Below, piece after piece: positions 1-64,000 of a DNA stretch of 64,000 bases. The notes below the pieces were generated by a model. The model saw only the letters and a list, made by a program, of their open reading frames with translations, ran no database searches and was not told the origin of the DNA. The stretch is taken from positions 3,428-67,427 of IMG/VR virus record IMGVR_UViG_2595698876_000001, one strand, 5' to 3'. The position numbers and the translations under genes are program-made. This DNA is from a virus (lineage: Duplodnaviria; Heunggongvirae; Uroviricota; Caudoviricetes; Herelleviridae). The stretch's first letter is position 1, and every line of letters begins with the position of its first letter.

Positions 1-86
1 TACTCACGGATATTTGTTATACCTTGTGTGAATTTCCACGCTGACACAATGAATATAGTTGCAAGTATTAAGTATATTAGAGTCAT
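1..86 (-). CDS. small membrane protein, runs off window edge
   Basis: ATG at 84-86 overlaps upstream stop (ATGA); MTLIYLILATIFIVSAWKF hydrophobic start. Confidence 0.5.
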   Translation of the reverse strand, partial: MTLIYLILATIFIVSAWKFTQGITNIRE

Positions 87-283
87 CGCCATTCGTCATC
101 CTCCTCCCAGTAGTATAATCGTGTGATAGAATCGAATAAAATTAAGTCCGGGTCATCTTCTACCTTTACAAGCGCAGATACTACACTATCTGTTGTAAAC
201 GTAATATCTGATAATCCACCTGTTGGGTAAAACTCCGGAATATCGAATATCCAGTATCTATGTTTTAAATTAACTTCTTCCAT
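83..283 (-). CDS. hypothetical protein (66 aa)
   Basis: ORF track; SD (AAGGAG) upstream; packed operon. Confidence 0.7.
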   Translation of the reverse strand: MEEVNLKHRYWIFDIPEFYPTGGLSDITFTTDSVVSALVKVEDDPDLILFDSITRLYYWEEDDEWR

Positions 284-295
284 ATGTATCTCTCC

Positions 296-736
296 TTATC
301 CCCAGTATCGGTTTCCTAATTTATCGAAGTATGCGCGTGTGTTTTTATCATAGTCGTTGATAAACCCATAGATAGTCTTTCTACCTAACTCATATGTATA
401 GAAACGCCCTTTATCATCTACGTGCAGGTGGTACTTATGCTTCTTAAGTATCTTAGGGTTCTTTTTGGATTTACCTATCATATCCCATATAGATAGTGCT
501 GTACCGTTATTCTCTTTCTTAAGCTTTTGTAGTTTCTTCTGTAGTCTGTAGTTACCTAACACCGTTGTATGGTATGTGTGCTTAATGTTGATTAAGGTAA
601 CTGTATGGAATGACGTATCTAAGTCCTCAAGACCTCTATAAAACGCTACTGCATCTTTGATTGGTTCATTAATTATCTTTTCTGCTTTTGTTCCTCTAAA
701 ATTATGAATCTGTCTTGTTCGTGTATGTCTTGTCAT
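296..736 (-). CDS. MTRH-family protein A (146 aa)
   Basis: AGGAGG SD; N-terminus MTRHTRTRQ; LDTSF motif shared with paralogues. Confidence 0.8.
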   Translation of the reverse strand: MTRHTRTRQIHNFRGTKAEKIINEPIKDAVAFYRGLEDLDTSFHTVTLINIKHTYHTTVLGNYRLQKKLQKLKKENNGTALSIWDMIGKSKKNPKILKKHKYHLHVDDKGRFYTYELGRKTIYGFINDYDKNTRAYFDKLGNRYWG

Positions 737-748
737 TATAATTCCCTC

Positions 749-928
749 CTAATGTGTGAACATATAATCGATATAACCTACTATGTAAAGTATAGATATG
801 AGAAAGCAGGTGAGTACGATAGCAAAATGAATTATATCGTACTCTTGTGGTCTCTCTACCATGTCTTGCATAGCAACTAATCCTAAAACTAATATAACTA
901 CGAATATTAATAAAGCTATATGTATCAT
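749..928 (-). CDS. 59-aa two-TM membrane protein (not in ORF track)
   Basis: Hand translation MIHIALLIFVVILVLGLVAMQ...YMFTH*; ATGA overlap with upstream gene; fills the gap exactly. Confidence 0.7.
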   Translation of the reverse strand: MIHIALLIFVVILVLGLVAMQDMVERPQEYDIIHFAIVLTCFLISILYIVGYIDYMFTH

Positions 929-1659
929 TGTGCTGCTTCTCTATTCTTCTTATCTATTTGTTTATGCAGATATGCTGTATGTGCATTGTCTTGTGTTGTG
1001 AACAATTGGTCAGGTATGTTATAGCTTTTTCGCGTAATCTCTAGAAGCGTGTTGCAGTCAAATATCTTTGTGTCCCCTTCCGACAGACCAGTTCTATATA
1101 TTGGTGCTGCTGAGAACGCTCCTTCTGTAACACCTAGCACTTTATATTCTGTAGTTGTTGCACCGTATGTGTCGTCACTAGAAGAGTAGTATTTACCGTA
1201 TAGTATCTCTCCGGGCTTCGGCATACCTTTCCAAAACTTATTCTCATAGGTTAACTTCTCTCTATATGAAAATGCTTTCTGTGGGAACTTACTAGCGTCT
1301 TCCTCATCATAATTACCATACGGGATGCGTATCATATCTTCCATAGAGAATCGATAATATTCATATCGAGGGTAATAAGGTAAATTGTGTCTATTGTAAT
1401 CCCTAGCGGTGAATAAACCCTCTTCTATATGCACTTCTATTACTTCAAGTTCACTATACCCTCTGTTTTCTGGGTTCCCTTCATCGTCTGCGTAGTTCAT
1501 GTATACGATATCCCCGATATCAACCGGAGAATCCTTGTATAATGGCTTTACTTCATCCATAAGTAAAACTGGTGGTGACTTTTCGAATGATTCTTGAACC
1601 AGTTCGTCAGAAAATACATTTATAATTCTACCTAGTAAACTTACCACATCGGCACCCAC
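925..1659 (-). CDS. hypothetical protein (244 aa)
   Basis: ORF track; two similar GD/EI(V/L)Y...(L/Y)xVxxVxEG segments suggest tandem small barrels. Confidence 0.7.
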   Translation of the reverse strand: MGADVVSLLGRIINVFSDELVQESFEKSPPVLLMDEVKPLYKDSPVDIGDIVYMNYADDEGNPENRGYSELEVIEVHIEEGLFTARDYNRHNLPYYPRYEYYRFSMEDMIRIPYGNYDEEDASKFPQKAFSYREKLTYENKFWKGMPKPGEILYGKYYSSSDDTYGATTTEYKVLGVTEGAFSAAPIYRTGLSEGDTKIFDCNTLLEITRKSYNIPDQLFTTQDNAHTAYLHKQIDKKNREAAQ

Positions 1660-1898
1660 TCTCTGCTACCGTGTTTTGATTCAATCTCATCCATATATTC
1701 TCGTGTTGTTTCTTCATAGAACTCTTTACTTGCATACTCTACACAATCTACGAATAAGTCATCTAACTCACTATCACTGATTCCTTGCACCATTAACCAC
1801 TCTTCTATGTATGCTTTCTTTTCTCGTGCCTCTGCGAATAATTTAGCTGCTTCCGTAATTGCTCTTTCTACATCGATTGGTAACTTATGTTTTGACAT
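1641..1898 (-). CDS. acidic hypothetical protein (85 aa)
   Basis: ORF track; packed operon. Confidence 0.7.
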   Translation of the reverse strand: MSKHKLPIDVERAITEAAKLFAEAREKKAYIEEWLMVQGISDSELDDLFVDCVEYASKEFYEETTREYMDEIESKHGSREWVPMW

Positions 1899-1899
1899 A

Positions 1900-2070
1900 T
1901 TATTTCCCCCATTGTTCTCTATAGTATAATCGTCTATCTAATTGTTCTTTATATTCTTTTCGCTTCTGGAAAAAGTAAGCTCTCGTATGTAAGTTGTTAT
2001 CTGTCTTGATAAGTTCCGTGAGCATTTCTATCTTCTGTTCTAGCACAATAATATAAGCTGGTTTACCCAT
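1900..2070 (-). CDS. 56-aa hypothetical protein (not in ORF track)
   Basis: Hand translation MGKPAYIIVLEQKIEML...REQWGK*; fills gap between neighbours. Confidence 0.65.
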   Translation of the reverse strand: MGKPAYIIVLEQKIEMLTELIKTDNNLHTRAYFFQKRKEYKEQLDRRLYYREQWGK

Positions 2071-2245
2071 TTTGTTCATCCTCCAGCATCTTCAATATCC
2101 TCCGGTAAGCTCTTAATTCTCCTACCCACCTATTATAACAAGCTATATGAGATTGAGATGTCAATCTTCCTACGTCCTCTTTTACCACTTCTTCTAGACA
2201 CTGGATAGCTAGTTTTATATTCTCAATCACTTTTAGTCCCCCCAA
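2063..2245 (-). CDS. hypothetical protein (60 aa)
   Basis: ORF track; overlapping operon packing. Confidence 0.6.
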   Translation of the reverse strand: MGGLKVIENIKLAIQCLEEVVKEDVGRLTSQSHIACYNRWVGELRAYRRILKMLEDEQNG

Positions 2246-2427
2246 TAATAAGTATCGCTATCCACTACATAAAGACTTAAATTCTCTTTTAACATTTCAA
2301 TAAATTGGTCTTCCAGAACCTGTATGTACTGATATCCTTTATCCGTTTTGATTTCGATACGGATTTCATTATCGAACCCGGTACCTGTTACATTGACATA
2401 TCCGCCCCATAAATCGTTTTTTACCAT
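2233..2427 (-). CDS. hypothetical protein (64 aa)
   Basis: ORF track; AAGGAG SD. Confidence 0.65.
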   Translation of the reverse strand: MVKNDLWGGYVNVTGTGFDNEIRIEIKTDKGYQYIQVLEDQFIEMLKENLSLYVVDSDTYYWGD

Positions 2428-2675
2428 TGTTTTAGCTCCTTTATACGCATGGACTTTCGGTAGTACCCACCTACTGTGAACATAATGTAGTTTAGTACTT
2501 TGGATTTAAGTATAGGTATTCGTACCCATTCAAACTGCTTATCTAGTTCAGAACTATACACGTTTAACTGTTTGTCATCAATAGCTACGTTCGTTCCTTT
2601 CGCGTACATCTTACGTGCTAGTTTCTTGTCCTTTGTTGCTTTAATTAGTTGTTTATTACGTGTATGTTTTGTCAT
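2421..2675 (-). CDS. MTRH-family protein B (84 aa)
   Basis: TAATG coupling; MTKHTRNKQLIK; LDKQFEW and KVLNYIMF motifs. Confidence 0.8.
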   Translation of the reverse strand: MTKHTRNKQLIKATKDKKLARKMYAKGTNVAIDDKQLNVYSSELDKQFEWVRIPILKSKVLNYIMFTVGGYYRKSMRIKELKQW

Positions 2676-2968
2676 TAGTTAAATGACCTCCCTCTCTTAA
2701 CATCTATGTATCTCATACAAGGTATAGTAGATTTCTTCTCCCCTATCTGCAACTCTATCGTAGAAGCGAAGTGTATTCGGTTTTTAGTAACACCGTTTAT
2801 TTTATATCGTACCCACCTAAATGTACGGTCTGTAACTTCCAATCGCTTGCACGACTCTTTAATTGTTAGGTTATACCCTGTAGGATAGTTCCATTTCGCA
2901 AACTTAACATCCTCACCCTGCATCATGTCTAGTTTAATTAGTTGTTTATTACGTGTATGTCTTGTCAT
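2675..2968 (-). CDS. MTRH-family protein C (97 aa)
   Basis: Start moved to ATG 2966-2968 (ATGA overlap); MTRHTRNKQLIK; DRTFRW and KNRIHF motifs. Confidence 0.8.
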   Translation of the reverse strand: MTRHTRNKQLIKLDMMQGEDVKFAKWNYPTGYNLTIKESCKRLEVTDRTFRWVRYKINGVTKNRIHFASTIELQIGEKKSTIPCMRYIDVKRGRSFN

Positions 2969-3237
2969 ACCCAATATCTCTCCAATCTTGAATCACTCTC
3001 ATAACGTTGGTTAAATAGTTTATTATAATCCCCAGAACCATCTTTAAATAGACTTGCAATCATATCTTCACGACGCTTAATATCTCTCTGTAAGTCTTCA
3101 ATTATACCTCGCTGTAAGCTTAGTTTAGCAGTCTTGTCTTCATAGCAGCTCTTACATAGCAACTCGTACCTAAAAGCCATATAAATATCCACGCGGCTTA
3201 CATCTTTATTGCAGCATCCACAACGCAGTTCCATCAC
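2965..3237 (-). CDS. zinc-finger/coiled-coil protein (90 aa)
   Basis: CGCC...CKSC followed by heptad-like segment. Confidence 0.65.
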   Translation of the reverse strand: MMELRCGCCNKDVSRVDIYMAFRYELLCKSCYEDKTAKLSLQRGIIEDLQRDIKRREDMIASLFKDGSGDYNKLFNQRYESDSRLERYWV

Positions 3238-3422
3238 GCATTCCCCTTTTCTCGAATCATAATTGCATGTATAGCTTCTAATACCTGATACGCTAACTCC
3301 TTGTCCCCTTTTAATCGTTCAAACGGTACATCTGCTAAAATTACAATTCCTGCGTACCAGAAGGTGAACCCATCCTCATTTACAGTAAACGAAACTAAAT
3401 CATTTAGTTCTATCATTCTCAC
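3234..3422 (-). CDS. hypothetical protein (62 aa)
   Basis: ORF track; ATGA coupling. Confidence 0.65.
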   Translation of the reverse strand: MRMIELNDLVSFTVNEDGFTFWYAGIVILADVPFERLKGDKELAYQVLEAIHAIMIREKGNA

Positions 3423-3609
3423 TCATCCTCCCTACCGCTATAATTGCCATTTCATATGCAAGCATGGCTCCTAAATACATGCCTCTTTCTAGTATTCTAC
3501 CTTCACGGTCTGTAAAAGTATCGTGGTCTAAATCATCAAATTTCTTTAGGAACCGCTCCTGTCTATCATACTTACGTTCTAGCACCTCTATAAGCTTGTT
3601 AGCGTCCAC
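3400..3609 (-). CDS. hypothetical protein (~69 aa)
   Basis: ORF track 3400..3654; GTG at 3607-3609 preceded by GGAGGA preferred as start. Confidence 0.6.
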   Translation of the reverse strand: MDANKLIEVLERKYDRQERFLKKFDDLDHDTFTDREGRILERGMYLGAMLAYEMAIIAVGRMSENDRTK

Positions 3610-3712
3610 GTTTCTTCCTCCCCTTCTTATCCTCCTTGTATCTTTCACGAGCATACAAGAGGTCTAGTAGGCACCCTATAAGTTCTAATACTAACTCTAT
3701 TAATGTATGCAT
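3599..3712 (-). CDS. 37-aa hydrophobic peptide with basic tail (not in ORF track)
   Basis: Hand translation MHTLIELVLELIGCLLDLLYARERYKEDKKGRKKRGR*; GAGGGG SD 7 nt upstream. Confidence 0.5.
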   Translation of the reverse strand: MHTLIELVLELIGCLLDLLYARERYKEDKKGRKKRGR

Positions 3713-3716
3713 CTCC

Positions 3717-3920
3717 TTACCCCTCTTCTATGATGCCGCTAATTCGCAGTTCTTTATAGAACTCTTCCTTCGGCACGTTGACAACTCCTACTAACTTACC
3801 TTCTTCCACAATACTTATTTCTACTAATCCTGTGGAGTATAAGTCTATATCTACGAAAGTTTCATGGTATGTATCTGTTTCGTCACATATCCGTGCCGAC
3901 TTCTCGATTAGATTCCCCAT
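3717..3920 (-). CDS. hypothetical protein (67 aa)
   Basis: ORF track; start moved to MGNLIEK after AAGGAGG. Confidence 0.65.
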   Translation of the reverse strand: MGNLIEKSARICDETDTYHETFVDIDLYSTGLVEISIVEEGKLVGVVNVPKEEFYKELRISGIIEEG

Positions 3921-4035
3921 CTTGCTCCCTCCTTTCATCCTCGGCATAGATACAAGGGAAGCATATCACCTTGTCATCCCATATTATACCACTACTTACT
4001 AGTTTCCCGCAATCCCAACATTGCTCGACATCCAC
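3883..4035 (-). CDS. 50-aa C4 zinc-finger peptide (not in ORF track)
   Basis: GAGGAGG-7nt-GTG; MDVEQCWDCGK...ICFPC...GTDM*. Confidence 0.65.
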   Translation of the reverse strand: MDVEQCWDCGKLVSSGIIWDDKVICFPCIYAEDERREQDGESNREVGTDM

Positions 4036-4037
4036 TT

Positions 4038-4175
4038 TTATTCCTCCTCTGTTTTCTCGTCGATTCTGTCGATGTAGTCTCCTAGTTGTTCCGATGTAAT
4101 GATATCTGCGTGATATAACTCATATACTGCTAGTGTTAATGCGTGTGCTTTTTCTACTGTAAACAGTTTATCCAT
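4038..4175 (-). CDS. 45-aa acidic peptide (not in ORF track)
   Basis: AAGGAG SD; MDKLFTVEKAHALTLAVY...KTEEE*. Confidence 0.65.
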   Translation of the reverse strand: MDKLFTVEKAHALTLAVYELYHADIITSEQLGDYIDRIDEKTEEE

Positions 4176-4204
4176 AATTTTCTCTCCTTTGTTGGTCATT
4201 TCTA

Positions 4205-4579
4205 TTACAAATCGAAGTCATATAGGTTTTTAATGCGGCTACGGAGTCGGTACAGCTCGTCTAGCTGCGCTTCATACCTAATGTATGTCGTGTACTCGAA
4301 GTGCGTGTGCTGGTCTTCTACGACGTTACGTTCTATGTTCTTCTGCTTACGTTCTTTCGCTTCTATCTCATCCTCGATGTCGAAGATGATGTTAATACTT
4401 GTGTTGTATAAGTGTTCTAACATTTCTAATACCGCTTCCGCCACTACAATCTCTTTGAATGAGTTGTCTTTACGTAGGTAAGGTACTTCGAACTTTCTTC
4501 TCTCTTCAATCATAATTTTCTCGTAATATTCGATTCTACATTCCATTAAGTTTGCAATCTCTTTTACCATTTGTGCCAT
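4205..4579 (-). CDS. hypothetical helical protein (124 aa)
   Basis: ORF track. Confidence 0.7.
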   Translation of the reverse strand: MAQMVKEIANLMECRIEYYEKIMIEERRKFEVPYLRKDNSFKEIVVAEAVLEMLEHLYNTSINIIFDIEDEIEAKERKQKNIERNVVEDQHTHFEYTTYIRYEAQLDELYRLRSRIKNLYDFDL

Positions 4580-4582
4580 AGT

Positions 4583-4840
4583 CTACCATCCTTTCGTTTT
4601 AGCTGCGAAGTGCGTACCATATGTATCTTCATTCCCACCGAACTCTATCATATTATACGTTTTACTTTTAATACCTAGAATATCTCCCCAACCTTCGAAA
4701 TTACGGTGCCATTTAAAAGTTGCATCTAACTCTACCGCTACCATATCTTGTCTCATTCTTTCGATAGTTAGGTTCTTCATACCGCTCCAACTACCTTCAT
4801 TGAGCTTGTCCATTTGTTTGTTACGTGTATGTCTTGTCAT
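4583..4840 (-). CDS. MTRH-family protein D (85 aa)
   Basis: TAATG coupling; MTRHTRNKQM; LDATFKW and KTYNMIEF motifs. Confidence 0.8.
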   Translation of the reverse strand: MTRHTRNKQMDKLNEGSWSGMKNLTIERMRQDMVAVELDATFKWHRNFEGWGDILGIKSKTYNMIEFGGNEDTYGTHFAAKTKGW

Positions 4841-5490
4841 TATAGCTCGTCCTCCCCTAAGTTAATTACGTGTTCTTTAAGGCACTTCGGGGTAACTTCA
4901 TCTGCTCTGATTTCTCGCTGCATCATTTGTTCATTACCGTCTCTATCATCGACAACAAAACGGATTAATAACATCTGGATAAGGTCTGCACATACCGCTT
5001 TCTTATACTGACCTTTAACCTCTGCTAAACGTAAACCGTATTTTACGATATCCCCGGGTACATATTCTTGCTTTCTTCCTACTTTATTGAACGCCAATTT
5101 TATTTTGTGTGAACGGACTTCGTCCTTCTCTAGTTGCACAAAGGAAGTTTTCTCTACATCCATCCAACTTGCAGCTCTATCATCATCCCAGTAAGCAAAA
5201 ACTTTATAACCGTCTTTAATGCTCGTTACCTTGCCTTTGTACGTTTTACCATCTTGTGTAGCTGCTACCCATTGACCAACTTCCGGCACGAATTTATACG
5301 TAGAAAATTCTTTTTCTAACAACCAGTTAAGAGATGCGTTATACTTATGCCACCCTGACGTACCGTTAATATTACTTAATTGCAATTCATCTTTATGCAT
5401 TCTAAATAGTACGTTAGGTGATTTCGTTTCGAAAATAACCTCTCCATCTAGTAAAGCATCAATCGTTTGTTTATTGTTAAGTGTTGTCAT
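4840..5490 (-). CDS. hypothetical protein with SH3/Tudor-like barrels (216 aa)
   Basis: VGQWVAATQDGKTYKGKVTSI and PGDIVKYGLRLAEVKG segments. Confidence 0.65.
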   Translation of the reverse strand: MTTLNNKQTIDALLDGEVIFETKSPNVLFRMHKDELQLSNINGTSGWHKYNASLNWLLEKEFSTYKFVPEVGQWVAATQDGKTYKGKVTSIKDGYKVFAYWDDDRAASWMDVEKTSFVQLEKDEVRSHKIKLAFNKVGRKQEYVPGDIVKYGLRLAEVKGQYKKAVCADLIQMLLIRFVVDDRDGNEQMMQREIRADEVTPKCLKEHVINLGEDEL

Positions 5491-5491
5491 T

Positions 5492-5908
5492 TTAAAGTTC
5501 CCCTTCCATTTTCTTTTTAACTGTTATTTGTATGTATTTCAATTCCGATATAACCATGTTGCATGTAGAGTAATCTAGATAGTCTTCATATAATAAAGTG
5601 CTAACTTTCGCCGCCTTCTCTATATGATTACGCGCTCTAACATTATTACTTATCAGGCTATCTATTAGCTGATTGATTTCTAAGTCCGTTGTTAATTTGC
5701 TAATGTCATATAATAAGAAGTGAAGCTCATCGATACGTTTCTTATGTAGAGATATTTGTTTTAGAATAACTTCCTTATCTCTTAAGCTCCACATGTCTTC
5801 TCCTTCTTTAGCTGCGAACTGTTTCGTTAATACCTTAATGTCAGATTGGATATTAACAACTCTCTCTTTAATTTCTTCTTCCATCGCCACTTTTAACTCG
5901 TCCACCAT
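5492..5908 (-). CDS. hypothetical helical protein (138 aa)
   Basis: AGGAGG SD; first gene after sigmaA-type promoter. Confidence 0.75.
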   Translation of the reverse strand: MVDELKVAMEEEIKERVVNIQSDIKVLTKQFAAKEGEDMWSLRDKEVILKQISLHKKRIDELHFLLYDISKLTTDLEINQLIDSLISNNVRARNHIEKAAKVSTLLYEDYLDYSTCNMVISELKYIQITVKKKMEGEL

Positions 5909-5939
5909 GTTTATCTCCTCCTTGTTATCTTATACCTTT

Positions 5940-5968
5940 ATATTACACTACCATTTACTTAAAGTCAA
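5940..5968 (-). promoter_or_regulatory. sigmaA-type early promoter
   Basis: TTGACT-17-TAATAT. Confidence 0.65.
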
Positions 5969-5997
5969 CAAGTTTTTTAAGAAAAAGAGAGTATTTT

Positions 5998-6222
5998 TTA
6001 CTCTCCTTTGTTATTTTGTCTATAAGCTGCATCTATTTCCTGCCTAGCTTCTATTCTTTTCCATTCCCATGAACGTACAGTCTTCTTCCGTTGACACTTA
6101 GGACAATAAATATGAATCTTCTCTAGATAAGAATATACAACACTTGATGTATCCGGCTCCATTTCTGTTGATACGTAGTGAAAATCATGCTTACAGTTTA
6201 ATATTTTAAATAGACTAAACAT
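5998..6222 (-). CDS. hypothetical protein with Cys/His motif (74 aa)
   Basis: CKH...YCPKC. Confidence 0.65.
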   Translation of the reverse strand: MFSLFKILNCKHDFHYVSTEMEPDTSSVVYSYLEKIHIYCPKCQRKKTVRSWEWKRIEARQEIDAAYRQNNKGE

Positions 6223-6231
6223 TTCAATCCC

Positions 6232-6498
6232 CTACTTCCATGTTTTAATAGTAATACGGCGGAACATTCTAGCTTCAAACGCATTAAACGGTTTAGTATC
6301 GATGAATATTACGTTCGGAACCTTTCCTGCATGCCATTTACGAGGTGATAACCAAGAGAACCCCGTATCTAGGATTCCTATAGCTTTGTACACCTGTCGA
6401 TTCTCTTCAACTGTTGGTGTTTGCAGCATGATACTGTTGATTGTTGCTTGTTTAATAGTTGCCTTGTTTAGTTGTTTGTATCGTACATGTCTAGTCAT
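6232..6498 (-). CDS. MTRH-family protein E (88 aa)
   Basis: TAATG coupling; MTRHVRYKQL; LDTGFSW and KVPNVIFI motifs. Confidence 0.8.
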   Translation of the reverse strand: MTRHVRYKQLNKATIKQATINSIMLQTPTVEENRQVYKAIGILDTGFSWLSPRKWHAGKVPNVIFIDTKPFNAFEARMFRRITIKTWK

Positions 6499-6614
6499 TA
6501 GTATTCTTCCCCTCGTTCTTCTAATTGTTCAATCAGTCTATCAATTTCTACATTTTTCTCATCGATTATGTCGAATAAAGTATCTATCTTTTTTCGAATT
6601 TCGTCACTAGTCAT
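6498..6614 (-). CDS. 38-aa coiled-coil peptide (not in ORF track)
   Basis: TAATG overlaps at both ends; MTSDEIRKKIDTLFDIIDEKNVEIDRLIEQLEERGEEY*. Confidence 0.7.
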   Translation of the reverse strand: MTSDEIRKKIDTLFDIIDEKNVEIDRLIEQLEERGEEY

Positions 6615-6955
6615 TAAAATTCTCCCTCTCCTAAATACGATTCGATTGTTTGTTTCATTTGTTCGTTCTCTTCTTCCAACTCTCCCACTTGTTCTTCCAA
6701 ATCACTTACTTCACCGCATAACTCATCATATGACTCCTCCAACTCTCTCGCTCTAGATTCAAGGTCATCATATTGGTCATCTAGCTCTCGTGCTTGTTCT
6801 TCGATATCTTTCGCTAACTCTTCTAGTTTCTCATACATAACAGTAGATAGATGTTCGAAATTTTCATTAATAAACATTTCTACTAAGTCTCCCATATTAG
6901 TAGTTCGTGATTTAGCTTTATAAACGTCGCAACCATTAATAATTAATCCGTCCAT
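6614..6955 (-). CDS. acidic coiled-coil protein (113 aa)
   Basis: Heptad-rich E/L pattern; TAATG coupling. Confidence 0.75.
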   Translation of the reverse strand: MDGLIINGCDVYKAKSRTTNMGDLVEMFINENFEHLSTVMYEKLEELAKDIEEQARELDDQYDDLESRARELEESYDELCGEVSDLEEQVGELEEENEQMKQTIESYLGEGEF

Positions 6956-7365
6956 TACGCTTGCTCCCCCTTTTTCATCGCATGTCTATACCATAAATTC
7001 TCTACGTATGTCTCTGCTAACTTTCTGTCTCCGGTCTTGATTTCAATCTCCCCAATAAACTCGTCAATCATATTCCGATAGTAATACTTCAAATCTTCTA
7101 GTTCTTGGTTCGCTCTAGATAACTTATTAACCAATTCTTCCATAGAGGCTCCATAGTCCATTACCACTACCCCTTCATTTCGTTCTCGTTCTAGTGTGTC
7201 TTCTAAAACATTAACTCGATTCTGCAATCTATTGTTTTCTGTACGTAAGTCTTTATTCTTTTTCCACATGTCGGATTCACTTTGTCCGATAACCTCACTT
7301 AGCTCTTTTTTAAGAGACTTGTGATTGTTATTTAATACCGTCATTACTAAGTCGTCTGTTCTCAT
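6955..7365 (-). CDS. coiled-coil hypothetical protein (136 aa)
   Basis: ORF track; coupling at both ends. Confidence 0.75.
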   Translation of the reverse strand: MRTDDLVMTVLNNNHKSLKKELSEVIGQSESDMWKKNKDLRTENNRLQNRVNVLEDTLERERNEGVVVMDYGASMEELVNKLSRANQELEDLKYYYRNMIDEFIGEIEIKTGDRKLAETYVENLWYRHAMKKGEQA

Positions 7366-7943
7366 TATGCTTCCTCCTTAAGATTAGCTATTTCTTCTTC
7401 CCAAGCTACAGCTTGTCTTGCGTAATAATCCGCGTAATGTTCGGATTCTTGTAACTTCTTCTCGTAGCATTTGATACGATGTGCTTTCGTATGTTCGTCC
7501 CATTTCTTCTCCACTTCCCACATATCGCGTTGGTTACCTTGATATTTATAGACACCTAGACTCGTAACGACTTCCGCTTCGAAAGCAGGAGCAATCCAGT
7601 CACAACCATTACCGCAGCATCGATTAACCGGGTCGTACCCTTCATCTTCCGGTTTACAATCGCAGTAACCCCACATTCTGTCGTCAGGTAGCAACTTAAT
7701 GTCGTAACGTCGTCCTGTGTCATGGATATACACTTGAATCGTTCCATCTGTATACCCGCCTGTTCTATCCTTGTCATAGTCGATGTCGATACCATGTTCC
7801 TCCACATCTACTAAAAGAGTAGAAAGTACATCTGCATAATCTACCATGTTTTCATAGTGTCGGATAAGCGTTGCCATATCATCCGGTGATTCCCCTAAAA
7901 TAAATTCTTTCAATTTACCAAAAAACTTTTCTCCGAATTGCAT
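7365..7943 (-). CDS. hypothetical protein with Cys cluster (192 aa)
   Basis: WGYCDC...RCCGNGCDW. Confidence 0.75.
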   Translation of the reverse strand: MQFGEKFFGKLKEFILGESPDDMATLIRHYENMVDYADVLSTLLVDVEEHGIDIDYDKDRTGGYTDGTIQVYIHDTGRRYDIKLLPDDRMWGYCDCKPEDEGYDPVNRCCGNGCDWIAPAFEAEVVTSLGVYKYQGNQRDMWEVEKKWDEHTKAHRIKCYEKKLQESEHYADYYARQAVAWEEEIANLKEEA

Positions 7944-8004
7944 AATTCTCGTCCCCCTTGTATATACTCTTAGTAAACAAACTTATTTAATTGTAAGTTA
8001 TGTA

Positions 8005-8163
8005 TTATCTCCTGCTGAACAAACTAGATATGAAGTCTGCTATTGTTATAAGCACCCAAGAAATCCCTAATACGGTACCAAACAAGATTAGTCCTATCGG
8101 GTAGTAGTACCATTTCACATACCCGCTAGGTTTGTACCAATCTTTCAACGGGTTTAACCCCAT
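8005..8163 (-). CDS. 52-aa single-TM protein (not in ORF track)
   Basis: TGATG coupling; MGLNPLKDWYKP...IGLILFGTVLGISWVLITIADFISSLFSRR*. Confidence 0.65.
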   Translation of the reverse strand: MGLNPLKDWYKPSGYVKWYYYPIGLILFGTVLGISWVLITIADFISSLFSRR

Positions 8164-8366
8164 CATCGTTTAGCGTTTTCCTCTATAGTATTATTAATAA
8201 TAGCTGTAATTAAAGTTACACAGAAAGCAGCGAAAACTAGTAGCGATACGACAAGGGGTTTATTATCTACTGCATCCTGATAAAAGTTCCATGCTGTTAC
8301 ACCTAATGCTGCTGATATAATATTACCACTATACTTAATAGCTCTTGTTTTTGTCGTAAGTTTCAT
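8163..8366 (-). CDS. small membrane protein (67 aa)
   Basis: Two hydrophobic segments; AGGAGG SD. Confidence 0.7.
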   Translation of the reverse strand: MKLTTKTRAIKYSGNIISAALGVTAWNFYQDAVDNKPLVVSLLVFAAFCVTLITAIINNTIEENAKR

Positions 8367-8368
8367 AA

Positions 8369-8977
8369 TTAGTTAGCCTCCTTAGTAATAACTTGTCCGT
8401 TTTCTTTTACTGGTGCTGCTTCGTTAAACGCTTCCGTCATAGAAGTAAGTTGTTTTGGTCGGTAGCATCGACTCTCTTGCTTGTTCTTCACTTGTTTAAT
8501 TTGTTCGATGCATTTTTTGAACTCTTTAGACAAGTTCGGGTATTTTACTAGCATAAGTTTTAATGGTTGCGTAGCTTCTTCGAAGTTCTTAGCTCCACGA
8601 CGTTCCTCTGCAATCAGACCAATCTTGTCCCAGTTCGCAGCTTTCTCTTCTATTGTTAATCCCTTCAAGAACTCCGCACCATGATATAAATCTTGTCGAG
8701 CTTTGTCCAATCGACCTACATCGTCGTATGCTTGGTTATGTGATTTAGGGTACTCAACCAGAACTGTACTCATAATCTCCATGTTAGCGATTACTTCTTC
8801 TGTAGAAGCGTATCCTAATGTCATTCCTTCTTCTTCTAACCATGCTTTACCTGATGTCGTTTGCACTTCATCATCTACTAGTTTAAAAGCTTCTTGTAAG
8901 CGCTCTTTCGCTGCTTTCGTCATTTTACCTGCTGTTACCACGTCTTGTAATAAATCTCTCACTTTTTTAAGTTCCAT
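8369..8977 (-). CDS. hypothetical helical protein (202 aa)
   Basis: ORF track. Confidence 0.75.
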   Translation of the reverse strand: MELKKVRDLLQDVVTAGKMTKAAKERLQEAFKLVDDEVQTTSGKAWLEEEGMTLGYASTEEVIANMEIMSTVLVEYPKSHNQAYDDVGRLDKARQDLYHGAEFLKGLTIEEKAANWDKIGLIAEERRGAKNFEEATQPLKLMLVKYPNLSKEFKKCIEQIKQVKNKQESRCYRPKQLTSMTEAFNEAAPVKENGQVITKEAN

Positions 8978-9083
8978 TGTTATGTACCTCTTTCTATTAT
9001 TTTATTTTTTCGTCTTCTATGTATTAATCATGGTGTTCGTTTTATATAGTTACTTTCAACTTATCACCTCCTCTATGAATCTA

Positions 9084-9112
9084 ATTCTATCATAGTATTC
9101 ACTTAAAGTAAA
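9084..9112 (-). promoter_or_regulatory. sigmaA-type early promoter
   Basis: TTTACT-17-TAGAAT. Confidence 0.6.
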
Positions 9113-9129
9113 CAACATTTTTCTACTTT

Positions 9130-9339
9130 TTATTCAATACGCCAGCCATAATCCACAAACTGCTGTGACCAAGTTTCATGAGCCATCTCTAAAAACGTAT
9201 CCACTTCTTCTTTTGAATCCCCATCCCATTCCGGGTTGTACCCTAATTCACCTAACGTGAACTCTTCTTTCCTATTCGCTCCGGAGTACCCGATACTGTA
9301 GTGAAACACTACGACTGTATCTTCATTGTATTTAGTCAT
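9130..9339 (-). CDS. acidic hypothetical protein (69 aa)
   Basis: ORF track; GGAGG SD. Confidence 0.7.
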   Translation of the reverse strand: MTKYNEDTVVVFHYSIGYSGANRKEEFTLGELGYNPEWDGDSKEEVDTFLEMAHETWSQQFVDYGWRIE

Positions 9340-9985
9340 TGAAATGCATCCCTCCTGTAAATTCTATATAAAGACCTGTAGCTTTCGCAAACGCTAACTC
9401 GATTTCATCTTTCTTCTCGTAATACTTGTCCATTGATTCATCTGTGTATACGAAAGTCCAGTCGTCCGGATAATTTTCATCTTCCCGTTCGTCTTCCGTA
9501 ATAGGACGTAGTTCTAGCTCATCTGATACCCAGTCACAGAAATTATCGTCAATTACCGTGATAATATCTCGTACAACATTAGCTTTGTACTTCTCGTTAC
9601 CGTTATACCATCGTGTATCTATTTCCGGAAGCCCTTCTCCATTGAATAGTGGCAAGTCCACTAACGCTCGTTTGTCTACAGCGATATAGTACATGTCGCT
9701 ACCCCACCCAAGTTTATGAGCTAATGATTGTCTACTAATCCGTAAAGTAAGACCATCAACTTGCCCGTTCTTTCCAAAATAACGGTTTGTTTTTAATTCT
9801 TTGTTTATAGCACTCTCTGTCTTAGGACTTAACGAACGTAACCAAACTGTAGCATCCACTTGGTTCGAATGGTATACGATAACCCCTTCGGTTAGTGGTT
9901 CAATTTCGATTAAACCGTTAACAATTTTCTCTGTAGTTACAACCCTTTGTCCTACTTCAAAGTCAATAAAAGGTCTGTGGCTCAT
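9332..9985 (-). CDS. hypothetical protein (217 aa)
   Basis: ORF track; overlapping neighbours. Confidence 0.75.
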   Translation of the reverse strand: MSHRPFIDFEVGQRVVTTEKIVNGLIEIEPLTEGVIVYHSNQVDATVWLRSLSPKTESAINKELKTNRYFGKNGQVDGLTLRISRQSLAHKLGWGSDMYYIAVDKRALVDLPLFNGEGLPEIDTRWYNGNEKYKANVVRDIITVIDDNFCDWVSDELELRPITEDEREDENYPDDWTFVYTDESMDKYYEKKDEIELAFAKATGLYIEFTGGMHFND

Positions 9986-10593
9986 TTCCCTTCCTCCTCA
10001 TTCAATTGTTTACCCATTGCAAGTAGCATGTTTCTAAATACTGGTAAATCTCCTCGATTGTCGTACCCCATAGAGTATGTGAAGACGCGAGACTTACCTA
10101 GATTATGTGCCTGATACTGTCGGTATGCTTTTGCTTTATCTAAGATTAAGAAGAACGCTACATCTTCCCACTCTTTTGTTTCGAAAGCAATATGTATGTT
10201 ATTAATTCCATGAGCTTTAATGTACGCTTCTTCATCATGGATATAAACTTCTTCACCATATACGTCTGTGATAAGGCTGTATTCTACTTCTTCGTATGGT
10301 TTGATTTCGATAGGGCAATCTTCACCGTTACCATCGTAATAATCCTCTACTAGTTCCTCCGGCTTCTCATACCACACTTCGTAGTCATCGTCCCATGTGT
10401 ATCGCATATCGTCACCATCGTAGTAGTCTAATAGCTCGTCCACAAATGGAATATATCCTTTTCGTTGCCTTTGTACGACATGGAGTGCATCACATGTGTA
10501 ACGATTATCTTCTGCTCCGTCATGGTGTTTACTATTAAACTCTTTTAACAACTCAATCTGCTTGTCCGTAAGTTCGAAAGTGATTTTAGTCAT
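9982..10593 (-). CDS. Ead/Ea22-like protein (tentative)
   Basis: DNRYTCDALHVVQ...FFLILDKAKAYRQYQAHNLGKSRVFTYS resembles the recalled Ead/Ea22 C-terminal pattern; start moved to MTKITF. Confidence 0.4.
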   Translation of the reverse strand: MTKITFELTDKQIELLKEFNSKHHDGAEDNRYTCDALHVVQRQRKGYIPFVDELLDYYDGDDMRYTWDDDYEVWYEKPEELVEDYYDGNGEDCPIEIKPYEEVEYSLITDVYGEEVYIHDEEAYIKAHGINNIHIAFETKEWEDVAFFLILDKAKAYRQYQAHNLGKSRVFTYSMGYDNRGDLPVFRNMLLAMGKQLNEEEGK

Positions 10594-10897
10594 TCCAGAT
10601 TCCCTCCTCATCATCTAAATATTCTGCATTAGAATCATCAATGATAATTCCGTTTCGATTCGCTTGCTTAACAAAATCCTCCCAAGAACAGCAACCAGCC
10701 CACTCATCTCCGTATTTAACATCCATCAGTTCTTTTCCATTTAATTCGATACTCATCCACCCATATCTATATCTGCAATATAAGTAGTCCCCGTTGTCTG
10801 TCTTACCTTCGAATTGCGTAGGGCAAGCGAAGCATGTCTGTGATATTTTTTCTAACTTTACGTATCTTTTAAGTTGAGTAAACCTTCTCATCGTCAT
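10586..10897 (-). CDS. hypothetical protein (103 aa)
   Basis: TCFACPTQFEG...YCRYRYG motif. Confidence 0.7.
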   Translation of the reverse strand: MTMRRFTQLKRYVKLEKISQTCFACPTQFEGKTDNGDYLYCRYRYGWMSIELNGKELMDVKYGDEWAGCCSWEDFVKQANRNGIIIDDSNAEYLDDEEGIWND

Positions 10898-11163
10898 TAT
10901 AGTTCCCCTTCCCTATTTAGAATTTTAATTACAGCAACATCAACCGCCTCTAACATATCTTCTACACTAGTAGCTTCGCTTTCTCGTAAATCCTTATGTA
11001 ATAACGCAATTAACGCTTTCGTGATGTTTGAATAGTAACCTACTACCTTGTAATCATGACCTAAAACTTTACCCTCTTTATTCTTCTTCTCATACTTCTC
11101 ATTGATGATAACGTTCATCGGGTCTGACGTAAGCTTGTACTTTTCTCCTACATAAATTTCCAT
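10897..11163 (-). CDS. hypothetical phage protein (88 aa)
   Basis: AGGAGG SD; follows sigmaA-type promoter. Confidence 0.75.
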   Translation of the reverse strand: MEIYVGEKYKLTSDPMNVIINEKYEKKNKEGKVLGHDYKVVGYYSNITKALIALLHKDLRESEATSVEDMLEAVDVAVIKILNREGEL

Positions 11164-11185
11164 TTGTTATCTCCTCCTTGATTTA

Positions 11186-11214
11186 ATATTACTACATTAT
11201 TTACTAAAAGTAAA
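11186..11214 (-). promoter_or_regulatory. sigmaA-type early promoter
   Basis: TTTACT-17-TAATAT. Confidence 0.6.
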
Positions 11215-11232
11215 CAACTTTCTTTAAAAATT

Positions 11233-11733
11233 TTAATCTACTTTTTTATACACCCTAAAGCGGAATCTAGCTCCCATCTCTTCTATACCTGCTGTAGAGG
11301 CTGTTCGCTTGTAAAAACGCTTATAAATACTTTTGTCGAACTCCGGGAAAAAGGAATCCGCATCATACTCTTTGTCGATTTCCGTTATGTATAATCTATT
11401 AGCCATCGGCATAAACTGTTTGTAAATAGAATCTCCACCGATTACCATTAGTTCTTTCTCGTCCTTGAAGTCATTAAGTACTTCGTGGATAGTATGGTAT
11501 ATGCGTACATCCTTGTGTAGCGGCTTAAAATCTTTGTTTCTAGTAAGTACAATGTTAATCCTACCCGGTAGGAACTTCCCGATGGATAGGTGTGTCTTAC
11601 TTCCCATAATTACAGGTTTACCCATCGTCTTTTCTTTAAACCAATTAAAATCTTCTTTGCTGTGCCATAGCATCTGATTGTCTTTACCAATCTCTCTATT
11701 CTTACCGTGTGCAGCTATTAGTGATATAATCAA
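11233..11733 (-). CDS. folA: dihydrofolate reductase
   Basis: IGKDNQMLWHSKEDF, VIMGSKT, LPGRINIVLTR, VIGGDSIY, DSFFP motifs. Confidence 0.95.
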   Translation of the reverse strand: MIISLIAAHGKNREIGKDNQMLWHSKEDFNWFKEKTMGKPVIMGSKTHLSIGKFLPGRINIVLTRNKDFKPLHKDVRIYHTIHEVLNDFKDEKELMVIGGDSIYKQFMPMANRLYITEIDKEYDADSFFPEFDKSIYKRFYKRTASTAGIEEMGARFRFRVYKKVD

Positions 11734-11760
11734 TCTTTCATCTCTCCTTTCGATAGTTTT

Positions 11761-11789
11761 ATAATACTAGCATATTTTCGAAAAGTCAA
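11761..11789 (-). promoter_or_regulatory. sigmaA-type promoter of DHFR
   Basis: TTGACT-17-TATTAT. Confidence 0.7.
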
Positions 11790-11807
11790 TAAAAAAAGAC
11801 TACTTTT

Positions 11808-12176
11808 TTAGTAGTCTCCAGAAATAATAAATCCTTCAAAACGGCTTTTGTATACTGAGCTTTCCGCAATGAACTCCGAGAAGATTCGAAGCGCTGCATG
11901 ATACGTTTCTTCTTCCATTTCTTCATCAATTACTAGAGCGAATGTAACGTCCTCATCATCCGTGTAAACGTAGTAGTTTAAATCGTCCGCTTCTAGTTCA
12001 CCGTTTTCGTAAGCGTGTTCCCACTCATTGAACTGTTCGATATTGATGTAATCCTTTCCTCTAGCCCAGAACATAAAACTAGCTGGATTTACATAAGAAC
12101 CGAATTTATCGAAGAAGCTCTCTCCTACTTCATGTTCAAAGTCGATAATCGCGTGAAATACTTCGTGTTTATTCAT
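11808..12176 (-). CDS. strongly acidic hypothetical protein (122 aa)
   Basis: ORF track; D/E-rich. Confidence 0.75.
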   Translation of the reverse strand: MNKHEVFHAIIDFEHEVGESFFDKFGSYVNPASFMFWARGKDYINIEQFNEWEHAYENGELEADDLNYYVYTDDEDVTFALVIDEEMEEETYHAALRIFSEFIAESSVYKSRFEGFIISGDY

Positions 12177-12321
12177 TATTTTTAGCTCCCATCATTTGAT
12201 TGATTGCATACATAGCTCCTAAAAAGCTCAATACACCAGCTACGTTATTACCCGTACCGAACATACCAAAACCAATAAAGGTAAATCCTGCTCCGTAAAG
12301 AGCGTTAACCATACCTCTCAT
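12169..12321 (-). CDS. 50-aa Gly-rich membrane peptide (not in ORF track)
   Basis: TAATG coupling; MRGMVNALYGAGFTFIGFGMFGTGNNVAGVLSFLGAMYAINQMMGAKNNE*. Confidence 0.65.
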   Translation of the reverse strand: MRGMVNALYGAGFTFIGFGMFGTGNNVAGVLSFLGAMYAINQMMGAKNNE

Positions 12322-12530
12322 TATTCCGCCTCCTTGAAATACACAATGTCATCATACTTAATGTACGTATCATCAATTACAATGAAGTCACCGAATCTCC
12401 ATGTTCCATTGGCATGTGTTGAACCAATAACATTTGCCATGACTAGTTCCTCATGAAAGCTATCCATTGTCGTTTGCTGTACTGTGACAGTCAAACATGC
12501 GTTGTTTTTTAGGAATAGGTTGACTTTCAT
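12321..12530 (-). CDS. hypothetical protein (69 aa)
   Basis: ORF track. Confidence 0.7.
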   Translation of the reverse strand: MKVNLFLKNNACLTVTVQQTTMDSFHEELVMANVIGSTHANGTWRFGDFIVIDDTYIKYDDIVYFKEAE

Positions 12531-12532
12531 CC

Positions 12533-12799
12533 TTAATCCTCCACTACAAAAAAGTCTGTATTTTCTGCATGGTCTAAATCTACAATCTCTTGCTCGTATA
12601 AGAAACTGATAAAGCTCTTATCGACACCTACAAATTCGTATAATTCGACGTGGATTGCATCATCACCGTAGTCATCCGGCTTATCGATTTTCGTAACACC
12701 CTTAACTAACATTTCGTTATAAACTGATTTTGGGTCGTAATTGTCGTTAAAATATCTTGCCGCTCCGTCTCCATCACCATAAACTAATAATACTTTCAT
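12533..12799 (-). CDS. acidic hypothetical protein (88 aa)
   Basis: ORF track. Confidence 0.7.
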   Translation of the reverse strand: MKVLLVYGDGDGAARYFNDNYDPKSVYNEMLVKGVTKIDKPDDYGDDAIHVELYEFVGVDKSFISFLYEQEIVDLDHAENTDFFVVED

Positions 12800-13393
12800 T
12801 TAATTTTCCCCCTTGTATACTTTTGTATAAATATCCAACATAACTGCATCTATTGTTCTATGTAAATCTTTAATGGTACCGTCATTTACGACATCGTAAT
12901 GTACTTCTTCATTCATAAGAGTAACTTCTGTTTCGTGTAATAAGTCCTCTTCTTTAAAGTCATCGCCAGCTTCTAGCGAACGTTGAATTTGAAGCTCTTT
13001 AGGCGCTGATACGCGAATGATAAAGTAGCCTTCCTCTCTTAACCTCTGGAACTCATTAGGCTGTCGCACTCCTGTGATAAGGGGTCTAAAAATAACTTCA
13101 TCGTTTATGTAGTTAAATCCATACCTCCAAGCTAAGTCCGAGTAGGTTTCCACCGTTTCGAAACACTTGTCCACCCAGTAGTTCTCCCCATGTACATATC
13201 TCATAAGTTGTCCGTACAATTGGTAACCCTTACGTGGTTTAGGTTCGCGTCGAATATTCTTAAATTCCAAGTGGAAGTCGTCTTTCAATGCATCCGAGAA
13301 ATCGAAAGGTGAACAGTCGAACTTGTCCACCAGATAATTCTCCGCTTCCGTCTTCCCGACACGTAACCCTCCAGCTAGTGCCAGTTTAATCAT
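12800..13393 (-). CDS. deoxynucleoside monophosphate kinase
   Basis: P-loop GGLRVGKT, FSDALK, ITGVRQPNE, HETE; adjacent to thyA. Confidence 0.85.
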   Translation of the reverse strand: MIKLALAGGLRVGKTEAENYLVDKFDCSPFDFSDALKDDFHLEFKNIRREPKPRKGYQLYGQLMRYVHGENYWVDKCFETVETYSDLAWRYGFNYINDEVIFRPLITGVRQPNEFQRLREEGYFIIRVSAPKELQIQRSLEAGDDFKEEDLLHETEVTLMNEEVHYDVVNDGTIKDLHRTIDAVMLDIYTKVYKGEN

Positions 13394-14274
13394 TTAGTTT
13401 CCTCCTTTAGCCCTACAGATACAGGAGCTTTAATCGCTTTATGTGGCGTATACCCTACAATTTCGAAGTCCTCAATCGTGTAATCTTCTAGGTTGTCCCG
13501 TTTTTTCTTGATTACTAGTTTAGGAAGTTCGCGCGGTTCGTTTAACATCTGTTCCTTCGCCTGTTCGATATGGTTACGATATAAATGAACGTCACCACCG
13601 TTGTAAATCAGTTCACCTACTTCTAGTCCACATTCTAAAGCAATTAAATGTAATAACAACCCATAACTAGCAATATTGAAAGCTAGTCCTAAAAACCCGT
13701 CATTAGAACGCATGAGGAATTTTAAATCTAGTTTACCATTGTTATGTACATATAACTGGAAAGCATGGTGACAACAAGGTAATGCAGCTAATTTGAAATC
13801 TGTAGGATGCCATGCACTTACATACAGACGACGAGAAGTTGGATTATTTTTAATCTCTGCAATTACTTTTTTAATCTGGTTGTACCCTTCCCCATTCCAA
13901 TCTGTCCACTGAGCGCCATAGATTCTACCTAAATCAAACCCATCAGACTTAACCATTTCGATAAACTCTTCTTTAGTTAAGTCACCGCCTAACTCTTTAT
14001 ACCAGCGATATCCATCTGGAGTCCAGATATTTACATTTTTATCGATTAATGTTTTTAAGTTGGTATCCCCTTTTAGGAACCACAGCAACTCTTCTGCTAC
14101 TAATCTAAAGGCTACGTGTTTAGTTGTCAGTAATGGGAATCCTTCTGACATATCGAATTTCATTGTGTAATCGAAAATACTTAACGTCCCTGTGCCTGTT
14201 CTATCACTTCTAATTTCACCATGCTTAATTATGTATTCATATAAATCTAAAACCTGTCTATCTACATTGTTCAT
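13390..14274 (-). CDS. thyA: thymidylate synthase (ThyA type)
   Basis: DRTGTGT, ELLWFLKG, LPCCH catalytic Cys, RSND, FNIASY, GDVHLY; no intron. Confidence 0.97.
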   Translation of the reverse strand: MNNVDRQVLDLYEYIIKHGEIRSDRTGTGTLSIFDYTMKFDMSEGFPLLTTKHVAFRLVAEELLWFLKGDTNLKTLIDKNVNIWTPDGYRWYKELGGDLTKEEFIEMVKSDGFDLGRIYGAQWTDWNGEGYNQIKKVIAEIKNNPTSRRLYVSAWHPTDFKLAALPCCHHAFQLYVHNNGKLDLKFLMRSNDGFLGLAFNIASYGLLLHLIALECGLEVGELIYNGGDVHLYRNHIEQAKEQMLNEPRELPKLVIKKKRDNLEDYTIEDFEIVGYTPHKAIKAPVSVGLKEETK

Positions 14275-14280
14275 TATGTA

Positions 14281-14526
14281 TTAATCTCCTCTTCTCATTG
14301 CGTGTGTATCTTGGAACTCTTTAATCCATGCCGGGACTCCAGCATCATCTCGAAGTTCTAAGTGTCCCGTTGTCTCTTTACACTTAGGACAGTACATATG
14401 TTTTAAGTGCTGCTTTTTCTTCATTTTACTACGTTTTCTCCACAGCATTGTTACATTGCCACACACCTCGCATTCTAAATGAGTAGAGGCTGTGACCGTT
14501 TTAGCACCAACAGCCATATCTTTCAC
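14281..14526 (-). CDS. C4 zinc ribbon resembling ribosomal protein bL33 (81 aa)
   Basis: LECEVC-x23-CPKCKETTGHLE matches recalled bL33 spacing; AAGGAGG SD; own promoter. Confidence 0.55.
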   Translation of the reverse strand: MKDMAVGAKTVTASTHLECEVCGNVTMLWRKRSKMKKKQHLKHMYCPKCKETTGHLELRDDAGVPAWIKEFQDTHAMRRGD

Positions 14527-14542
14527 CTCCTTCTTGTAACCT

Positions 14543-14571
14543 ATTATACTATGTTATTTACTTAAAGTCAA
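14543..14571 (-). promoter_or_regulatory. sigmaA-type early promoter
   Basis: TTGACT-17-TATAAT. Confidence 0.8.
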
Positions 14572-15986
14572 CCGTATGTACATTCTAAATCGTGTTTTTT
14601 AGCGAATCTAGTAAGTGCTTGTTTTTCATCTGATGTAGCAGCTCTATTTGCAAACCCTCTAGCTTGTACAATTCTATTTCCACGAATCTCTACAGTTACT
14701 AAAGGCTTGTCCATTTCTTCGTTATCGCGCAAGAAAACAATAATCGTATCACCTTTCGCTACTTTAGGTGCATATGAAGCTACACAGTGATGTTGAGCAT
14801 TACCTTCTGTAGCAATGTCTTTCATCTCTTTTGGAACTAATACGCTGTAACCTCTCATTTTGGTTTCGAACTTCTGGAAGTACTCCTTCTGCTCTTCAAA
14901 CATTTTCTTCGTCGCTTCATCTTCTACTAATTTAAAGTTTCTAGACACGATGTCATGACATAGCTTTAATGAGCGAGGATACTTGTCGAAATCCTCATTG
15001 CCTAACAGTATACTTGTCTCGTAGTAGTCTTTGTACTGACCTACCGCTTCACCAAACTCCATACCTTGACTGACTAGGCAACCAAATAATAGGTACTCTG
15101 TTAATCTATGTAAGTTTTTAATATTATTCCGTGGCTTAAATACAAAACCCCAGAACGTATGCCCTCTATAATGTTGCTGATTCGTTTGATTGCAAGCGAT
15201 AACATTCAAGAATGTACTCATACTAGCATTATTATTGAATACCCGCAATCTATTTTCTAAGTTGTATTCGACTTCTTTCTCTTTTATAAGAGTTTGTATA
15301 CCTCTGTATGTATCCATATCCTTTTGCGTTGCGTATGTCACCCTCTTCATAGAGTCAATAAAATCATCGCTACTTACAGAGTTTTCACTGATGAACTTGT
15401 ACTGAGACTTAGAGACTCCGAATATCTGGTGTAACTTCGTCTTTCCTTCCTCACTACTAGCCCTTTCAATCTGATGTCTAAACACTGTGTTAGACATGTA
15501 AGATATGTCTATACCAGCCTTATAAACCATTTCCAACTTATTGTATGTGGTCATGAGTCGTATGAGCGCCCTAGATGACATGTTAACTTTCTCTTCTCCG
15601 AGAGAACCGATAACTTTAACCATCTTTTCGTACATCCCTTTGTTTTCTTCTACAGACACCATTTCAAAGAACTTATCTTTACTTTCATAGTTGTAAAACT
15701 CATCTCGATGCCAACTGTCTTTAGGTCGTGGGATAACTAAATCCGCGTTATGTATATTGAACTTTACTGGTCTACCATTTCTTTTTATGTAATACTTCTT
15801 GTACCGTAAATCGTATAACACTTCCGTTAAAACTAGGTTTCCATTGTCGTTTGTGTACGTCGCATAGAAATGAAAGGAATATCCTGTCTTCTCAATCATA
15901 TAATAGTTTACATGACCGATAGTTTGTGTTAGTTCCAATTCCCCATTTTTAATCTGGTCTAGCACTTCATTTTTCTCTTTTCTCAC
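14568..15986 (-). CDS. PcfJ-like protein (472 aa)
   Basis: C-terminal EGNAQHHCVASY...IVFLR...TVEI...QARGFANR. Confidence 0.85.
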   Translation of the reverse strand: MRKEKNEVLDQIKNGELELTQTIGHVNYYMIEKTGYSFHFYATYTNDNGNLVLTEVLYDLRYKKYYIKRNGRPVKFNIHNADLVIPRPKDSWHRDEFYNYESKDKFFEMVSVEENKGMYEKMVKVIGSLGEEKVNMSSRALIRLMTTYNKLEMVYKAGIDISYMSNTVFRHQIERASSEEGKTKLHQIFGVSKSQYKFISENSVSSDDFIDSMKRVTYATQKDMDTYRGIQTLIKEKEVEYNLENRLRVFNNNASMSTFLNVIACNQTNQQHYRGHTFWGFVFKPRNNIKNLHRLTEYLLFGCLVSQGMEFGEAVGQYKDYYETSILLGNEDFDKYPRSLKLCHDIVSRNFKLVEDEATKKMFEEQKEYFQKFETKMRGYSVLVPKEMKDIATEGNAQHHCVASYAPKVAKGDTIIVFLRDNEEMDKPLVTVEIRGNRIVQARGFANRAATSDEKQALTRFAKKHDLECTYG

Positions 15987-16048
15987 TTTATTCCTCCTCT
16001 TGTTATTTACTAAATGTTAACTACGAATCTATCATATCACAATAAAAA

Positions 16049-16070
16049 AAGAGAGTCAATAGACTCTCCT
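16049..16070 (-). terminator. intrinsic terminator
   Basis: GAGAGTC stem with poly-T on minus strand. Confidence 0.7.
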
Positions 16071-16078
16071 TAAAATTA

Positions 16079-16984
16079 CTAATTATTTTTAACGTATAAG
16101 TGATAGTTCCAAGCAGCCATTAATCCACGGTCTGTCAATTTATTAACCTCATCTCTATCCGCTTCAATTACATGGATAAGATAGATTCTGATTAACGCGT
16201 AGTCATCTTCTGTTAGTTCACTAGCAGAAGAACCTAATTTTTCATTTCCGAAGTAGTTTCCGATTACTCGTTCTAGTTCGTCAATATCGCTAGAGATGTA
16301 AGATAGGATGCTTTCCACTTCTTCATGAACGTTTTCTTCAACTGTTTCTTCTTCCATATTTTCGTATTGGCATCGGAAGCAGTTACAATCCTCTTCCTCA
16401 TCTCCGTACTGGTAACTTTCTTCTTCCTCTTCTTCGTTGTCGTCATCTTCTTCGCGTTCTTCGTAATCATCTTCGCTTTCCTCATACTCTGAGCCTGAGT
16501 AGTCGTGATATTTCTCTTCTTCCTCGAAGTAGAATGATAGGTCTTCTCCTTCGATATCGATAGTAATTGTACCGTTTTTAACTGTTAACTTGAACTTAGC
16601 AACAGCGCCGTTCTTAAGACCGCCAGCTAACGAGTATCCGCCGCCTTTAGATTTCAACACATTGATTGACTCAACTAACATCGGGCGGTATACGTCGAAT
16701 AACTCACCTTTGTAATCGAAGTAACCCATAACCTCATCGATAAATTCATCGAATGTTTGCTTGCGTTCCTCTTCCTCTACTACTTCTACCTGTTCACTCT
16801 TCGGAATAGCTGTATCGAAAGCTTCATTTAAGTTAAATGCGATAGTACTGAATCGGTCACGCACTCGCTCTTTACCTTCTGTTGTTTCGATATCTAGCCC
16901 GCAAGCTAACTCTTCTACTAATCCTGTAATTTTAGTTTGTGCAATTACCAATCGATTTACGAATAATTCTTTTTTGTTTGACAT
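16079..16984 (-). CDS. hypothetical protein with long acidic tract (301 aa)
   Basis: Central ~55-aa D/E tract and CNCFRC motif. Confidence 0.8.
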   Translation of the reverse strand: MSNKKELFVNRLVIAQTKITGLVEELACGLDIETTEGKERVRDRFSTIAFNLNEAFDTAIPKSEQVEVVEEEERKQTFDEFIDEVMGYFDYKGELFDVYRPMLVESINVLKSKGGGYSLAGGLKNGAVAKFKLTVKNGTITIDIEGEDLSFYFEEEEKYHDYSGSEYEESEDDYEEREEDDDNEEEEEESYQYGDEEEDCNCFRCQYENMEEETVEENVHEEVESILSYISSDIDELERVIGNYFGNEKLGSSASELTEDDYALIRIYLIHVIEADRDEVNKLTDRGLMAAWNYHLYVKNN

Positions 16985-17004
16985 ATTATATTTCCTCCTA
17001 TTAT

Positions 17005-17721
17005 TTAAACCTCGTTTTTGTATGTACCTAACTTGTCCGCAAATGTAGAGAACTCCCCGCGATAGTTTTTAGTTAACTCCGCGAACTCCACACCTTCGAA
17101 CTCCCCACTTAATCTACCTTGTTTGAAATGGTGAATCAGAGCTGAGAATCCAGAATCTTTTTGTTTAATGTCAATCTGACCTGTATGACCAATCATTGCT
17201 ATATAACAGCTATCTGTGCAGCGCGTTAATGTTTTCTTGATTTCCTCTAGTGTTCCGTTCTGTATCTCATCCACAATAATACCTGCGTTTTCTATTGTTC
17301 TACCACGCAAGAATGTATGAGGTACAACTTTGAACTCGAAATCATTGAATGAACTTGTCATCAGTTCTAGATTTAAGTATTGCGGATTCACTCCAGCTTC
17401 CGTAAGCGCCTGATAAAATGGAACTGCATACTCTCCTATCTTATCAGCAATACCTCCCGGTAAGTATCCTACCGAGCGTTCTTGTACTGGGAATACAACG
17501 TAATAAATTTTATTTATGTACTCTTTCTTTTTTAAAGCGTTCATAGCCTGTGTTAATACAGTCGTTTTACCTGTACCCGCTTTCGCATTAGTGATAATAC
17601 GTTTATGCTTGTACAATTTCTCAACCATATCTTCTTGCTCTCTATCTAATTTCTTTATGTATGGGAAATCCTTTTCGCTTAGTTTACTCAACGTAAGTCG
17701 TTCTTGCTTCGCCATAAACAT
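17005..17721 (-). CDS. phoH: PhoH-like ATPase
   Basis: AKAGTGKT, GYLPG, LRGRT, IVDEIQN, GHTGQID motifs. Confidence 0.92.
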   Translation of the reverse strand: MFMAKQERLTLSKLSEKDFPYIKKLDREQEDMVEKLYKHKRIITNAKAGTGKTTVLTQAMNALKKKEYINKIYYVVFPVQERSVGYLPGGIADKIGEYAVPFYQALTEAGVNPQYLNLELMTSSFNDFEFKVVPHTFLRGRTIENAGIIVDEIQNGTLEEIKKTLTRCTDSCYIAMIGHTGQIDIKQKDSGFSALIHHFKQGRLSGEFEGVEFAELTKNYRGEFSTFADKLGTYKNEV

Positions 17722-17803
17722 TCTCCTTTAGATTTATTGAACTCCTTACTTTTATTATATCATATTCCCGTTCGTAGCGGTTCCTCCTCTCTCTTATACA
17801 CTT

Positions 17804-17832
17804 ATAGTACACTAGTAATTACAGAAAGTCAA
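17804..17832 (-). promoter_or_regulatory. sigmaA-type promoter upstream of phoH
   Basis: TTGACT-17-TACTAT. Confidence 0.7.
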
Positions 17833-17857
17833 CAAGTAAAATAAAAAAACTACTAAA

Positions 17858-18223
17858 TTAATTAGTAGTTTCTAGTTTTGCATCTATTAATGATAGAATA
17901 GCGTCGAAATCAGTGAACTTACTGAACCCGAATACAAACTCCAATCCACCATGACCGCCCGCATTCATTTCTTCCACTGTAACCGGACAACCATATTCTT
18001 TATTTTTTCGAATCGCACGAGCCAATAAGATGAAGTCCGTTGTTTCTACGAAAGCTTCCTCAAGTGCAGCAGAAGGGATGAAAACGCTATGTTCCGATTT
18101 AACCGCTCCTAATGTCTCGCGTTTACTATAACCAATGACTGCATCTCGTAAATATTCAATCAAGTTACGAGGTTTTTCGTTCTTTTTAATATCGTCTGAT
18201 AAGATAATCTCTTTCGGTTCCAT
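17858..18223 (-). CDS. hypothetical protein (121 aa)
   Basis: AGGAGG SD. Confidence 0.75.
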   Translation of the reverse strand: MEPKEIILSDDIKKNEKPRNLIEYLRDAVIGYSKRETLGAVKSEHSVFIPSAALEEAFVETTDFILLARAIRKNKEYGCPVTVEEMNAGGHGGLEFVFGFSKFTDFDAILSLIDAKLETTN

Positions 18224-18232
18224 GTTTACCTC

Positions 18233-18979
18233 CTACGCGTTGTTAACAACTAATTGAATTTTTGCATCTTCCGTTTTACCTTGTTTCTTTTCCTCTTGGT
18301 CATCCGGGAAGTTGTTTTCACACCATTCTTTGTAGTTCTCTTTCTTAACAAACGCAATGATGAACGCAATCTCTGAACCTTCTAATCCAGTATTGATAGA
18401 TGATACACCTGTAGGTGGGTTTCCTGTACCGTCGTCTGTAATAACCATTACATCTGCGCCTAAATCCACTACATGCCCTGCTCGTACATGCTCCGCAAAT
18501 AAGTCACGTAAAACTTTCATATTAGCTCCGTAGTCGATACCTTTGCGGAATACTTCTTTATGTAATTCTGGGTCATCATGCCAATTACTTACAATTTGCA
18601 TAAAGTGTGCTTCTCTTGATTCGTCCTGTGCCGGGTAATACGTGAACTGATAATCGTTAAATCGGTTCTTAGCTAATTTCGTTAACGACGCGATAATCTC
18701 TGCGTAGTCTGTAATAGATGCCTTTCGTGATACTAAATCTGTTAAACTTAATTTATTTGTTGTTACTTTTACTTCTGTCATTTTATTATCTCTCCTTAAA
18801 TTGTCTTTTATTTCGCTTAAAGCGTTTAGCGCACCTTTTATAGATGCGGCGTAATCAGTATCTTCTCTATGCTCTTTCACGGATTTTTTAAAACCGAAAA
18901 ATACAACTAGAGTATAGATGAACAATGCTACTATAATAGCTTTCACGAGTAGTATGTTGTATTCAACGGGCGGGTACAA
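18233..18979 (-). CDS. hypothetical protein, possible membrane-anchored long form and soluble short form
   Basis: TTG 18977-18979 (AAGGGA SD) and in-frame AAGGAG-ATG at 18779-18781. Confidence 0.65.
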   Translation of the reverse strand: MYPPVEYNILLVKAIIVALFIYTLVVFFGFKKSVKEHREDTDYAASIKGALNALSEIKDNLRRDNKMTEVKVTTNKLSLTDLVSRKASITDYAEIIASLTKLAKNRFNDYQFTYYPAQDESREAHFMQIVSNWHDDPELHKEVFRKGIDYGANMKVLRDLFAEHVRAGHVVDLGADVMVITDDGTGNPPTGVSSINTGLEGSEIAFIIAFVKKENYKEWCENNFPDDQEEKKQGKTEDAKIQLVVNNA

Positions 18980-18980
18980 C

Positions 18981-19193
18981 TCAACTTGTCCCTTTGAATG
19001 CACTCGACAGTTTATCGTAAATCAGCATAGCGACACCGATAGGTATGCAAATTATTAATAAAATTGCTGTGATACCCATTACGAATAAAGTAATCGTGAT
19101 TGCTAGTATTATTAATGAAGCTGTAAATATAATCTCTACTATCCATGTTAACACTTGGTATAGAAACAGAACTGCTAGGTCAAGTATGAACAT
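18981..19193 (-). CDS. small membrane protein (70 aa)
   Basis: Almost entirely hydrophobic; GAGG SD. Confidence 0.7.
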   Translation of the reverse strand: MFILDLAVLFLYQVLTWIVEIIFTASLIILAITITLFVMGITAILLIICIPIGVAMLIYDKLSSAFKGTS

Positions 19194-19265
19194 TTACTCA
19201 CCTCTATGTATTCTTCATTATTTCCACTTGTCATATTTAACCACCCTTATTTTTATTATAACATA

Positions 19266-19550
19266 TTATAGAGCTAGAGATAGTTGCCCTTCCTCTTCTT
19301 CTAATGTAACAGGTTCTATCTCTTCGCTTATTTCTTCTTTAATAGGTTCTTTATGTAAAGTGCCATCTGCATTAATCCATCTACCGCCAGATTCATATGT
19401 ACGTGTTTCGATAATTTCATAGTCTTGGAAAATGCCACGCTTGTCCATTTCTACCGGAATCTTATTCATCGCCTCCTTTACATCCTTACCAGCATTTGTA
19501 AATAAATGCACTTTACCATTCTCTGTTTTTACATCAAATTGAAATAACAT
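19266..19550 (-). CDS. hypothetical protein (94 aa)
   Basis: AAGGAGG SD; follows promoter. Confidence 0.75.
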   Translation of the reverse strand: MLFQFDVKTENGKVHLFTNAGKDVKEAMNKIPVEMDKRGIFQDYEIIETRTYESGGRWINADGTLHKEPIKEEISEEIEPVTLEEEEGQLSLAL

Positions 19551-19573
19551 CGTTATCTCCTCCTTATGAATCT

Positions 19574-19603
19574 ATCTTATCATCATAGTTTTCTAAAAGT
19601 CAA
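19574..19603 (-). promoter_or_regulatory. sigmaA-type early promoter
   Basis: TTGACT-18-TAAGAT with TGn extension. Confidence 0.65.
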
Positions 19604-19618
19604 CAAGTTTTTTACATA

Positions 19619-19643
19619 AAAAAAGAAGCCCCGAAGGACTTCT
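19619..19643 (-). terminator. intrinsic terminator after endolysin
   Basis: AGAAGTCC-TTCG-GGGCTTCT followed by T run. Confidence 0.85.
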
Positions 19644-19649
19644 AATCTC

Positions 19650-20588
19650 TTACTCCTCTACGAAGTTAATGTAAGATGAGTCGTTGTATACCCACTGATT
19701 TCCACCTAAGTTTAACCAGCCGTTTTGTTTTGCCCAAACGATGTACGATTCACCGAAATTTAACTTACGGATGATAGAGTACCCAGTACCAGCACCGCTA
19801 CGTAAGTTCACGTTATTACCACGGATGTAAGCTGTACCGATTGGTTCTCCACTAGCTGATGGCTTTTCCACTGGTTTAGAAACTCCAGCAGCGCGCTCGA
19901 AGCGAACGAATGAAGAATCGTTTTTAACCCATTGGTCGCCACCTAAGTTTAACCAACCATTTACTTCCGCCCAAACGATGTACGATTCTGGAGCGTTTAA
20001 TTTACGAATTACGTCGTACCCTGTTCCAGCACCTTTACGTAAGTTCACGTTTGTTCCAGTTATGTATGCTGTACCGATTGAACCGTCAGAGTTTGTTCCG
20101 CCACTAGAGCCTCCAGAACCTCCGCCGTTATCTACTGCACCGCCATTGTCCGCAGGTGGTTTTTGTCCGCCTACTACATCGTATAACTCGAAGTGAGGGT
20201 AATCTTTGAACGAAACCCAGTCTCCGCCCCATTTGAAGCCTTGACCTTTCATTGCTGCGATAACCTTACGGAAATTACCTTCAACTGTCCAGATTACGTC
20301 AGAGCCATCTTGTGTGTACAAGCATAAGTCTACCGCTACTCCGTAGTTATGGTTCGATTGTCCGCCTCGTGCATTTGTTACGATGTTACCCGGTTTAGTA
20401 CGACCTTGTGCGTATAAAGCATCCTGTTCAGCAAATGAACGGAAACCTTGCGCTACACAGATATAGATACCTTGTGCATGCATTTGCGTAATAACAGCGC
20501 GGGTACGGTCTGCTACGTCTTTACGCATACCTGAGATAGTTAACTTACGGTTCGCCTTGTCGATTAAAGTTTGTAATGACATTGCCAT
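19650..20588 (-). CDS. endolysin: L-Ala-D-Glu peptidase (M15/VanY-type) with two SH3b domains
   Basis: RSFAEQ, SNHNYGVAVD, DYPHFE zinc motifs; GGSS linker; duplicated NVNLRxGAGTGY...GWLNLGG domain; LysB4-like N-terminus (recalled). Confidence 0.92.
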   Translation of the reverse strand: MAMSLQTLIDKANRKLTISGMRKDVADRTRAVITQMHAQGIYICVAQGFRSFAEQDALYAQGRTKPGNIVTNARGGQSNHNYGVAVDLCLYTQDGSDVIWTVEGNFRKVIAAMKGQGFKWGGDWVSFKDYPHFELYDVVGGQKPPADNGGAVDNGGGSGGSSGGTNSDGSIGTAYITGTNVNLRKGAGTGYDVIRKLNAPESYIVWAEVNGWLNLGGDQWVKNDSSFVRFERAAGVSKPVEKPSASGEPIGTAYIRGNNVNLRSGAGTGYSIIRKLNFGESYIVWAKQNGWLNLGGNQWVYNDSSYINFVEE

Positions 20589-20625
20589 TCTACTTCCACT
20601 CCTTATTTTTTATTTACTACTCTAC

Positions 20626-20635
20626 TAATATAAAA
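20626..20635 (-). promoter_or_regulatory. late-promoter motif variant
   Basis: TTTTATATTA upstream of endolysin. Confidence 0.5.
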
Positions 20636-20673
20636 GATAGGGATAATTACTCCCTACCTCTATTATACCATAC

Positions 20674-21177
20674 TTAGACTACCGCAGCTCCCGTCGCGTC
20701 CACCCATCCGTTGTTATCTTTGTTACGCCAGATAGGTTTATTCAACGTAGTATCGAAGAACGGTTGTCCTACGTATGTTCCTGTTGTTGGTCGTGCAGCT
20801 CCAGATGTGATTAAAGGTACCGTCACCTTTCCAGTAGCGTCAGGGTTATTACCATTTACAGATTGCACAAGACCAGTTACCTTTCCGTTTGCATCCGGGG
20901 TCAAGCTACTATTAATAGTTTTTACAAACCCAGTCGTACTAGGGATTGTAATTTTCACATCACCATCTGTACCCGGCTTTGTACCGTTAACACTCTTGAC
21001 CATTCCTTTAATGTCGTCCTTCGTTGCGAAGTCCCCGGTAGGAGCGCCATCTACTTGCACGTTACCTTTGTCGTCCGGAGCTTTACCATTTACTGTTTTA
21101 ACAGCACTTAGTAAGTCAATCTCCATCTCTCTTATTTTCTTTTCCGGGGAGCCATCATACATACTATCTCTAAGCAT
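20674..21177 (-). CDS. fibre/decoration-like virion protein (167 aa)
   Basis: Four V(K/Q)x(V/I)NG...PD..G repeats; C-terminal RPT..VGQPFFDTTLNKPIW..WVDATG module. Confidence 0.6.
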   Translation of the reverse strand: MLRDSMYDGSPEKKIREMEIDLLSAVKTVNGKAPDDKGNVQVDGAPTGDFATKDDIKGMVKSVNGTKPGTDGDVKITIPSTTGFVKTINSSLTPDANGKVTGLVQSVNGNNPDATGKVTVPLITSGAARPTTGTYVGQPFFDTTLNKPIWRNKDNNGWVDATGAAVV

Positions 21178-21212
21178 TTTCTAGTCCCTTCCTTTCCTTT
21201 TTTCTACTGTAC

Positions 21213-21222
21213 TAATATAACA
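21213..21222 (-). promoter_or_regulatory. late-promoter motif
   Basis: TGTTATATTA. Confidence 0.7.
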
Positions 21223-21237
21223 GTAGTTTGGAAAATT

Positions 21238-23034
21238 CTAGTAACCTTTATTGAAAATGTCTGTAGATTGAGGTCGCATAATGTCTACCGTTGTATATGC
21301 AAAAGCGTTTTCTTGCTCTTTCGTTATGTACGGTTCCAGTACGTGTTCCATACCAACCATAGAGTATACAGAAGACTGAGCAAAATGGTCGTCACCTTTG
21401 TCCATAATAATCTGATAAATTGCTTTTGTTTTCTCATCTTCTTCATCTCGAATTACCACGTTTTTCCAATGTTCCAGATATAAAGCTAGTTCTCTATCCA
21501 TTGTGTTATAGAATCCTAGACGACCCATCTTCATATCAGAAATATGTTTTTTATTTTGTGTTAGTTTATCGACTGTAACCATGTTACGTTGCTCTGACCA
21601 TACCGGGTTAATTTGCCCAGTAGAACGAGGGTTCGGGTTAACTTTAACACCGTAAGCTACACCAGCACCGAAATGTTGGATTAACTTGTCCACGTAGTTA
21701 CCAGAGTCACCAATATCGGCACAGATAATATCGGGTTGGTAAGGGATTAGTTCAACTATGATTCTCTCTAAATCCGCCTCGATGTTTGCTACACCTCTAG
21801 CTCGTTCAACAGAGAACATACGTAGCATGTCGATACGTCCGTCATCTTTAAATCCACGAACTGTAACCCAGTGACGATTACCCCAGTCAATACCTACAGA
21901 AATGAATCGGTAGTCTCCTCTATTCATTAGTGGAGCTGAGTAGTAATCGCGCATGTTGTTTGTGATATCTCTATCTTGAACAGCTAATGCAACATCCTGA
22001 TACGGATAACCTAACACGTAGTTGTAGAAATGCTGTTTAGATTTCGCTTCTAATTCCTTACGTTTTAAAGCATCGGCACTAAACCATACCGCATTTAACT
22101 GTGTGATTAAGTATCCGCGAGTACCTTGATTGTTAATACTTCTATCCGGGAACTCTGCTACCCATTCTCCGTTGTACCATCTGTCTAACGTCTTACCGCA
22201 TTTCTGACAAACGAATCGGTATGTACCATCTCGAACTGTTTGAGCAAGAACATCTACGCCGCTCTCATCCATACATTCGATGTTTTTATCGTAATCTAGT
22301 TGTTGACGCATGCCGCAATGTTCACACTTATGCATGTACACGCGTTTATCAGAACGGTCATACAGGTCATGGATACCAAAGTTAGGTACCGTAGGTGTTG
22401 ACCATCTTCGTAAAATACCATATTGAGATGAAGACATAGACTCCATCGCAGAGATTTCCGCCGAACTATTTACACGGTCATACTCATCCAGTGATAGATA
22501 ATCGATATCGACACCCTCTACCGCAGCGCCCTTACTAGAAGAACGGAACAGCATGAAGCTATTTCTAATTTTTTTCTTTTCTAACGAGTCAATCTTAGGG
22601 TCAGAAATAGTAGCATAATAACCTTTCTCAAGTAATGGGTTAATACGCGTCGTTACAAAGTCCTTCATTTGTCGGTTCGTAGGGAACGTGTAGAGGCATT
22701 TTACGCCCGCATAGGAGTGTAGGTCTGCAAACCATAACATCTCGCCTACACCGACCTCTGATAGCCCTAACTGACGGGATTTAATTACCGCCTTGTTAGG
22801 ATGCGTATCATTGATGATTTCTGTTTGCCACGGTCTGTGCGCTTGCGCTCGTAATGAGTCCTTGCCTCTAACGTGGAAGGTAATCGGGTGACCTTTTACC
22901 GAGTGGTTCTTTAATAGATAAGACGAACAGTTTAACATCGTCAATACATAAGCTAGTTCGTCTTTTGATAACTCCGTCCTACCGAACGTTTGTTTAGCTA
23001 TGTTCTGTATCATTTCTCCTGTTAGATTATTCAT
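21238..23034 (-). CDS. terL: terminase large subunit
   Basis: KSRQLGLSE Walker A, LSLDEYD Walker B, GIDWG and DDHF nuclease motifs; uninterrupted. Confidence 0.95.
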   Translation of the reverse strand: MNNLTGEMIQNIAKQTFGRTELSKDELAYVLTMLNCSSYLLKNHSVKGHPITFHVRGKDSLRAQAHRPWQTEIINDTHPNKAVIKSRQLGLSEVGVGEMLWFADLHSYAGVKCLYTFPTNRQMKDFVTTRINPLLEKGYYATISDPKIDSLEKKKIRNSFMLFRSSSKGAAVEGVDIDYLSLDEYDRVNSSAEISAMESMSSSQYGILRRWSTPTVPNFGIHDLYDRSDKRVYMHKCEHCGMRQQLDYDKNIECMDESGVDVLAQTVRDGTYRFVCQKCGKTLDRWYNGEWVAEFPDRSINNQGTRGYLITQLNAVWFSADALKRKELEAKSKQHFYNYVLGYPYQDVALAVQDRDITNNMRDYYSAPLMNRGDYRFISVGIDWGNRHWVTVRGFKDDGRIDMLRMFSVERARGVANIEADLERIIVELIPYQPDIICADIGDSGNYVDKLIQHFGAGVAYGVKVNPNPRSTGQINPVWSEQRNMVTVDKLTQNKKHISDMKMGRLGFYNTMDRELALYLEHWKNVVIRDEEDEKTKAIYQIIMDKGDDHFAQSSVYSMVGMEHVLEPYITKEQENAFAYTTVDIMRPQSTDIFNKGY

Positions 23035-23453
23035 TAGAATGTCCCCTCATTTTCTGCATTCTGAGCTATGTCCATATTTCTGATTAGGTCTGCTACATCG
23101 TTCATATCCATTGTAGATACATCGATTTTACCTTCCTCATCCGCCGCCATCTTACCGTCACGAACCATATCATCCACAACTTTCTCTTGGCGCATGTTAA
23201 TTTCTGGTAACATTCCAGCTCCTTGTTGACCGTTCATCATTTCGTCGATACCATTAAGTTCCTTATAAGCTCCTAACACGCGGATAGCATCAGCGATGTT
23301 ATCAATAGGAATCTCACCCATTTCTAACTTCTTAATGAACTGTTTCATAGAAGACGAGAATGCGGAGTTTAACGTATCACGTAATTCTTCTTGTGAATCA
23401 AACACACTATTCTTCTTCTTTATACCTTTCTTTATGTTGTTCGCCATTGACAT
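23034..23453 (-). CDS. probable terminase small subunit
   Basis: Coupled (TAATG) directly upstream of TerL; 139 aa, helical. Confidence 0.55.
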   Translation of the reverse strand: MSMANNIKKGIKKKNSVFDSQEELRDTLNSAFSSSMKQFIKKLEMGEIPIDNIADAIRVLGAYKELNGIDEMMNGQQGAGMLPEINMRQEKVVDDMVRDGKMAADEEGKIDVSTMDMNDVADLIRNMDIAQNAENEGTF

Positions 23454-23727
23454 CTTGCAGTTCCCCTTTCTGTTTTAGTACACGATAGCATGAGTTAACA
23501 TCCTTGCAGATGTGGATATGTACAATATCACTTAACTCGAATCGTATCTGGTTTTGTGTTGTTATGTATTTTTGCGTTTGTCTTGAAAGAGCAGATAGCG
23601 GTCTTCCACATATGGAGCATAATCTTGGTGTGAAGACTCGTCTATCTCCTTTTTTAAACTCTCTGTATTTTTCTGAATTTTGAAATAATTTACGTCGCTT
23701 TTCGACAACCTCCCTTTTCGTTATCAT
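23407..23727 (-). CDS. conserved-type Cys/His protein of the terminase operon (106 aa)
   Basis: CSICGR...HICKDVNSC. Confidence 0.7.
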   Translation of the reverse strand: MITKREVVEKRRKLFQNSEKYREFKKGDRRVFTPRLCSICGRPLSALSRQTQKYITTQNQIRFELSDIVHIHICKDVNSCYRVLKQKGELQDVNGEQHKERYKEEE

Positions 23728-24251
23728 TCATCGTCTAGCTCCTCATCGAAGCGCTGGTCTACCTTTTCTAACAGCTCTTCGTAAGCGTACAGTCTGTCGT
23801 CAAGGAATACATCGGAATCATCAATGTCTTCGTAAACAGCAGCAGAATAAAGGAAAGGGAGTTCTAGGATTAGCTCGTCCAAAACAATGTCGATAACATC
23901 AGATGAAAATACGATTCCATAGTTGATGAATTGGCTCATTAAATGTCCTTCATATTTATCTCTTAATTTATCTACAATCTCATGTTCAGTATCTCCTACT
24001 GTATCTCTGTAGTCCTTTTGAAAATCTGCATAATCGTAAGCCATATGTGTAATAGTCATTGTAACCGCTGCTTCCACATCTTTTAAAATATTAGATACGA
24101 ATGTAGGGTCTACCTTAATTCCTGTTTCTGTTCTATATCCGGGTGCTACAATTTGCGATTCGTTTTCAAAAATGAGCATGATTGTTGTTTTAGCGTAATC
24201 TTGTGTAGAGCTTAAAAAATTCTCCATCTCTCTTTCCGTCATTTCAAACAT
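23724..24251 (-). CDS. hypothetical protein (175 aa)
   Basis: ORF track; acidic. Confidence 0.75.
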   Translation of the reverse strand: MFEMTEREMENFLSSTQDYAKTTIMLIFENESQIVAPGYRTETGIKVDPTFVSNILKDVEAAVTMTITHMAYDYADFQKDYRDTVGDTEHEIVDKLRDKYEGHLMSQFINYGIVFSSDVIDIVLDELILELPFLYSAAVYEDIDDSDVFLDDRLYAYEELLEKVDQRFDEELDDE

Positions 24252-24253
24252 AG

Positions 24254-24550
24254 CTATTTACCGCCTTTCTTCTCCGTATGTGTATTGATAAAAATCGTAT
24301 CATATCTTCGCATTGCCTGATTAATTGTTACACTTAATTCTTTTTGTAACTTCATCGCGTTTCTCGTTAGGATATATTCATAGATTCCTAAAGCGACAAA
24401 TGCGAGGATAGTCCCTGTAATAAAATACGACAGCGTTGAACGTTCTACCACGATACCTCCTAGACTTAAAAGTGATGCGATACCAAACCCTACCGCTTGT
24501 ACTACAACAACTAGTAAGATTTTATCTCTTAAACTTTTTTCTACTTTCAC
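24254..24550 (-). CDS. two-TM membrane protein (holin candidate)
   Basis: Two hydrophobic helices; first gene after late promoter. Confidence 0.6.
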   Translation of the reverse strand: MKVEKSLRDKILLVVVVQAVGFGIASLLSLGGIVVERSTLSYFITGTILAFVALGIYEYILTRNAMKLQKELSVTINQAMRRYDTIFINTHTEKKGGK

Positions 24551-24592
24551 GGGCTACTCTACCTCCACTTGAGAAATTTTTTGGTACTACCC

Positions 24593-24638
24593 TAATATAG
24601 TAGTTATCCAAAAAATATCAGTACGAAGTACTATATTA
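24593..24638. promoter_or_regulatory. back-to-back divergent late promoters
   Basis: TACTATATTA on minus (24593-24602) and plus (24629-24638). Confidence 0.7.
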
Positions 24639-24672
24639 GTACTGATAAATCTCTAGGAAGAGGGTAATTACA

Positions 24673-24963
24673 ATGGTATATTTCGTGCTGTCTATTGCCT
24701 TTACCCTAATCTTCTACCTCGTAGCTTCTTATATGTCATATATTACTGCATCCATTCTTCATCGAGGTATAATTTTTCGTTTGATTATTCCAACTGTAAA
24801 AGCTGTCATGTTTATTACAATTGTCTATACCTCTATTATAGCAGATATCGTACTATTCAACGGCGGCAAGTACGAAACCGTCGCGTTCAAAAACGGTGTC
24901 ATGTCTACGGTTGTAGTTACTTCTCTAACAACGAACAAAGGAGAAAGGGGGAGGAAAAAATGA
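24673..24963 (+). CDS. two-TM membrane protein (96 aa)
   Basis: GAGGG SD; hydrophobic segments. Confidence 0.7.
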   Translation: MVYFVLSIAFTLIFYLVASYMSYITASILHRGIIFRLIIPTVKAVMFITIVYTSIIADIVLFNGGKYETVAFKNGVMSTVVVTSLTTNKGERGRKK

Positions 24964-25322
24964 TTCCCGCAGGAAACATAAGAAATATTGATGTAAAAGG
25001 CGAATTATGTGAGCTTATTGACAATATGGTGAATGGTCACCGAACAAGTTTCCATATGTATACAATTCATCGATTGATGTCTTTAAGCCTGTTAAATAGC
25101 TATGAATTTAAATATCTGGAAACACCAGAAAGTGATTGGATTCGAGTACAGATAACTTTCGATAATGAAAAATCTGTTAAAATAGGAATTAACACATGTT
25201 CTCAATATGGTCAGATAGAGGATGAGGACAGCCTTGCAGTTTTAAAAGAGTTATCAGAGCATAAAACAAGTGAAGAAGGGAAGGGAACAGTTAGCAAAGG
25301 ATTTTTAACATTCAGTAGATAA
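24960..25322 (+). CDS. hypothetical protein (120 aa)
   Basis: GGAGG SD; ATGA overlap. Confidence 0.75.
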   Translation: MIPAGNIRNIDVKGELCELIDNMVNGHRTSFHMYTIHRLMSLSLLNSYEFKYLETPESDWIRVQITFDNEKSVKIGINTCSQYGQIEDEDSLAVLKELSEHKTSEEGKGTVSKGFLTFSR

Positions 25323-25338
25323 AAAAGAGAAAGGTGGA

Positions 25339-25665
25339 TTGGTCATGACTAATCAACAAGAATTTGAGTACAGATTAAAAGAGATAGAAAACGTACTGAA
25401 AGAACATGCCGAAGAATCCGAAGATATGCAAAAGGTATTAGAGGAACTTCAAGCTATCGTTCGAGACATTGACAAAAACGCAGCTATCAACGAAGAAAAA
25501 CAATCCAACCTAATCTACCGAATTGACCTCCTACATCAAAAGTTAGCAACATTAGAAACAAGAGGCGAGAAGGGTACGGATAAACAACGTGCGTTAGTCG
25601 AGAATGCCCTTATGGTTGTATTAGGTGGTATCTTAAGTTACATATTCAGTTTATCTCAAAAATAA
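25339..25665 (+). CDS. coiled-coil protein with C-terminal TM (XhlA-like architecture)
   Basis: Heptads then LMVVLGGILSYIFSL. Confidence 0.7.
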   Translation: MVMTNQQEFEYRLKEIENVLKEHAEESEDMQKVLEELQAIVRDIDKNAAINEEKQSNLIYRIDLLHQKLATLETRGEKGTDKQRALVENALMVVLGGILSYIFSLSQK

Positions 25666-25674
25666 GAAAGGAAG

Positions 25675-25914
25675 TTGAACATGGCAGTAAAAAAAGACGT
25701 AGAAGTAACCCTAATGAACGGAATGATTGCATTCATCCCCGAGGAGGCTTTCCTTACAGCAGGAATCGCAGACACACCGGAATCGGTAATCGGTAACGCT
25801 GTTCGTGGTAGTCGTTCGCCAGTATTCCATGTAAACACAAAAGCAGACATGACAGGAGATTGGTTGTACGTAATTGCACAAAATATCCTAAGTTTCAAGG
25901 TGACGCATAAATAA
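25675..25914 (+). CDS. hypothetical protein (79 aa)
   Basis: AAGGA SD. Confidence 0.7.
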   Translation: MNMAVKKDVEVTLMNGMIAFIPEEAFLTAGIADTPESVIGNAVRGSRSPVFHVNTKADMTGDWLYVIAQNILSFKVTHK

Positions 25915-25933
25915 AATAAAATAGGGAATAGTA
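25913..25933 (-). repeat. 21-bp repeat copy 1 (inverted)
   Basis: Reverse complement TACTATTCCCTATTTTATTTT, identical to 26951-26971. Confidence 0.85.
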
Positions 25934-25935
25934 AA

Positions 25936-25964
25936 AAGACCAGTTTGTGCGGCTGGTCTTTTTT
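25936..25964. terminator. bidirectional terminator between convergent genes
   Basis: AAGACCAG...CTGGTCTT flanked by A and T runs. Confidence 0.8.
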
Positions 25965-26355
25965 AATGTACGCAGCCAGTTTCTAATTCTAGCAAGCAGC
26001 CGTGTACATAGTTCATAATGTGTACTCCTAGTATCCTTGAAAATTCTAGTCCATTTATATTTTCGTAGTAGTCCATCTTTTTTTCTATCGTATATTGAAT
26101 AATGTATATTAACGAATCGTCTATAGGTTTACCAATAAATTCGTCTAGCGCCTCCTTTAGCTTAGTTTCTACAATGAATTTAAGTATAAAATTATTGATT
26201 GCCCTTGTAATCATTTCTTTCCTTTCCCCATTTTCTATAATACCTAGTACTGAGAAATCAAATATTGATAATGTAAGCCTGTTGTATGTGTCTTTTCTAA
26301 CGTTAACTTCTACTCCATATTTACTTATATATTCTATCTCACTAGTTACAAACAC
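25963..26355 (-). CDS. hypothetical protein (130 aa)
   Basis: GGAGGG SD; abuts XRE gene. Confidence 0.7.
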   Translation of the reverse strand: MFVTSEIEYISKYGVEVNVRKDTYNRLTLSIFDFSVLGIIENGERKEMITRAINNFILKFIVETKLKEALDEFIGKPIDDSLIYIIQYTIEKKMDYYENINGLEFSRILGVHIMNYVHGCLLELETGCVH

Positions 26356-26643
26356 TTATTTTCCCTCCACGGCTCTATTTTTCTTTTCTAATAAACCATA
26401 TCGTTTTGACTCCAGTTCCCTATTTTCGTCTTCTGATAAGTCTTCAAATAACTCTCTATAACCTACTTTGAATAAGTCCTCCAGCAACATTAACTTTTCC
26501 GGTCTAGGGAATTTAAGTCCACCTTCCCAGTTACTAACTGTTGAGAAACTTACTCCCAACTTATCTCCTAGTGAATATGTTGTATAACCTGCATCCATTC
26601 TATATTTTTTCAATCTCTTAGGTGTTCGTTCTTTTTTTGTCAT
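26356..26643 (-). CDS. XRE-family helix-turn-helix regulator
   Basis: LKKYRMDAGYT...LGDKLGVSFSTVSNWEGGLKFP HTH_3 pattern. Confidence 0.88.
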   Translation of the reverse strand: MTKKERTPKRLKKYRMDAGYTTYSLGDKLGVSFSTVSNWEGGLKFPRPEKLMLLEDLFKVGYRELFEDLSEDENRELESKRYGLLEKKNRAVEGK

Positions 26644-26688
26644 CTTTATTTTGACACTCCTTTTCGTTTTATTTGTTGTTGTACATCT

Positions 26689-26717
26689 ACAATAGCACCT
26701 TATTTCCTAAATGTCAA
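26689..26717 (-). promoter_or_regulatory. sigmaA-type promoter of XRE gene
   Basis: TTGACA-17-TATTGT. Confidence 0.7.
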
Positions 26718-26797
26718 CAACATTACCTAATTAGTTTTAAGTAAATTCTACACTACCTAGTATATCTTTTCTGAGTACAAGTTATTCCTTAAAAATA

Positions 26798-26817
26798 ACT
26801 ATTCCCTATTTTATTTT
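26798..26817 (+). repeat. 21-bp repeat copy 2 (20 nt match)
   Basis: ACTATTCCCTATTTTATTTT. Confidence 0.85.
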
Positions 26818-26950
26818 AACTTTTTCCTGATGAAATAGGTTTACCTATTATCTGACAAACCTTATTATATCAAGGTTTAACTGACTTATATTTAATTTTA
26901 CTCTTGACTAAATGTTTTAATTTTAAATAAATAATAGGTAATATTTCTGA

Positions 26951-26971
26951 TACTATTCCCTATTTTATTTT
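26951..26971 (+). repeat. 21-bp repeat copy 3
   Basis: TACTATTCCCTATTTTATTTT. Confidence 0.85.
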
Positions 26972-26989
26972 TAAGGTTTCCCTATATCT

Positions 26990-27070
26990 ATTACTGTATT
27001 TATTATTAATATTTAATTACATATATAATATTTAATATTAATTATTTTATTTAGTTATATTTATTATACT
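26990..27070. other. extreme AT-rich tract (possible unwinding element)
   Basis: 58 of 60 nt are A/T at 27001-27060. Confidence 0.6.
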
Positions 27071-27328
27071 CCACGTCCAAAAAATTAATTAATAAAAGAC
27101 AAGTAGCTCATCAGGACAGACGAAGCCGACAGAAGCCGATTGAGCGATTCTGATGTAATTTATCTAATAAGAAGTTAAAGACGTTGTACGAGGCTCCTAG
27201 ATACCTCATATTAGATGATAAATAAGTTAAAGGCTTGTCAGGATTATACCTAAAATAAATATTCAGAATTTTTAAAATATTTTACTTGTTAGTGTGTATT
27301 TTTCTTCAATACAGGTTATAATATAGAT

Positions 27329-27523
27329 ATAGGTTCCCCCATAACCTATCGTATCTAGTTTTCTCCTCCTCTGATTCGTGAAATCTTAGATACATGTTTT
27401 GTTAGGCATATTATCCTTCTCACTTTGAATAGGTTGATTTTTCATTCGTTTTATGTTAACACGCTCTTAAATGAAACGGATTAGCCCTGTCTGGTATGTA
27501 CGTACCGTGATGGGGCATTTTTT
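27329..27523 (+). ncRNA. candidate ~195-nt sRNA with C-rich/anti-SD motifs
   Basis: TATAAT 27317-27322 (weak -35); 5' hairpin with CCCCC loop; stem 27351-57/27387-93 enclosing TTTTCTCCTCCTCT; terminator 27484-27523; no credible ORF. Confidence 0.5.
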
Positions 27524-27601
27524 ATGTCCACGAAAATAGGGAGTTGCCTTATATATGGTATAATAGAAGTAAGGACATTTCCAACAAAATCAACTACTTA
27601 G

Positions 27602-27611
27602 TACTATATTA
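27602..27611 (+). promoter_or_regulatory. late-promoter motif
   Basis: TACTATATTA, preceded by TGGTATAAT at 27556. Confidence 0.7.
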
Positions 27612-27622
27612 ATAAATAGGGT

Positions 27623-27895
27623 GTGGTTTTATTGACCTCATATCAAAAAGATGAAAAATGGAATAAAGCAAAGCAACTGTTAGCTACAGGTTTAACTTGG
27701 ATTGAAGTGGTTAGTTACTACAGGCTCTTAGGTGGAACGAAAGTGAAAGTATACTCCATCCTAGAACGAGAGAAGTTGTTAATCATGGATATGACTGGAG
27801 ATAAGAATGTAGCCTTAATAGATGCGAACGGGGAAATAGTCTATGCAAGTTATCTCGATGTCAAGAACAGTCGCAAGGTTTTCGAATACAGATAA
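27623..27895 (+). CDS. hypothetical protein upstream of portal (90 aa)
   Basis: ORF track; GTG start after late promoter. Confidence 0.7.
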   Translation: MVLLTSYQKDEKWNKAKQLLATGLTWIEVVSYYRLLGGTKVKVYSILEREKLLIMDMTGDKNVALIDANGEIVYASYLDVKNSRKVFEYR

Positions 27896-27902
27896 TTCAG
27901 AA

Positions 27903-27919
27903 TATTCCCTATTTTATTT
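27903..27919 (+). repeat. 21-bp repeat copy 4 (17 nt match)
   Basis: TATTCCCTATTTTATTT just upstream of portal SD. Confidence 0.75.
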
Positions 27920-27939
27920 GAATAGAAGGTGGAATGCAA

Positions 27940-29679
27940 ATGGGATTCTGGAGTTTCCTAAAGAAAGCTCCTTCGGCAAATCCATTAGAATTATTGAATC
28001 CAGAGGACAAGCACTCTGAGATTTCTACGATGATTCGACAGATTGAAGAAGAGCAAATTATGAAGAGTACGACAGCAGAAAAAGGTAAAGCCAAAGCTTA
28101 TGAAGAACCGATATTAGGTCAATTCTCAATTAACCCTGATTACAAAGAGGCTCCGTCAAAAGATGGCAACTACAACCTGTTAGAAAATTTAAAGTTGTGG
28201 TCACGAAAGAACATCATTGTTAACGCTATTATCAACACCCGTGTTAACCAAGTTTCGATGTTCTGTAGCCCGGCTCGATACAGTTCGAGAGGTGTAGGGT
28301 ATGAGGTTCGATTAAAAGACCCATTTAAAGACCCGACTACACATGAAGAAGCTGCAATCAAACGCATAGAAGACTTCCTTCAATATACAGGAAACATGAA
28401 GGATGACTACACACGAGATAACTTCCGTGGATTCATTAAGAAGATTATCCGTGACCGCCTTATTTATGACAAGATTAACTTCGAATTAATCTACGATAAG
28501 CAAGGCGAACTTAATCGTTTTAAAGCGGTAGATGCTTCTACAATCTATGTAGCGGTTGATAAAGAAGGGCGCGAACCTAAAGGTAAGGATTCCGAGAAGT
28601 TCGTACAGGTTCTAGACCGAAGAAAAGTAGCAGCATTCAAAGCGAAAGAGATGGCTTGGGAAGTTCATAACCCGCGTACCGATATTACGGTAGGTCGATA
28701 TGGTTATTCCGAGCTAGAACTAGCGATGAACCACTTACAGTACCATGAGAATACAGAGCTATTCAACGCTCGTTACTTTGCTCAAGGTGGTACAACTCGT
28801 GGATTACTTCACATTAAAACTGGACAAGACCAATCGAGACATGCTTTACAGGCATTCCGTCGTGAATGGCAAACAATGTTTAGCGGTATCAATGGCGCTT
28901 GGAAGATTCCGGTTGTATCAGCAGAGGATGTTAAGTTCATCAATATGACTCAATCATCAAGAGATATGGAGTTTGAGAGATGGTTAAACTATCTAATCAA
29001 CGTTTTATGTAGTATCTACGCTATCGACCCATCGGAGATTAACTTCCCGAACCGTGGCGGAGCTACTGGTAGTTCTGGTAGCACACTAAACGAAACAAGC
29101 GCAAGAGAAAAGAACCGTATCTCTCGTGACAAAGGATTAGAGCCTCTATTAAAGTTCATTGAGGATGCAATCAATAAATACATAGTTTCACAGTTTGGTG
29201 ATAAATACATATTCACATTCGTTGGTGGAGATGCACAGACAGAACGTGAAATCTTAGAAACTCTTGAATTACAATCTAAAGTCGGTCTTACATTTAATGA
29301 TATCCGTAAGAAGCTTGGCTATCCTCCAGTAGAGGGTGGAGACGTAATCAACAGTGGTGTTCACGTACAAAGTCTAGGTCAAATCATGCAAGAGAAAATG
29401 ATGGAGCAACAGTTTGCATTGCAGAAGCAAGAAGCAAAACAAGCGAATGCAGCAGCTAAAACCAAGACCTCCACACCAACCAAAGAGCAGTCAGAAGCAC
29501 AGCAGAAAGGGATGAACGGTGACTCTAAAAACGTCAACGGTAAAGGAACCTATAACAAGACCGTAGGTAAGGATGGTCAAGTAAAAGGAGCTAAAAATAC
29601 CAACGCTGCAAAGCAAGGCGGCAAAGGCAACAACGGCGAAACTGTTAATAGCGACGCTAAGAAAGGCGGTAAGAAGTAA
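27940..29679 (+). CDS. portal protein
   Basis: Twort/K-type portal motifs (IVNAIINTRVNQV, YGYSELE, FAQGGTTRG, DPSEINF); start moved to second ATG by SD spacing. Confidence 0.93.
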   Translation: MGFWSFLKKAPSANPLELLNPEDKHSEISTMIRQIEEEQIMKSTTAEKGKAKAYEEPILGQFSINPDYKEAPSKDGNYNLLENLKLWSRKNIIVNAIINTRVNQVSMFCSPARYSSRGVGYEVRLKDPFKDPTTHEEAAIKRIEDFLQYTGNMKDDYTRDNFRGFIKKIIRDRLIYDKINFELIYDKQGELNRFKAVDASTIYVAVDKEGREPKGKDSEKFVQVLDRRKVAAFKAKEMAWEVHNPRTDITVGRYGYSELELAMNHLQYHENTELFNARYFAQGGTTRGLLHIKTGQDQSRHALQAFRREWQTMFSGINGAWKIPVVSAEDVKFINMTQSSRDMEFERWLNYLINVLCSIYAIDPSEINFPNRGGATGSSGSTLNETSAREKNRISRDKGLEPLLKFIEDAINKYIVSQFGDKYIFTFVGGDAQTEREILETLELQSKVGLTFNDIRKKLGYPPVEGGDVINSGVHVQSLGQIMQEKMMEQQFALQKQEAKQANAAAKTKTSTPTKEQSEAQQKGMNGDSKNVNGKGTYNKTVGKDGQVKGAKNTNAAKQGGKGNNGETVNSDAKKGGKK

Positions 29680-29771
29680 TGAATAGTTATAGAGCTGTTT
29701 TTTATTACATGGCGTTAGCTATCATTAACATTCCGAGAAGTCTCTATTACAAATTAACCAACAAAAATTAG
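29679..29771 (+). CDS. 30-aa sORF coupled to portal (not in ORF track)
   Basis: TAATG overlap; MNSYRAVFYYMALAIINIPRSLYYKLTNKN*. Confidence 0.4.
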   Translation: MNSYRAVFYYMALAIINIPRSLYYKLTNKN

Positions 29772-29797
29772 AATAACCCTCGACTAAGTGGTACTTT

Positions 29798-29807
29798 TGC
29801 TATATTA
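29798..29807 (+). promoter_or_regulatory. late-promoter motif
   Basis: TGCTATATTA. Confidence 0.7.
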
Positions 29808-29848
29808 ATATCAGTTACTATCGTACCACTTAGAAAGGAGGAATGCAC

Positions 29849-30658
29849 TTGGAAACATACGTGGATAAAGCAACAGGTAAGTTTAATATGTTCGTACCAA
29901 TCGATATTGAAGAATCTATTAAAAAGAATGACGATTCTCCTTCCGAGAAATCTTGGTATCTTCGTGGGTACGCAACAACTCGTGACTTAGACAGACAAGA
30001 CGATATTGTTGACCCTAACGGGATTGACATTGATTACTTCTTGCAACATGGATACATAAATTACGAGCATCAACAAGGAGACTTCTACAAAATAGGAGTT
30101 CCAACAGAAGGGACATATGTTGACCCAGACGTTGGTTTATATGTTGAATGTAAACTATATAAGGACAACCCTTACGCTAAGAGTATGTGGGATTTAGCAA
30201 CAAACATCCAAAAGTCCGGTGTAAAACGCAAACTAGGATTCTCTGTAGAGGGGTTCGGTTTAGGACGGGATGAAGAAGACCCTCGTATTCTTAAAAAGTT
30301 ACGCGTCACAAACGTAGCAGTAACAACAAACCCAGCTAACCCATTTGCAACATGGGAACATTTCATGAAGTCCTTTACGGCTGGTTATCCTATTTCACCA
30401 GACAACGCTCTCGACGCTGGAGCATTAAGTCCAGAATCATTTGCTAGAAGCCTTTACAACCTAACATGGACGTTAAAGAAATCTGACGATAAAGAGTTTG
30501 CAGAGACATGGGATAAGATAGGAGATTACCTAGATGCAATGGATAGAAATACTCCGGAGTGCGCGATGCTATTTTTGCAGATTGCTAAAGGGTATTCTAG
30601 AAATGAAGCATTAGAAAAACTAAAAACATTTTATTCGAAATCCAGAAAGGAGCAATAA
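29849..30658 (+). CDS. prohead protease
   Basis: GYATTRDLDRQDDIV, INYEHQ, LGFSVEG, NVAVTTNPAN; TTG start by SD spacing. Confidence 0.9.
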   Translation: METYVDKATGKFNMFVPIDIEESIKKNDDSPSEKSWYLRGYATTRDLDRQDDIVDPNGIDIDYFLQHGYINYEHQQGDFYKIGVPTEGTYVDPDVGLYVECKLYKDNPYAKSMWDLATNIQKSGVKRKLGFSVEGFGLGRDEEDPRILKKLRVTNVAVTTNPANPFATWEHFMKSFTAGYPISPDNALDAGALSPESFARSLYNLTWTLKKSDDKEFAETWDKIGDYLDAMDRNTPECAMLFLQIAKGYSRNEALEKLKTFYSKSRKEQ

Positions 30659-30661
30659 TTA

Positions 30662-31591
30662 ATGACACAAGTAAAAATTTCTGAGTTAACGAAAGAACTA
30701 GAGGGCATGTCAGAAAAGGAAGTTGTAGAAAAATCTATGGACTTATCTGTTGAACAAGACGTTACCCCTGTAGCCGAGGCTAAAATTCCGGAACCAGAAG
30801 AGAAGGAAGAAGAAGCTAAGGAAGAGGAAAAAGCCGAAGAGCCTAAAGAAGAAGAGGCTAAAGAGGAAGAAGTTGTCGAAAAGTCTGCTGATAAAAAAGA
30901 AGACAAAGAAGACAAGAAGGACGAGAAAGAAAAAGGCAAGGATAAGGAAAAAGAAAAAGGTAAAGACAAAGACAAAAAAGAAGACAAGGAAGAAGTTAAG
31001 AAGTCTGAGGCTCCTACAGCTCCAGCAGAAGCTTCTGAATTGATTTCTGGTGCAGAACTATTATCTGCGTTCGAAGCTGTTGTAAAGTCTTATGAGGGCG
31101 TTAGAAAAGAACTTAAAGACTCTGAGGATTCTATTGTCGAAAAAGTTACTAAATCTATCCTTCCTATGATTGAAAATATCGCTAAACATTTCGAGAACCT
31201 TAAGAAAGAAGAGGTTAAAGAAGAAGTAGCGGAAGAGCCGAAGGAAGAAGAAGTTAAAGAACCTGAGGTAAAAGAAGAAGAAGTTAAGGAAGAAGAAACG
31301 GAAGTTGTAGAGAAATCTATGGCACCTGTTGAAGAAGAAGAGTTAGAAGGTAAAGCGGTAGAATATATCGAAAAATCTGCTAACGCTGCTGTCGAAGAGG
31401 AAGTAGAAGAAGAGGTAGTGGAAGAAGTATTTAAAGCTGCTGACCATGCTTCTACAGTCGTTGATATCGCTATCGCTAGTGGCTTTGACCCGGGAACAAA
31501 CAATCGCGTATTCCAAGCGGTAAACCGTGTTAAAGAAGGACGCGAAACAGCAGAAGATATCGACATCTTCAAAAAAGTTTTAGGTAAGTAA
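30662..31591 (+). CDS. E/K-rich scaffold-like protein (309 aa)
   Basis: Between protease and capsid; low complexity; repeated VEKS motif. Confidence 0.7.
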   Translation: MTQVKISELTKELEGMSEKEVVEKSMDLSVEQDVTPVAEAKIPEPEEKEEEAKEEEKAEEPKEEEAKEEEVVEKSADKKEDKEDKKDEKEKGKDKEKEKGKDKDKKEDKEEVKKSEAPTAPAEASELISGAELLSAFEAVVKSYEGVRKELKDSEDSIVEKVTKSILPMIENIAKHFENLKKEEVKEEVAEEPKEEEVKEPEVKEEEVKEEETEVVEKSMAPVEEEELEGKAVEYIEKSANAAVEEEVEEEVVEEVFKAADHASTVVDIAIASGFDPGTNNRVFQAVNRVKEGRETAEDIDIFKKVLGK

Positions 31592-31619
31592 TCCATCTTC
31601 GAAAAAAATAAGTAAGAAG

Positions 31620-31702
31620 TGTTATATTATACTCGTAGGCTCTAAAAATATGAAAAGGTAGCTTCCCTCCTCCTAAGTTACCTTTTCCATTTGTGGTATA
31701 AT
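31620..31702 (+). promoter_or_regulatory. capsid-gene control region: late promoter, anti-SD-loop hairpin, extended -10
   Basis: TGTTATATTA 31620-29; 12-bp stem 31653-64/31675-86 with CCCTCCTCCT loop; TGGTATAAT 31694-31702. Confidence 0.65.
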
Positions 31703-31776
31703 AGAGTTAAGGGGAGATAAATTACGTTATCAATAAAATATATAAAATACATATACTAGAAAGGAAGAATTTATAA

Positions 31777-33216
31777 ATGACAGAATTACAAAAAGAACAG
31801 AAAGTCGAAGCTCGTAAGCTCCCTGCTGGTGCAGAAGCAGAGTTAAAAGAACTAGTTTCGAAGTCATTTACAACTGGTACTGGTATTACTCCAGATACAC
31901 AGCAAGACGCAGCAGCTTTACGTCGTGAACTTTTAGACGACCAAGTAAAAATGCTTGCATTCACAAATGGAGATTTCACTATTTATCCGTTGATTAACAA
32001 ACAACAAGTTAACTCAACAGTAGCTAAATACGCAGTCTTCAATCAACATGGTCGTACTGGTCACTCTCGTTTCGTTCGTGAGGTAGGGGTAGCATCTATC
32101 AATGACCCTAACATCCGTCAAAAGACAGTACAAATGAAGTTCTTATCTGATACTAAGCAACAATCACTTGCTGCTGGTTTAGTTAACAACATCGCAGACC
32201 CAATGACAATCTTGACAGAGGATGCAATTTCTGTTATCGCTAAATCTATCGAGTGGGCAATCTTCTACGGAGATGCAGCATTAGCAGCAGAAGCAGATAA
32301 TCAAGCTGGTATCGAGTTCGATGGTTTAACTAAGCTTATCGATGAAGCTACTAACGTTATCGACTTAGCTGGGGAACGTTTAGATGAGGCTACTTTAAAC
32401 AAAGCGGCTGTAATCGTAGGTAAAGGTTATGGACGAGCTACTGATGCATTTATGCCAATCGGTGTACAAGCTGACTTCACTAACAACCTATTAGACCGTC
32501 AACGTGTTATCCAACCGTCACAAGCTGGTGGATTCTCAACTGGTTTCTCTATCAACCAATTCTTATCTACTCGTGGTGCAATCAACTTACATGGTTCTAC
32601 AATCATGGAAAATGATAACATCCTAGTTGACCGTATCCCAGAGCCAAACGCACCTCAAGCTCCTACATCTGTAGTTGCTACAGTTAAAACAGCAGACAAA
32701 GGTAAGTTCCGTCCGGTTAAGGATATTAAGACTCACGGTTACAAAGTTGTAGTTCACTCTGATGACGCAGAATCATTAGCATCTGATGAAGTAACAGCAG
32801 TAGTAGCTAACCCTACTGACTCTGTATCAATCGCAGTTAAGCTTCAATCTTTATACCAAGCTAAACCGCAGTTCATCTCTATCTACCGTAAAGGTAACGA
32901 GACAGGACATTACTTCTTAGTTGCTCGTGTACCACTTGCTAAAGCTGACGAAAATGGTGTAATCACATTCGTTGACCGTAACCAAGTAATCCCTGAGACA
33001 ACTGATGTATTCATCGGTGAATTAACTCCACAAGTAATTAGTTTACTAGAGTTACTTCCTATGATGAAACTACCATTAGCTCAAATGAATGCTACTACAA
33101 CATTCACAGTGTTATGGTACGGCGCATTAGCATTATACGCTCCTAAGAAATGGGTTCGTATCAAGAACGTTCAGTACATCCCAGCTCTAGCAGCAGATGT
33201 TACTTACCGTCCTTAA
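31777..33216 (+). CDS. major capsid protein
   Basis: Herelleviridae pattern (KSFTTG maturation site, ALRRE.L, GLVNNIADP, IEWAIFYG, LALYAPKKW.RIKNV). Confidence 0.96.
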   Translation: MTELQKEQKVEARKLPAGAEAELKELVSKSFTTGTGITPDTQQDAAALRRELLDDQVKMLAFTNGDFTIYPLINKQQVNSTVAKYAVFNQHGRTGHSRFVREVGVASINDPNIRQKTVQMKFLSDTKQQSLAAGLVNNIADPMTILTEDAISVIAKSIEWAIFYGDAALAAEADNQAGIEFDGLTKLIDEATNVIDLAGERLDEATLNKAAVIVGKGYGRATDAFMPIGVQADFTNNLLDRQRVIQPSQAGGFSTGFSINQFLSTRGAINLHGSTIMENDNILVDRIPEPNAPQAPTSVVATVKTADKGKFRPVKDIKTHGYKVVVHSDDAESLASDEVTAVVANPTDSVSIAVKLQSLYQAKPQFISIYRKGNETGHYFLVARVPLAKADENGVITFVDRNQVIPETTDVFIGELTPQVISLLELLPMMKLPLAQMNATTTFTVLWYGALALYAPKKWVRIKNVQYIPALAADVTYRP

Positions 33217-33391
33217 TTAATACATACCAAAACTAGTTAGGGTTTTAATAGATAGACGTACCTACCTCTTAATTGAGGAGGTACGATTTATAAAAACTAC
33301 CATACCCTAACCTGATAATATCATAGGTGTTTCGCCACCGCAAGTGCGAACTTTAAAATAGTCCTTTGACAACTAAATAAAAAAACTGAAT

Positions 33392-33423
33392 AGGAGCAGA
33401 CAAAAAATCTGCTCCTTTTTATT
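33392..33423 (+). terminator. intrinsic terminator after capsid gene
   Basis: AGGAGCAGA/TCTGCTCCT followed by T run. Confidence 0.85.
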
Positions 33424-33453
33424 TCAAAAAATACGATATAAAGGAGATTTATT

Positions 33454-33684
33454 ATGTTAGTAAATGAACAATTAGCAGGAAAGACAGTAGCATCAGCCTT
33501 TGGAGACATTACCTTCAATGAGAAAGGTGAAGCTGTAGAAGTTAAACCAGAAGTAGAAAAGGCTTTAGCACACGTTCAAGGATTCACTCTAGTAGAAGAG
33601 AAGCCGGAACCAAAGAAAGAGTCTCCAGCTAAGAAAGCCGCACCTAAAAAGGCTGCACCTAAAGCAGATAAAGAAGAAAAATAA
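33454..33684 (+). CDS. small virion-associated protein (76 aa)
   Basis: AAGGAG SD; position after capsid gene; K/A/P-rich tail. Confidence 0.7.
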   Translation: MLVNEQLAGKTVASAFGDITFNEKGEAVEVKPEVEKALAHVQGFTLVEEKPEPKKESPAKKAAPKKAAPKADKEEK

Positions 33685-33696
33685 TAGGGAGTAGGG

Positions 33697-34575
33697 TTGT
33701 GTATGTTCACAAATGAAGAAAGAGGATATCAGTATCAACATAATAACGAGAAGTTAATCTCTCTAGAAGATATTGAAAAACTCCGACTAGAAGACTATGG
33801 ATTAACCGTAGATGCCGTTAAGATGAATCACTTCGGTATTGTTGTTACTGACCCTAGAACTGGTGAATACATGCCGGATGAGTTCTATCAATCTAAAATA
33901 GAACAGGCTGTAGCGCAAGCAGAGAAGAAGTTAGACATCGTAATTCTCCCTCGATACAACTCTGAACACCACGATTACTACCGTAATGACTTTGAAAGCT
34001 TCATGTTCCTTCGTACACATCAGCGACCAATCATGCAAGCAGAGAAGGTTACATTAGAGTATGGTGGAGGAGCTGTTTTTAACTACCCTACGAAGTGGTG
34101 GAAGGTTTATAAGCTAGAGGGTCACTTAGAGATGCTACCGACTCTAATGCTGTCAGAGCAGGGTCAGAACATGAATTTAGCGCAAGCATACTCCGGTTAC
34201 CCTATGATTGCAGGTATTCCACATTTAGTTGGTAATAACTACGCTCCACAGATGTTCCATGTAGAGTATGTAGCTGGCATGTTACCGCCAAAACGAAGAG
34301 GTGTATCGCAACCGTGGGAAATGCATCCTGATTTATGGACACTCATTATTAAGATTGCTTTAAAAGAAGTATTCCAACAATGGGGTCGCTTAATCGTAGG
34401 TGCAGGTATCGCGTCTATGGACATCAGTATCGATGGTATTTCACAACACATTGATACAACTCAATCTGCTATGTATGGTGGAGCATCAGCCGATATCATG
34501 CAGCTAGATAGAGATATTCAAGAATTAGTAGATGGATTGAAATCTTACTACGGAGTTAACTTAGGAATTATTTAA
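33697..34575 (+). CDS. head-tail adaptor/neck protein
   Basis: Synteny; IIGAGIA..S.DG.S-type C-terminal motif. Confidence 0.75.
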   Translation: MCMFTNEERGYQYQHNNEKLISLEDIEKLRLEDYGLTVDAVKMNHFGIVVTDPRTGEYMPDEFYQSKIEQAVAQAEKKLDIVILPRYNSEHHDYYRNDFESFMFLRTHQRPIMQAEKVTLEYGGGAVFNYPTKWWKVYKLEGHLEMLPTLMLSEQGQNMNLAQAYSGYPMIAGIPHLVGNNYAPQMFHVEYVAGMLPPKRRGVSQPWEMHPDLWTLIIKIALKEVFQQWGRLIVGAGIASMDISIDGISQHIDTTQSAMYGGASADIMQLDRDIQELVDGLKSYYGVNLGII

Positions 34576-34590
34576 GAGAGGAGGTAGAGT

Positions 34591-35376
34591 ATGGCGGATA
34601 AACCGTATATGTTGCAAGCCACCGCACAGGCTACACATAGATTACCAGACTTAGATAGCCACGTAGAGAACTTTGCTCAACGCGTTATGTGGGAGAAGTC
34701 GTATTTATGTCCTTGCCGGGATAAAGCAACAAGACAACCACAACAAAGCTGTAAAATCTGTCATGGTAGAGGTATCGCCTATCTACCTGCTAGAGAAATA
34801 GGTATGATGATTCAGTCCCAAGAGAAAGGTGTATTCAACGGGGACTTAGGATTAATCGATACTGGTTCCGCAATAGGTACACCAGAAAGAAAAACAAGAA
34901 TCGCATTCCGTGACAGAATCACCGTTACTAAAGCTGTTATATCACAGTCATTCATTTTCGATGCTACACCTAACCGAATAAAGCATGGATTCTACATGGT
35001 CTACGATGTGAAGAAAATCGAGTTCGTTACATCTATGAAAGGTGAACTATTAGAGGGACAAGATTACACGGTTGATTACAACAAGAATCTATTCTTCCCT
35101 AAAGAGCATCTAGACGGATACAACATATCGATTAATATCGACACTACATTACGATATCTAGTAGCTGACCTATTGAAAGAACATCGATATGTACGAGATA
35201 TGGATTACTCACAACACAATGCAGTTCAAAAGCTGTTACTAAAGCGTGAGGATATTTTCATCGAGAAAGAAGCATTCGAAGTTGGCGTTAATAATAAGGA
35301 AGTAGATACTATCATCGATGCGAAGCGTAAACCTAGCACAGATGGATTAAACGGGTTCTTCAAAGGGATTGGTTAA
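34591..35376 (+). CDS. head completion/neck protein
   Basis: WEKSYLCPC...CKICHGRG; synteny. Confidence 0.7.
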   Translation: MADKPYMLQATAQATHRLPDLDSHVENFAQRVMWEKSYLCPCRDKATRQPQQSCKICHGRGIAYLPAREIGMMIQSQEKGVFNGDLGLIDTGSAIGTPERKTRIAFRDRITVTKAVISQSFIFDATPNRIKHGFYMVYDVKKIEFVTSMKGELLEGQDYTVDYNKNLFFPKEHLDGYNISINIDTTLRYLVADLLKEHRYVRDMDYSQHNAVQKLLLKREDIFIEKEAFEVGVNNKEVDTIIDAKRKPSTDGLNGFFKGIG

Positions 35377-35378
35377 GA

Positions 35379-36011
35379 ATGGTTAGGAAGAACAATAGAA
35401 GACCTAGACTTTTCCAGAGTCAGTCACAGATGAAAAAGGCTCTTACCAATCTGGGAAATAATTTAAGTAATCAGGTTCTCGATGAAACCGCACAAGCTAT
35501 CGCTAAAAGCAAACCGCAAGGTATGGAAGTTAAAAGAAAGCCTAAGTACCTGCAAGTAACAGAAAAACGATTGGATTCTATGGGTGTCATCGACCTTAAG
35601 CCTTACTTCGCACAAAGCAGCAAGCGTAAAACAAGTAAGGATGGTGGATGGTACCTTACAGTTCCAATCAGACGGAAAGCAAGAGGCATGTCACGTAGGA
35701 TGTACGAACAACTACGGGCTATCGATATCCAACCGAACACACGTAAAACTGTTATATCCGACTACTTGTACGATAAGAGAGAATCATCTGATGCAGGTAT
35801 GTTAAATTACACTCCTACTTCTAACAACATCACGAAGATTAAAGTGGGAAATAATCGACATGACTATGTAGCATTTCGTACCGTATCAGATAAATCACCT
35901 GCTAGTAGCTGGATTGTGAACAGAGGTAAGGTAACCGTTAACAACACTTCTAAAACCTTTGTATCGAACGTTAACAGGCTTATGAAGTGGAATATGAAGA
36001 ACGGTGTTTAG
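35379..36011 (+). CDS. basic neck/tail completion protein
   Basis: GGWYLTVPIR, FRTVSDKSPASSW; synteny. Confidence 0.7.
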   Translation: MVRKNNRRPRLFQSQSQMKKALTNLGNNLSNQVLDETAQAIAKSKPQGMEVKRKPKYLQVTEKRLDSMGVIDLKPYFAQSSKRKTSKDGGWYLTVPIRRKARGMSRRMYEQLRAIDIQPNTRKTVISDYLYDKRESSDAGMLNYTPTSNNITKIKVGNNRHDYVAFRTVSDKSPASSWIVNRGKVTVNNTSKTFVSNVNRLMKWNMKNGV

Positions 36012-36033
36012 AGTTTAGAAAGGAGGAGAAAAT

Positions 36034-36906
36034 TTGTTATCTAGTATTGATACATACCTATATACCCAGATAGAAAGTACTCTGGGGAATTTGTTGACGA
36101 ACCGCTATATTATAGAAGAACTATTAAAAGAGGTTCAACCAACCGTAAGAGAAGCGTTTATCAAGGCTTATGTATATGACGAAAAACGTAACCCGGCTCC
36201 CCCGGAAATACCAATTGTATACACAATGCCGCAGGATAAACAAATGCTTCGAGGAGCCATTTATATCGGACTTAGAGAGGGAGAAGAATCCCACACTAGT
36301 ATCGGTAACCAAGAAAGTACATATGGCGCTCCATCAAGAGGATTATTATCCGAACAATCCACAATCACAGTAGACCAAACGAACGGAAAAATGTATTTAG
36401 AGGTTAGTAAGCCTATCGCAGATGTTGATAGCGTAACGGGTATTACATTCTCCAGTGGTGGACTTGAGTATGTGGGAAATAGAATGTACTTCGATTACAA
36501 TCCGGTGTTTGAAAATTTAGAACCTTTCACTGTGTGGTATGAAGCAGAATCAGAAAATCCGAACCGTAAAGACGAGTTTGGTATCCGCTCTGGTTTCACT
36601 ACAACAGAATACTATTCAGTTCTAGTACTCTCTACCAACATGAATACAGTAAGGTGCCTAGATTTATTGCTTAAAGCAGTACTCATCTATATGAGAAGTA
36701 CAGCAGAAGAGCATACGAACAACCTGTTACAAGGTGTAAAGTTCGGTCAAATAGACGAAATCAAAACAGGTGACGGTGCTGATGGCTCTTCTCCAGAAAT
36801 CCTATACGGACGAGAAACCATTATCAAGTACGTTACATCCTACAGTTTAGATGTTCCGATTGAAAATAAGATTAAGGAACTTTTAATAAATAGTAAATTC
36901 AATTAA
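36034..36906 (+). CDS. tail terminator/completion protein
   Basis: Synteny upstream of sheath; AGGAGG SD. Confidence 0.65.
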   Translation: MLSSIDTYLYTQIESTLGNLLTNRYIIEELLKEVQPTVREAFIKAYVYDEKRNPAPPEIPIVYTMPQDKQMLRGAIYIGLREGEESHTSIGNQESTYGAPSRGLLSEQSTITVDQTNGKMYLEVSKPIADVDSVTGITFSSGGLEYVGNRMYFDYNPVFENLEPFTVWYEAESENPNRKDEFGIRSGFTTTEYYSVLVLSTNMNTVRCLDLLLKAVLIYMRSTAEEHTNNLLQGVKFGQIDEIKTGDGADGSSPEILYGRETIIKYVTSYSLDVPIENKIKELLINSKFN

Positions 36907-36924
36907 TAGATTGGAGGTTTCATA

Positions 36925-37137
36925 GTGGAAAAGGAAGCTAAAGAAGTAAAGAAGACGAAAGTAGAACCGCTTAAACCCTATGTCCACATTGATACATTCA
37001 TCCAAACTGCGAAACACTTATACGGTTTAAGTGATACTCAATTGGCTGGATTCAAAGCATTAATGAATGGACAACACTATCAAAGAGATGAATTAATTTT
37101 CTTAGACAAACTTAAGCAACACTTTAATTTAAAATAA
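36925..37137 (+). CDS. hypothetical protein before sheath (70 aa)
   Basis: GGAGG SD. Confidence 0.7.
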   Translation: MEKEAKEVKKTKVEPLKPYVHIDTFIQTAKHLYGLSDTQLAGFKALMNGQHYQRDELIFLDKLKQHFNLK

Positions 37138-37165
37138 TCATACATAGGAAAGGAAGATTACATAT

Positions 37166-38875
37166 ATGGCAGTTTCATATGGTTTCAATAGAAAACGTCC
37201 ACGTACAGAAGTATTCTTGGACTCAACAGCTTTAGGTTCTGCTAACGCTCAAAGTGAAAAACCAATTATCATTCTTGGTTCAGCTTTAGATGGTAAACCT
37301 AACGAACCAGTAGAATTAACAAACTTAGCACAAGCTCGTACCGCATTCCGTGGTGGTGAGTTAGTAGATGCTATCGAGATGGCTTGGAACCCGGCATTAA
37401 GTCTTAGTGGTGCAGGTAAGATTTACGCAGTACGTACTGACGATGCAAAACAAGCTACACTGACAAATCTTGGATTGAAATTTACATCTAACGTATATGG
37501 CGCAGATGCAAACAACATTCAAATAGCATTATCAGATAACGCTTTAACAGGTTCTAAACGATTCACAGTTTACTTCACAAAAGAGAGTTACGAAAAAACA
37601 TACGATAACATCGGTAACATCTTCGACCTTACATATAAAGGCGCACAAAAAGCTAATGTAGAAGTAAAAGTAAACGCTACTACTAAACTAGCAGAGAAGT
37701 TAATCTTAAAGGTTGGCGCGGATACAGGGTCATTAGCAGAGGTTAAATCTTACGAGTTAGGTACAGGAGTCTTTGAGGACGTTAACACGCTTATCAACGA
37801 CATTAACAACCTACCAGACTTTAAAGCTTCTATGAACGGTCTAGGAGGCTATAAGAACGTTAAAACGCAATACTTTGACGTGATGGCTGCTAAAGACTTA
37901 GTAAAAGACACACCAGCACCAATCAAAGCTATCGCGGCTGACTTAGCTAACGTATTATCTTCTGACCGTTACGTAAGTGTTGAAGTAGATTTCACTAAAG
38001 GTATCCCTGCTACAATCCCAGTAACTAGTTTAGCTGGAGGTTCAACAGGAACGGTTCCTACTTCTTGGGCTAACTTATTCCTTAAAGTAGCAGACGTTGG
38101 TGGTTACTACATCGTACCATTAACAGCAAGTGAATCTATCCATGCAGAGCTTTCTCACTTCTTACGTACAGAATCTAACTCTGGTAACCAGTTACGCGGA
38201 TTCGTTGGCGGCGGCTTAGATGAGACATTCGAAAGCCTTAAAGCACGTCAAGCAAACATCCGTAACGCTCGTGTTGCCCTTGTAGGTGACGATGTAGTTC
38301 GTCGTATGGCGGATGGTCGAGTATACAAAGCTCCGGGTTACATGTACGCAGCACAAGTAGCAGGTTTAGCAAGTGGACTAGCTGTAGGTGAACCGATTAC
38401 TTACAAGAAAATGAACATCGAGTCATTAGGTAAGAAATACATCGGTGAGCAATTAGACCAATTGGATGCATCAGGGGTAGTAATGTCCGAGTTCGTTCGT
38501 AACCGTAAAGGTTCAACTTACCGTATCGTTTCTGACCCGACTACATACAACCGTATTGATGAGCCTGTACAAAACCGTATCTCTTTAGGAGAGGTTTCTG
38601 ACTTCTTAACTACAGAGTTACGTACAGTACTTGATGAAGAATTTATCGGGACTCGTATCCGTAACACTTCTGCATCTATCATCAAGAACCGTATCGAGTC
38701 ATTCTTAGATGTCCAAAAGAACGTAGACGGTTTAATCGTTAACTACAGCCCAGAAGACATCCAAGTAGTTATCAACGGTAACACAGCAATCATCAACATC
38801 GCTGTACAACCAACACAAGGATTAGACTACATTAACGTGTACCTATCTTACAAAGATAACCACTTATCAGCATAA
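37166..38875 (+). CDS. contractile tail sheath protein
   Basis: RKRPRTEVFLD, FRGGEL.DAIE.AWNP, IGEP.TFK-like and SVGE..DFL motifs; no intein. Confidence 0.95.
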   Translation: MAVSYGFNRKRPRTEVFLDSTALGSANAQSEKPIIILGSALDGKPNEPVELTNLAQARTAFRGGELVDAIEMAWNPALSLSGAGKIYAVRTDDAKQATLTNLGLKFTSNVYGADANNIQIALSDNALTGSKRFTVYFTKESYEKTYDNIGNIFDLTYKGAQKANVEVKVNATTKLAEKLILKVGADTGSLAEVKSYELGTGVFEDVNTLINDINNLPDFKASMNGLGGYKNVKTQYFDVMAAKDLVKDTPAPIKAIAADLANVLSSDRYVSVEVDFTKGIPATIPVTSLAGGSTGTVPTSWANLFLKVADVGGYYIVPLTASESIHAELSHFLRTESNSGNQLRGFVGGGLDETFESLKARQANIRNARVALVGDDVVRRMADGRVYKAPGYMYAAQVAGLASGLAVGEPITYKKMNIESLGKKYIGEQLDQLDASGVVMSEFVRNRKGSTYRIVSDPTTYNRIDEPVQNRISLGEVSDFLTTELRTVLDEEFIGTRIRNTSASIIKNRIESFLDVQKNVDGLIVNYSPEDIQVVINGNTAIINIAVQPTQGLDYINVYLSYKDNHLSA

Positions 38876-38960
38876 TCGGGAGGTGTAACGTAATTTCCAA
38901 TAGTTGAGGAAAAAACGTTACACCCTCTACTAAAATTTAATAATAGGAGTGAATGAATAT

Positions 38961-39389
38961 ATGGCAAGTTTAGCTAACCAAACTGTCCAATCGGCAAATA
39001 CCGTGTACTTCATGATTAAGAACGTTCCGATTGCCCGCGCTCAATCCATCAGCTCTGAACGTTCATTCGGTACTCAAGGTGTTTACCAAATTGGTTCCAT
39101 CATGCCACAAGAACACGTATACTTACGTTATGAAGGTTCTGTAACGGTAGAACGCTTCCGAATGAAGAAAGAGAACTTAGCTTCTCTAGGGTTCGCAGCA
39201 CTAGGCGAAGAAGTTTTACAAATGGATATCATGGACATTGTACTATACGATAACTTAACACAAGAAGTAGTAATCGCGTATCGTGGTTGCTCTATCGACA
39301 GCTACAATGAAAGTGTTAACGTTGGTGAAATCAGTTCAGAGACAGCTCGTTTCTACTTCTTAACTTCTGCTAACGTTCGTAGCGCATAA
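38961..39389 (+). CDS. tail tube protein
   Basis: MASLANQTVQSANTVYFMIK...GVYQIGSIMPQEHVYL; start moved to MASL. Confidence 0.93.
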   Translation: MASLANQTVQSANTVYFMIKNVPIARAQSISSERSFGTQGVYQIGSIMPQEHVYLRYEGSVTVERFRMKKENLASLGFAALGEEVLQMDIMDIVLYDNLTQEVVIAYRGCSIDSYNESVNVGEISSETARFYFLTSANVRSA

Positions 39390-39394
39390 TAATT

Positions 39395-39424
39395 AAGAGA
39401 CTATTAATTTAGTCTCTTTTTTTG
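39395..39424 (+). terminator. intrinsic terminator after tube gene
   Basis: AAGAGACTA/TAGTCTCTT followed by T run. Confidence 0.85.
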
Positions 39425-39452
39425 TTGACATTTTTTAGAAGCTATGTATACT
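39425..39452 (+). promoter_or_regulatory. sigmaA-type promoter inside tail module
   Basis: TTGACA-16-TATACT. Confidence 0.65.
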
Positions 39453-39473
39453 AAAAGTAAAGGAGGAGATAAT

Positions 39474-39746
39474 ATGAAGAAGCCAACGAAATTAGTTAAG
39501 TACATTGCGGACAAGCTGTTACCAGACAACGCGAAAATTACATACTTCGATAGCCTAATCATCTACTTGGAGGATAGTTACGGATGTGAGTTCGTTATAA
39601 AGGTAGTTACAACACCTCACACTATTAGAGCATTTCTATATCATTGCGACTATACTTACGATGATGAGTGTTACCTAGTGCAACACGAAACATACATTAA
39701 AGGAATGACGTTTACAATTACACAAATCAAGGAGGAATTGAAATGA
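39474..39746 (+). CDS. hypothetical protein (~90 aa)
   Basis: AGGAGG SD before MKKPT. Confidence 0.7.
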   Translation: MKKPTKLVKYIADKLLPDNAKITYFDSLIIYLEDSYGCEFVIKVVTTPHTIRAFLYHCDYTYDDECYLVQHETYIKGMTFTITQIKEELK

Positions 39747-40261
39747 GTCATATCGATAGAATGAGAGATTTAATGAGACAAGCTAGTTTCCATCAACTAT
39801 ACGGAGAAGTATCAGCACCAAAAAATATTAAGATGTATAAGAACACAGAAGTAAACACAGAAGAGGCTAAAAAGAAACTAAAACTATACTTTGATATTGA
39901 CGGTAAGATGCGAGAGGACGAACGGAAATTCCACGACCAATTTAGGGAATGGTCAAACTCAATAGCGATGAAAATGACAGAAATGCGAGATATGAAGTTT
40001 CGTAAATGGTTGTATACCGTTGTACTTTCTGACTTCGGTTATGACTTCATTGGTTGTAAAATGGAAAGTGTCGAACCTAACCACATTAGGTTGACTAATG
40101 TATTATCCGATGATTCCTTAGATTTATATGTAGAGCGTACAGAGGTAGAAAACTTAACTAACCAGTGGATGGAGTTACAATGGGAACTACACCAAAAAGG
40201 CGAAAAAATAAAAGAAGGTAGAGATTTTTTGAATATGGAGATTAAACTAGTCCATAATTAA
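39743..40261 (+). CDS. hypothetical protein (172 aa)
   Basis: GGAGG SD; ATGA overlap. Confidence 0.75.
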   Translation: MSHIDRMRDLMRQASFHQLYGEVSAPKNIKMYKNTEVNTEEAKKKLKLYFDIDGKMREDERKFHDQFREWSNSIAMKMTEMRDMKFRKWLYTVVLSDFGYDFIGCKMESVEPNHIRLTNVLSDDSLDLYVERTEVENLTNQWMELQWELHQKGEKIKEGRDFLNMEIKLVHN

Positions 40262-40308
40262 TATATTAAAAAAATGTTACAAGAAGCTGTCGTAATGATG
40301 GCTTCTTT

Positions 40309-40318
40309 TGTTATATTA
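40309..40318 (+). promoter_or_regulatory. late-promoter motif
   Basis: TGTTATATTA; implies true start at ATG 40346. Confidence 0.7.
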
Positions 40319-40345
40319 TATGTATGTTCAGAAAGGAGTGAAGTC

Positions 40346-42718
40346 ATGTCTAGTCCGTATCATGCTGCATTTAGAAATGGGATGTACACAGGACAAAATG
40401 AGGATTTATTTAGGCACCTAGAACTAGACTTGTTAAAAGCAATCAAAAAAGTAAACGGAATTACACCGGATGAAAACGGTAATATCAACATACCTGTCGG
40501 GGGTAGCTCTGAACTAGCACATTTAGAAGATGTTAGTTTGGTAGGTATGACCGATAAAGATGTTCTTACATATGACTCCGCTTTAGGTAAATGGGTTCCA
40601 GCACCGAATCAAGGTAAAGCTTCTTCATATATCTTAGAGTTAAATAAGTGGGGTATAAGTAATGTAGGAACAAATGCAACATCGACAACTACAGGAATTA
40701 ACAACGCATTAGATTGGGCTAGTAGGAATGGTTTTACAGATGTAGTATTCCCTAAAGGAACCTACCTTATTAGCAAGGATAGTGCGGTAAAACCTGTAGA
40801 TTATTTAACAATAGATTTAAACGGAGCTACACTAAAGAAGGAAGCGAACAACCTTCAAACATACAGCGTAGTTAGTTTTAAGCATAACCAGAAATACGTA
40901 ACAATTAAGAATGGTAAAATAGTAGGTGACAAAGACTTACACGACTATAGTAGTGGCGGAACGCATGAAGGTGGATACGGTATAGAGTTAGGTAGTTTTT
41001 CTCCTCCAGCAGATGGTGGCAATAACTTACGATTTATTGTATTAGAAAATTTAGAAATATCTGATTTTACAGGAGATTCTATCACACTGAATAGTTCCTT
41101 TGGTCAGATTCTACCTACACCTACAAACCTAGCATCATCATGGGAACTAGGAACGATAAGCAATACAGATGGTACTCTTGCTGCTAGTACAACTAAAATC
41201 CGTTCAACATTAAAGTTCGATATGACGCAGCCACTTATTACAAAATATAAATATTTCGGTTTATATGGAAATGGATATGGTGGATTAGGCTCTGATATTA
41301 AATGTGATTACTACGATGTAATTTTCTATAAATCGAACGACACATTTATATCTTCTGCTAAGAGTGTGCAGTTCTTCGATGAAGTAGAAGTACCAACTGG
41401 AGCAAGTTACGCAAGAGTCGTACTTCACCAATCTAACGTACCTGTAGCAGCTAACTGTACAATAAATGTGCGCGTCCCTACTTTTGCACAGTTCGTGTAC
41501 ATAAACAAGTGCGACTTACACCATAATAGAAGACAAGGTATATCTGTTTGTGGAGCGAAAAACCTTTACATAGATGGAAACCAGATACATCATATTTCGG
41601 GTGTAGACCCACAATCCGGAATAGATATAGAAGATGGATACGACCTAAACCAGATGATACACATTAATAAAAACTTCTTCTACAGCAATGAGAAGTACAA
41701 CATCATCGTGGTTAACGGTAAGAACATCTTTGTTAAAGACAATGTATTGTTACCTCCTACTAACAGCGGGTACGTAAGTTTAGCGATAAACGGTGGAGCA
41801 GATAAAGTCGTAGCTACAGGTAATATCATTAGATTTAGTAAGGTTACCCTGTTCGGTGAAGTTTTATTCGCTAACAATTACATGTACGGATGTCAGGTTA
41901 CATCTACTGTAGCATACGCAACAAAACAAACGAAGATAGAAGGATGTACATTCCATAACTGTAAATACGTATCAGATAACCCATATCCATTCTCTGTTAC
42001 TGTAGATAACTGTTCATTCTTCAACGATGTGGATAAGCTAAATGCGTTATCAACTAGCATCCAATGGACGTTAGAAGTAAAACAAGAGCCGCAATCCTTT
42101 GTTAACTGTATCTTTCAAGGTAAAGATGTAAACTACTTGACTTACGTAGGTAGCGCTGCATCATTTAAACAAGGTTGGATATTCCAGAACTGTAAGTTTA
42201 AAAATACAAAAGACACTGGGTTACTTTGCGGTACATACGTTAACTGTGATTTCACTGAATTAAGCACATTCATGAATATATCCAGAAATACGGATGCTAC
42301 GAACTCCCTAGAATTAGTTAACTGTAACTTCTCTTCTACAGATGGTAACAACGCTCTATTAACTGTTACACAATTAAAATCATTCATCATGAAGGGTTGT
42401 AAAGTAGATAAGACTAGTGGATTCATTATCACAGTTCAGAACGTTAATGACGAAGTATTCATAACAGATAATATCCTTAAACAAACAAACGACGCATTAC
42501 CTAGAGCTATGGTTACAGTTGAGGCGACTTTCACAGGTAGCGCAATCATCATGAAGGATAATTACTTCCGGGCAAAGAACAATTCTCAAGTTGCTATAAA
42601 TGATTTAACAACAAATACACCAGCTTTTGTAATACAAAATAACGTCCTAAACAAAGCTACAATCAATAGTAGCAGCACATTAAAATCTAACAATGTAGTT
42701 AACGGAGTAGTGCAGTAA
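40346..42718 (+). CDS. beta-helix (pectin-lyase-like) spike/depolymerase candidate (790 aa)
   Basis: INNALDWA...VVFPKGTYLI pectate-lyase-type start; HHNRRQGISV, SGIDIE repeats; AAGGAG SD. Confidence 0.75.
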   Translation: MSSPYHAAFRNGMYTGQNEDLFRHLELDLLKAIKKVNGITPDENGNINIPVGGSSELAHLEDVSLVGMTDKDVLTYDSALGKWVPAPNQGKASSYILELNKWGISNVGTNATSTTTGINNALDWASRNGFTDVVFPKGTYLISKDSAVKPVDYLTIDLNGATLKKEANNLQTYSVVSFKHNQKYVTIKNGKIVGDKDLHDYSSGGTHEGGYGIELGSFSPPADGGNNLRFIVLENLEISDFTGDSITLNSSFGQILPTPTNLASSWELGTISNTDGTLAASTTKIRSTLKFDMTQPLITKYKYFGLYGNGYGGLGSDIKCDYYDVIFYKSNDTFISSAKSVQFFDEVEVPTGASYARVVLHQSNVPVAANCTINVRVPTFAQFVYINKCDLHHNRRQGISVCGAKNLYIDGNQIHHISGVDPQSGIDIEDGYDLNQMIHINKNFFYSNEKYNIIVVNGKNIFVKDNVLLPPTNSGYVSLAINGGADKVVATGNIIRFSKVTLFGEVLFANNYMYGCQVTSTVAYATKQTKIEGCTFHNCKYVSDNPYPFSVTVDNCSFFNDVDKLNALSTSIQWTLEVKQEPQSFVNCIFQGKDVNYLTYVGSAASFKQGWIFQNCKFKNTKDTGLLCGTYVNCDFTELSTFMNISRNTDATNSLELVNCNFSSTDGNNALLTVTQLKSFIMKGCKVDKTSGFIITVQNVNDEVFITDNILKQTNDALPRAMVTVEATFTGSAIIMKDNYFRAKNNSQVAINDLTTNTPAFVIQNNVLNKATINSSSTLKSNNVVNGVVQ

Positions 42719-42859
42719 TATACGCGCTACTCTTTTCTTATTGACTTAAAGTTTATTACAATACCTTTACAATTTCTTTACATCCAATGATTTCCTGTAC
42801 ATTTGTGTTACATTAGTAAGTATAAGCAATACAAATATAATGTAGAGGAGAACGAATTA

Positions 42860-43474
42860 ATGAAAACATTGAGGAATATTGTAACAACATTAGCAATCGG
42901 TACAGGAATTTTGTTCGTGGGAGGTCACAGCGCACAAGCAAGTGAGACAAGCGTAGTAGATTACCTATACCAAAAAGGGGAAGACCACAGCTTCTCAAAT
43001 CGTAGTGAACTAGCTTCTAATTACGGAATCGTTAACTACACAGGAACAGCGCAACAAAATATTAATCTATTATCGTTACTAAAAGGTAACACAGGAGAAG
43101 TAGTACATACGCAAGCTCCGGTTCAAGCGGAACCTAAGAAAGAAGTAGCTGCTCAAAAACCACAAGGTAAAACAATTACAGTTCTAGCTACAGCATACAC
43201 AGCAGACCCAGCAGAGAATGGCGGTACATACGATGGCGTAGTTAAAACAGCAATGGGGCATAACTTATCTGCAAACCCTAGTATGAAAATGGTCGCAGTT
43301 GACCCTAGAGTAATTCCACTTGGTTCTCGTATCTATGTAGAAGGATATGGTGAAGCAATCGCGGGAGATACTGGTGGAGCAATCAAAGGTAATCGAATCG
43401 ATGTATTGATGCCATCTAAATCTCAATCTAGCGACTGGGGAAGAAAAACAGTACAAGTTACAATCCTAAACTAA
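42860..43474 (+). CDS. secreted 3D-domain (YocH-like) cell-wall hydrolase
   Basis: Signal peptide ending AQA; SVVDYL...NYTGTAQQN domain (DUF3597-like); ATAY...VAVDPRVIPLGS...DTGGAIKGNRIDV. Confidence 0.88.
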   Translation: MKTLRNIVTTLAIGTGILFVGGHSAQASETSVVDYLYQKGEDHSFSNRSELASNYGIVNYTGTAQQNINLLSLLKGNTGEVVHTQAPVQAEPKKEVAAQKPQGKTITVLATAYTADPAENGGTYDGVVKTAMGHNLSANPSMKMVAVDPRVIPLGSRIYVEGYGEAIAGDTGGAIKGNRIDVLMPSKSQSSDWGRKTVQVTILN

Positions 43475-43486
43475 TAGACTATTAAG

Positions 43487-43518
43487 TAGACACGAAAAAT
43501 AATCGTGTCTATTTTTTT
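43487..43518 (+). terminator. intrinsic terminator
   Basis: TAGACACGA/TCGTGTCTA followed by T run. Confidence 0.85.
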
Positions 43519-43527
43519 ATTTTATTG

Positions 43528-43556
43528 TTGACTTTTGGGAAATGCCTAATTATACT
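43528..43556 (+). promoter_or_regulatory. sigmaA-type promoter
   Basis: TTGACT-17-TATACT. Confidence 0.75.
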
Positions 43557-43587
43557 AAAGCTATCAAATGACAAGGAGATGCATAAA

Positions 43588-44256
43588 ATGACATCAACAT
43601 TTACAGAAAGACAAGCTATAGAGAGAATGATGAATTATATCGAAGAGGAGCGCGCTCGTTTATATACAGAGTACGTAAAGAACTTAGATAGATTAAGAGA
43701 GTTAGACGACATTGATAGAATGAGTGAACAAGCTGCTAAAGTAGACGAGGTTATGTCAGAAGCTTACGAGCGCCCAATGGTATCTATCGAAGATGTAGAA
43801 CAAGCTAATAAGAACGCAAGAGAAGAGTTCAGAAAAATAATCCCGGAAGTTATGGAAGAAATAAAAGCTCATTTCGATAAGATGAAGGAAGAAGAAAAAG
43901 AGCAACGAGATAACGACTTCCAACCTACAAACTTATGTAACGAAGTTGAGCAATATCTTCCGCCTCTTAACGTGGACGAGCCTAAAGAAAAACCTTCTGC
44001 TGGTCTTGAACCCGATAAGTTAGAAATGAGAAAGACACTTATGAGAGGTAGTACAAACGATAACAAAGTCGTTGCTCAATTCGCTAAAGTGATTCTTAAA
44101 GAGAATATTGAACCAATGAAATCCAAAGACTTAGTTACAGCTCTAAACAAAGCAGGAATCCAAATGAACCATCCAAATGAAACATTAAGACAAATTAGAA
44201 CATACGAACCAACAATCAAGAACGTAGCTCATGGTTACTATCAATATGTTAAGTAA
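43588..44256 (+). CDS. Rok-like nucleoid-associated/silencer protein (222 aa)
   Basis: N-terminal FTERQAI...LRELD coiled coil and C-terminal winged-helix-like domain ending PTIKNVAHGYY resemble recalled B. subtilis Rok; AAGGAG SD. Confidence 0.6.
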   Translation: MTSTFTERQAIERMMNYIEEERARLYTEYVKNLDRLRELDDIDRMSEQAAKVDEVMSEAYERPMVSIEDVEQANKNAREEFRKIIPEVMEEIKAHFDKMKEEEKEQRDNDFQPTNLCNEVEQYLPPLNVDEPKEKPSAGLEPDKLEMRKTLMRGSTNDNKVVAQFAKVILKENIEPMKSKDLVTALNKAGIQMNHPNETLRQIRTYEPTIKNVAHGYYQYVK

Positions 44257-44264
44257 TTTGCTAG

Positions 44265-44296
44265 AGGACTATCCAACAAGTGGGTAGTCCTTTTTA
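44265..44296 (+). terminator. intrinsic terminator
   Basis: AGGACTATCC/GGGTAGTCCT followed by T run. Confidence 0.85.
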
Positions 44297-44326
44297 TGTT
44301 ATAATAGATATATAGGGAAAAGCAAG

Positions 44327-44336
44327 TGCTATATTA
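44327..44336 (+). promoter_or_regulatory. late-promoter motif
   Basis: TGCTATATTA, preceded by TGTTATAAT at 44297. Confidence 0.7.
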
Positions 44337-44364
44337 TTAATAGATAACTTAGGAGGCAAGGAAA

Positions 44365-44784
44365 ATGACAAATATACAAAAAGACATTGAGCATTTACAA
44401 GAGAAGAAAACGGCTGAACAGGTGGAAGCAGAAAAGCAACACGAGCAACGAGAAACGATTGATAGAATCATTCGAGGAAAGAATGATATCTTCACGAAAC
44501 ACTACGAATTGCCGGAGCTAGATTTAGACTTTATTATCTCAATCAAAGCACCAAACGCAATCGAGGTGGGTAAAATCCAAGCGATGACATCAAGCTACTT
44601 AAGTGGAATGAACGTATACATGTCACAGTACTACTTAATTGTGTATCAAACGTTAGCATCCATTAGAGTATGCGGCAAAGAAATTCCAGAATTTTTAAAA
44701 AATGATGAAGATATCTACAATTTAGAAATCTTATATGCTATCGGGGTTGATTATTCCGCATGGATGAATACCTTTCGCAGATAA
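44365..44784 (+). CDS. tail assembly chaperone (G-like)
   Basis: Position two genes before tape measure; AGGAGG SD. Confidence 0.75.
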   Translation: MTNIQKDIEHLQEKKTAEQVEAEKQHEQRETIDRIIRGKNDIFTKHYELPELDLDFIISIKAPNAIEVGKIQAMTSSYLSGMNVYMSQYYLIVYQTLASIRVCGKEIPEFLKNDEDIYNLEILYAIGVDYSAWMNTFRR

Positions 44785-44830
44785 GGTAAAGCACTTTGGC
44801 GGATTAAAACAGTTAGCTCGTACTCCTTAT

Positions 44831-45409
44831 ATGCGAAACCTCTGGGCGCTAATGAGAGAGTTCAAAATATTACCAACTAGTCCAGAGTTTAAAGAGCTAT
44901 CCGATATACAAATAGATTTAATGCTATATTCTATGGCGGAAGACGCTAGAGAAATGGAACGTGCACGTAAAGGCGTACAAGGCGATGGCGACCACTACGA
45001 TTCATCATTCGATGAAGAAGTATGGAACCGCGATGTTGGCGATTGGGAAGTACTTAAAGACGGTCACGATGGTACTAAGATTGCTGAACAGATTAATGCC
45101 ATGACTAAAGCGGAAGACCTTAAAAACCTTGAGGGTCGATTCGACGGACTGGACGAGTACAATGAACATCTGGAAAATGGTGGCATGACATCTCGTGAAT
45201 CCGAAGTCACTCAATACATAAACAAACAGCTAGAGAAAGCCGAGGAGCTTGCTAGAGAACGTTCTAGAGGCGGTAATGGTAAACGTCTAGTTGATGACCG
45301 GGAGCTTGCTGGCGAGGCTCCACAGTCCGATTACGCATTGAATAAGAAAGTAATGGACAAGGCTATTGCATTATTCGAAGACGATGAAGACGAATACACA
45401 GCACTTTAA
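44831..45409 (+). CDS. tail assembly chaperone (T-like), probably reached by +1 frameshift
   Basis: No SD; frame open from 44768; ACC_TTT_CGC at 44770-44778. Confidence 0.7.
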   Translation: MRNLWALMREFKILPTSPEFKELSDIQIDLMLYSMAEDAREMERARKGVQGDGDHYDSSFDEEVWNRDVGDWEVLKDGHDGTKIAEQINAMTKAEDLKNLEGRFDGLDEYNEHLENGGMTSRESEVTQYINKQLEKAEELARERSRGGNGKRLVDDRELAGEAPQSDYALNKKVMDKAIALFEDDEDEYTAL

Positions 45410-45468
45410 AGTGGGTAGAGGCGATTTTCCCTCTACTTTTCTTTAAGTAAAAAGGATGGTGAGGGAAC

Positions 45469-48400
45469 TTGGCTAATAAAGAAACATTTATATTTGATGT
45501 CAATGCCGATATAGAAAAAGCCATGAAAGGCTTAAATAAAGTTAAGCAAGCTATGGATGATATCGACAGGCTCCAGAAAAAAGGAGAAAGTCGCGGTAAC
45601 ACTACAAATGAGAGTGACATCCTTAATAGTATGAAACATGCGAAGCAAGCAGCGCAGGAGTATAAGAAACTCCAATCGATGCTTAAAGACTTGGATAAGA
45701 GTCTTAAAGGTTCGAACCAACGTATGTTCAAGGATAATGACTCCGAGCGAATGAAAAAGGTTACTGGCGTTGACATGAAATCAAAGCAGGATTACCAGAA
45801 GTTCGTTCAAGCACAAAGACGTGAACTAGACCGTACATACACAAAAGCAATGAACGCTCAACAGAAGATGGCTCGTTTTGGTCAAACACATACTAAGAAC
45901 TTTAGTACGAACTACCAACAAAAAGGTATCATGCACGTTGATACAAAAAACCTAGACGAAGCTAAGAAAACTGTAAAGGGTATCCTCTCTGACATTAACG
46001 CTTCATCAGGTCAGTTGGATAATGTACTACAGCAAATCAGGGAAGCTAAGAAACTTGATAGACGTTCAGAAAGTTTAGCTCGTCGTGCAAGCGCTTCCGG
46101 GTACATGTCACATCAACAAGCATCTAACTTTACTAGAGATTACCAAACTGTTAATGGTTCATACAAAAATAGTAAAGATGCTAACTTAAATCGGTTAACA
46201 GAAATCTCTACACAGTTAACAGACTTTGCAAAACAGCTTAATACGATTGAGTCAAATCCTAACGCAACAAATAAGGATATGCAACAACGTGTGAAGTTAC
46301 AAAATAACATTAGAGCATTAGACCAAGAATGGACAGCTCGTACAAAACTGAATAAGATTTTAGAAACTACTACATCTAATATGCAATCGTATCATGAATC
46401 TTTAGTAGGTACAAAACAAAAAGCAGATAGAAATACAGTTCAAGGAATGATTAGCGAACGCGCCCCGGCTATCGGTATGGCTGTTACAGGTGCAGTCGGA
46501 GCGACTATCGGTGGTCTATATAGTCAAGGTGGCGCACTAAGTAAAGAGATGCGACCTAGCGAAGTCTACATCGGTCAACAAACTGGTATGGATGGTTCTA
46601 ACTGGAGAACTGATATTCGTAACAATGCTATGACAGCCGGAAAAGCTAATAAATTAGGTTTCTTAGGTACAGATATGTTAGCATTCCAAGAAAACTATTT
46701 AACAGCTAGAGGTAACACTGGTCGTAAGGATTTACAAGATGCCATGAGCGGGCAAGCAACATTTAGCCGTTCTACTGGTATCAGCGCACAAGACACACGA
46801 CAATTCTTTGATACAGCTTATCGTAGTGGCGGCGTAACTGGAAGCTCAACAAAACAATTCCAGAATGCATTCTTAGGAGCTATCAAACAGAGTGGAATGG
46901 AAGGTCGTGAAAAAGACCAACTTAAAGCTCTAGATGGTATCTTACAAGGAATGACACAGGGACGTTCTATCACAAACCAAGACATGATGCAAACAATGGG
47001 ATTACAAGCAGCTTTAGCTAATTCCGGCGTATCCGCATTACAAGGTAGCAAAGGTGGTCAGGCGTTAGCTGGTCTTGATGAAGGTATCCGTAATGGATTC
47101 GGTGACGCTTCTGTTCGTGTAGCGTTCGGTCAAGGTACCGAGTATCAAGGTGTAGAAGGACGTTGGAAACTAAGACAGGAAATGGAAAAGGGTGTCGCTA
47201 GTCCAGAAATCGTTAATAAGATGGCTGGTATTGCTAAAGCAGCAGGTGGCGGTAATAAAGAAAGAGAGTACGAAGCTTTCGCATCCTTCGCCAATGAACG
47301 TCTTGGTGCCAAACTCACTACACAACAAGTACAAGGTATTATGGACGAATACAACAAGGGTAACTTATCTCAAGAAAACATAAGTAAAATTATGGAGAAG
47401 AACCAAACAGAAGGGGAAAAGGAATCTAAGAAGCGTCTTAGCAACTACCAGAAATCTAGTGCAGCTACGGATAGTCAAAGTGAAGCTACATCAGCAGAAC
47501 AAGCAGTAAAAATTAACGATATGGGTGAAGCAGTTCGTGAAGCTAATATTGCTCTAGGCGGATTACCAGCCCCTCTATATGGAGCTGTCCTTGCAGTAGG
47601 AGCATTTACAGCATCAATGTTAGCAGCAGCCGCATCGTTCGGACTTGCAGGTGTTATTAAAAACAAGTCACTAGGAACATATGGTGGTGGCGGAGGCGGA
47701 GCTGGCGGTGGAACTGTAACACCGGGAGGCGGTACTGGAGGTAGACCACCAAGCGGTGGCGTAGGTACTGGAGCAGGAGCTAATATTCCTCCGGGGTATG
47801 GGACATCTTCTGGTGGAGTAATTGTACCAGAAAGCGCAATACCACCAACAACACCAGCAATTCCGGGAGGCGCAACTCGACAATACTCTCAAGGTGGAGT
47901 CGGTAACTGGTTTAAAGGTTTATTCGACCCTAGCGCTAGAGCAGGTGGATTAGCTAACTTCGGTACAGGAGAAGCAATCGCCGGAGGAGCCGCAGTAGCA
48001 GGTGGAGCAGCAGCCGCAGCAAACGCGAATAAATTCCCTAACTTGTTCAAAGGCGGATTAAAAGGTAGTGTCGCTTTCAAAGGACTTAATAAAATTTTAC
48101 TACCTCTTGCAGCATTAACCGCTGTTAGTTCGATTTCTTCCGCAGAATCAGAAGACAAAGGTAAAGCTACTGGTAGTGCAATAGGCGGTATCGGTGGAGG
48201 TATCTTAGGTGGAGCAGCAGCCGGAGCAGCAGCAGGTTCTATTATCCCGGGTGCAGGTACATTAGTCGGAGGAGCTATCGGGTTAACTGGTGGTATCATC
48301 GGTTCTATCTTCGGTAGCAACATCGGTGAAAGTATCGGTGGATGGTTCGACCCAGAAAAAGGGAAAGAAAAGAGCATTGCACCAGAAGCTCCAAAATCAT

Positions 48401-49419
48401 CTCCATCTAGTGATGTTCCAGCAGCTACGAATACATCTACATCAGGAGCTACACCAATGGCTACTAGTATGGCGTATTCTCCAGACTCACAGATGCCTAC
48501 TAACATGCCGAACACAGCAGGTAATCCAAACGCTATCAAGGATTTAGTAGACAAGGAGAACACGAATACCAAACAGCGTACTGAAATGAAGAAGACTGAC
48601 AACTTATCTTATGAAAGAGAGAACTTGACTCTTTATGAGAAAGCGCTTCAAAAGGCGGAGTCTTTACTAGCACAAGCCCGCGCTCAAAACGGTATCATGG
48701 GTAATGCAGCAGGTGGTGGAGCAGCAGGTGGAGCTAACGGTATTAATGGTTTCACTGGCGGAGGCTCATTGAAGTTCCTAGCGGATGGTCAGAAGTGGTC
48801 AAATAGCAACGTGACACAACATGACTTAGGCTCGACTGATGCGAAGTTAACAGCAGAAGACCTAGATGCTTGGATTAACTCTAAAGCACCGAAAGATTCC
48901 ATGATGAGAGGTATGGGTGCTACCTTCTTGAAAGCTGGACAAGAGACAGGTCTTGACCCACGTTACTTAGTTGCTCACGCAGCGGAAGAATCTGCTTGGG
49001 GTACATCTAAGATTGCCCGCGATAAAGGTAACTTCTTCGGTATTGGCGCGTTCGATGACAGTCCGTACTCAAGTGCATTCGAATTTAAGAATGGTGGAGG
49101 TTCCGCAGCAGAGAACGGTATCATGGGTGGAGCTAAGTGGATTGCAGAGAAGTACTACGGAAAAGGGAGAACAACTCTAGATGCAATGCATAAAGCTGGC
49201 TACGCTACAAACTCTGACTGGGCTTCTAATATCGCAAGTATCATGAAGGGCGCTCCTACAGGTTCCGGCTCTGGTGCAATGACAGCGACTATCAACGTCA
49301 ATGTTAAAGGCGATGAGAAAGTATCAGATAAGCTTAAGAGTTCTTCTGATATGAAGAAAGTCGGTAAAGACATGGCGGATATGCTTGGTTTCTATTCTAA
49401 AGAGATGGTGATGGCGTAA
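45469..49419 (+). CDS. tape measure protein with C-terminal glucosaminidase (GH73-like) domain
   Basis: 1316 aa, helical then G/A-rich; LDPRYLVAHAAEESAWG...NFFGIGA. Confidence 0.9.
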   Translation: MANKETFIFDVNADIEKAMKGLNKVKQAMDDIDRLQKKGESRGNTTNESDILNSMKHAKQAAQEYKKLQSMLKDLDKSLKGSNQRMFKDNDSERMKKVTGVDMKSKQDYQKFVQAQRRELDRTYTKAMNAQQKMARFGQTHTKNFSTNYQQKGIMHVDTKNLDEAKKTVKGILSDINASSGQLDNVLQQIREAKKLDRRSESLARRASASGYMSHQQASNFTRDYQTVNGSYKNSKDANLNRLTEISTQLTDFAKQLNTIESNPNATNKDMQQRVKLQNNIRALDQEWTARTKLNKILETTTSNMQSYHESLVGTKQKADRNTVQGMISERAPAIGMAVTGAVGATIGGLYSQGGALSKEMRPSEVYIGQQTGMDGSNWRTDIRNNAMTAGKANKLGFLGTDMLAFQENYLTARGNTGRKDLQDAMSGQATFSRSTGISAQDTRQFFDTAYRSGGVTGSSTKQFQNAFLGAIKQSGMEGREKDQLKALDGILQGMTQGRSITNQDMMQTMGLQAALANSGVSALQGSKGGQALAGLDEGIRNGFGDASVRVAFGQGTEYQGVEGRWKLRQEMEKGVASPEIVNKMAGIAKAAGGGNKEREYEAFASFANERLGAKLTTQQVQGIMDEYNKGNLSQENISKIMEKNQTEGEKESKKRLSNYQKSSAATDSQSEATSAEQAVKINDMGEAVREANIALGGLPAPLYGAVLAVGAFTASMLAAAASFGLAGVIKNKSLGTYGGGGGGAGGGTVTPGGGTGGRPPSGGVGTGAGANIPPGYGTSSGGVIVPESAIPPTTPAIPGGATRQYSQGGVGNWFKGLFDPSARAGGLANFGTGEAIAGGAAVAGGAAAAANANKFPNLFKGGLKGSVAFKGLNKILLPLAALTAVSSISSAESEDKGKATGSAIGGIGGGILGGAAAGAAAGSIIPGAGTLVGGAIGLTGGIIGSIFGSNIGESIGGWFDPEKGKEKSIAPEAPKSSPSSDVPAATNTSTSGATPMATSMAYSPDSQMPTNMPNTAGNPNAIKDLVDKENTNTKQRTEMKKTDNLSYERENLTLYEKALQKAESLLAQARAQNGIMGNAAGGGAAGGANGINGFTGGGSLKFLADGQKWSNSNVTQHDLGSTDAKLTAEDLDAWINSKAPKDSMMRGMGATFLKAGQETGLDPRYLVAHAAEESAWGTSKIARDKGNFFGIGAFDDSPYSSAFEFKNGGGSAAENGIMGGAKWIAEKYYGKGRTTLDAMHKAGYATNSDWASNIASIMKGAPTGSGSGAMTATINVNVKGDEKVSDKLKSSSDMKKVGKDMADMLGFYSKEMVMA

Positions 49420-49457
49420 GCTGTCCCTCTCTTCTTTTTAAATAAGGAGGTTTACAA

Positions 49458-49556
49458 ATGCAAGGTACAAAAGGTGAATGGATTTTCGCATTATTAGTTA
49501 GTGTATCTGCTCCGTTCCTAATGGGGATACTCGTTGGTTATATGATATTTAGCTAG
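49458..49556 (+). CDS. 32-aa single-TM peptide (not in ORF track)
   Basis: AAGGAGG-7nt-ATG; MQGTKGEWIFALLVSVSAPFLMGILVGYMIFS*. Confidence 0.65.
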   Translation: MQGTKGEWIFALLVSVSAPFLMGILVGYMIFS

Positions 49557-49570
49557 AAAGGAGGAACATC

Positions 49571-51841
49571 ATGGTTCAAATTCAAAAAAGGTATCCAACA
49601 TTTGAAATACAGCTCATCACAGAGGACACGTCCTACGAGCTTACATACGATACCAAGAAGCAATTGTCAAGTGATTCATTCGATAATGCAATCATCTCGT
49701 TCAGTTGTAAAAATAGTATGACAGATGATAGCCCGGCATTTGCTCTTATCGTCACAGCAGTAGATAAGTGGGATAAGATTCTAAATGCAAATGACCTTAT
49801 CAGAATTAAAGTATTCCCGGACGTAACAGATAAAGTACCGGATAATCCGTACATCATGGTTGGTATGATATCTGACATCAAGAAAGATGGGGAATATGCA
49901 AACGGTACATTAGTATATCGTATTACTGGACAAGCAATGACAAAAGCACTAATCAACTTCCAAGTAGGAGTTATCCAACAGTTCGCTGCAATCTCACCTA
50001 GTTTTGGTTGGTTACCGGATGGAACAGAGCAAGGGTTACATTTCTCAAACAACTCTGCTGCTGGAATTGGTGATGAGCTTATGGATAGATTCCTTTACAA
50101 GTATGCTCAATACAAGTTCACAAATGGTAAAGGTTTACAAGATTACTTCACACATAGATTCGAGAGTTGGAAAGAGGATGAATCATTATTAGACCCATCC
50201 CCATTCGTAAATTATCAAGGTAGCTTAAGACAGTTCTTAGAAGACATTGTAGCGAAACCGTTTAACGAGCTATTCTTTGAATATACAGTTGATGGTCAAT
50301 GTGCTGCTGTAATGCGTCCGACTCCGTTTGACCCGGATAAATGGAATGCTCTAGAGACTTACAAGTTTAAGAGTGATACCGTAATCCAAGAATCATTCGG
50401 TAAAAACGATAACGAAGCCTTTTCCGTTTATGTGGTACAGGCACCTAACTTACTAGAATACAACAGTTTAGATTTAGGTGTGTTCCCTAGATTCCATCCA
50501 GAGCTTATTAAGAAGTATGGATATAAACGATTGGATGCTCAAAACAGATACTTGATGTCTGCGGATAAAGCAATGCAAGGTAATAACGCTGCTAATGGTG
50601 GTCTAACGAATTTACCGAACACAGGAGGTACAGGGACTCCAACACCTACACCTAATCCGGGTGGCGGAACAGCTACACCTACTCCTATGGTAATGACAGC
50701 ACCACAACCAACAACTCGTACTGTAACACAACCAGCATTCGCGGATGTCGATTCGTTTATCAAGAGTAGCAATTATAATGACCCAGAGACGCTTCGTAAG
50801 CGCCGTACAGAGGTGGAAGCTGGACTTAAAGCTAAATACCCTAGCATGACGCAATCGATGACTACGAGCATCGTAGATGCCTTAAAAAACGGAACATTTA
50901 ATGCTGATACATATAGGCAGATTGCGAACTCTGCTACAGGAGATACAAACCAAACAAATAGCTCCGAGAAGAGTGTGGACAACGCTAAGTTAAAAGCATT
51001 CACAGACAGACTATATAACTGGTATTGTGAGAATCCTAACTTCTACAGTGGAGACATTCGTGTACTAGGTAACCCGATGTATCGTGTGGGTACTAGAATC
51101 TTCTATGAGGATGCAGAACAAGAGACTACATGGGAGTTCTATCTTGAATCGGTACAGCATGAGTTTAGTTTCACAAACGGGTATTCTACTATATTAGGAG
51201 TAACAAGAGGTTTACCAGAGAACGGGAAATCTCGTTTCACAAACCTGTGGGGTAAATCAGAAGACTTCAAAGGCGGATACTTAGGTGAAGAAACAATGGC
51301 GCAACTTGCAGAGAAAGCAAAACAAGCCCAGCAACAAGCAGGTGGCGGAGCCGGAGGAGCTACAGGTGGTATGGGTTCTGGTGCAGGTTCCGGAGTAGCA
51401 ATGCAAGCTCTAGGTACTGCAAGAGAAATGACATCTAAGCCATCCGTATATGTGTTCGGTGGTGGACGTTCTGGTAGTAACCCATTCCTAAATTCTCCAA
51501 TCAAAATCGACTGTTCATCATTCGTCTGGTGGTGCTATAACCTACATGGGGTTCAATTGAATGGTGGCGCTACAGGTATGACAACAGATACGATTGCAAA
51601 GGATTCTCGACTACAGGTTATAAGCCCGCGTGGTGGGGATAAGAATGCAGCCTACGCAGCCTTACGTGAAGGAGATATCATTTACTTCGACACATACAAA
51701 TCTGACGGTCACGTTGGAATCTACTCAGGAAACAGTAAGTTCATAGGTTCCCAGAGTAGCCCGGGTATTCATGAGGAGGACTTGACTACATCGTACTGGA
51801 AGAAGGTATTCAATGGACACGTAAGAAGGTTCACAGGCTAA
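49571..51841 (+). CDS. baseplate hub/tail lysin with C-terminal NlpC/P60 domain
   Basis: IDCSSFVWWCY...GHVGIY; follows tape measure. Confidence 0.88.
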   Translation: MVQIQKRYPTFEIQLITEDTSYELTYDTKKQLSSDSFDNAIISFSCKNSMTDDSPAFALIVTAVDKWDKILNANDLIRIKVFPDVTDKVPDNPYIMVGMISDIKKDGEYANGTLVYRITGQAMTKALINFQVGVIQQFAAISPSFGWLPDGTEQGLHFSNNSAAGIGDELMDRFLYKYAQYKFTNGKGLQDYFTHRFESWKEDESLLDPSPFVNYQGSLRQFLEDIVAKPFNELFFEYTVDGQCAAVMRPTPFDPDKWNALETYKFKSDTVIQESFGKNDNEAFSVYVVQAPNLLEYNSLDLGVFPRFHPELIKKYGYKRLDAQNRYLMSADKAMQGNNAANGGLTNLPNTGGTGTPTPTPNPGGGTATPTPMVMTAPQPTTRTVTQPAFADVDSFIKSSNYNDPETLRKRRTEVEAGLKAKYPSMTQSMTTSIVDALKNGTFNADTYRQIANSATGDTNQTNSSEKSVDNAKLKAFTDRLYNWYCENPNFYSGDIRVLGNPMYRVGTRIFYEDAEQETTWEFYLESVQHEFSFTNGYSTILGVTRGLPENGKSRFTNLWGKSEDFKGGYLGEETMAQLAEKAKQAQQQAGGGAGGATGGMGSGAGSGVAMQALGTAREMTSKPSVYVFGGGRSGSNPFLNSPIKIDCSSFVWWCYNLHGVQLNGGATGMTTDTIAKDSRLQVISPRGGDKNAAYAALREGDIIYFDTYKSDGHVGIYSGNSKFIGSQSSPGIHEEDLTTSYWKKVFNGHVRRFTG

Positions 51842-51867
51842 TCGTGTTATAATATAAAAAAGGGAGG

Positions 51868-54800
51868 ATGATTATTAATATGTCAGAACATGAATATAGT
51901 CCATTATCTGGAATGAGATTCCAGTCACAATTAAGTAAAGAAATGAAACGAGCGTATAAGGAGGGTAACAATATTGTTACCCTTTCTTTTGCGGAAGTTA
52001 TTAAAGTTAACTATAAATATAATACGGTAGACGTAATTACTACTAAACATAAAAACTCTACAACAAAGAACCCTAACGACAATGGTAAGTACTCTGCTCG
52101 TTTACCTATACAATTCGGTGGTAGAACACCACAAGGTAACGTGTACGGTACGAACACACTTGTAACTGTAGGCTCTAGAGTTCTAATCGGATTCGTAGAA
52201 GGTAACAAAGATAATCCAATCGTGCTTAACATTTACGGAGCTGTCGATAATCAATCTATGCTTACTAGAACAACTATGACAGGTGGAGACGAGTCTGACG
52301 AAGGTGTACAACGTGAACTATGGCAACTATTCAACCTGTACCCATCTATGACATATACAAATGTTGATGGTCGCGGTAATCGTGAAGTTACTTTCTCTGG
52401 TAAGAGCTTCTTATACGTTACGGACTCTGACCAAAACAACGAATACGTACAGGACGAAGCTTTTGATTACATGGATTTACCTAGCTCACGTTATGCAAAC
52501 GGAGAACTAATTGAACCGGAATCACCAAGCTCACCTACAGTACTTTACGTTCATCAGGGCGTATATGAGAAACATAGATTCACAATTTTCATTAAGTCCG
52601 ATGGTACATTCCGTATGGGTAGCCGTAATGAAAAAGGTCACGGTATTACATACCAACAAATGAACACGGATGGTAGTTTCTCAATTGTCAAGAAAAATGA
52701 TACGACAAACCCGGAGGAAGAATCATACGACCAGTCTTCTATGGAAATCCTTAAGAATGGTAACGTACTTCTTCAAAACCCAAAACATAAGTTCGAGATT
52801 ACAGATGATGGAATCCTAGTAGATGGTAAGAAGTTATCGGAGATTGGCGGAGGCGGAAGTGGAGAGAATCCAGAGTACGAAGAAGCTATCCGACAAATCA
52901 ATAAAACTATCGAAACAATGTCTGTAACAATGAAATCTATTGAGGGCGGTTTAGAAACAAAGGTAGAGAAGAATACATACGAGATTGACCTTGACGAAAT
53001 CAAAGGCGCACAAGACGCGTTACTTGCAGAAATCAAAGCAATCATCGCAACATTAAAAGTTGCTTTAGAAGACTTACGTACTTTTATCGGTTCTGGTTTC
53101 CCGGACGGTGTAGTAACAGATGCTCGTAAGATAGAATTGAACAAAAAAATGCAAACTATCGATGCATCTAAAACAGTACTAGATGGTAAGTATGCAGAGG
53201 TTATGGCTGACCCATTCTTATCTGACACACTTAAGAACACGTTAAAAATCTCTAAAGACCGTGTAGATGGATACCACCAAGCATTACATAACGTAATCGA
53301 CGCATCTATCACAGACGGTACAATCACAGCACAAGAGAAAACAGACATCAACACAGCTATCACAAACTATGTAACTTCTTTAAATAACATAGAACCTGTG
53401 TTCACTTCTAGTATCGAAGCATCTATTGTTGAACGAATCAAAGAAGCTGTAGAAAACCCAGTCAACTACACGAATAAAGAGATGAAGAAGCAAAGCGCAA
53501 TCTTTACGCAACTATTCAATGCTATCTCTATGAAAGTTAGTACAGAGGAATTAACATCTCAAGTGCAAGACTTAGAAGTTAAGATGGCTACGAAGGAGGA
53601 GCAGAAAGCGCTTACTGATGAATTAGAACGAGTTGACCAGAAAGTAAATGGCGCTCTATCTAATCTTCCATACCGAGTAGAGGTTACTTCCACAAATGGT
53701 ACAGTATTCGTCAATGACTTTATCGATTCTGTTGTATCTGCTAGATTTTACAAAGGTGCGGATGACATCACATCAACAGTCGGTATCGGAGATATTATCT
53801 GGCTTCGTGTATCGGATGACCAAGCAGGAGATACAGCTTGGAACAATAACCATAAAGGTATTGGTAACTCATTCCGTTTAAGCGTAAATGACGTTAGAGA
53901 CAGAGCTACATTCTTCTGTTCATACAAGACTCCTCCAGTAGCTACAGGTAGTATTACAGTAGCGAACTTAAAGGACATCTCGGTATCTAAAACAGAACCA
54001 ACAAACCCACGACAAGGTACAATGTGGTACAACATGACGGACGGTAAGTTATACGTTTACATGGACGGTAAATGGCAATTCTCAGCAGATGGTTTAGACT
54101 TCAATATTCGTAACCTACTTACAAACTCACGAGATTGTACAGGTGGCGGTTGGTCGTTCCAAAGTGCTTCAAGAACAAATAGCCAATATCAAGGCACATA
54201 CATCATCGAAACAGCAGCTAACTGGGGTAGTGCGGATTATGCTTGTTCTGACTTATTCACGCGTGGAGTAGTAGCAGCTAATGATGAGGTTACATTCTGT
54301 GTACTCGCTAGATTAACAGGGGCTACAGGTGTTACAAGAAACTTATCATTCTTCTGTGAGCAATCTCCAGCTAGTGGTACAGTGGTAGGCTCAGTAACTA
54401 CAGAATGGCAACCTTTCTACATCACATTTAAAATGTTAGCGGCAATGAATACAGCAGGGTCTAAAATGAGATTCGAAGTAGGCGACCTGACATCAGCTAA
54501 CTTGAAGTTACAATTATGTAGCCATATCTTAGTTAAAGGTAACACACAGGTAAACTGGGTTCCAGCTCCGGAGGATACACAACGAGATATCGACAATATC
54601 AATAAAGATGTTGGAGACATCCGAACAAACGTAGACTCATTAGGTGACGATAAAAAACTAACTCGTTTCGAAAGAAGTTTAATTCGTTCATACTTAGCGG
54701 ATATCACTGGTACATACTACAACCCAACAGATGTTCCTATTGCGTTAACAGAGATTGACAAGCCCGCTTACGGAAAAGGTAAGTTGTACTCAATCCGACA

Positions 54801-57800
54801 ACAAGCTCGTAACATCGGTTTAGATACATCTAAGAGTCCTTACTATAAGAAGCTAGGAGACGCTTATACAGCGCTTATAGCTTACCTTAATGGTTTTACA
54901 CCTAAACCGTGGGATGTAACGTCTAGCGCAATCATAGACATCCCAGACAGAGTAATATGGAACCAGAAGTGGAATGACTACTACAACTTCTATTCTCTTT
55001 TCGAAATCGAAGTACAAGATAGACAAAAAGAGTACACGGAACAGCAAGTGCAAGAGATGAAGAAGGATACTATCGCAGCAATCAGTACAGCAGGTAACTA
55101 CGATACTGTACCATTCGCAAACCCAGTAACAGTTACACCACCTATCGCTACACTAGGTTTACCGGAATTTCAAGGTAACCATCAGGATAGTTGGGACTGG
55201 AACGGAAGAAACTACATACTGCAATCAGATGTAGCTTACTCTTGGACAGGAAAGATGAACGATAATGGTTTCTCTACTAAGCAATTAAGCAAAGAGTCCG
55301 TTGCTATGTTCGACAAGCAAAGAGTAACAATGTCATTAGCTTATAAATTAACCAACGTTGTATATGGTACTGTAAACCCGTGGGTTGGGATGCAGCTAAC
55401 AGTAGAATATACAGATGGTACAAAAGAGTATCCTACTTGTATAGGAGGTAAAGCAGACGGGTCACCTACTACTAGTGATTTCGTTCGTAGAGCTGGTACT
55501 TACCAGATTAATGCAGCTAAATCAATAAGGAGTCTATCCATAATGTTAGGTGGACGAGACTTAACAGGTACAGTTGAGATTAAGGAGTACAAAATCGAAG
55601 TAGCAAACAAAACTGTTGACCAAGTAGTATGGACGCAAGCACCAGAGGATGTTTGGGGTAAAGTCGGAAGACGTATTCGACCAGTAACAAACCCTATGTT
55701 TAGCAGCGGAACGAACCTTACTATACTAGGCATGTTCTATGGTAATGGGACAGTTAATGACAAATTCGCTTGGGACACTAGCGGTACACCTGTTAAAACT
55801 AGGTACTGGGTTGATGGAGACTTAAATGACAAGCAGAGCTGGACGTATTTCACTAAAGGTTTTAATACGGATAGTGTGAATAAAGTTATTAAAGGTAGCG
55901 GTAAGAATGAATACCCTATACTATTTGATGACACGGTAGAGAATAGAATCGGTAGGTCTACTATCGCATTTTTCGACGACTACGTGATACTAACTTGTAC
56001 AGACGGTTCCGATGCATTCTACCAACTTGGCGATTACAACATGAGCCTTCATGGTTTTAGTTTAGGAGAAACAATTACATTCTCCGCAGATGTTAACTGT
56101 GACATTGCCGGAGCATACATGTCTACATGGATTAGTGATGGTACGAATTGGATTGAATCACGCGGAGATGTAGGTGGGCTTAACACATGGCAAAGACTTA
56201 AGCATACGTTCACACTCCCGGCAAATACTAAAGGATTATTCTTCCGTATTTACTTCCCTAGAACAGCAAATGCAAACACGAAAAAATTACGTATCAAAAA
56301 CGTTCAAATAGAGCGCGGAAGTAATTCGACACCGTTCGTTTCTGCAAATAAGCAGACGTTCAAAAAAGTTAAAGCAGATGGAGCAACTTACGCAGCTATT
56401 GGAAACATGTCAGAAGTTGTAGTAAAACACGATGGTAAACTGTTATTAAGGGATGGTAATGTTCAAGAAGCCGATAGCATGGGGGCAAACGCTACTACCG
56501 GGACATTGTACATAGCTATCGCAGATATTGATAGTGGTTGGGCGGACGCATACACTCCGACAGTAGAAGAGATTAAGGCGTACTTCTTAGGCTGGAGAAT
56601 GTGTAATGGTCAACTTAACGGGTTATACGTCTCTGGTGGTAAGGTTTGGTACCCTCATGGTGATAAGAACTTAGACCGAGCAGTAACAGGTCGAGCTACA
56701 GCACCTACAGAAGCGTCACCTTCTATCAAAGATAACTCTATTAGACCATACCAGTTCCTTTATAGATTAGTAGACCCAATCCAAGAAGAGGTATCGTTCG
56801 ATGGAATCCTAGAGCTACTTCCAAAGGCTAACGTTGTAACAACATACTACCCAACATGGACATCGCCTATTCTAGCAGGTACCATCAAGTACGGTATAAA
56901 CTTAGCAACAGTCAATCAGGACACTCGTTATATTGTTCCGACAATGATGAAAAGGATTGCTAGTGCAGAGCAGAAGATAACTGACGAGGCAATCACAAGT
57001 ACCGTTGTCAACTCTAGGGAGTACACACTTGGTATGAAGAGTAAAGCCGACTCTAGTGACTTAGGTAACTACGCTACTAAAGACGAACTAGCAAACGTAG
57101 ACAAAGGTGTGAATGACCGTATACAAGGGGAAATCGACAAAATCGACTTCTCACCTTTCGCGGAAAAATCACAACTAGAGCAAACAGCTAGAGACTGGAA
57201 CGCAAAGTTCTCCGCAGCAAACGGTATGAATACAATCAAGAACTCTATCGGGTTCAGTGGTACAGACTTCTGGGACATGTTCCAAGTTAATACGACTGTC
57301 GAAACAATCTCTAACTCCGCACTAGATAGTCTAGGTTTAGGTAGTGGGTTCTACTTTAGAAAGGATGGTAAGAATAAAGGTATCACCCAGAAAGTAAAAG
57401 TTATTCCGAACCAACCTTACACACTAGGGTTCTACTTAAACAAAATGACGAAAGGTGCGAAGGGCGACCAAACGTACCGATTCTGGATTCAAGTCATGAA
57501 TAGTGCCGGGACAATTACGCACCAGATAGACGATAACAGTGATAAGACAACAAACGGTTTAGAGGGTTCATACTTAACATTTACACCTTTAGAGGACGCA
57601 GTTACAATCCGTTTCGTATCCTATGCGAACGTTGAAGCTATCGTTTCTGGTATAATGTTAAATATAGGGGATATTCCTTTACAGTGGACACTAGCAACAG
57701 GAGAGCTATACAACACAAACGTTCGTATGAACCTAAACGGTTTACGTGTAGCACAGCTAGACGCTAATGGTGCCGAAGTTGGTTATACACAAATCACACC

Positions 57801-57987
57801 GTCAGAATTTGCCGGGTTCTACAAAAATAGTAACGGTGGATACGAAAAAGTGTTCTACTTAAACGGTGACGAAACTGTAACTAAGAAACTAAAAGCAACA
57901 CAAGAAATAACATTGGGTAACATCAAGATAATTGACGTTACTAGTACAGACATAACAGGTTGGGCGTTCGTACCAACCGTTAAATAG
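51868..57987 (+). CDS. central tail fibre/spike with multiple carbohydrate-binding-like modules (2039 aa)
   Basis: N-terminal spike-like region, coiled coils, repeated RN(L/Y)(L/I)xxS...WxxAPED modules. Confidence 0.75.
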   Translation: MIINMSEHEYSPLSGMRFQSQLSKEMKRAYKEGNNIVTLSFAEVIKVNYKYNTVDVITTKHKNSTTKNPNDNGKYSARLPIQFGGRTPQGNVYGTNTLVTVGSRVLIGFVEGNKDNPIVLNIYGAVDNQSMLTRTTMTGGDESDEGVQRELWQLFNLYPSMTYTNVDGRGNREVTFSGKSFLYVTDSDQNNEYVQDEAFDYMDLPSSRYANGELIEPESPSSPTVLYVHQGVYEKHRFTIFIKSDGTFRMGSRNEKGHGITYQQMNTDGSFSIVKKNDTTNPEEESYDQSSMEILKNGNVLLQNPKHKFEITDDGILVDGKKLSEIGGGGSGENPEYEEAIRQINKTIETMSVTMKSIEGGLETKVEKNTYEIDLDEIKGAQDALLAEIKAIIATLKVALEDLRTFIGSGFPDGVVTDARKIELNKKMQTIDASKTVLDGKYAEVMADPFLSDTLKNTLKISKDRVDGYHQALHNVIDASITDGTITAQEKTDINTAITNYVTSLNNIEPVFTSSIEASIVERIKEAVENPVNYTNKEMKKQSAIFTQLFNAISMKVSTEELTSQVQDLEVKMATKEEQKALTDELERVDQKVNGALSNLPYRVEVTSTNGTVFVNDFIDSVVSARFYKGADDITSTVGIGDIIWLRVSDDQAGDTAWNNNHKGIGNSFRLSVNDVRDRATFFCSYKTPPVATGSITVANLKDISVSKTEPTNPRQGTMWYNMTDGKLYVYMDGKWQFSADGLDFNIRNLLTNSRDCTGGGWSFQSASRTNSQYQGTYIIETAANWGSADYACSDLFTRGVVAANDEVTFCVLARLTGATGVTRNLSFFCEQSPASGTVVGSVTTEWQPFYITFKMLAAMNTAGSKMRFEVGDLTSANLKLQLCSHILVKGNTQVNWVPAPEDTQRDIDNINKDVGDIRTNVDSLGDDKKLTRFERSLIRSYLADITGTYYNPTDVPIALTEIDKPAYGKGKLYSIRQQARNIGLDTSKSPYYKKLGDAYTALIAYLNGFTPKPWDVTSSAIIDIPDRVIWNQKWNDYYNFYSLFEIEVQDRQKEYTEQQVQEMKKDTIAAISTAGNYDTVPFANPVTVTPPIATLGLPEFQGNHQDSWDWNGRNYILQSDVAYSWTGKMNDNGFSTKQLSKESVAMFDKQRVTMSLAYKLTNVVYGTVNPWVGMQLTVEYTDGTKEYPTCIGGKADGSPTTSDFVRRAGTYQINAAKSIRSLSIMLGGRDLTGTVEIKEYKIEVANKTVDQVVWTQAPEDVWGKVGRRIRPVTNPMFSSGTNLTILGMFYGNGTVNDKFAWDTSGTPVKTRYWVDGDLNDKQSWTYFTKGFNTDSVNKVIKGSGKNEYPILFDDTVENRIGRSTIAFFDDYVILTCTDGSDAFYQLGDYNMSLHGFSLGETITFSADVNCDIAGAYMSTWISDGTNWIESRGDVGGLNTWQRLKHTFTLPANTKGLFFRIYFPRTANANTKKLRIKNVQIERGSNSTPFVSANKQTFKKVKADGATYAAIGNMSEVVVKHDGKLLLRDGNVQEADSMGANATTGTLYIAIADIDSGWADAYTPTVEEIKAYFLGWRMCNGQLNGLYVSGGKVWYPHGDKNLDRAVTGRATAPTEASPSIKDNSIRPYQFLYRLVDPIQEEVSFDGILELLPKANVVTTYYPTWTSPILAGTIKYGINLATVNQDTRYIVPTMMKRIASAEQKITDEAITSTVVNSREYTLGMKSKADSSDLGNYATKDELANVDKGVNDRIQGEIDKIDFSPFAEKSQLEQTARDWNAKFSAANGMNTIKNSIGFSGTDFWDMFQVNTTVETISNSALDSLGLGSGFYFRKDGKNKGITQKVKVIPNQPYTLGFYLNKMTKGAKGDQTYRFWIQVMNSAGTITHQIDDNSDKTTNGLEGSYLTFTPLEDAVTIRFVSYANVEAIVSGIMLNIGDIPLQWTLATGELYNTNVRMNLNGLRVAQLDANGAEVGYTQITPSEFAGFYKNSNGGYEKVFYLNGDETVTKKLKATQEITLGNIKIIDVTSTDITGWAFVPTVK

Positions 57988-58009
57988 AATCGACTGGAGG
58001 AAAAGTAGA

Positions 58010-60694
58010 ATGGCATCAGGTTCATTTAATACAAGCACAGGCAACCAGTATGTGCAGGGTACTGTAACTTGGGGCAGTACCCCTAACACTGGGGGTAACT
58101 ATAGTGATGTATGGGTAGAGTGGCGATTCTCTCGTACAAACTCTGGCTATGAAACATATGGTAACGGTACATTCGGGATATATGTAGATGGTCAACAATC
58201 AGTAAATACACTTAGATTTAGCTTCACACAAAACTCTAGGACACTAGTAGTAAGTGGTAACTTCCGAGTAAACCATAACTCTGATGGAACGAAAAACTTA
58301 CGTATAGGTGTATCTGGATACACAGACGTAGTAGCAATTAATGAGGGCGTTGTGTATGTAGACCTAGACCGTATACCACGAGCAAGTAGCATATCATCTA
58401 ACATAAGTTGGACAGCAGCTATAGAGGGATTACCGCTGTCTATTAGCCGGGCTTCGGGTTCTTTCACACACTCTCTTACTTTACAAATCAAGAACAACGT
58501 AAATAACAACTGGGTAAGTGTAGCTACCAGATATAATATTGGGGATTACACTACGATATACTTCGACAAAAACGAAATGACAATCATATACAGAGAGATG
58601 GCTCAATGGGAAAATGCCGAAGTTTGGATAAAGCTGGACACGTTTAATGGCGGAACATACATAGGCTCGTCAGAGAAGTATGGTAGAGTTTATGGCGCTA
58701 CTCCTGCTACTCCGGTTGTATCTGATTTCAACATTGGAACAAAATCAGTAGATGTAACGCTAGACTATTTCTATGACACATTTAACTACACACTAGAGTT
58801 CACTTTTGGTAGCTTCAAAAAAGTGTTCCCTAACATGGTGAAGTCTAATAAGATGGAGTTCACAGATGCAGAAGTAATTCAAATGTATCAGCAGGTACCT
58901 AACCAGCAAAGCGCACAAGCCAATGTATACGCTAGTACAAAGTATAACGGTATAGAGCTAAATGATAACGTCCCTAAAGACCAAAACAAAAAAATCACAT
59001 TACGAGTAGTTAATAGTGAACCGCAATACGATGGAGGTTTCACGTATTTAGACTCCAATAGCGCTACAGCAACACTAACAGGAAATAACCAGTACATAAT
59101 CCAAAGTAAGTCAAATCTGCAAGTTAAACTACCTGTAGCCAAGAAAGCAAAACCGACCAATTACTCTACAATTACTCGTTATGAAGTAGCTGTCAATGGT
59201 GCGGTGAAATCAGTAAACTTTTCCGATACAGCAGACTTAACAGTAGATTTCGGCACTATAAATGTAAGCACAAATACAAGTGTTGTAGTGTCCGCAGTAG
59301 ATAGCCGGGGACTTAAAAAATCCGTATCTTCTGTTATATTAGTATTGCCTTATTCGCTACCAACTTATTCATTTAGTGCAGACCGGGTAAATAACTTCGA
59401 AACGACAACTAAATTGAATGTAACAGGTTCCGCATCACCATTGAACGTTAGTAACGTCAACAAGAACAGGATTGTTTCCGCTAAATATAAAACGAAACCA
59501 GTGGGCGGAGCATACGGAGGTGAATCTGATTTACCGCTAACCGGTACGTTCCCAGCTTTCATATCTAACAATGCTTCTGTAGAGTTAAACAACACACAAG
59601 CATGGGAAGTATCTGTAACAATCACAGACGTTCTAGGTTCAGTAACAACAATCAGTACTGTAGCAGTAGGTACGCCTATCCTGTTCATTGACACAAACAA
59701 GAAGTCGATAGGTGTTAATAAATTCCCTACTGGAACTAAAACATTCGAAGTAGCAGGTGATTGGGTAATAGATGGTGTGGTAAATCTAAAAGCTGACCAA
59801 TGGTGGACAACTAACGGTAAAGCTGCACTAGACCTTAAAAACTCTGATATCATCGGAATGAATGGTTTGTACTTCAATGACGCATCCGATTCTGGCGATG
59901 AGGGTCTTAACTTCCTTAAGAGTGGAAAACCCGTAGGTTCTAAAATCCTTGCAGATTATGATAACTTCTGTGTTTTAGATGGCAATTTTAAACTAAATAA
60001 CAGAAACCTATTCAAGCAAGAAGGTGGTCAAACTTCAAGCAACATCCGTTTGGCTGGTAACCTATACTCACAAACAACAGGCGGAGCCATATTCGACGTG
60101 TGGGGTAACATCATGGGTCAACCTACTGCAACAGCAGGTAATACTTGGTCAATCAAAGATGCAGACGATAGAATTCGATTCCTGACTGGTATCGGTAAAG
60201 GTTCAACCTCATCTACAGAGATATATGCTTATTCCGGTGGTATTAAGCTCTTTCATGATGGTGCCAACTCTTGGAACTTCTGGCAATCTGGTGGCGGAGC
60301 ATACTGTCATTTCGATATTGGTGGCGGACGTATGAAGTGGAATGGCGATAACGCTACATTCGAGTTCTTACAAACGAGTGGCGGTTGGGCGAAGATGTCT
60401 GGTACATGGGTAACACCTTCTGCACGAGAGTACAAGAAGAACATAGAGAAGTTCGAAGAAAGCGCATTAACTCTTATCACTACTACAGGCACGTACTTAT
60501 ACCACTATCTTGATGAGGATGAGTACAAAGTAAAAAAACATTTAGGGTTAATCGTAGACGAGTCACCGATGGAAATCAGAGGTGAAGATGGTAAAACAAT
60601 CGATACCTACGCTATGGAAACTTTATTATGGAAAGCGGTACAAGAACTAGCTTTAAAGGTTGACAATATAGACAGAAGAATAACTTTAAGATAG
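58010..60694 (+). CDS. tail fibre/receptor-binding protein with C-terminal intramolecular chaperone (S74-like)
   Basis: SAREYKKNI...HLGLIVDE...LWKAVQEL. Confidence 0.8.
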   Translation: MASGSFNTSTGNQYVQGTVTWGSTPNTGGNYSDVWVEWRFSRTNSGYETYGNGTFGIYVDGQQSVNTLRFSFTQNSRTLVVSGNFRVNHNSDGTKNLRIGVSGYTDVVAINEGVVYVDLDRIPRASSISSNISWTAAIEGLPLSISRASGSFTHSLTLQIKNNVNNNWVSVATRYNIGDYTTIYFDKNEMTIIYREMAQWENAEVWIKLDTFNGGTYIGSSEKYGRVYGATPATPVVSDFNIGTKSVDVTLDYFYDTFNYTLEFTFGSFKKVFPNMVKSNKMEFTDAEVIQMYQQVPNQQSAQANVYASTKYNGIELNDNVPKDQNKKITLRVVNSEPQYDGGFTYLDSNSATATLTGNNQYIIQSKSNLQVKLPVAKKAKPTNYSTITRYEVAVNGAVKSVNFSDTADLTVDFGTINVSTNTSVVVSAVDSRGLKKSVSSVILVLPYSLPTYSFSADRVNNFETTTKLNVTGSASPLNVSNVNKNRIVSAKYKTKPVGGAYGGESDLPLTGTFPAFISNNASVELNNTQAWEVSVTITDVLGSVTTISTVAVGTPILFIDTNKKSIGVNKFPTGTKTFEVAGDWVIDGVVNLKADQWWTTNGKAALDLKNSDIIGMNGLYFNDASDSGDEGLNFLKSGKPVGSKILADYDNFCVLDGNFKLNNRNLFKQEGGQTSSNIRLAGNLYSQTTGGAIFDVWGNIMGQPTATAGNTWSIKDADDRIRFLTGIGKGSTSSTEIYAYSGGIKLFHDGANSWNFWQSGGGAYCHFDIGGGRMKWNGDNATFEFLQTSGGWAKMSGTWVTPSAREYKKNIEKFEESALTLITTTGTYLYHYLDEDEYKVKKHLGLIVDESPMEIRGEDGKTIDTYAMETLLWKAVQELALKVDNIDRRITLR

Positions 60695-60708
60695 GGGACA
60701 AGATACTA

Positions 60709-61227
60709 ATGATGATATATGATACTTTAACACCATATGAGAAAACACTGGTTATGACAGGGTTCGACACAATGTCCGGAGATTACCAAAACGCCTTGAT
60801 GAATGCCATCTCACGTAAGTCTGGAAAATTACTTTGGCAAATTAAACCAGAAGATACCTTGAATTACCATAAAGATATTAAACTAGCTATGCAGAATGAG
60901 TTCTATGAAATAGAAGTTGCTGCGGGGTTCACAGCTCCTAACGGTCACAAGTATCGTTCAAATGCTGATGACCAAACGAACTTCATTGGTAAAATGGTTT
61001 ACCTATTAATGAACCCAGATATTGCAGAAATTAATTGGAAAGCAGAAGATGTAGACGATTACATTGTACACCCAAAGGATGAGTGGATACAAGTAGCTCT
61101 TGCTGGTTTTACTCATAAGGAAGCGACATTAGCTAAGTTCCATGAGAAAACAAAGGCTATAAAGACTGCTACTACACACGAGCAAGTTTTAGCGGTATCT
61201 TGGAGCAATACAACCCCTAATAAGTAA
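60709..61227 (+). CDS. tail fibre assembly protein (DUF4376-like)
   Basis: GFTAPNGHKYRSNADDQTN...AATTHEQVLAVSW pattern. Confidence 0.6.
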   Translation: MMIYDTLTPYEKTLVMTGFDTMSGDYQNALMNAISRKSGKLLWQIKPEDTLNYHKDIKLAMQNEFYEIEVAAGFTAPNGHKYRSNADDQTNFIGKMVYLLMNPDIAEINWKAEDVDDYIVHPKDEWIQVALAGFTHKEATLAKFHEKTKAIKTATTHEQVLAVSWSNTTPNK

Positions 61228-61263
61228 TTATGATATAATAGAGTTATAGGAGGAATTGGAAAA

Positions 61264-61455
61264 ATGAACACACCACAAGGTACACAGATAAATCCAAAAT
61301 ATGTTCTTTTGGAACAGTCTCAAACAGTACATACATTAACCGATGAGGTTATCAAACTAAGAGCCTACACAGCTCAATTAGAAGAAGAGAATTCCCAGCT
61401 AAAAGCTACTATCCAAGCCCGTGAGGAGTCGGAGGTAGACCATAAAAACGAGTAA
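61264..61455 (+). CDS. small coiled-coil protein (63 aa)
   Basis: AGGAGG SD. Confidence 0.7.
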   Translation: MNTPQGTQINPKYVLLEQSQTVHTLTDEVIKLRAYTAQLEEENSQLKATIQAREESEVDHKNE

Positions 61456-61471
61456 TATGCTTAATTAACTA

Positions 61472-61500
61472 GAGACGGGGGTTTTCTCCCGTCTTTTCTT
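61472..61500 (+). terminator. intrinsic terminator
   Basis: AGACGGG/CCCGTCT followed by T run. Confidence 0.75.
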
Positions 61501-61529
61501 GGTATATTAGTAGTTATTTTCATTCTAAA

Positions 61530-61539
61530 TACTATATTA
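61530..61539 (+). promoter_or_regulatory. late-promoter motif
   Basis: TACTATATTA (second variant TGGTATATTA at 61500). Confidence 0.7.
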
Positions 61540-61590
61540 ATAGTAGAGTGTTTAGAATCAAGATAACTATGAAAGAACGGAGGAACGCAC

Positions 61591-62367
61591 ATGACAATAG
61601 CTGATGGTCGTAACAGATTGCAGAAGATTGCGTTCAGTGTTGGCGGTAGAACATTTAAGTTCGCTCTCAACCCAGAGAACATGAATCACAACATGCCTCA
61701 CCGTACTACGGCATTAAAAACAAAGAGTCGTATTATCATTGAGGATTTCCAAGCTGACATCCCTACTATAACTATCTCCGGTACAACAGGTTTTAACCCT
61801 ACTGGACGAGCAGAAGATAGAGGGGTAACGAAGATTAAAGAAATGAAAGCGTTTATTGAGGACTACGCGAAGACTGGTGGTAATGGTAAAACATCCGCAC
61901 AGGATTTTTATTTCCATAACTTTACAAATGATGAGAGCTTTGTAGTTCACTTGGCTCCCGAGGGTATTTCTGTTACACAGGATGCAAACGCCCCATTGCT
62001 GTACAGATACGAAATTAAACTAATCATCATTCGTAAATCATCAGACCCAGCGGATGCAGACGTGATTAACCCAGAGATAGGTAACAGATTCCCTTCACTA
62101 CCTAATACTGGTAACTACAGACCATCCCCAACATATCCGAACTTACCAACTCCTTTACCAAACAGACCCGGTTCAGAGTGGGACATCCCAACAAAAACTC
62201 CGAACAGTGGTGTAGGCAATGATATCTATAATAAAGGCACAGGAGGCTCATACAACCCGAATAAAGATGGAACAGTACTAAACCCTCAATCCCCATCTAA
62301 AGGCGTGTATCAGTACGGTATGGAAGGATTAGGATTCAATATAGGTTATTACGGAAGGTGGGCATAA
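61591..62367 (+). CDS. baseplate/tail-tube initiator-like protein
   Basis: FALNPE...ITISGTTG...GMEGLGFNIGY; synteny. Confidence 0.7.
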   Translation: MTIADGRNRLQKIAFSVGGRTFKFALNPENMNHNMPHRTTALKTKSRIIIEDFQADIPTITISGTTGFNPTGRAEDRGVTKIKEMKAFIEDYAKTGGNGKTSAQDFYFHNFTNDESFVVHLAPEGISVTQDANAPLLYRYEIKLIIIRKSSDPADADVINPEIGNRFPSLPNTGNYRPSPTYPNLPTPLPNRPGSEWDIPTKTPNSGVGNDIYNKGTGGSYNPNKDGTVLNPQSPSKGVYQYGMEGLGFNIGYYGRWA

Positions 62368-62368
62368 A

Positions 62369-62896
62369 ATGATACAACCAAAACCAGCTACATTAGTCTG
62401 GTTTATCTCTACCGTAACAGTATTACCAGATGGTACCATTCCGTTTAATACAATGAATGAGGCACCTATGTACGTATCTAAATTGTACAAGCCTACATTT
62501 AGTCTTTCTTCTGTAGCAAGACTTGTATTAGACAAGATAGACCAGAATCAAATTCCTACTGTTGACATCGAGATAGACCCGAGAACATTGGTAAGACAGA
62601 TAATGGAAAGTGATTTAGCTACGTACAACCCGCGTATGTACACGTTGGTTACATCAGTAGTGTTAGAATCCTTTGCATTATTATACAGTATTGAAGAAGA
62701 AAGTACAAACTTACAGTACATATCTAAAAAGGACTTCCAAAGAATCCGGGATAATGTAAACTACATTGCTGATTACTTTAGTACAGTTCGTCGATATAGA
62801 AAGATTATAGAAGCGCTAAGAATAACAGACGTATCTCTAGGTTACATAGAGAACCAGATAGATGTAATTCTAACAGATAGAATAGAGGTGAGATAG
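62369..62896 (+). CDS. baseplate protein (175 aa)
   Basis: Synteny. Confidence 0.65.
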   Translation: MIQPKPATLVWFISTVTVLPDGTIPFNTMNEAPMYVSKLYKPTFSLSSVARLVLDKIDQNQIPTVDIEIDPRTLVRQIMESDLATYNPRMYTLVTSVVLESFALLYSIEEESTNLQYISKKDFQRIRDNVNYIADYFSTVRRYRKIIEALRITDVSLGYIENQIDVILTDRIEVR

Positions 62897-63636
62897 TGGT
62901 TAAATACGTAAAGAAAATCATTGCATCAGGAGATACATTACAGTCCATCGCGCAACATCATTTAGGTGATTCGAATAGATGGAGAGAGTTAGCGAAGTTT
63001 AATGACCTTAGATATCCTTACATCGTTGATACGGTATCAGAAAAGTTAACGAATCCTTACCACCTTGTTACAACAGGTGACACAATTATGTTCCGTTCCA
63101 ACGAAGATTCTGATGGTGAACTTATAGCAAACTTAAAAAATAGTTCAGCATATGACCAAGAGGAGATATACGCTCTCACATTAGGTAAGGATTTAAATGT
63201 GTTGCCGCAGCCTCGTAACATTGGTTCGCCCGGATGGGATGCAGAAATACTAGAAATGAAGGATAACAATAAAGGTGACCTTGCTACCTTACGCGGTATT
63301 GAGAACTTAAAACAATCCCTATTAACTCGTATTCTTACACCAGTAGGAAGCTATCTTAATCACCCTAGATACGGCTCTTACGTGAGTGAATACTTAGGTA
63401 AAAAAAATACAGAGGAAAATGCTACATTATTAGTAGTGGAGTTAGAAAGAGCGATTCGAACAGATGGTCGAGTAAGAGCTGTCGAGAAGGTTGGTTACAA
63501 CATTTACGATAACGAAATCGATGTCGCATTTAAAGTAACATCCATCGCGGTAGAAGAAGCGTTCTTACTTGCCTTAACCGCAAGAGAGAATGGAGATATT
63601 TTCCTAAATGATAACTTTGTAAATAATATCCGATAG
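62896..63636 (+). CDS. baseplate wedge subunit (LysM + gp25-like)
   Basis: SGDTLQSIAQHHLGDSNRWRELAKFN; GIENLKQSL..RILT..G...HPRYGS. Confidence 0.85.
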   Translation: MVKYVKKIIASGDTLQSIAQHHLGDSNRWRELAKFNDLRYPYIVDTVSEKLTNPYHLVTTGDTIMFRSNEDSDGELIANLKNSSAYDQEEIYALTLGKDLNVLPQPRNIGSPGWDAEILEMKDNNKGDLATLRGIENLKQSLLTRILTPVGSYLNHPRYGSYVSEYLGKKNTEENATLLVVELERAIRTDGRVRAVEKVGYNIYDNEIDVAFKVTSIAVEEAFLLALTARENGDIFLNDNFVNNIR

Positions 63637-63648
63637 GCGGTGAAAGCA

Positions 63649-64000
63649 TTGCAATTTAAAGGCATGATGAACATCTACTCAAGATTAGTAGATTACACAA
63701 TAACAAACACAAACAAGATTAATGACTTCTCAGTAGGTAGTGCTATTCGAGCTTTATACGAAGCAGTAGCAATGGAAGTAGAACAGTTCTACGTACTAAC
63801 CGAAGAGAACTTAGAAGAAGCTATTCAAGCTGGTGTGTACGAGTCCTTTGGATTTAAACGTAAGGCGCCACAGAAAGCGTATGGTAAGGTTCGAATCACA
63901 TTCCATAATGCAGTCCAGCAAAACACACCACTACCTCGTGGTACAAGGTTTACATCTAGTTTCCCAGAATACGCGAACATCTATGAAACTGTAGAAGATT
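63649..64000 (+). CDS. baseplate J-like protein, runs off window edge
   Basis: Hand translation MQFKGMMNIYSRLVDY...INDFSVGSAIRALYEAVAMEVEQFY. Confidence 0.8.
   Translation, partial: MQFKGMMNIYSRLVDYTITNTNKINDFSVGSAIRALYEAVAMEVEQFYVLTEENLEEAIQAGVYESFGFKRKAPQKAYGKVRITFHNAVQQNTPLPRGTRFTSSFPEYANIYETVED

Follow-up and report, generated by a model that had tools for sequence, protein, structure and literature searches.

A small protein family with a conserved N-terminal module in phages of the Bacillus cereus group

Five open reading frames of a Bequatrovirus (Herelleviridae), a large phage of the Bacillus cereus group with a genome of 165,238 bp, prove to be real genes, all from a single phage-specific family (Table 1). 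As judged from the alignments, the conserved unit spans about 50 residues and is larger than the 9-residue tag at its start. This module is composed of a basic arm (M-T-R-H-T-R-x-K/R-Q), a short helix, a loop of variable length, a helix capped by an N.TI motif and an LDxTFxWxR strand, and it is followed by a beta-rich C-terminal part that is specific to each paralogue and sometimes exchanged. Our best guess, to which we give a probability of roughly 0.35, is that these are small basic early proteins which bind nucleic acid (DNA or RNA) using the N-terminal arm. The window analysed here is the whole stretch of 64,000 nucleotides from this genome, and all positions refer to it.

Table 1. The five paralogues and the small ORF upstream of paralogue 5, with translation start context, best PHROG match and charge.
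Feature	Position	Strand	Product	Start context	Best PHROG (E-value)	pI, net charge
Paralogue 1	296-736	-	146 aa; MTRHTRTRQ start; LDTSFH core; long C-terminal extension	own Shine-Dalgarno GGAGGG; no coupling	3864 (7.5e-50); cross-hits to 2487 and 1208	10.0, +16
Paralogue 2	2421-2675	-	84 aa; MTKHTRNKQL start; LDKQFEW core	ATG overlaps TAA of paralogue 3 (TAATG)	1208 (1.2e-20)	10.2
Paralogue 3	2675-2968	-	97 aa; MTRHTRNKQL start; TDRTFRW core	ATG overlaps TGA of zinc-ribbon-like gene 2965-3237 (ATGA)	1208 (1.7e-24)	
Paralogue 4	4583-4840	-	85 aa; MTRHTRNKQM start; LDATFKW core; NFEGWG subfamily	ATG overlaps TAA of gene 4840-5490	2487 (4.6e-26)	net charge +2; pI 6.8 in Anthos
Paralogue 5	6232-6498	-	88 aa; MTRHVRYKQL start; LDTGFSW core	ATG overlaps TAA of 38-aa ORF 6498-6614	1208 (3e-25)	10.8
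38-aa acidic ORF	6498-6614	-	links gene 6614-6955 to paralogue 5	TAATG overlap on each side		

The shared module

The preliminary description had reported five paralogues that are alike at the N-terminus and diverge in the remainder, and our analysis bears this out. The ORFs and their N-termini are as described, and all five lie on the minus strand. The degenerate DNA pattern ATGACNMRNCAYRYNMG has 5 copies across the window, whereas shuffling predicts 0.01, and a profile of the five proteins matched the whole 165,238-bp genome at these five places only. The weak core noticed beyond the N-terminus is also real, with the D and F of LDxxF invariant in all five paralogues, although the core strings had been paired with the wrong ORFs and are reassigned in Table 1. 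The D, F and W are invariant in an alignment of 26 sequences, which excludes the 146-aa type; the conserved columns in this alignment and in a larger one of 55 sequences are R3, H4, R6, Q9, the N and I of N.TI, D, F and W. When the first 12 residues were removed, the profiles of the 4583, 2675 and 2421 types still matched one another with hhalign probabilities of 82-94%, the 6232 type matched more weakly (30-39% against two types and 10% against the 2421 type), and the match of the 146-aa type was very weak. The earlier picture of a conserved peptide on divergent bodies holds in part: the C-terminal part is indeed replaceable, as seen in phage B4, but the bodies are related and the unit extends over about 50 residues. 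In B4, the positional counterpart of 2675-2968 shares 69% identity with it, confined to the first 54 residues. Across the family the C-termini are replaceable and variable in length (52-187 aa). The tag always stands at the extreme N-terminus and is never internal. In 33 genes its codons vary synonymously at every degenerate position (ACA/ACT/ACG, CAT/CAC, CGT/CGC/CGA and CAA/CAG), and therefore the selection acts on the protein.

The family had not been recognised in the preliminary description, and no characterised family was matched in Pfam, NCBIfam, PADLOC, the PDB sequences or PHROGs. In Pfam, NCBIfam and PADLOC nothing came near the cut-off, the best score being 14 bits against cut-offs of 22-32, and hmmsearch of the PDB chains with the 55-sequence family profile gave 0 matches at E ≤ 10. 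A feature search of the ESM Atlas with two paralogues returned no usable match, and in the longer members (113-187 aa) the C-terminal part showed no known domain and hence no informative fusion. The family corresponds to PHROGs 1208, 2487 and 3864, all of 'unknown function', and each of the five proteins matches all three. It is thus already catalogued yet uncharacterised, and is not yet a surprise. In PHROGs it is split in three, with no record there of the shared module, of how many copies a genome carries or of the restricted host range. The string MTRHTR was found in no relevant paper, and none of the papers found to mention Bequatrovirus deals with these genes.

A first AF2 model, built from 26 sequences, reached a pLDDT of 60 and was too poor for use. 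The second, of 4583-4840 with 55 sequences, reached 75.6, which is medium confidence; it has two helices (residues 7-13 and 26-35) with a loop of variable length between them, and then a sheet of three strands. The model flags residue 4 and residue 25 each as a one-residue strand or bridge, and the two may be read as a bridge between the tag and the N.TI motif. This reading of a medium-confidence model suggests that the tag is part of the fold, contrary to the free docking peptide envisaged earlier. The AlphaFold and Foldseek comparison proposed there for finding a common fold yielded this one model, whose only matches in AFDB and BFVD were family members, and no clear match to a known fold: the best Z in VIA was 2.9, Foldseek against the PDB gave E of at least 3.3, and TM in the Atlas was at most 0.44. 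Ribbon-helix-helix repressors have an N-terminal beta-strand that is paired in the dimer and then two helices with a tight turn; no match to the Pfam ribbon-helix-helix families was found among the family proteins.

Distribution, orthologues and genome context

All occurrences of the family were in phages or prophages from the B. cereus group. A survey for copy number and synteny, as suggested in the preliminary description, gave 4-7 copies per genome in the large myoviruses, with syntenic orthologues, and 1-2 copies in temperate siphoviruses and prophages. A search with one family protein retrieved a single B. cereus contig. The temperate phages IEBH and PfEFR-4 carry one copy each, placed between the replication genes and the gene of the late regulator ArpU. 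Syntenic orthologues of all five paralogues occur in Anthos and B4, and of three of the five in Spock, at identities of 41-100% (88, 71 and 66% in Anthos, B4 and Spock for 296-736). The preliminary description had taken the bodies as hypervariable and diversifying. This does not agree with the orthologues, whose pairwise dN/dS of 0.07-0.59, with none above 1, indicates purifying selection; diversifying selection was rejected, as no orthologue pair exceeds 0.6. Several neighbouring genes are as divergent between phages as the family members.

The five genes lie in a block at the left end that is made of small, tightly coupled genes on the same strand, and the structural genes lie apart from this minus-strand block, on the plus strand. 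The translational coupling of four of the five to upstream genes, reported earlier, is right and takes the form of TAATG or ATGA overlaps. The coupling partner of 6232-6498 can be specified as the 38-aa ORF. This ORF is a cassette missing in close relatives: it has no counterpart in Anthos, it carries TAATGACTAG on either flank, and contigs from four runs join position 6490 to 6607, where 10 nt at the junction fit both sides. Cassettes in the block are gained and lost at such short repeated stop-start junctions. A scan for promoters and terminators gave matches no more numerous than in shuffles, and an Rfam search of the gene block and of the whole window found no RNA family. Contigs of several related phages, from soil libraries labelled RNA, together cover the whole block, though contigs cannot show transcription, strand or timing.

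Possible functions of the family

We infer both the early expression and the nucleic-acid binding of the proteins. The N-terminal arm would join the invariant Asp, Phe, Trp and Arg in a binding surface common to all members, while a separate role for each paralogue would come from its C-terminal part. Nucleic-acid binding is favoured by the context of the block, by the temperate copy near replication genes and by the basic charge: the median pI of the family is 10.2 against 4.7 for 31 neighbours, only 2 of which have a pI of at least 9.5, and the net charge of members reaches +16. In seven other phages nearly all family ORFs have a pI of 9.3-10.9, and one has 6.8. Against it, no fold or family known to bind DNA or RNA was matched, and the NFEGWG subfamily is nearly neutral. 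Since the arm is invariant across 4-7 paralogues, a single shared partner fits better than differing DNA sites.

A live rival, possible if somewhat doubtful, is a refinement of the docking effector proposed in the preliminary description. The module would dock on a single host protein specific to the B. cereus group (for example RNA polymerase, a factor in replication or division, or part of a defence system), with the C-termini as different effector or inhibitory activities in host takeover or anti-defence. Such docking would agree with a module that hardly changes among the paralogues or between two genera and carries variable, replaceable C-termini, with the confinement of the family to one host group and with the position of the genes among small early-type genes. 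The lack of positive selection and the stable, syntenic orthologues argue against it, and PADLOC linked the proteins to none of the known defence or anti-defence families. Phage inhibitors of DNA-handling host enzymes, e.g. Ocr and Ugi, tend to be acidic proteins that mimic DNA, unlike the strongly basic majority of this family. We regard as rather unlikely a combined proposal, namely that the MTRH module is an undescribed fold, that its free N-terminus anchors the 4-7 early paralogues to a single target that is specific to B. cereus-group hosts, and that exchangeable C-termini deliver different activities; the target would be a host protein or nucleic acid, possibly bound via a metal-binding ATCUN-like arm. 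If true, it would be a modular phage effector system, following a logic like that of Bro-N and the T4 internal proteins and unrelated to both.

The ATCUN motif is a free NH2-X-X-His, known from albumin, histatin-5 and protamine P2, and the N-terminus may be considered as such a Cu(II)/Ni(II) site, in which the metal, next to the basic arm, could serve to bind nucleic acid or to cut it. By the general rule that Met is removed before Thr, Ser, Val or Pro, the predicted mature chain begins X-R-H, or M-R-H where no small residue follows. His is then third in 94 of the 105 distinct sequences (83 MTRH, 7 MRH, 2 MVRH, 1 MSRH and 1 MTKH), in the MTRH and MRH forms alike; the start in IEBH is most likely MRH according to the Shine-Dalgarno spacing, and the tag is confined to the terminus. 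We nevertheless consider a metal site improbable, because the His is replaced by Tyr, which cannot complete the site, in 7 sequences and by Cys in 1, in genes that are otherwise intact, the removal of Met comes from the general rule, and a structural role of the N-terminus explains the pattern equally.

The family could also be internal virion proteins like IPI-IPIII of T4, packed with the DNA and injected, with the N-terminus as a capsid-targeting sequence. The family resembles them in being basic, variable and present in several copies, and in the conservation of its extreme N-terminus. However, the genes sit in the minus-strand block of small genes apart from the plus-strand structural genes, the temperate copy is outside the head module, between the replication genes and ArpU, and the alignments show a unit of about 50 residues in which no acidic motif of the cleavage type is conserved behind the tag, so we hold a virion role to be quite improbable. 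A DNA-level effect, in which the 5' ends are conserved through gene conversion or as an anchor at which cassettes recombine, has very little chance and was rejected as the main cause of the tag. In its favour, the starts of the tandem pair 2421-2675/2675-2968 are identical at 35 of 36 nt, and cassettes are gained and lost at short repeated junctions, as with the 38-aa ORF between its TAATGACTAG copies. Against it, the codons of the tag vary synonymously in the 33 genes while the amino acids stay fixed, temperate siphoviruses keep the tag with other codons (e.g., AGA for CGT at the second Arg), and the C-terminal exchange that was observed has its breakpoint past about residue 54 rather than at the end of the tag.

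Significance and comparison with known systems

Large myoviruses of the B. cereus group are in development for biocontrol and typing of B. cereus and B. anthracis, and their early genes are nearly all unannotated. The present family, with its strict N-terminus and no fold match, is the largest paralogous set in the early block, at 4-7 copies per genome. Once found, the partner of the arm would tell what dozens of "hypothetical" genes do and could expose a host-specific control point.

The Bro-N and KilA-N families of large DNA viruses and phages are virus-specific and multi-copy, and in them a DNA-binding domain is conserved at the N-terminus while the C-terminal parts are shuffled. The logic of this architecture is alike, but the MTRH module is half the size, and it gave no Pfam match to Bro-N or KilA-N at E ≤ 1 and no fold match. 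The T4 internal proteins IPI, IPII and IPIII have a conserved N-terminal targeting peptide in common, a short leader whose end is a conserved cleavage motif of the prohead protease; like the present family, they are small, mostly basic and variable paralogues with a conserved extreme N-terminus. The two are unrelated in sequence, and the family differs in its unit of about 50 residues, where the alignments show no such motif after the tag, and in its early-type block. Kinship with the transcription regulator p4 of phi29 was rejected as well, with an hhalign probability of 0.1% over 7 aligned columns and p4 absent from the structure-search matches. Nevertheless, p4 and the present proteins are both small basic phage proteins of alpha/beta type, and in p4 the extreme N-terminal 'N-hook' residues contact DNA, which is the mechanism favoured here for the family.

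One family with an N-terminal module

The five minus-strand ORFs with MT(R/K)H(T/V)R-type starts reported in the preliminary description are present as claimed, and the degenerate start pattern, for which 0.01 occurrences are expected, is found five times in the window. A profile built from the five proteins found no further family copies elsewhere in the 165,238-bp genome. Translational coupling to the preceding gene was likewise borne out for four of the five, through a TAATG or ATGA overlap, but the 38-aa ORF preceding 6232-6498 had been missed among the upstream partners; the shared core is real, but its strings had been assigned to the wrong coordinates.

Coordinates of the family members and of other genes of the block
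Feature	Position in window	Remark
Paralogue, 146-aa type	296-736	
Paralogue, tandem pair	2421-2675	
Paralogue, tandem pair	2675-2968	
CxxC protein	2965-3237	translationally coupled to paralogue 2675-2968
CxxC protein	3883-4035	
Paralogue, NFEGWG subfamily	4583-4840	
CxxC protein	5998-6222	
Paralogue	6232-6498	basic, net +11
38-aa ORF	6498-6614	directly precedes paralogue 6232-6498; cassette indel between close relatives
113-aa coiled-coil protein	6614-6955	extremely acidic, net -26; directly upstream of the 38-aa ORF and paralogue 6232-6498
136-aa ORF	6955-7365	cassette indel between close relatives

Sequence comparison indicates that the five proteins are one family, rather than a tag on unrelated bodies. 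Each of them strongly matched one of the phage orthologous groups PHROG 1208, 2487 or 3864 and cross-matched the other two. Alignments of 26 and 55 sequences gave a consensus spanning the whole short form, i.e., MTRHTRNRQ-x-K, a variable-length loop, N-x-x-I at a helix start, LDxTFxWxR, a variable loop, N-x-I-x-F and a final strand. When subfamily profiles were compared after deletion of the first 12 residues, the 4583, 2675 and 2421 types still matched one another at 82-94% probability; the 6232 type reached 30-39% against the 4583 and 2675 types and 10% against the 2421 type, and the 146-aa type matched the others weakly. The alignments and these trimmed-profile matches thus show a conserved unit of about 50 residues at the N-terminus, more than the short docking peptide of the earlier picture. 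The region C-terminal to this module is more variable, with member lengths of 52-187 aa. The protein of 2675-2968 and its positional counterpart in phage B4 (L004 10877-11218) are 69% identical across their first 54 residues and no further; their C-terminal halves are unrelated, so that at this position at least the C-terminal module has clearly been exchanged. The modular organization described earlier, a conserved N-terminal end with a more variable remainder, is therefore real.

A first structure model was poor (pLDDT 60), and the model of 4583-4840 built with 55 sequences reached pLDDT 75.6. Its predicted features are an extended N-terminus, helices at residues 7-13 and 26-35 and strands at 43-46, 63-67 and 76-79, with residues 4 and 25 each flagged as a single-residue strand or bridge. 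In our own reading these two residues may pair the tag (the first ~9 residues) with the N.TI motif, a pairing that the model output does not itself specify. At this model confidence, no known fold was found: the model matched nothing in the PDB via Foldseek or VIA-wide (best Z 2.9), and in AFDB clusters, BFVD and ESM Atlas nothing other than the family's own members.

Phage, gene block and distribution

The phage genome has direct terminal repeats, and the window covers its bases 3428-67427. The first 7 kb of the window are 94-95% identical to Bacillus phages Anthos and Juglone and ~82% to B4 and B5S. The phage is accordingly a member of Bequatrovirus (Herelleviridae, Bastillevirinae), a genus that infects the B. 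cereus group. Genes from base 1 to ~24 kb lie on the minus strand, in agreement with the GC skew, and the first 12 kb consist of closely packed small genes, many linked by stop-start overlaps, for which the annotations in relatives are all hypothetical or membrane proteins.

The 38-aa ORF has TAATGACTAG at both flanks, and contigs of four runs connect 6490 to 6607 via 10 nt compatible with either side. The 136-aa ORF, which has no counterpart in Anthos, is bypassed likewise from 6952 to 7363. Gain and loss of block genes apparently proceed through recombination at short stop-start junctions. The three CxxC proteins carry paired motifs with a zinc-ribbon look and all belong to PHROGs of unknown function. 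A charge-complementary complex of the acidic coiled-coil protein with paralogue 6232-6498 is conceivable. Of the words sampled from window positions 1-9000, 34-44% were present in 16 metatranscriptome-labelled soil libraries from many studies (2018-2019) and in several DNA runs. In runs X1, X2, X4 and X5 (three RNA-labelled, one DNA), the contigs stem from several related Bequatrovirus strains, with word depths reaching several hundred; this signal may reflect transcription, carry-over of DNA or a common contaminant. A pistol ribozyme match has been reported on a bequatrovirus genome segment (bioRxiv 10.1101/2022.07.19.500677). Rfam, applied at gathering thresholds, gave no RNA family anywhere in the window, so this ribozyme, if present in this phage, would lie outside it.

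When 1.84 billion representative proteins were searched exhaustively with a profile, only 36 relatives turned up, none longer than 132 aa, and the named ones came from B. cereus-group phages or genomes. By tblastn, 96 of 50,697 phage records matched, all of them Bacillus phages, including, beyond Bastillevirinae, the temperate siphoviruses IEBH, PfEFR-4/5, MY192 and LY4. The single 73-aa copy in IEBH and PfEFR-4 sits between replication genes and the late regulator ArpU, with YopX, dUTPase and small unknown genes as neighbours; from the Shine-Dalgarno spacing, MRH is the most likely start of the protein. In whole-record searches, two Bequatrovirus genomes had 4-5 copies and three Wphvirus genomes 6-7, in every case within the same early-type block and partly as tandem arrays. 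Of 71 species genomes of the host genus, nine contain a copy or two that presumably belong to prophages. PHROGs already lists the family as unknown, and it has no characterised relative.

Selection and candidate function

In Anthos and B4, all five paralogues are matched by an orthologue at the corresponding position; Spock has such orthologues for three of them. Identities to the B4 counterparts are 41-71%, as compared to ~80% for most neighbours, but several neighbour genes are as divergent or more so. Pairwise dN/dS within the family was 0.07-0.59, with no value exceeding 1 and only a moderate excess over the neighbours, whereas a spurious overlapping ORF used as control gave values up to 2.3. 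Together, the positional orthologues and dN/dS indicate that the duplications are older than the divergence of these Bequatrovirus species and that purifying selection acts on the genes. Of the earlier interpretation, a diversifying early effector family, the modular architecture stands and the hypervariability does not.

For 33 family genes of eight phages, codons 1-12 were tabulated. Every degenerate tag site shows synonymous variants (ACA/ACT/ACG, CAT/CAC, CGT/CGC/CGA, CAA/CAG), with AGA in the single copy of temperate phages where myoviruses have CGT; the constraint on the tag thus acts on the peptide, and a purely DNA-level effect, a minor rival reading, is rejected on these codons. The tandem pair is alike at 35 of 36 nt at the starts, which fits more recent duplication or gene conversion because these proteins are also the most similar of the five overall (44% identity over 61 aa).

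The family has a median pI of 10.2 and net charge up to +16, against a median pI of 4.7 for the other 31 block proteins, and family ORFs of seven other phages lie nearly all at pI 9.3-10.9; the exception is the NFEGWG subfamily (+2 in this phage, pI 6.8 in Anthos). Without exception, the tag stands at the extreme N-terminus. Our leading reading, to which we give a probability of about 35%, is that these are small basic early proteins which would bind nucleic acid, with a common binding surface built from the invariant D/F/W/R together with the N-terminal arm. The main rival, only slightly less probable, is a shared docking module for one host partner with differing C-terminal parts, which refines the earlier idea. 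The invariance of the arm in all paralogues favours a shared partner; the strong positive charge and the absence of positive selection favour nucleic-acid binding. T4-like internal proteins are a minor rival. So is an N-terminal ATCUN metal site: with the usual Met-excision rule, the third residue of the predicted mature chain is His in 94 of 105 sequences, in MTRH and MRH forms alike, but the Tyr variants (7, besides one Cys) weaken this idea. For nucleic-acid binding by the arm, a resemblance in mode is offered by phi29 p4, a protein unrelated to the family, which reads DNA by an N-terminal hook.

Follow-up and report, generated by a model that had tools for sequence, protein, structure and literature searches.

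A Rok-like gene with its own transcription signals

We analysed a 64,000-nucleotide stretch of DNA (the window) from a phage of the family Herelleviridae, whose full genome measures 165,238 bp and carries direct terminal repeats. The plus strand of the window encodes a 222-residue protein at positions 43588–44256, with the stop codon at 44254–44256. Its true start is ATG 43588, which lies 9 nucleotides 3′ of a ribosome-binding site, AAGGAG (43573–43578, plus strand), read directly from the sequence, and in an alignment of 21 phage homologues the N-termini concur with this start. As listed, the open reading frame opens at TTG 43525; we rejected this codon because it falls within the gene's own promoter and the homologues share the methionine encoded by ATG 43588. 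Both terminal peptides quoted in an initial annotation of this DNA (residues 5–40 and 165–220) are present in the plus-strand reading frame, and that annotation had placed the gene correctly.

The gene is enclosed by signals of its own. A sigma-A-type promoter, TTGACT-17-TATACT (43528–43556, plus strand), agrees with the consensus at 10 of 12 positions and would be expected to start transcription at about 43563; with its elements at TTGACT(43528) and TATACT(43556), it ranked best among the sigma-70-type sites found in a 3-kb scan. Ahead of it, an intrinsic terminator with a 12-bp stem and a T run (43484–43514, plus strand) ends the upstream gene for a 3D-domain peptidase and insulates the Rok-like unit. 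A second one, with a 13-bp stem and a T run (44263–44293, plus strand), closes the unit directly before a TGTTATAAT promoter at 44297. The near-consensus promoter and the hairpins on both sides bear out the initial proposal of a stand-alone transcription unit. Rfam gave nothing for the gene or its surroundings, no convincing antisense open reading frame lies opposite it, and its GC content of 36.6% is ordinary for the phage.

Within the protein, residues 1–45 (43588–43722, plus strand) make up a conserved N-terminal helix with the pattern FTER.AI...RLRELD, presumed to be a coiled-coil oligomerization region equivalent to region I of Rok. Residues 46–147 (43723–44028, plus strand) form a variable acidic linker, delimited by the homologue alignment, charge and an AF2 model that places a second helix at 67–109 and disorder at 108–145. 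The remainder, residues 148–222 and the stop codon (44029–44256, plus strand), consists of a basic tail and a Rok-type winged helix with a GYYQY wing/strand motif at its end, as assigned by Pfam, AF2 and hhalign.

The gene occupies a constant position in the tail module

The region is 92–94% identical to the Bacillus phages Phrodo, JarJar, Troll and Riley, and its identity to B4 is 84%; all are Bequatrovirus-type Bastillevirinae with hosts in the B. cereus group. Genes here run in the order sheath, tube, (spike), 3D-domain peptidase, Rok-like protein, two tail chaperones and tape measure. The Rok-like gene held the same position in all relatives examined, drawn from the genera Bequatrovirus, Caeruleovirus, Grisebachstrassevirus and Siophivirus, and family members on metagenomic contigs were found at this tail-module position as well. 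Such constancy points to selection on the gene. It is not explained by a DNA-silencing role and counts against such a role.

One way to account for the fixed position is a role linked to the tail or the virion, in which the protein would serve as an assembly factor or would be packaged and delivered with the DNA. The strict synteny within the tail module, across four genera and metagenomic contigs, speaks for this reading, but we consider it improbable, since the gene is insulated by terminators, its promoter belongs to a different class from those of the flanking tail genes, and its product groups with DNA-binding nucleoid proteins by both fold and homology. We also found no virion proteome that names a Rok-like protein. 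Furthermore, a smaller phage-like contig carries a 191-residue member (L039:6001–6576) that lies not beside tail genes but between amidase/TM2 lysis-type genes and genes for an ANT antirepressor and a primase. Because this member adjoins antirepressor and primase genes, the Rok-like family is not confined to the tail modules of myophages.

A profile search of 1.84 billion representatives returned 177 clusters at E ≤ 0.001, most of them 160–230 residues long and matching at both the N- and the C-terminus; the named members include cellular 'Rok-like winged helix domain-containing proteins'. Homologues were present in 93 records of a phage collection, 91 of which are Bacillus phages. The record MN364664.1, 'Xanthomonas phage Xoo-sp15' (UNVERIFIED_ORG), contains a Rok-like gene of the Bacillus-phage type at 37.5% identity, and its Xanthomonas host label is probably wrong. 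Scanning bacterial genomes with a pattern taken from the phage C-terminus gave no match, and the cellular forms, once aligned, were too varied to start a genome scan from.

The Rok winged-helix domain in relatives of this phage has already been flagged by automatic annotation. The B4 protein is named after the Rok domain in UniRef, a few phage records are labelled 'DNA binding protein' or 'putative repressor of ComK', and the longer homologues carry the precomputed Pfam entry PF26513. PHROG 4665, to which no function is assigned, matches the phage protein at 1.8e-71. In the literature we found no functional study of any phage Rok, and searches for Bastillevirinae transcriptomes and for a Goe3 virion proteome gave nothing usable. 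A 2020 review gives phage homologues of silencers for H-NS and Lsr2 only, and none for Rok (PMC7074111).

A host-type promoter suggests early expression

The upstream signals are conserved along with the gene. In all four genera, a terminator and then a near-consensus −35/−10 pair precede the Rok-like gene, within surrounding sequence that has diverged; the conserved versions of the promoter are TTGACT-17-TATACT, TTGACA-17-TATAAT and TTGACG-17-TATAAT. A hairpin and T run ahead of the promoter also occur in B4, BillyBob, Bcp1, Goe3 and TimeGriffin. In Siophivirus, the promoter sits before a small open reading frame that runs into the Rok-like gene.

The downstream tail-chaperone operon uses another promoter class, TGnTATAATAGA, which has no −35 element and an extended −10 element at 44297, and the same TGnTATAATAGA class serves the portal gene, the capsid gene and several further operons. 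Described as TGnTATAAT followed by AGA(G), again with no −35 element, sites of this second class lie at 27556, 31694, 44297, 51845 and 61231 on the plus strand and at 17762, 19263, 20670 and 24843 on the minus strand, and they precede the portal, major capsid, tail-chaperone and other operons. The TGnTATAAT promoters are a candidate middle/late class.

A different set of sites lies outside the window, at 154,000–160,500 of the full genome, where about 15 strong −35/−10 sites, all on the plus strand, are packed into 6 kb. Their consensus is TAGTTG-TTGACT-TTTAG(A/T)AAA followed by TA(A/C)AAT, which also appears at 1081 and 163742 in the terminal repeats, and they are probably early or host-takeover promoters of small genes. 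The promoter of the Rok-like gene shares the TTG-TTGACT-TTT core with this array. In phage SPO1, early genes are read from sigma-A promoters of the host type, grouped together in a takeover module. Given a promoter that is near-consensus sigma-A and array-like, and the SPO1 analogy, we infer that the Rok-like gene is expressed early by host RNA polymerase. The 'early transcription unit' of the initial annotation thus stands as a stand-alone unit with a near-consensus sigma-A promoter; the word 'early' is a reading of that promoter.

Elsewhere in the tail module, a near-consensus sigma-A-type promoter, TTGACA-16-TATACT (39425–39453), lies just ahead of a small open reading frame at 39444–39746; the two may form a further self-contained unit of the early type amid the late genes. 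We also considered 15 soil 'metatranscriptome' runs containing a phage about 97% identical to ours as evidence of expression and rejected them, as their depth was flat over the whole 8 kb, like that of a DNA run. These runs date from 2018–2019, and several DNA runs also hold phage contigs about 97% identical over 40000–48000. The flat depth suggests DNA carry-over or a single sampling campaign, not expression.

Sequence and structure point to the Rok family

The initial annotation had named the protein a Rok homologue, and we examined this relationship at the level of both sequence and structure. The Pfam profile WH_Rok (PF23159) matched residues 169–218 with 31.0 bits against a cut-off of 27.6 (33 bits when the whole genome was scanned). 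Cellular Rok-like genes reach 80–100 bits against this profile, which makes the phage protein a divergent member of WH_Rok. We then compared profiles by hhalign, using 21 phage homologues and 13 Rok-like proteins of named Bacillaceae (Lederbergia, Siminovitchia, Jeotgalibacillus and Bacillus spp.). The C-terminal domain aligned with the cellular proteins at 94.3% probability (E 1e-7, 77 columns), and the N-terminal helix at 88.3% (E 2.9e-6, 38 columns, 37% identity, one 4-residue gap). The F-x-E-R...R-L-R-E-L-D signature of region I of the Rok family is present in the phage protein, and the named cellular Rok-like proteins start with MF(N/D/T)ER.AL and have RLRELD at about residue 40. Searching the PDB sequences with the protein, or with full-length, C-terminal or N-terminal profiles of the phage family, retrieved no Rok entry at E ≤ 10. 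The relationship is therefore remote, and the link to Rok was established only through Pfam, profile–profile comparison and structure.

The AF2 model contains a long N-terminal helix at residues 7–59 (pLDDT of about 95) and a winged helix at 159–220, which reached a pLDDT of 85 when folded alone. In a Foldseek search of the PDB, the Rok structures 5zuz and 5zux took ranks 1 and 2 (probability 1.00, TM 0.74). Residues 115–181 of 5zuz ranked first of 997 by VIA-align, with a Z score of 9.3 and an rmsd of 1.9 Å over 66 residues (runner-up Z 8.2). The best match of the full-length model among 550,129 Swiss-Prot models was B. subtilis Rok itself (O34857; E 6.5e-5, runner-up 6e-2), in an alignment that spans residues 4–222 of the phage protein and 1–181 of Rok. 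Similarity to the Rok winged helix was thus found by profile and by structure, the comparisons that the initial annotation had proposed, and its claim that both ends align to Rok is statistically supported by Pfam, by hhalign at both ends and by the structure matches. The C-terminal sequence of Rok that it had quoted proved exact, letter for letter, in the alignment with 5zuz. Taken together, the protein very probably belongs to the Rok family, and the phage gene is a divergent, phage-lineage branch of it.

Phage protein and B. subtilis Rok (O34857; 5ZUZ/5ZUX) are built on a common three-part plan. The conserved N-terminal helix, about 45 residues in length, has RLRELD at its end, the linker that follows is variable, and the C-terminal winged helix is basic in both. 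Identity within the domain is about 18–22%. Among the 21 phage homologues, residues 1–45 have a mean column identity of 75%, and the linker varies in length and sequence between conserved ends. In the best heptad register of the N-terminal helix, 7 of 11 a/d positions are hydrophobic, and from this pattern and the confidently modelled long helix we infer self-association through the N-terminal helix. The two proteins differ in that the phage N-terminal helix has a 4-residue deletion and the phage linker is acidic (net charge −14), whereas that of Rok is Gln-rich and neutral; the phage version also comes from a lytic phage whose likely hosts are mostly Rok-less. Although the C-terminal domain has a pI of 9.9 and a net charge of +7, the whole protein has a pI of 5.07. 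This overall acidity is atypical of nucleoid proteins and counts against a DNA-coating reading.

The phage protein lacks most of Rok's DNA-contact residues

Rok reads the minor groove through N154, T156 and R174, aided by K116, K136, K164 and K171; in Rok homologues N154, K171 and R174 are reported as invariant and most important, and T156 as highly conserved (Duan et al. 2018, PMC6212790). We mapped these positions by hhalign, whose register matches the structural alignment, with numbering fixed by the alignment to 5zuz. Six of the seven contact residues are replaced in the phage protein: N154 corresponds to H195, T156 to N197, K164 to T205, K171 to N212, R174 to H215, and K116 to either S155 or D158. 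K136 is the sole contact residue kept, as K178. The phage protein therefore departs from the reported invariance of N154, K171 and R174, and position 215 varies across the phage family (H, Y, F, R or N).

These replacements bear on the kind of DNA that the protein might recognize. With six of seven contact residues different, DNA binding by the phage protein is assumed from its fold and charge, and because the base-reading residues are replaced, the preference of Rok for AACTA/TACTA and TpA steps cannot be transferred to it. The initial expectation of a preference for AT-rich DNA is weakened by the changes at N154, T156, K171 and R174. Counts of the AACTA and TACTA pentamers across the phage genome showed neither distinctive enrichment nor a regional pattern.

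The altered contact surface could also be that of a sequence-specific transcription regulator, an early-made, oligomeric winged-helix repressor of defined phage promoters (for example, the early array) that would aid the switch from early to middle expression. The base-reading residues not only differ from those of Rok but also vary among phage clades, as if specificity co-evolved with each phage's own sites; the repeated promoter family with conserved flanks could supply operators, and the Rok-like gene has an early-type promoter of its own. We found no operator-like repeat tied to the protein, however, and the Rok pentamer counts formed no telling pattern along the genome. Moreover, a coiled coil joined to a long linker is the architecture of a bridging protein, unlike that of classic dimeric repressors. 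We therefore consider a regulator of this type unlikely.

Most genomes of the probable host genus lack WH_Rok

By the usual account, Rok occurs in only a few Bacillus species. The initial annotation likewise took it to be known mainly from the B. subtilis group, a view that is out of date given that WH_Rok was present in 76 of 401 sampled Bacillales genomes and that the phage family comprises the 177 clusters described above. We recognized B. cereus-group genomes by their Nhe/Hbl enterotoxin operons, which identified 12 genomes of 4.5–5.7 Mb with hits of about 227 bits; none of these 12 carried WH_Rok. In the complete genus to which one of the 12 belongs, its identity being deduced from the Nhe operon, the domain was present in 3 of 71 genomes and not found in the other 68. 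The host genus is probably the B. cereus group.

One of the rare Rok-like genes of this probable B. cereus-group genus (L036:1477–1950, minus strand) keeps the Asn and has a His at the wing position of Rok R174. It is the sole open reading frame of at least 80 residues within 3.2 kb.

The host data bear most directly on the proposal that the phage protein is a dominant-negative anti-silencer, whose N-terminal helix would join host Rok or sRok in mixed oligomers and thereby disable the silencing of incoming phage DNA. There is precedent for this, as truncated or variant silencers of the H-NS family act in this manner and heteromers of Rok and sRok assemble in vitro (PMC7074111; PMC11841835). 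The N-terminal region of the phage protein is homologous to that of cellular Rok-like proteins, and relatives that infect Rok-bearing B. subtilis carry shorter versions, for which the part of a poison subunit is conceivable. However, because WH_Rok was not found in 68 of the 71 genomes of the probable host genus, poisoning of a host Rok is unlikely. The phage N-terminus is only 37% identical to the cellular one and has the 4-residue deletion in its helix. A subunit that served purely as a poison would have no use for the conserved, basic DNA-binding domain of the phage protein. For the present phage, the dominant-negative effect suggested in the initial annotation is thus very improbable.

A proposed role for the protein on DNA

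We propose that the phage Rok-like protein is a self-associating DNA-binding protein that is made early from a host-type promoter and acts directly on DNA by coating or bridging it, a reading to which we assign a probability of roughly 0.6. Host RNA polymerase would transcribe the gene at the onset of infection. The N-terminal helix would then mediate self-association while the winged helix binds DNA, and the DNA would be coated or bridged much as by Rok, but with a sequence or shape preference of the protein's own, as expected from the replacement of the base-reading residues. The protein could act on the host nucleoid as the cell is taken over, or on DNA and promoters belonging to the phage itself. 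Since most of the likely hosts have no Rok of their own, we consider it more probable that the protein works on DNA directly than through a host silencer.

The phage also encodes an HU-type protein (Bac_DNA_binding, 43 bits) outside the window, at G000:96996–97253 of the full genome, which resembles TF1. TF1 of phage SPO1 is an HU-type, nucleoid-type DNA-binding protein of a large lytic Bacillus myophage, with an HU fold unrelated to the Rok-like winged helix. An existing HU/TF1-like protein counts against a coating role for the Rok-like protein, which would be an additional nucleoid-type factor.

Other mobile elements carry comparable genes. The sRok protein of plasmid pLS20 (RokLS20) is also the product of a Rok-family gene on a mobile element and is thought to act on the DNA of the recipient cell (PMC7074111; PMC11841835). 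It is internally shortened and close enough to Rok to substitute for it at comK, whereas the phage protein is longer than Rok (222 versus 191 residues). The phage protein is set apart from sRok by this length, by its altered contact residues and by a tblastn search against 72,556 plasmid records, which gave no match at E ≤ 0.01. The H-NS protein of phage EPV1 and the Lsr2-like proteins of actinophages and prophages (such as CgpS) embody the same concept, a virus with its own host-type silencer or bridger (PMC7074111), in protein families and folds unrelated to the Rok-like protein.

In a more specific form, which we offer tentatively and with rather low confidence, the Rok-like proteins of the Bastillevirinae would be an old phage-specific branch and a core component of an early 'viral chromatin', a coiled-coil bridger with a new, His-based groove-reading surface. 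Made from a host-type promoter in the first minutes of infection, such a protein would have one of two effects: in Rok-less hosts it would compact the nucleoid and silence it, or it would turn off the early promoter array of the phage itself to bring about the early-to-middle switch.

At the level of sequence, our analysis establishes the homology and the gene anatomy of the Rok-like unit: a Rok-family gene fixed at one position across a subfamily of large lytic Bacillus phages, with its own host-type promoter and a remodelled contact surface. If the protein does bind DNA, it would represent a natural experiment on the re-targeting of the Rok winged helix. It would also be a candidate for the early handling of host or phage DNA by these phages, several of them under investigation as a means of controlling the B. 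cereus group.
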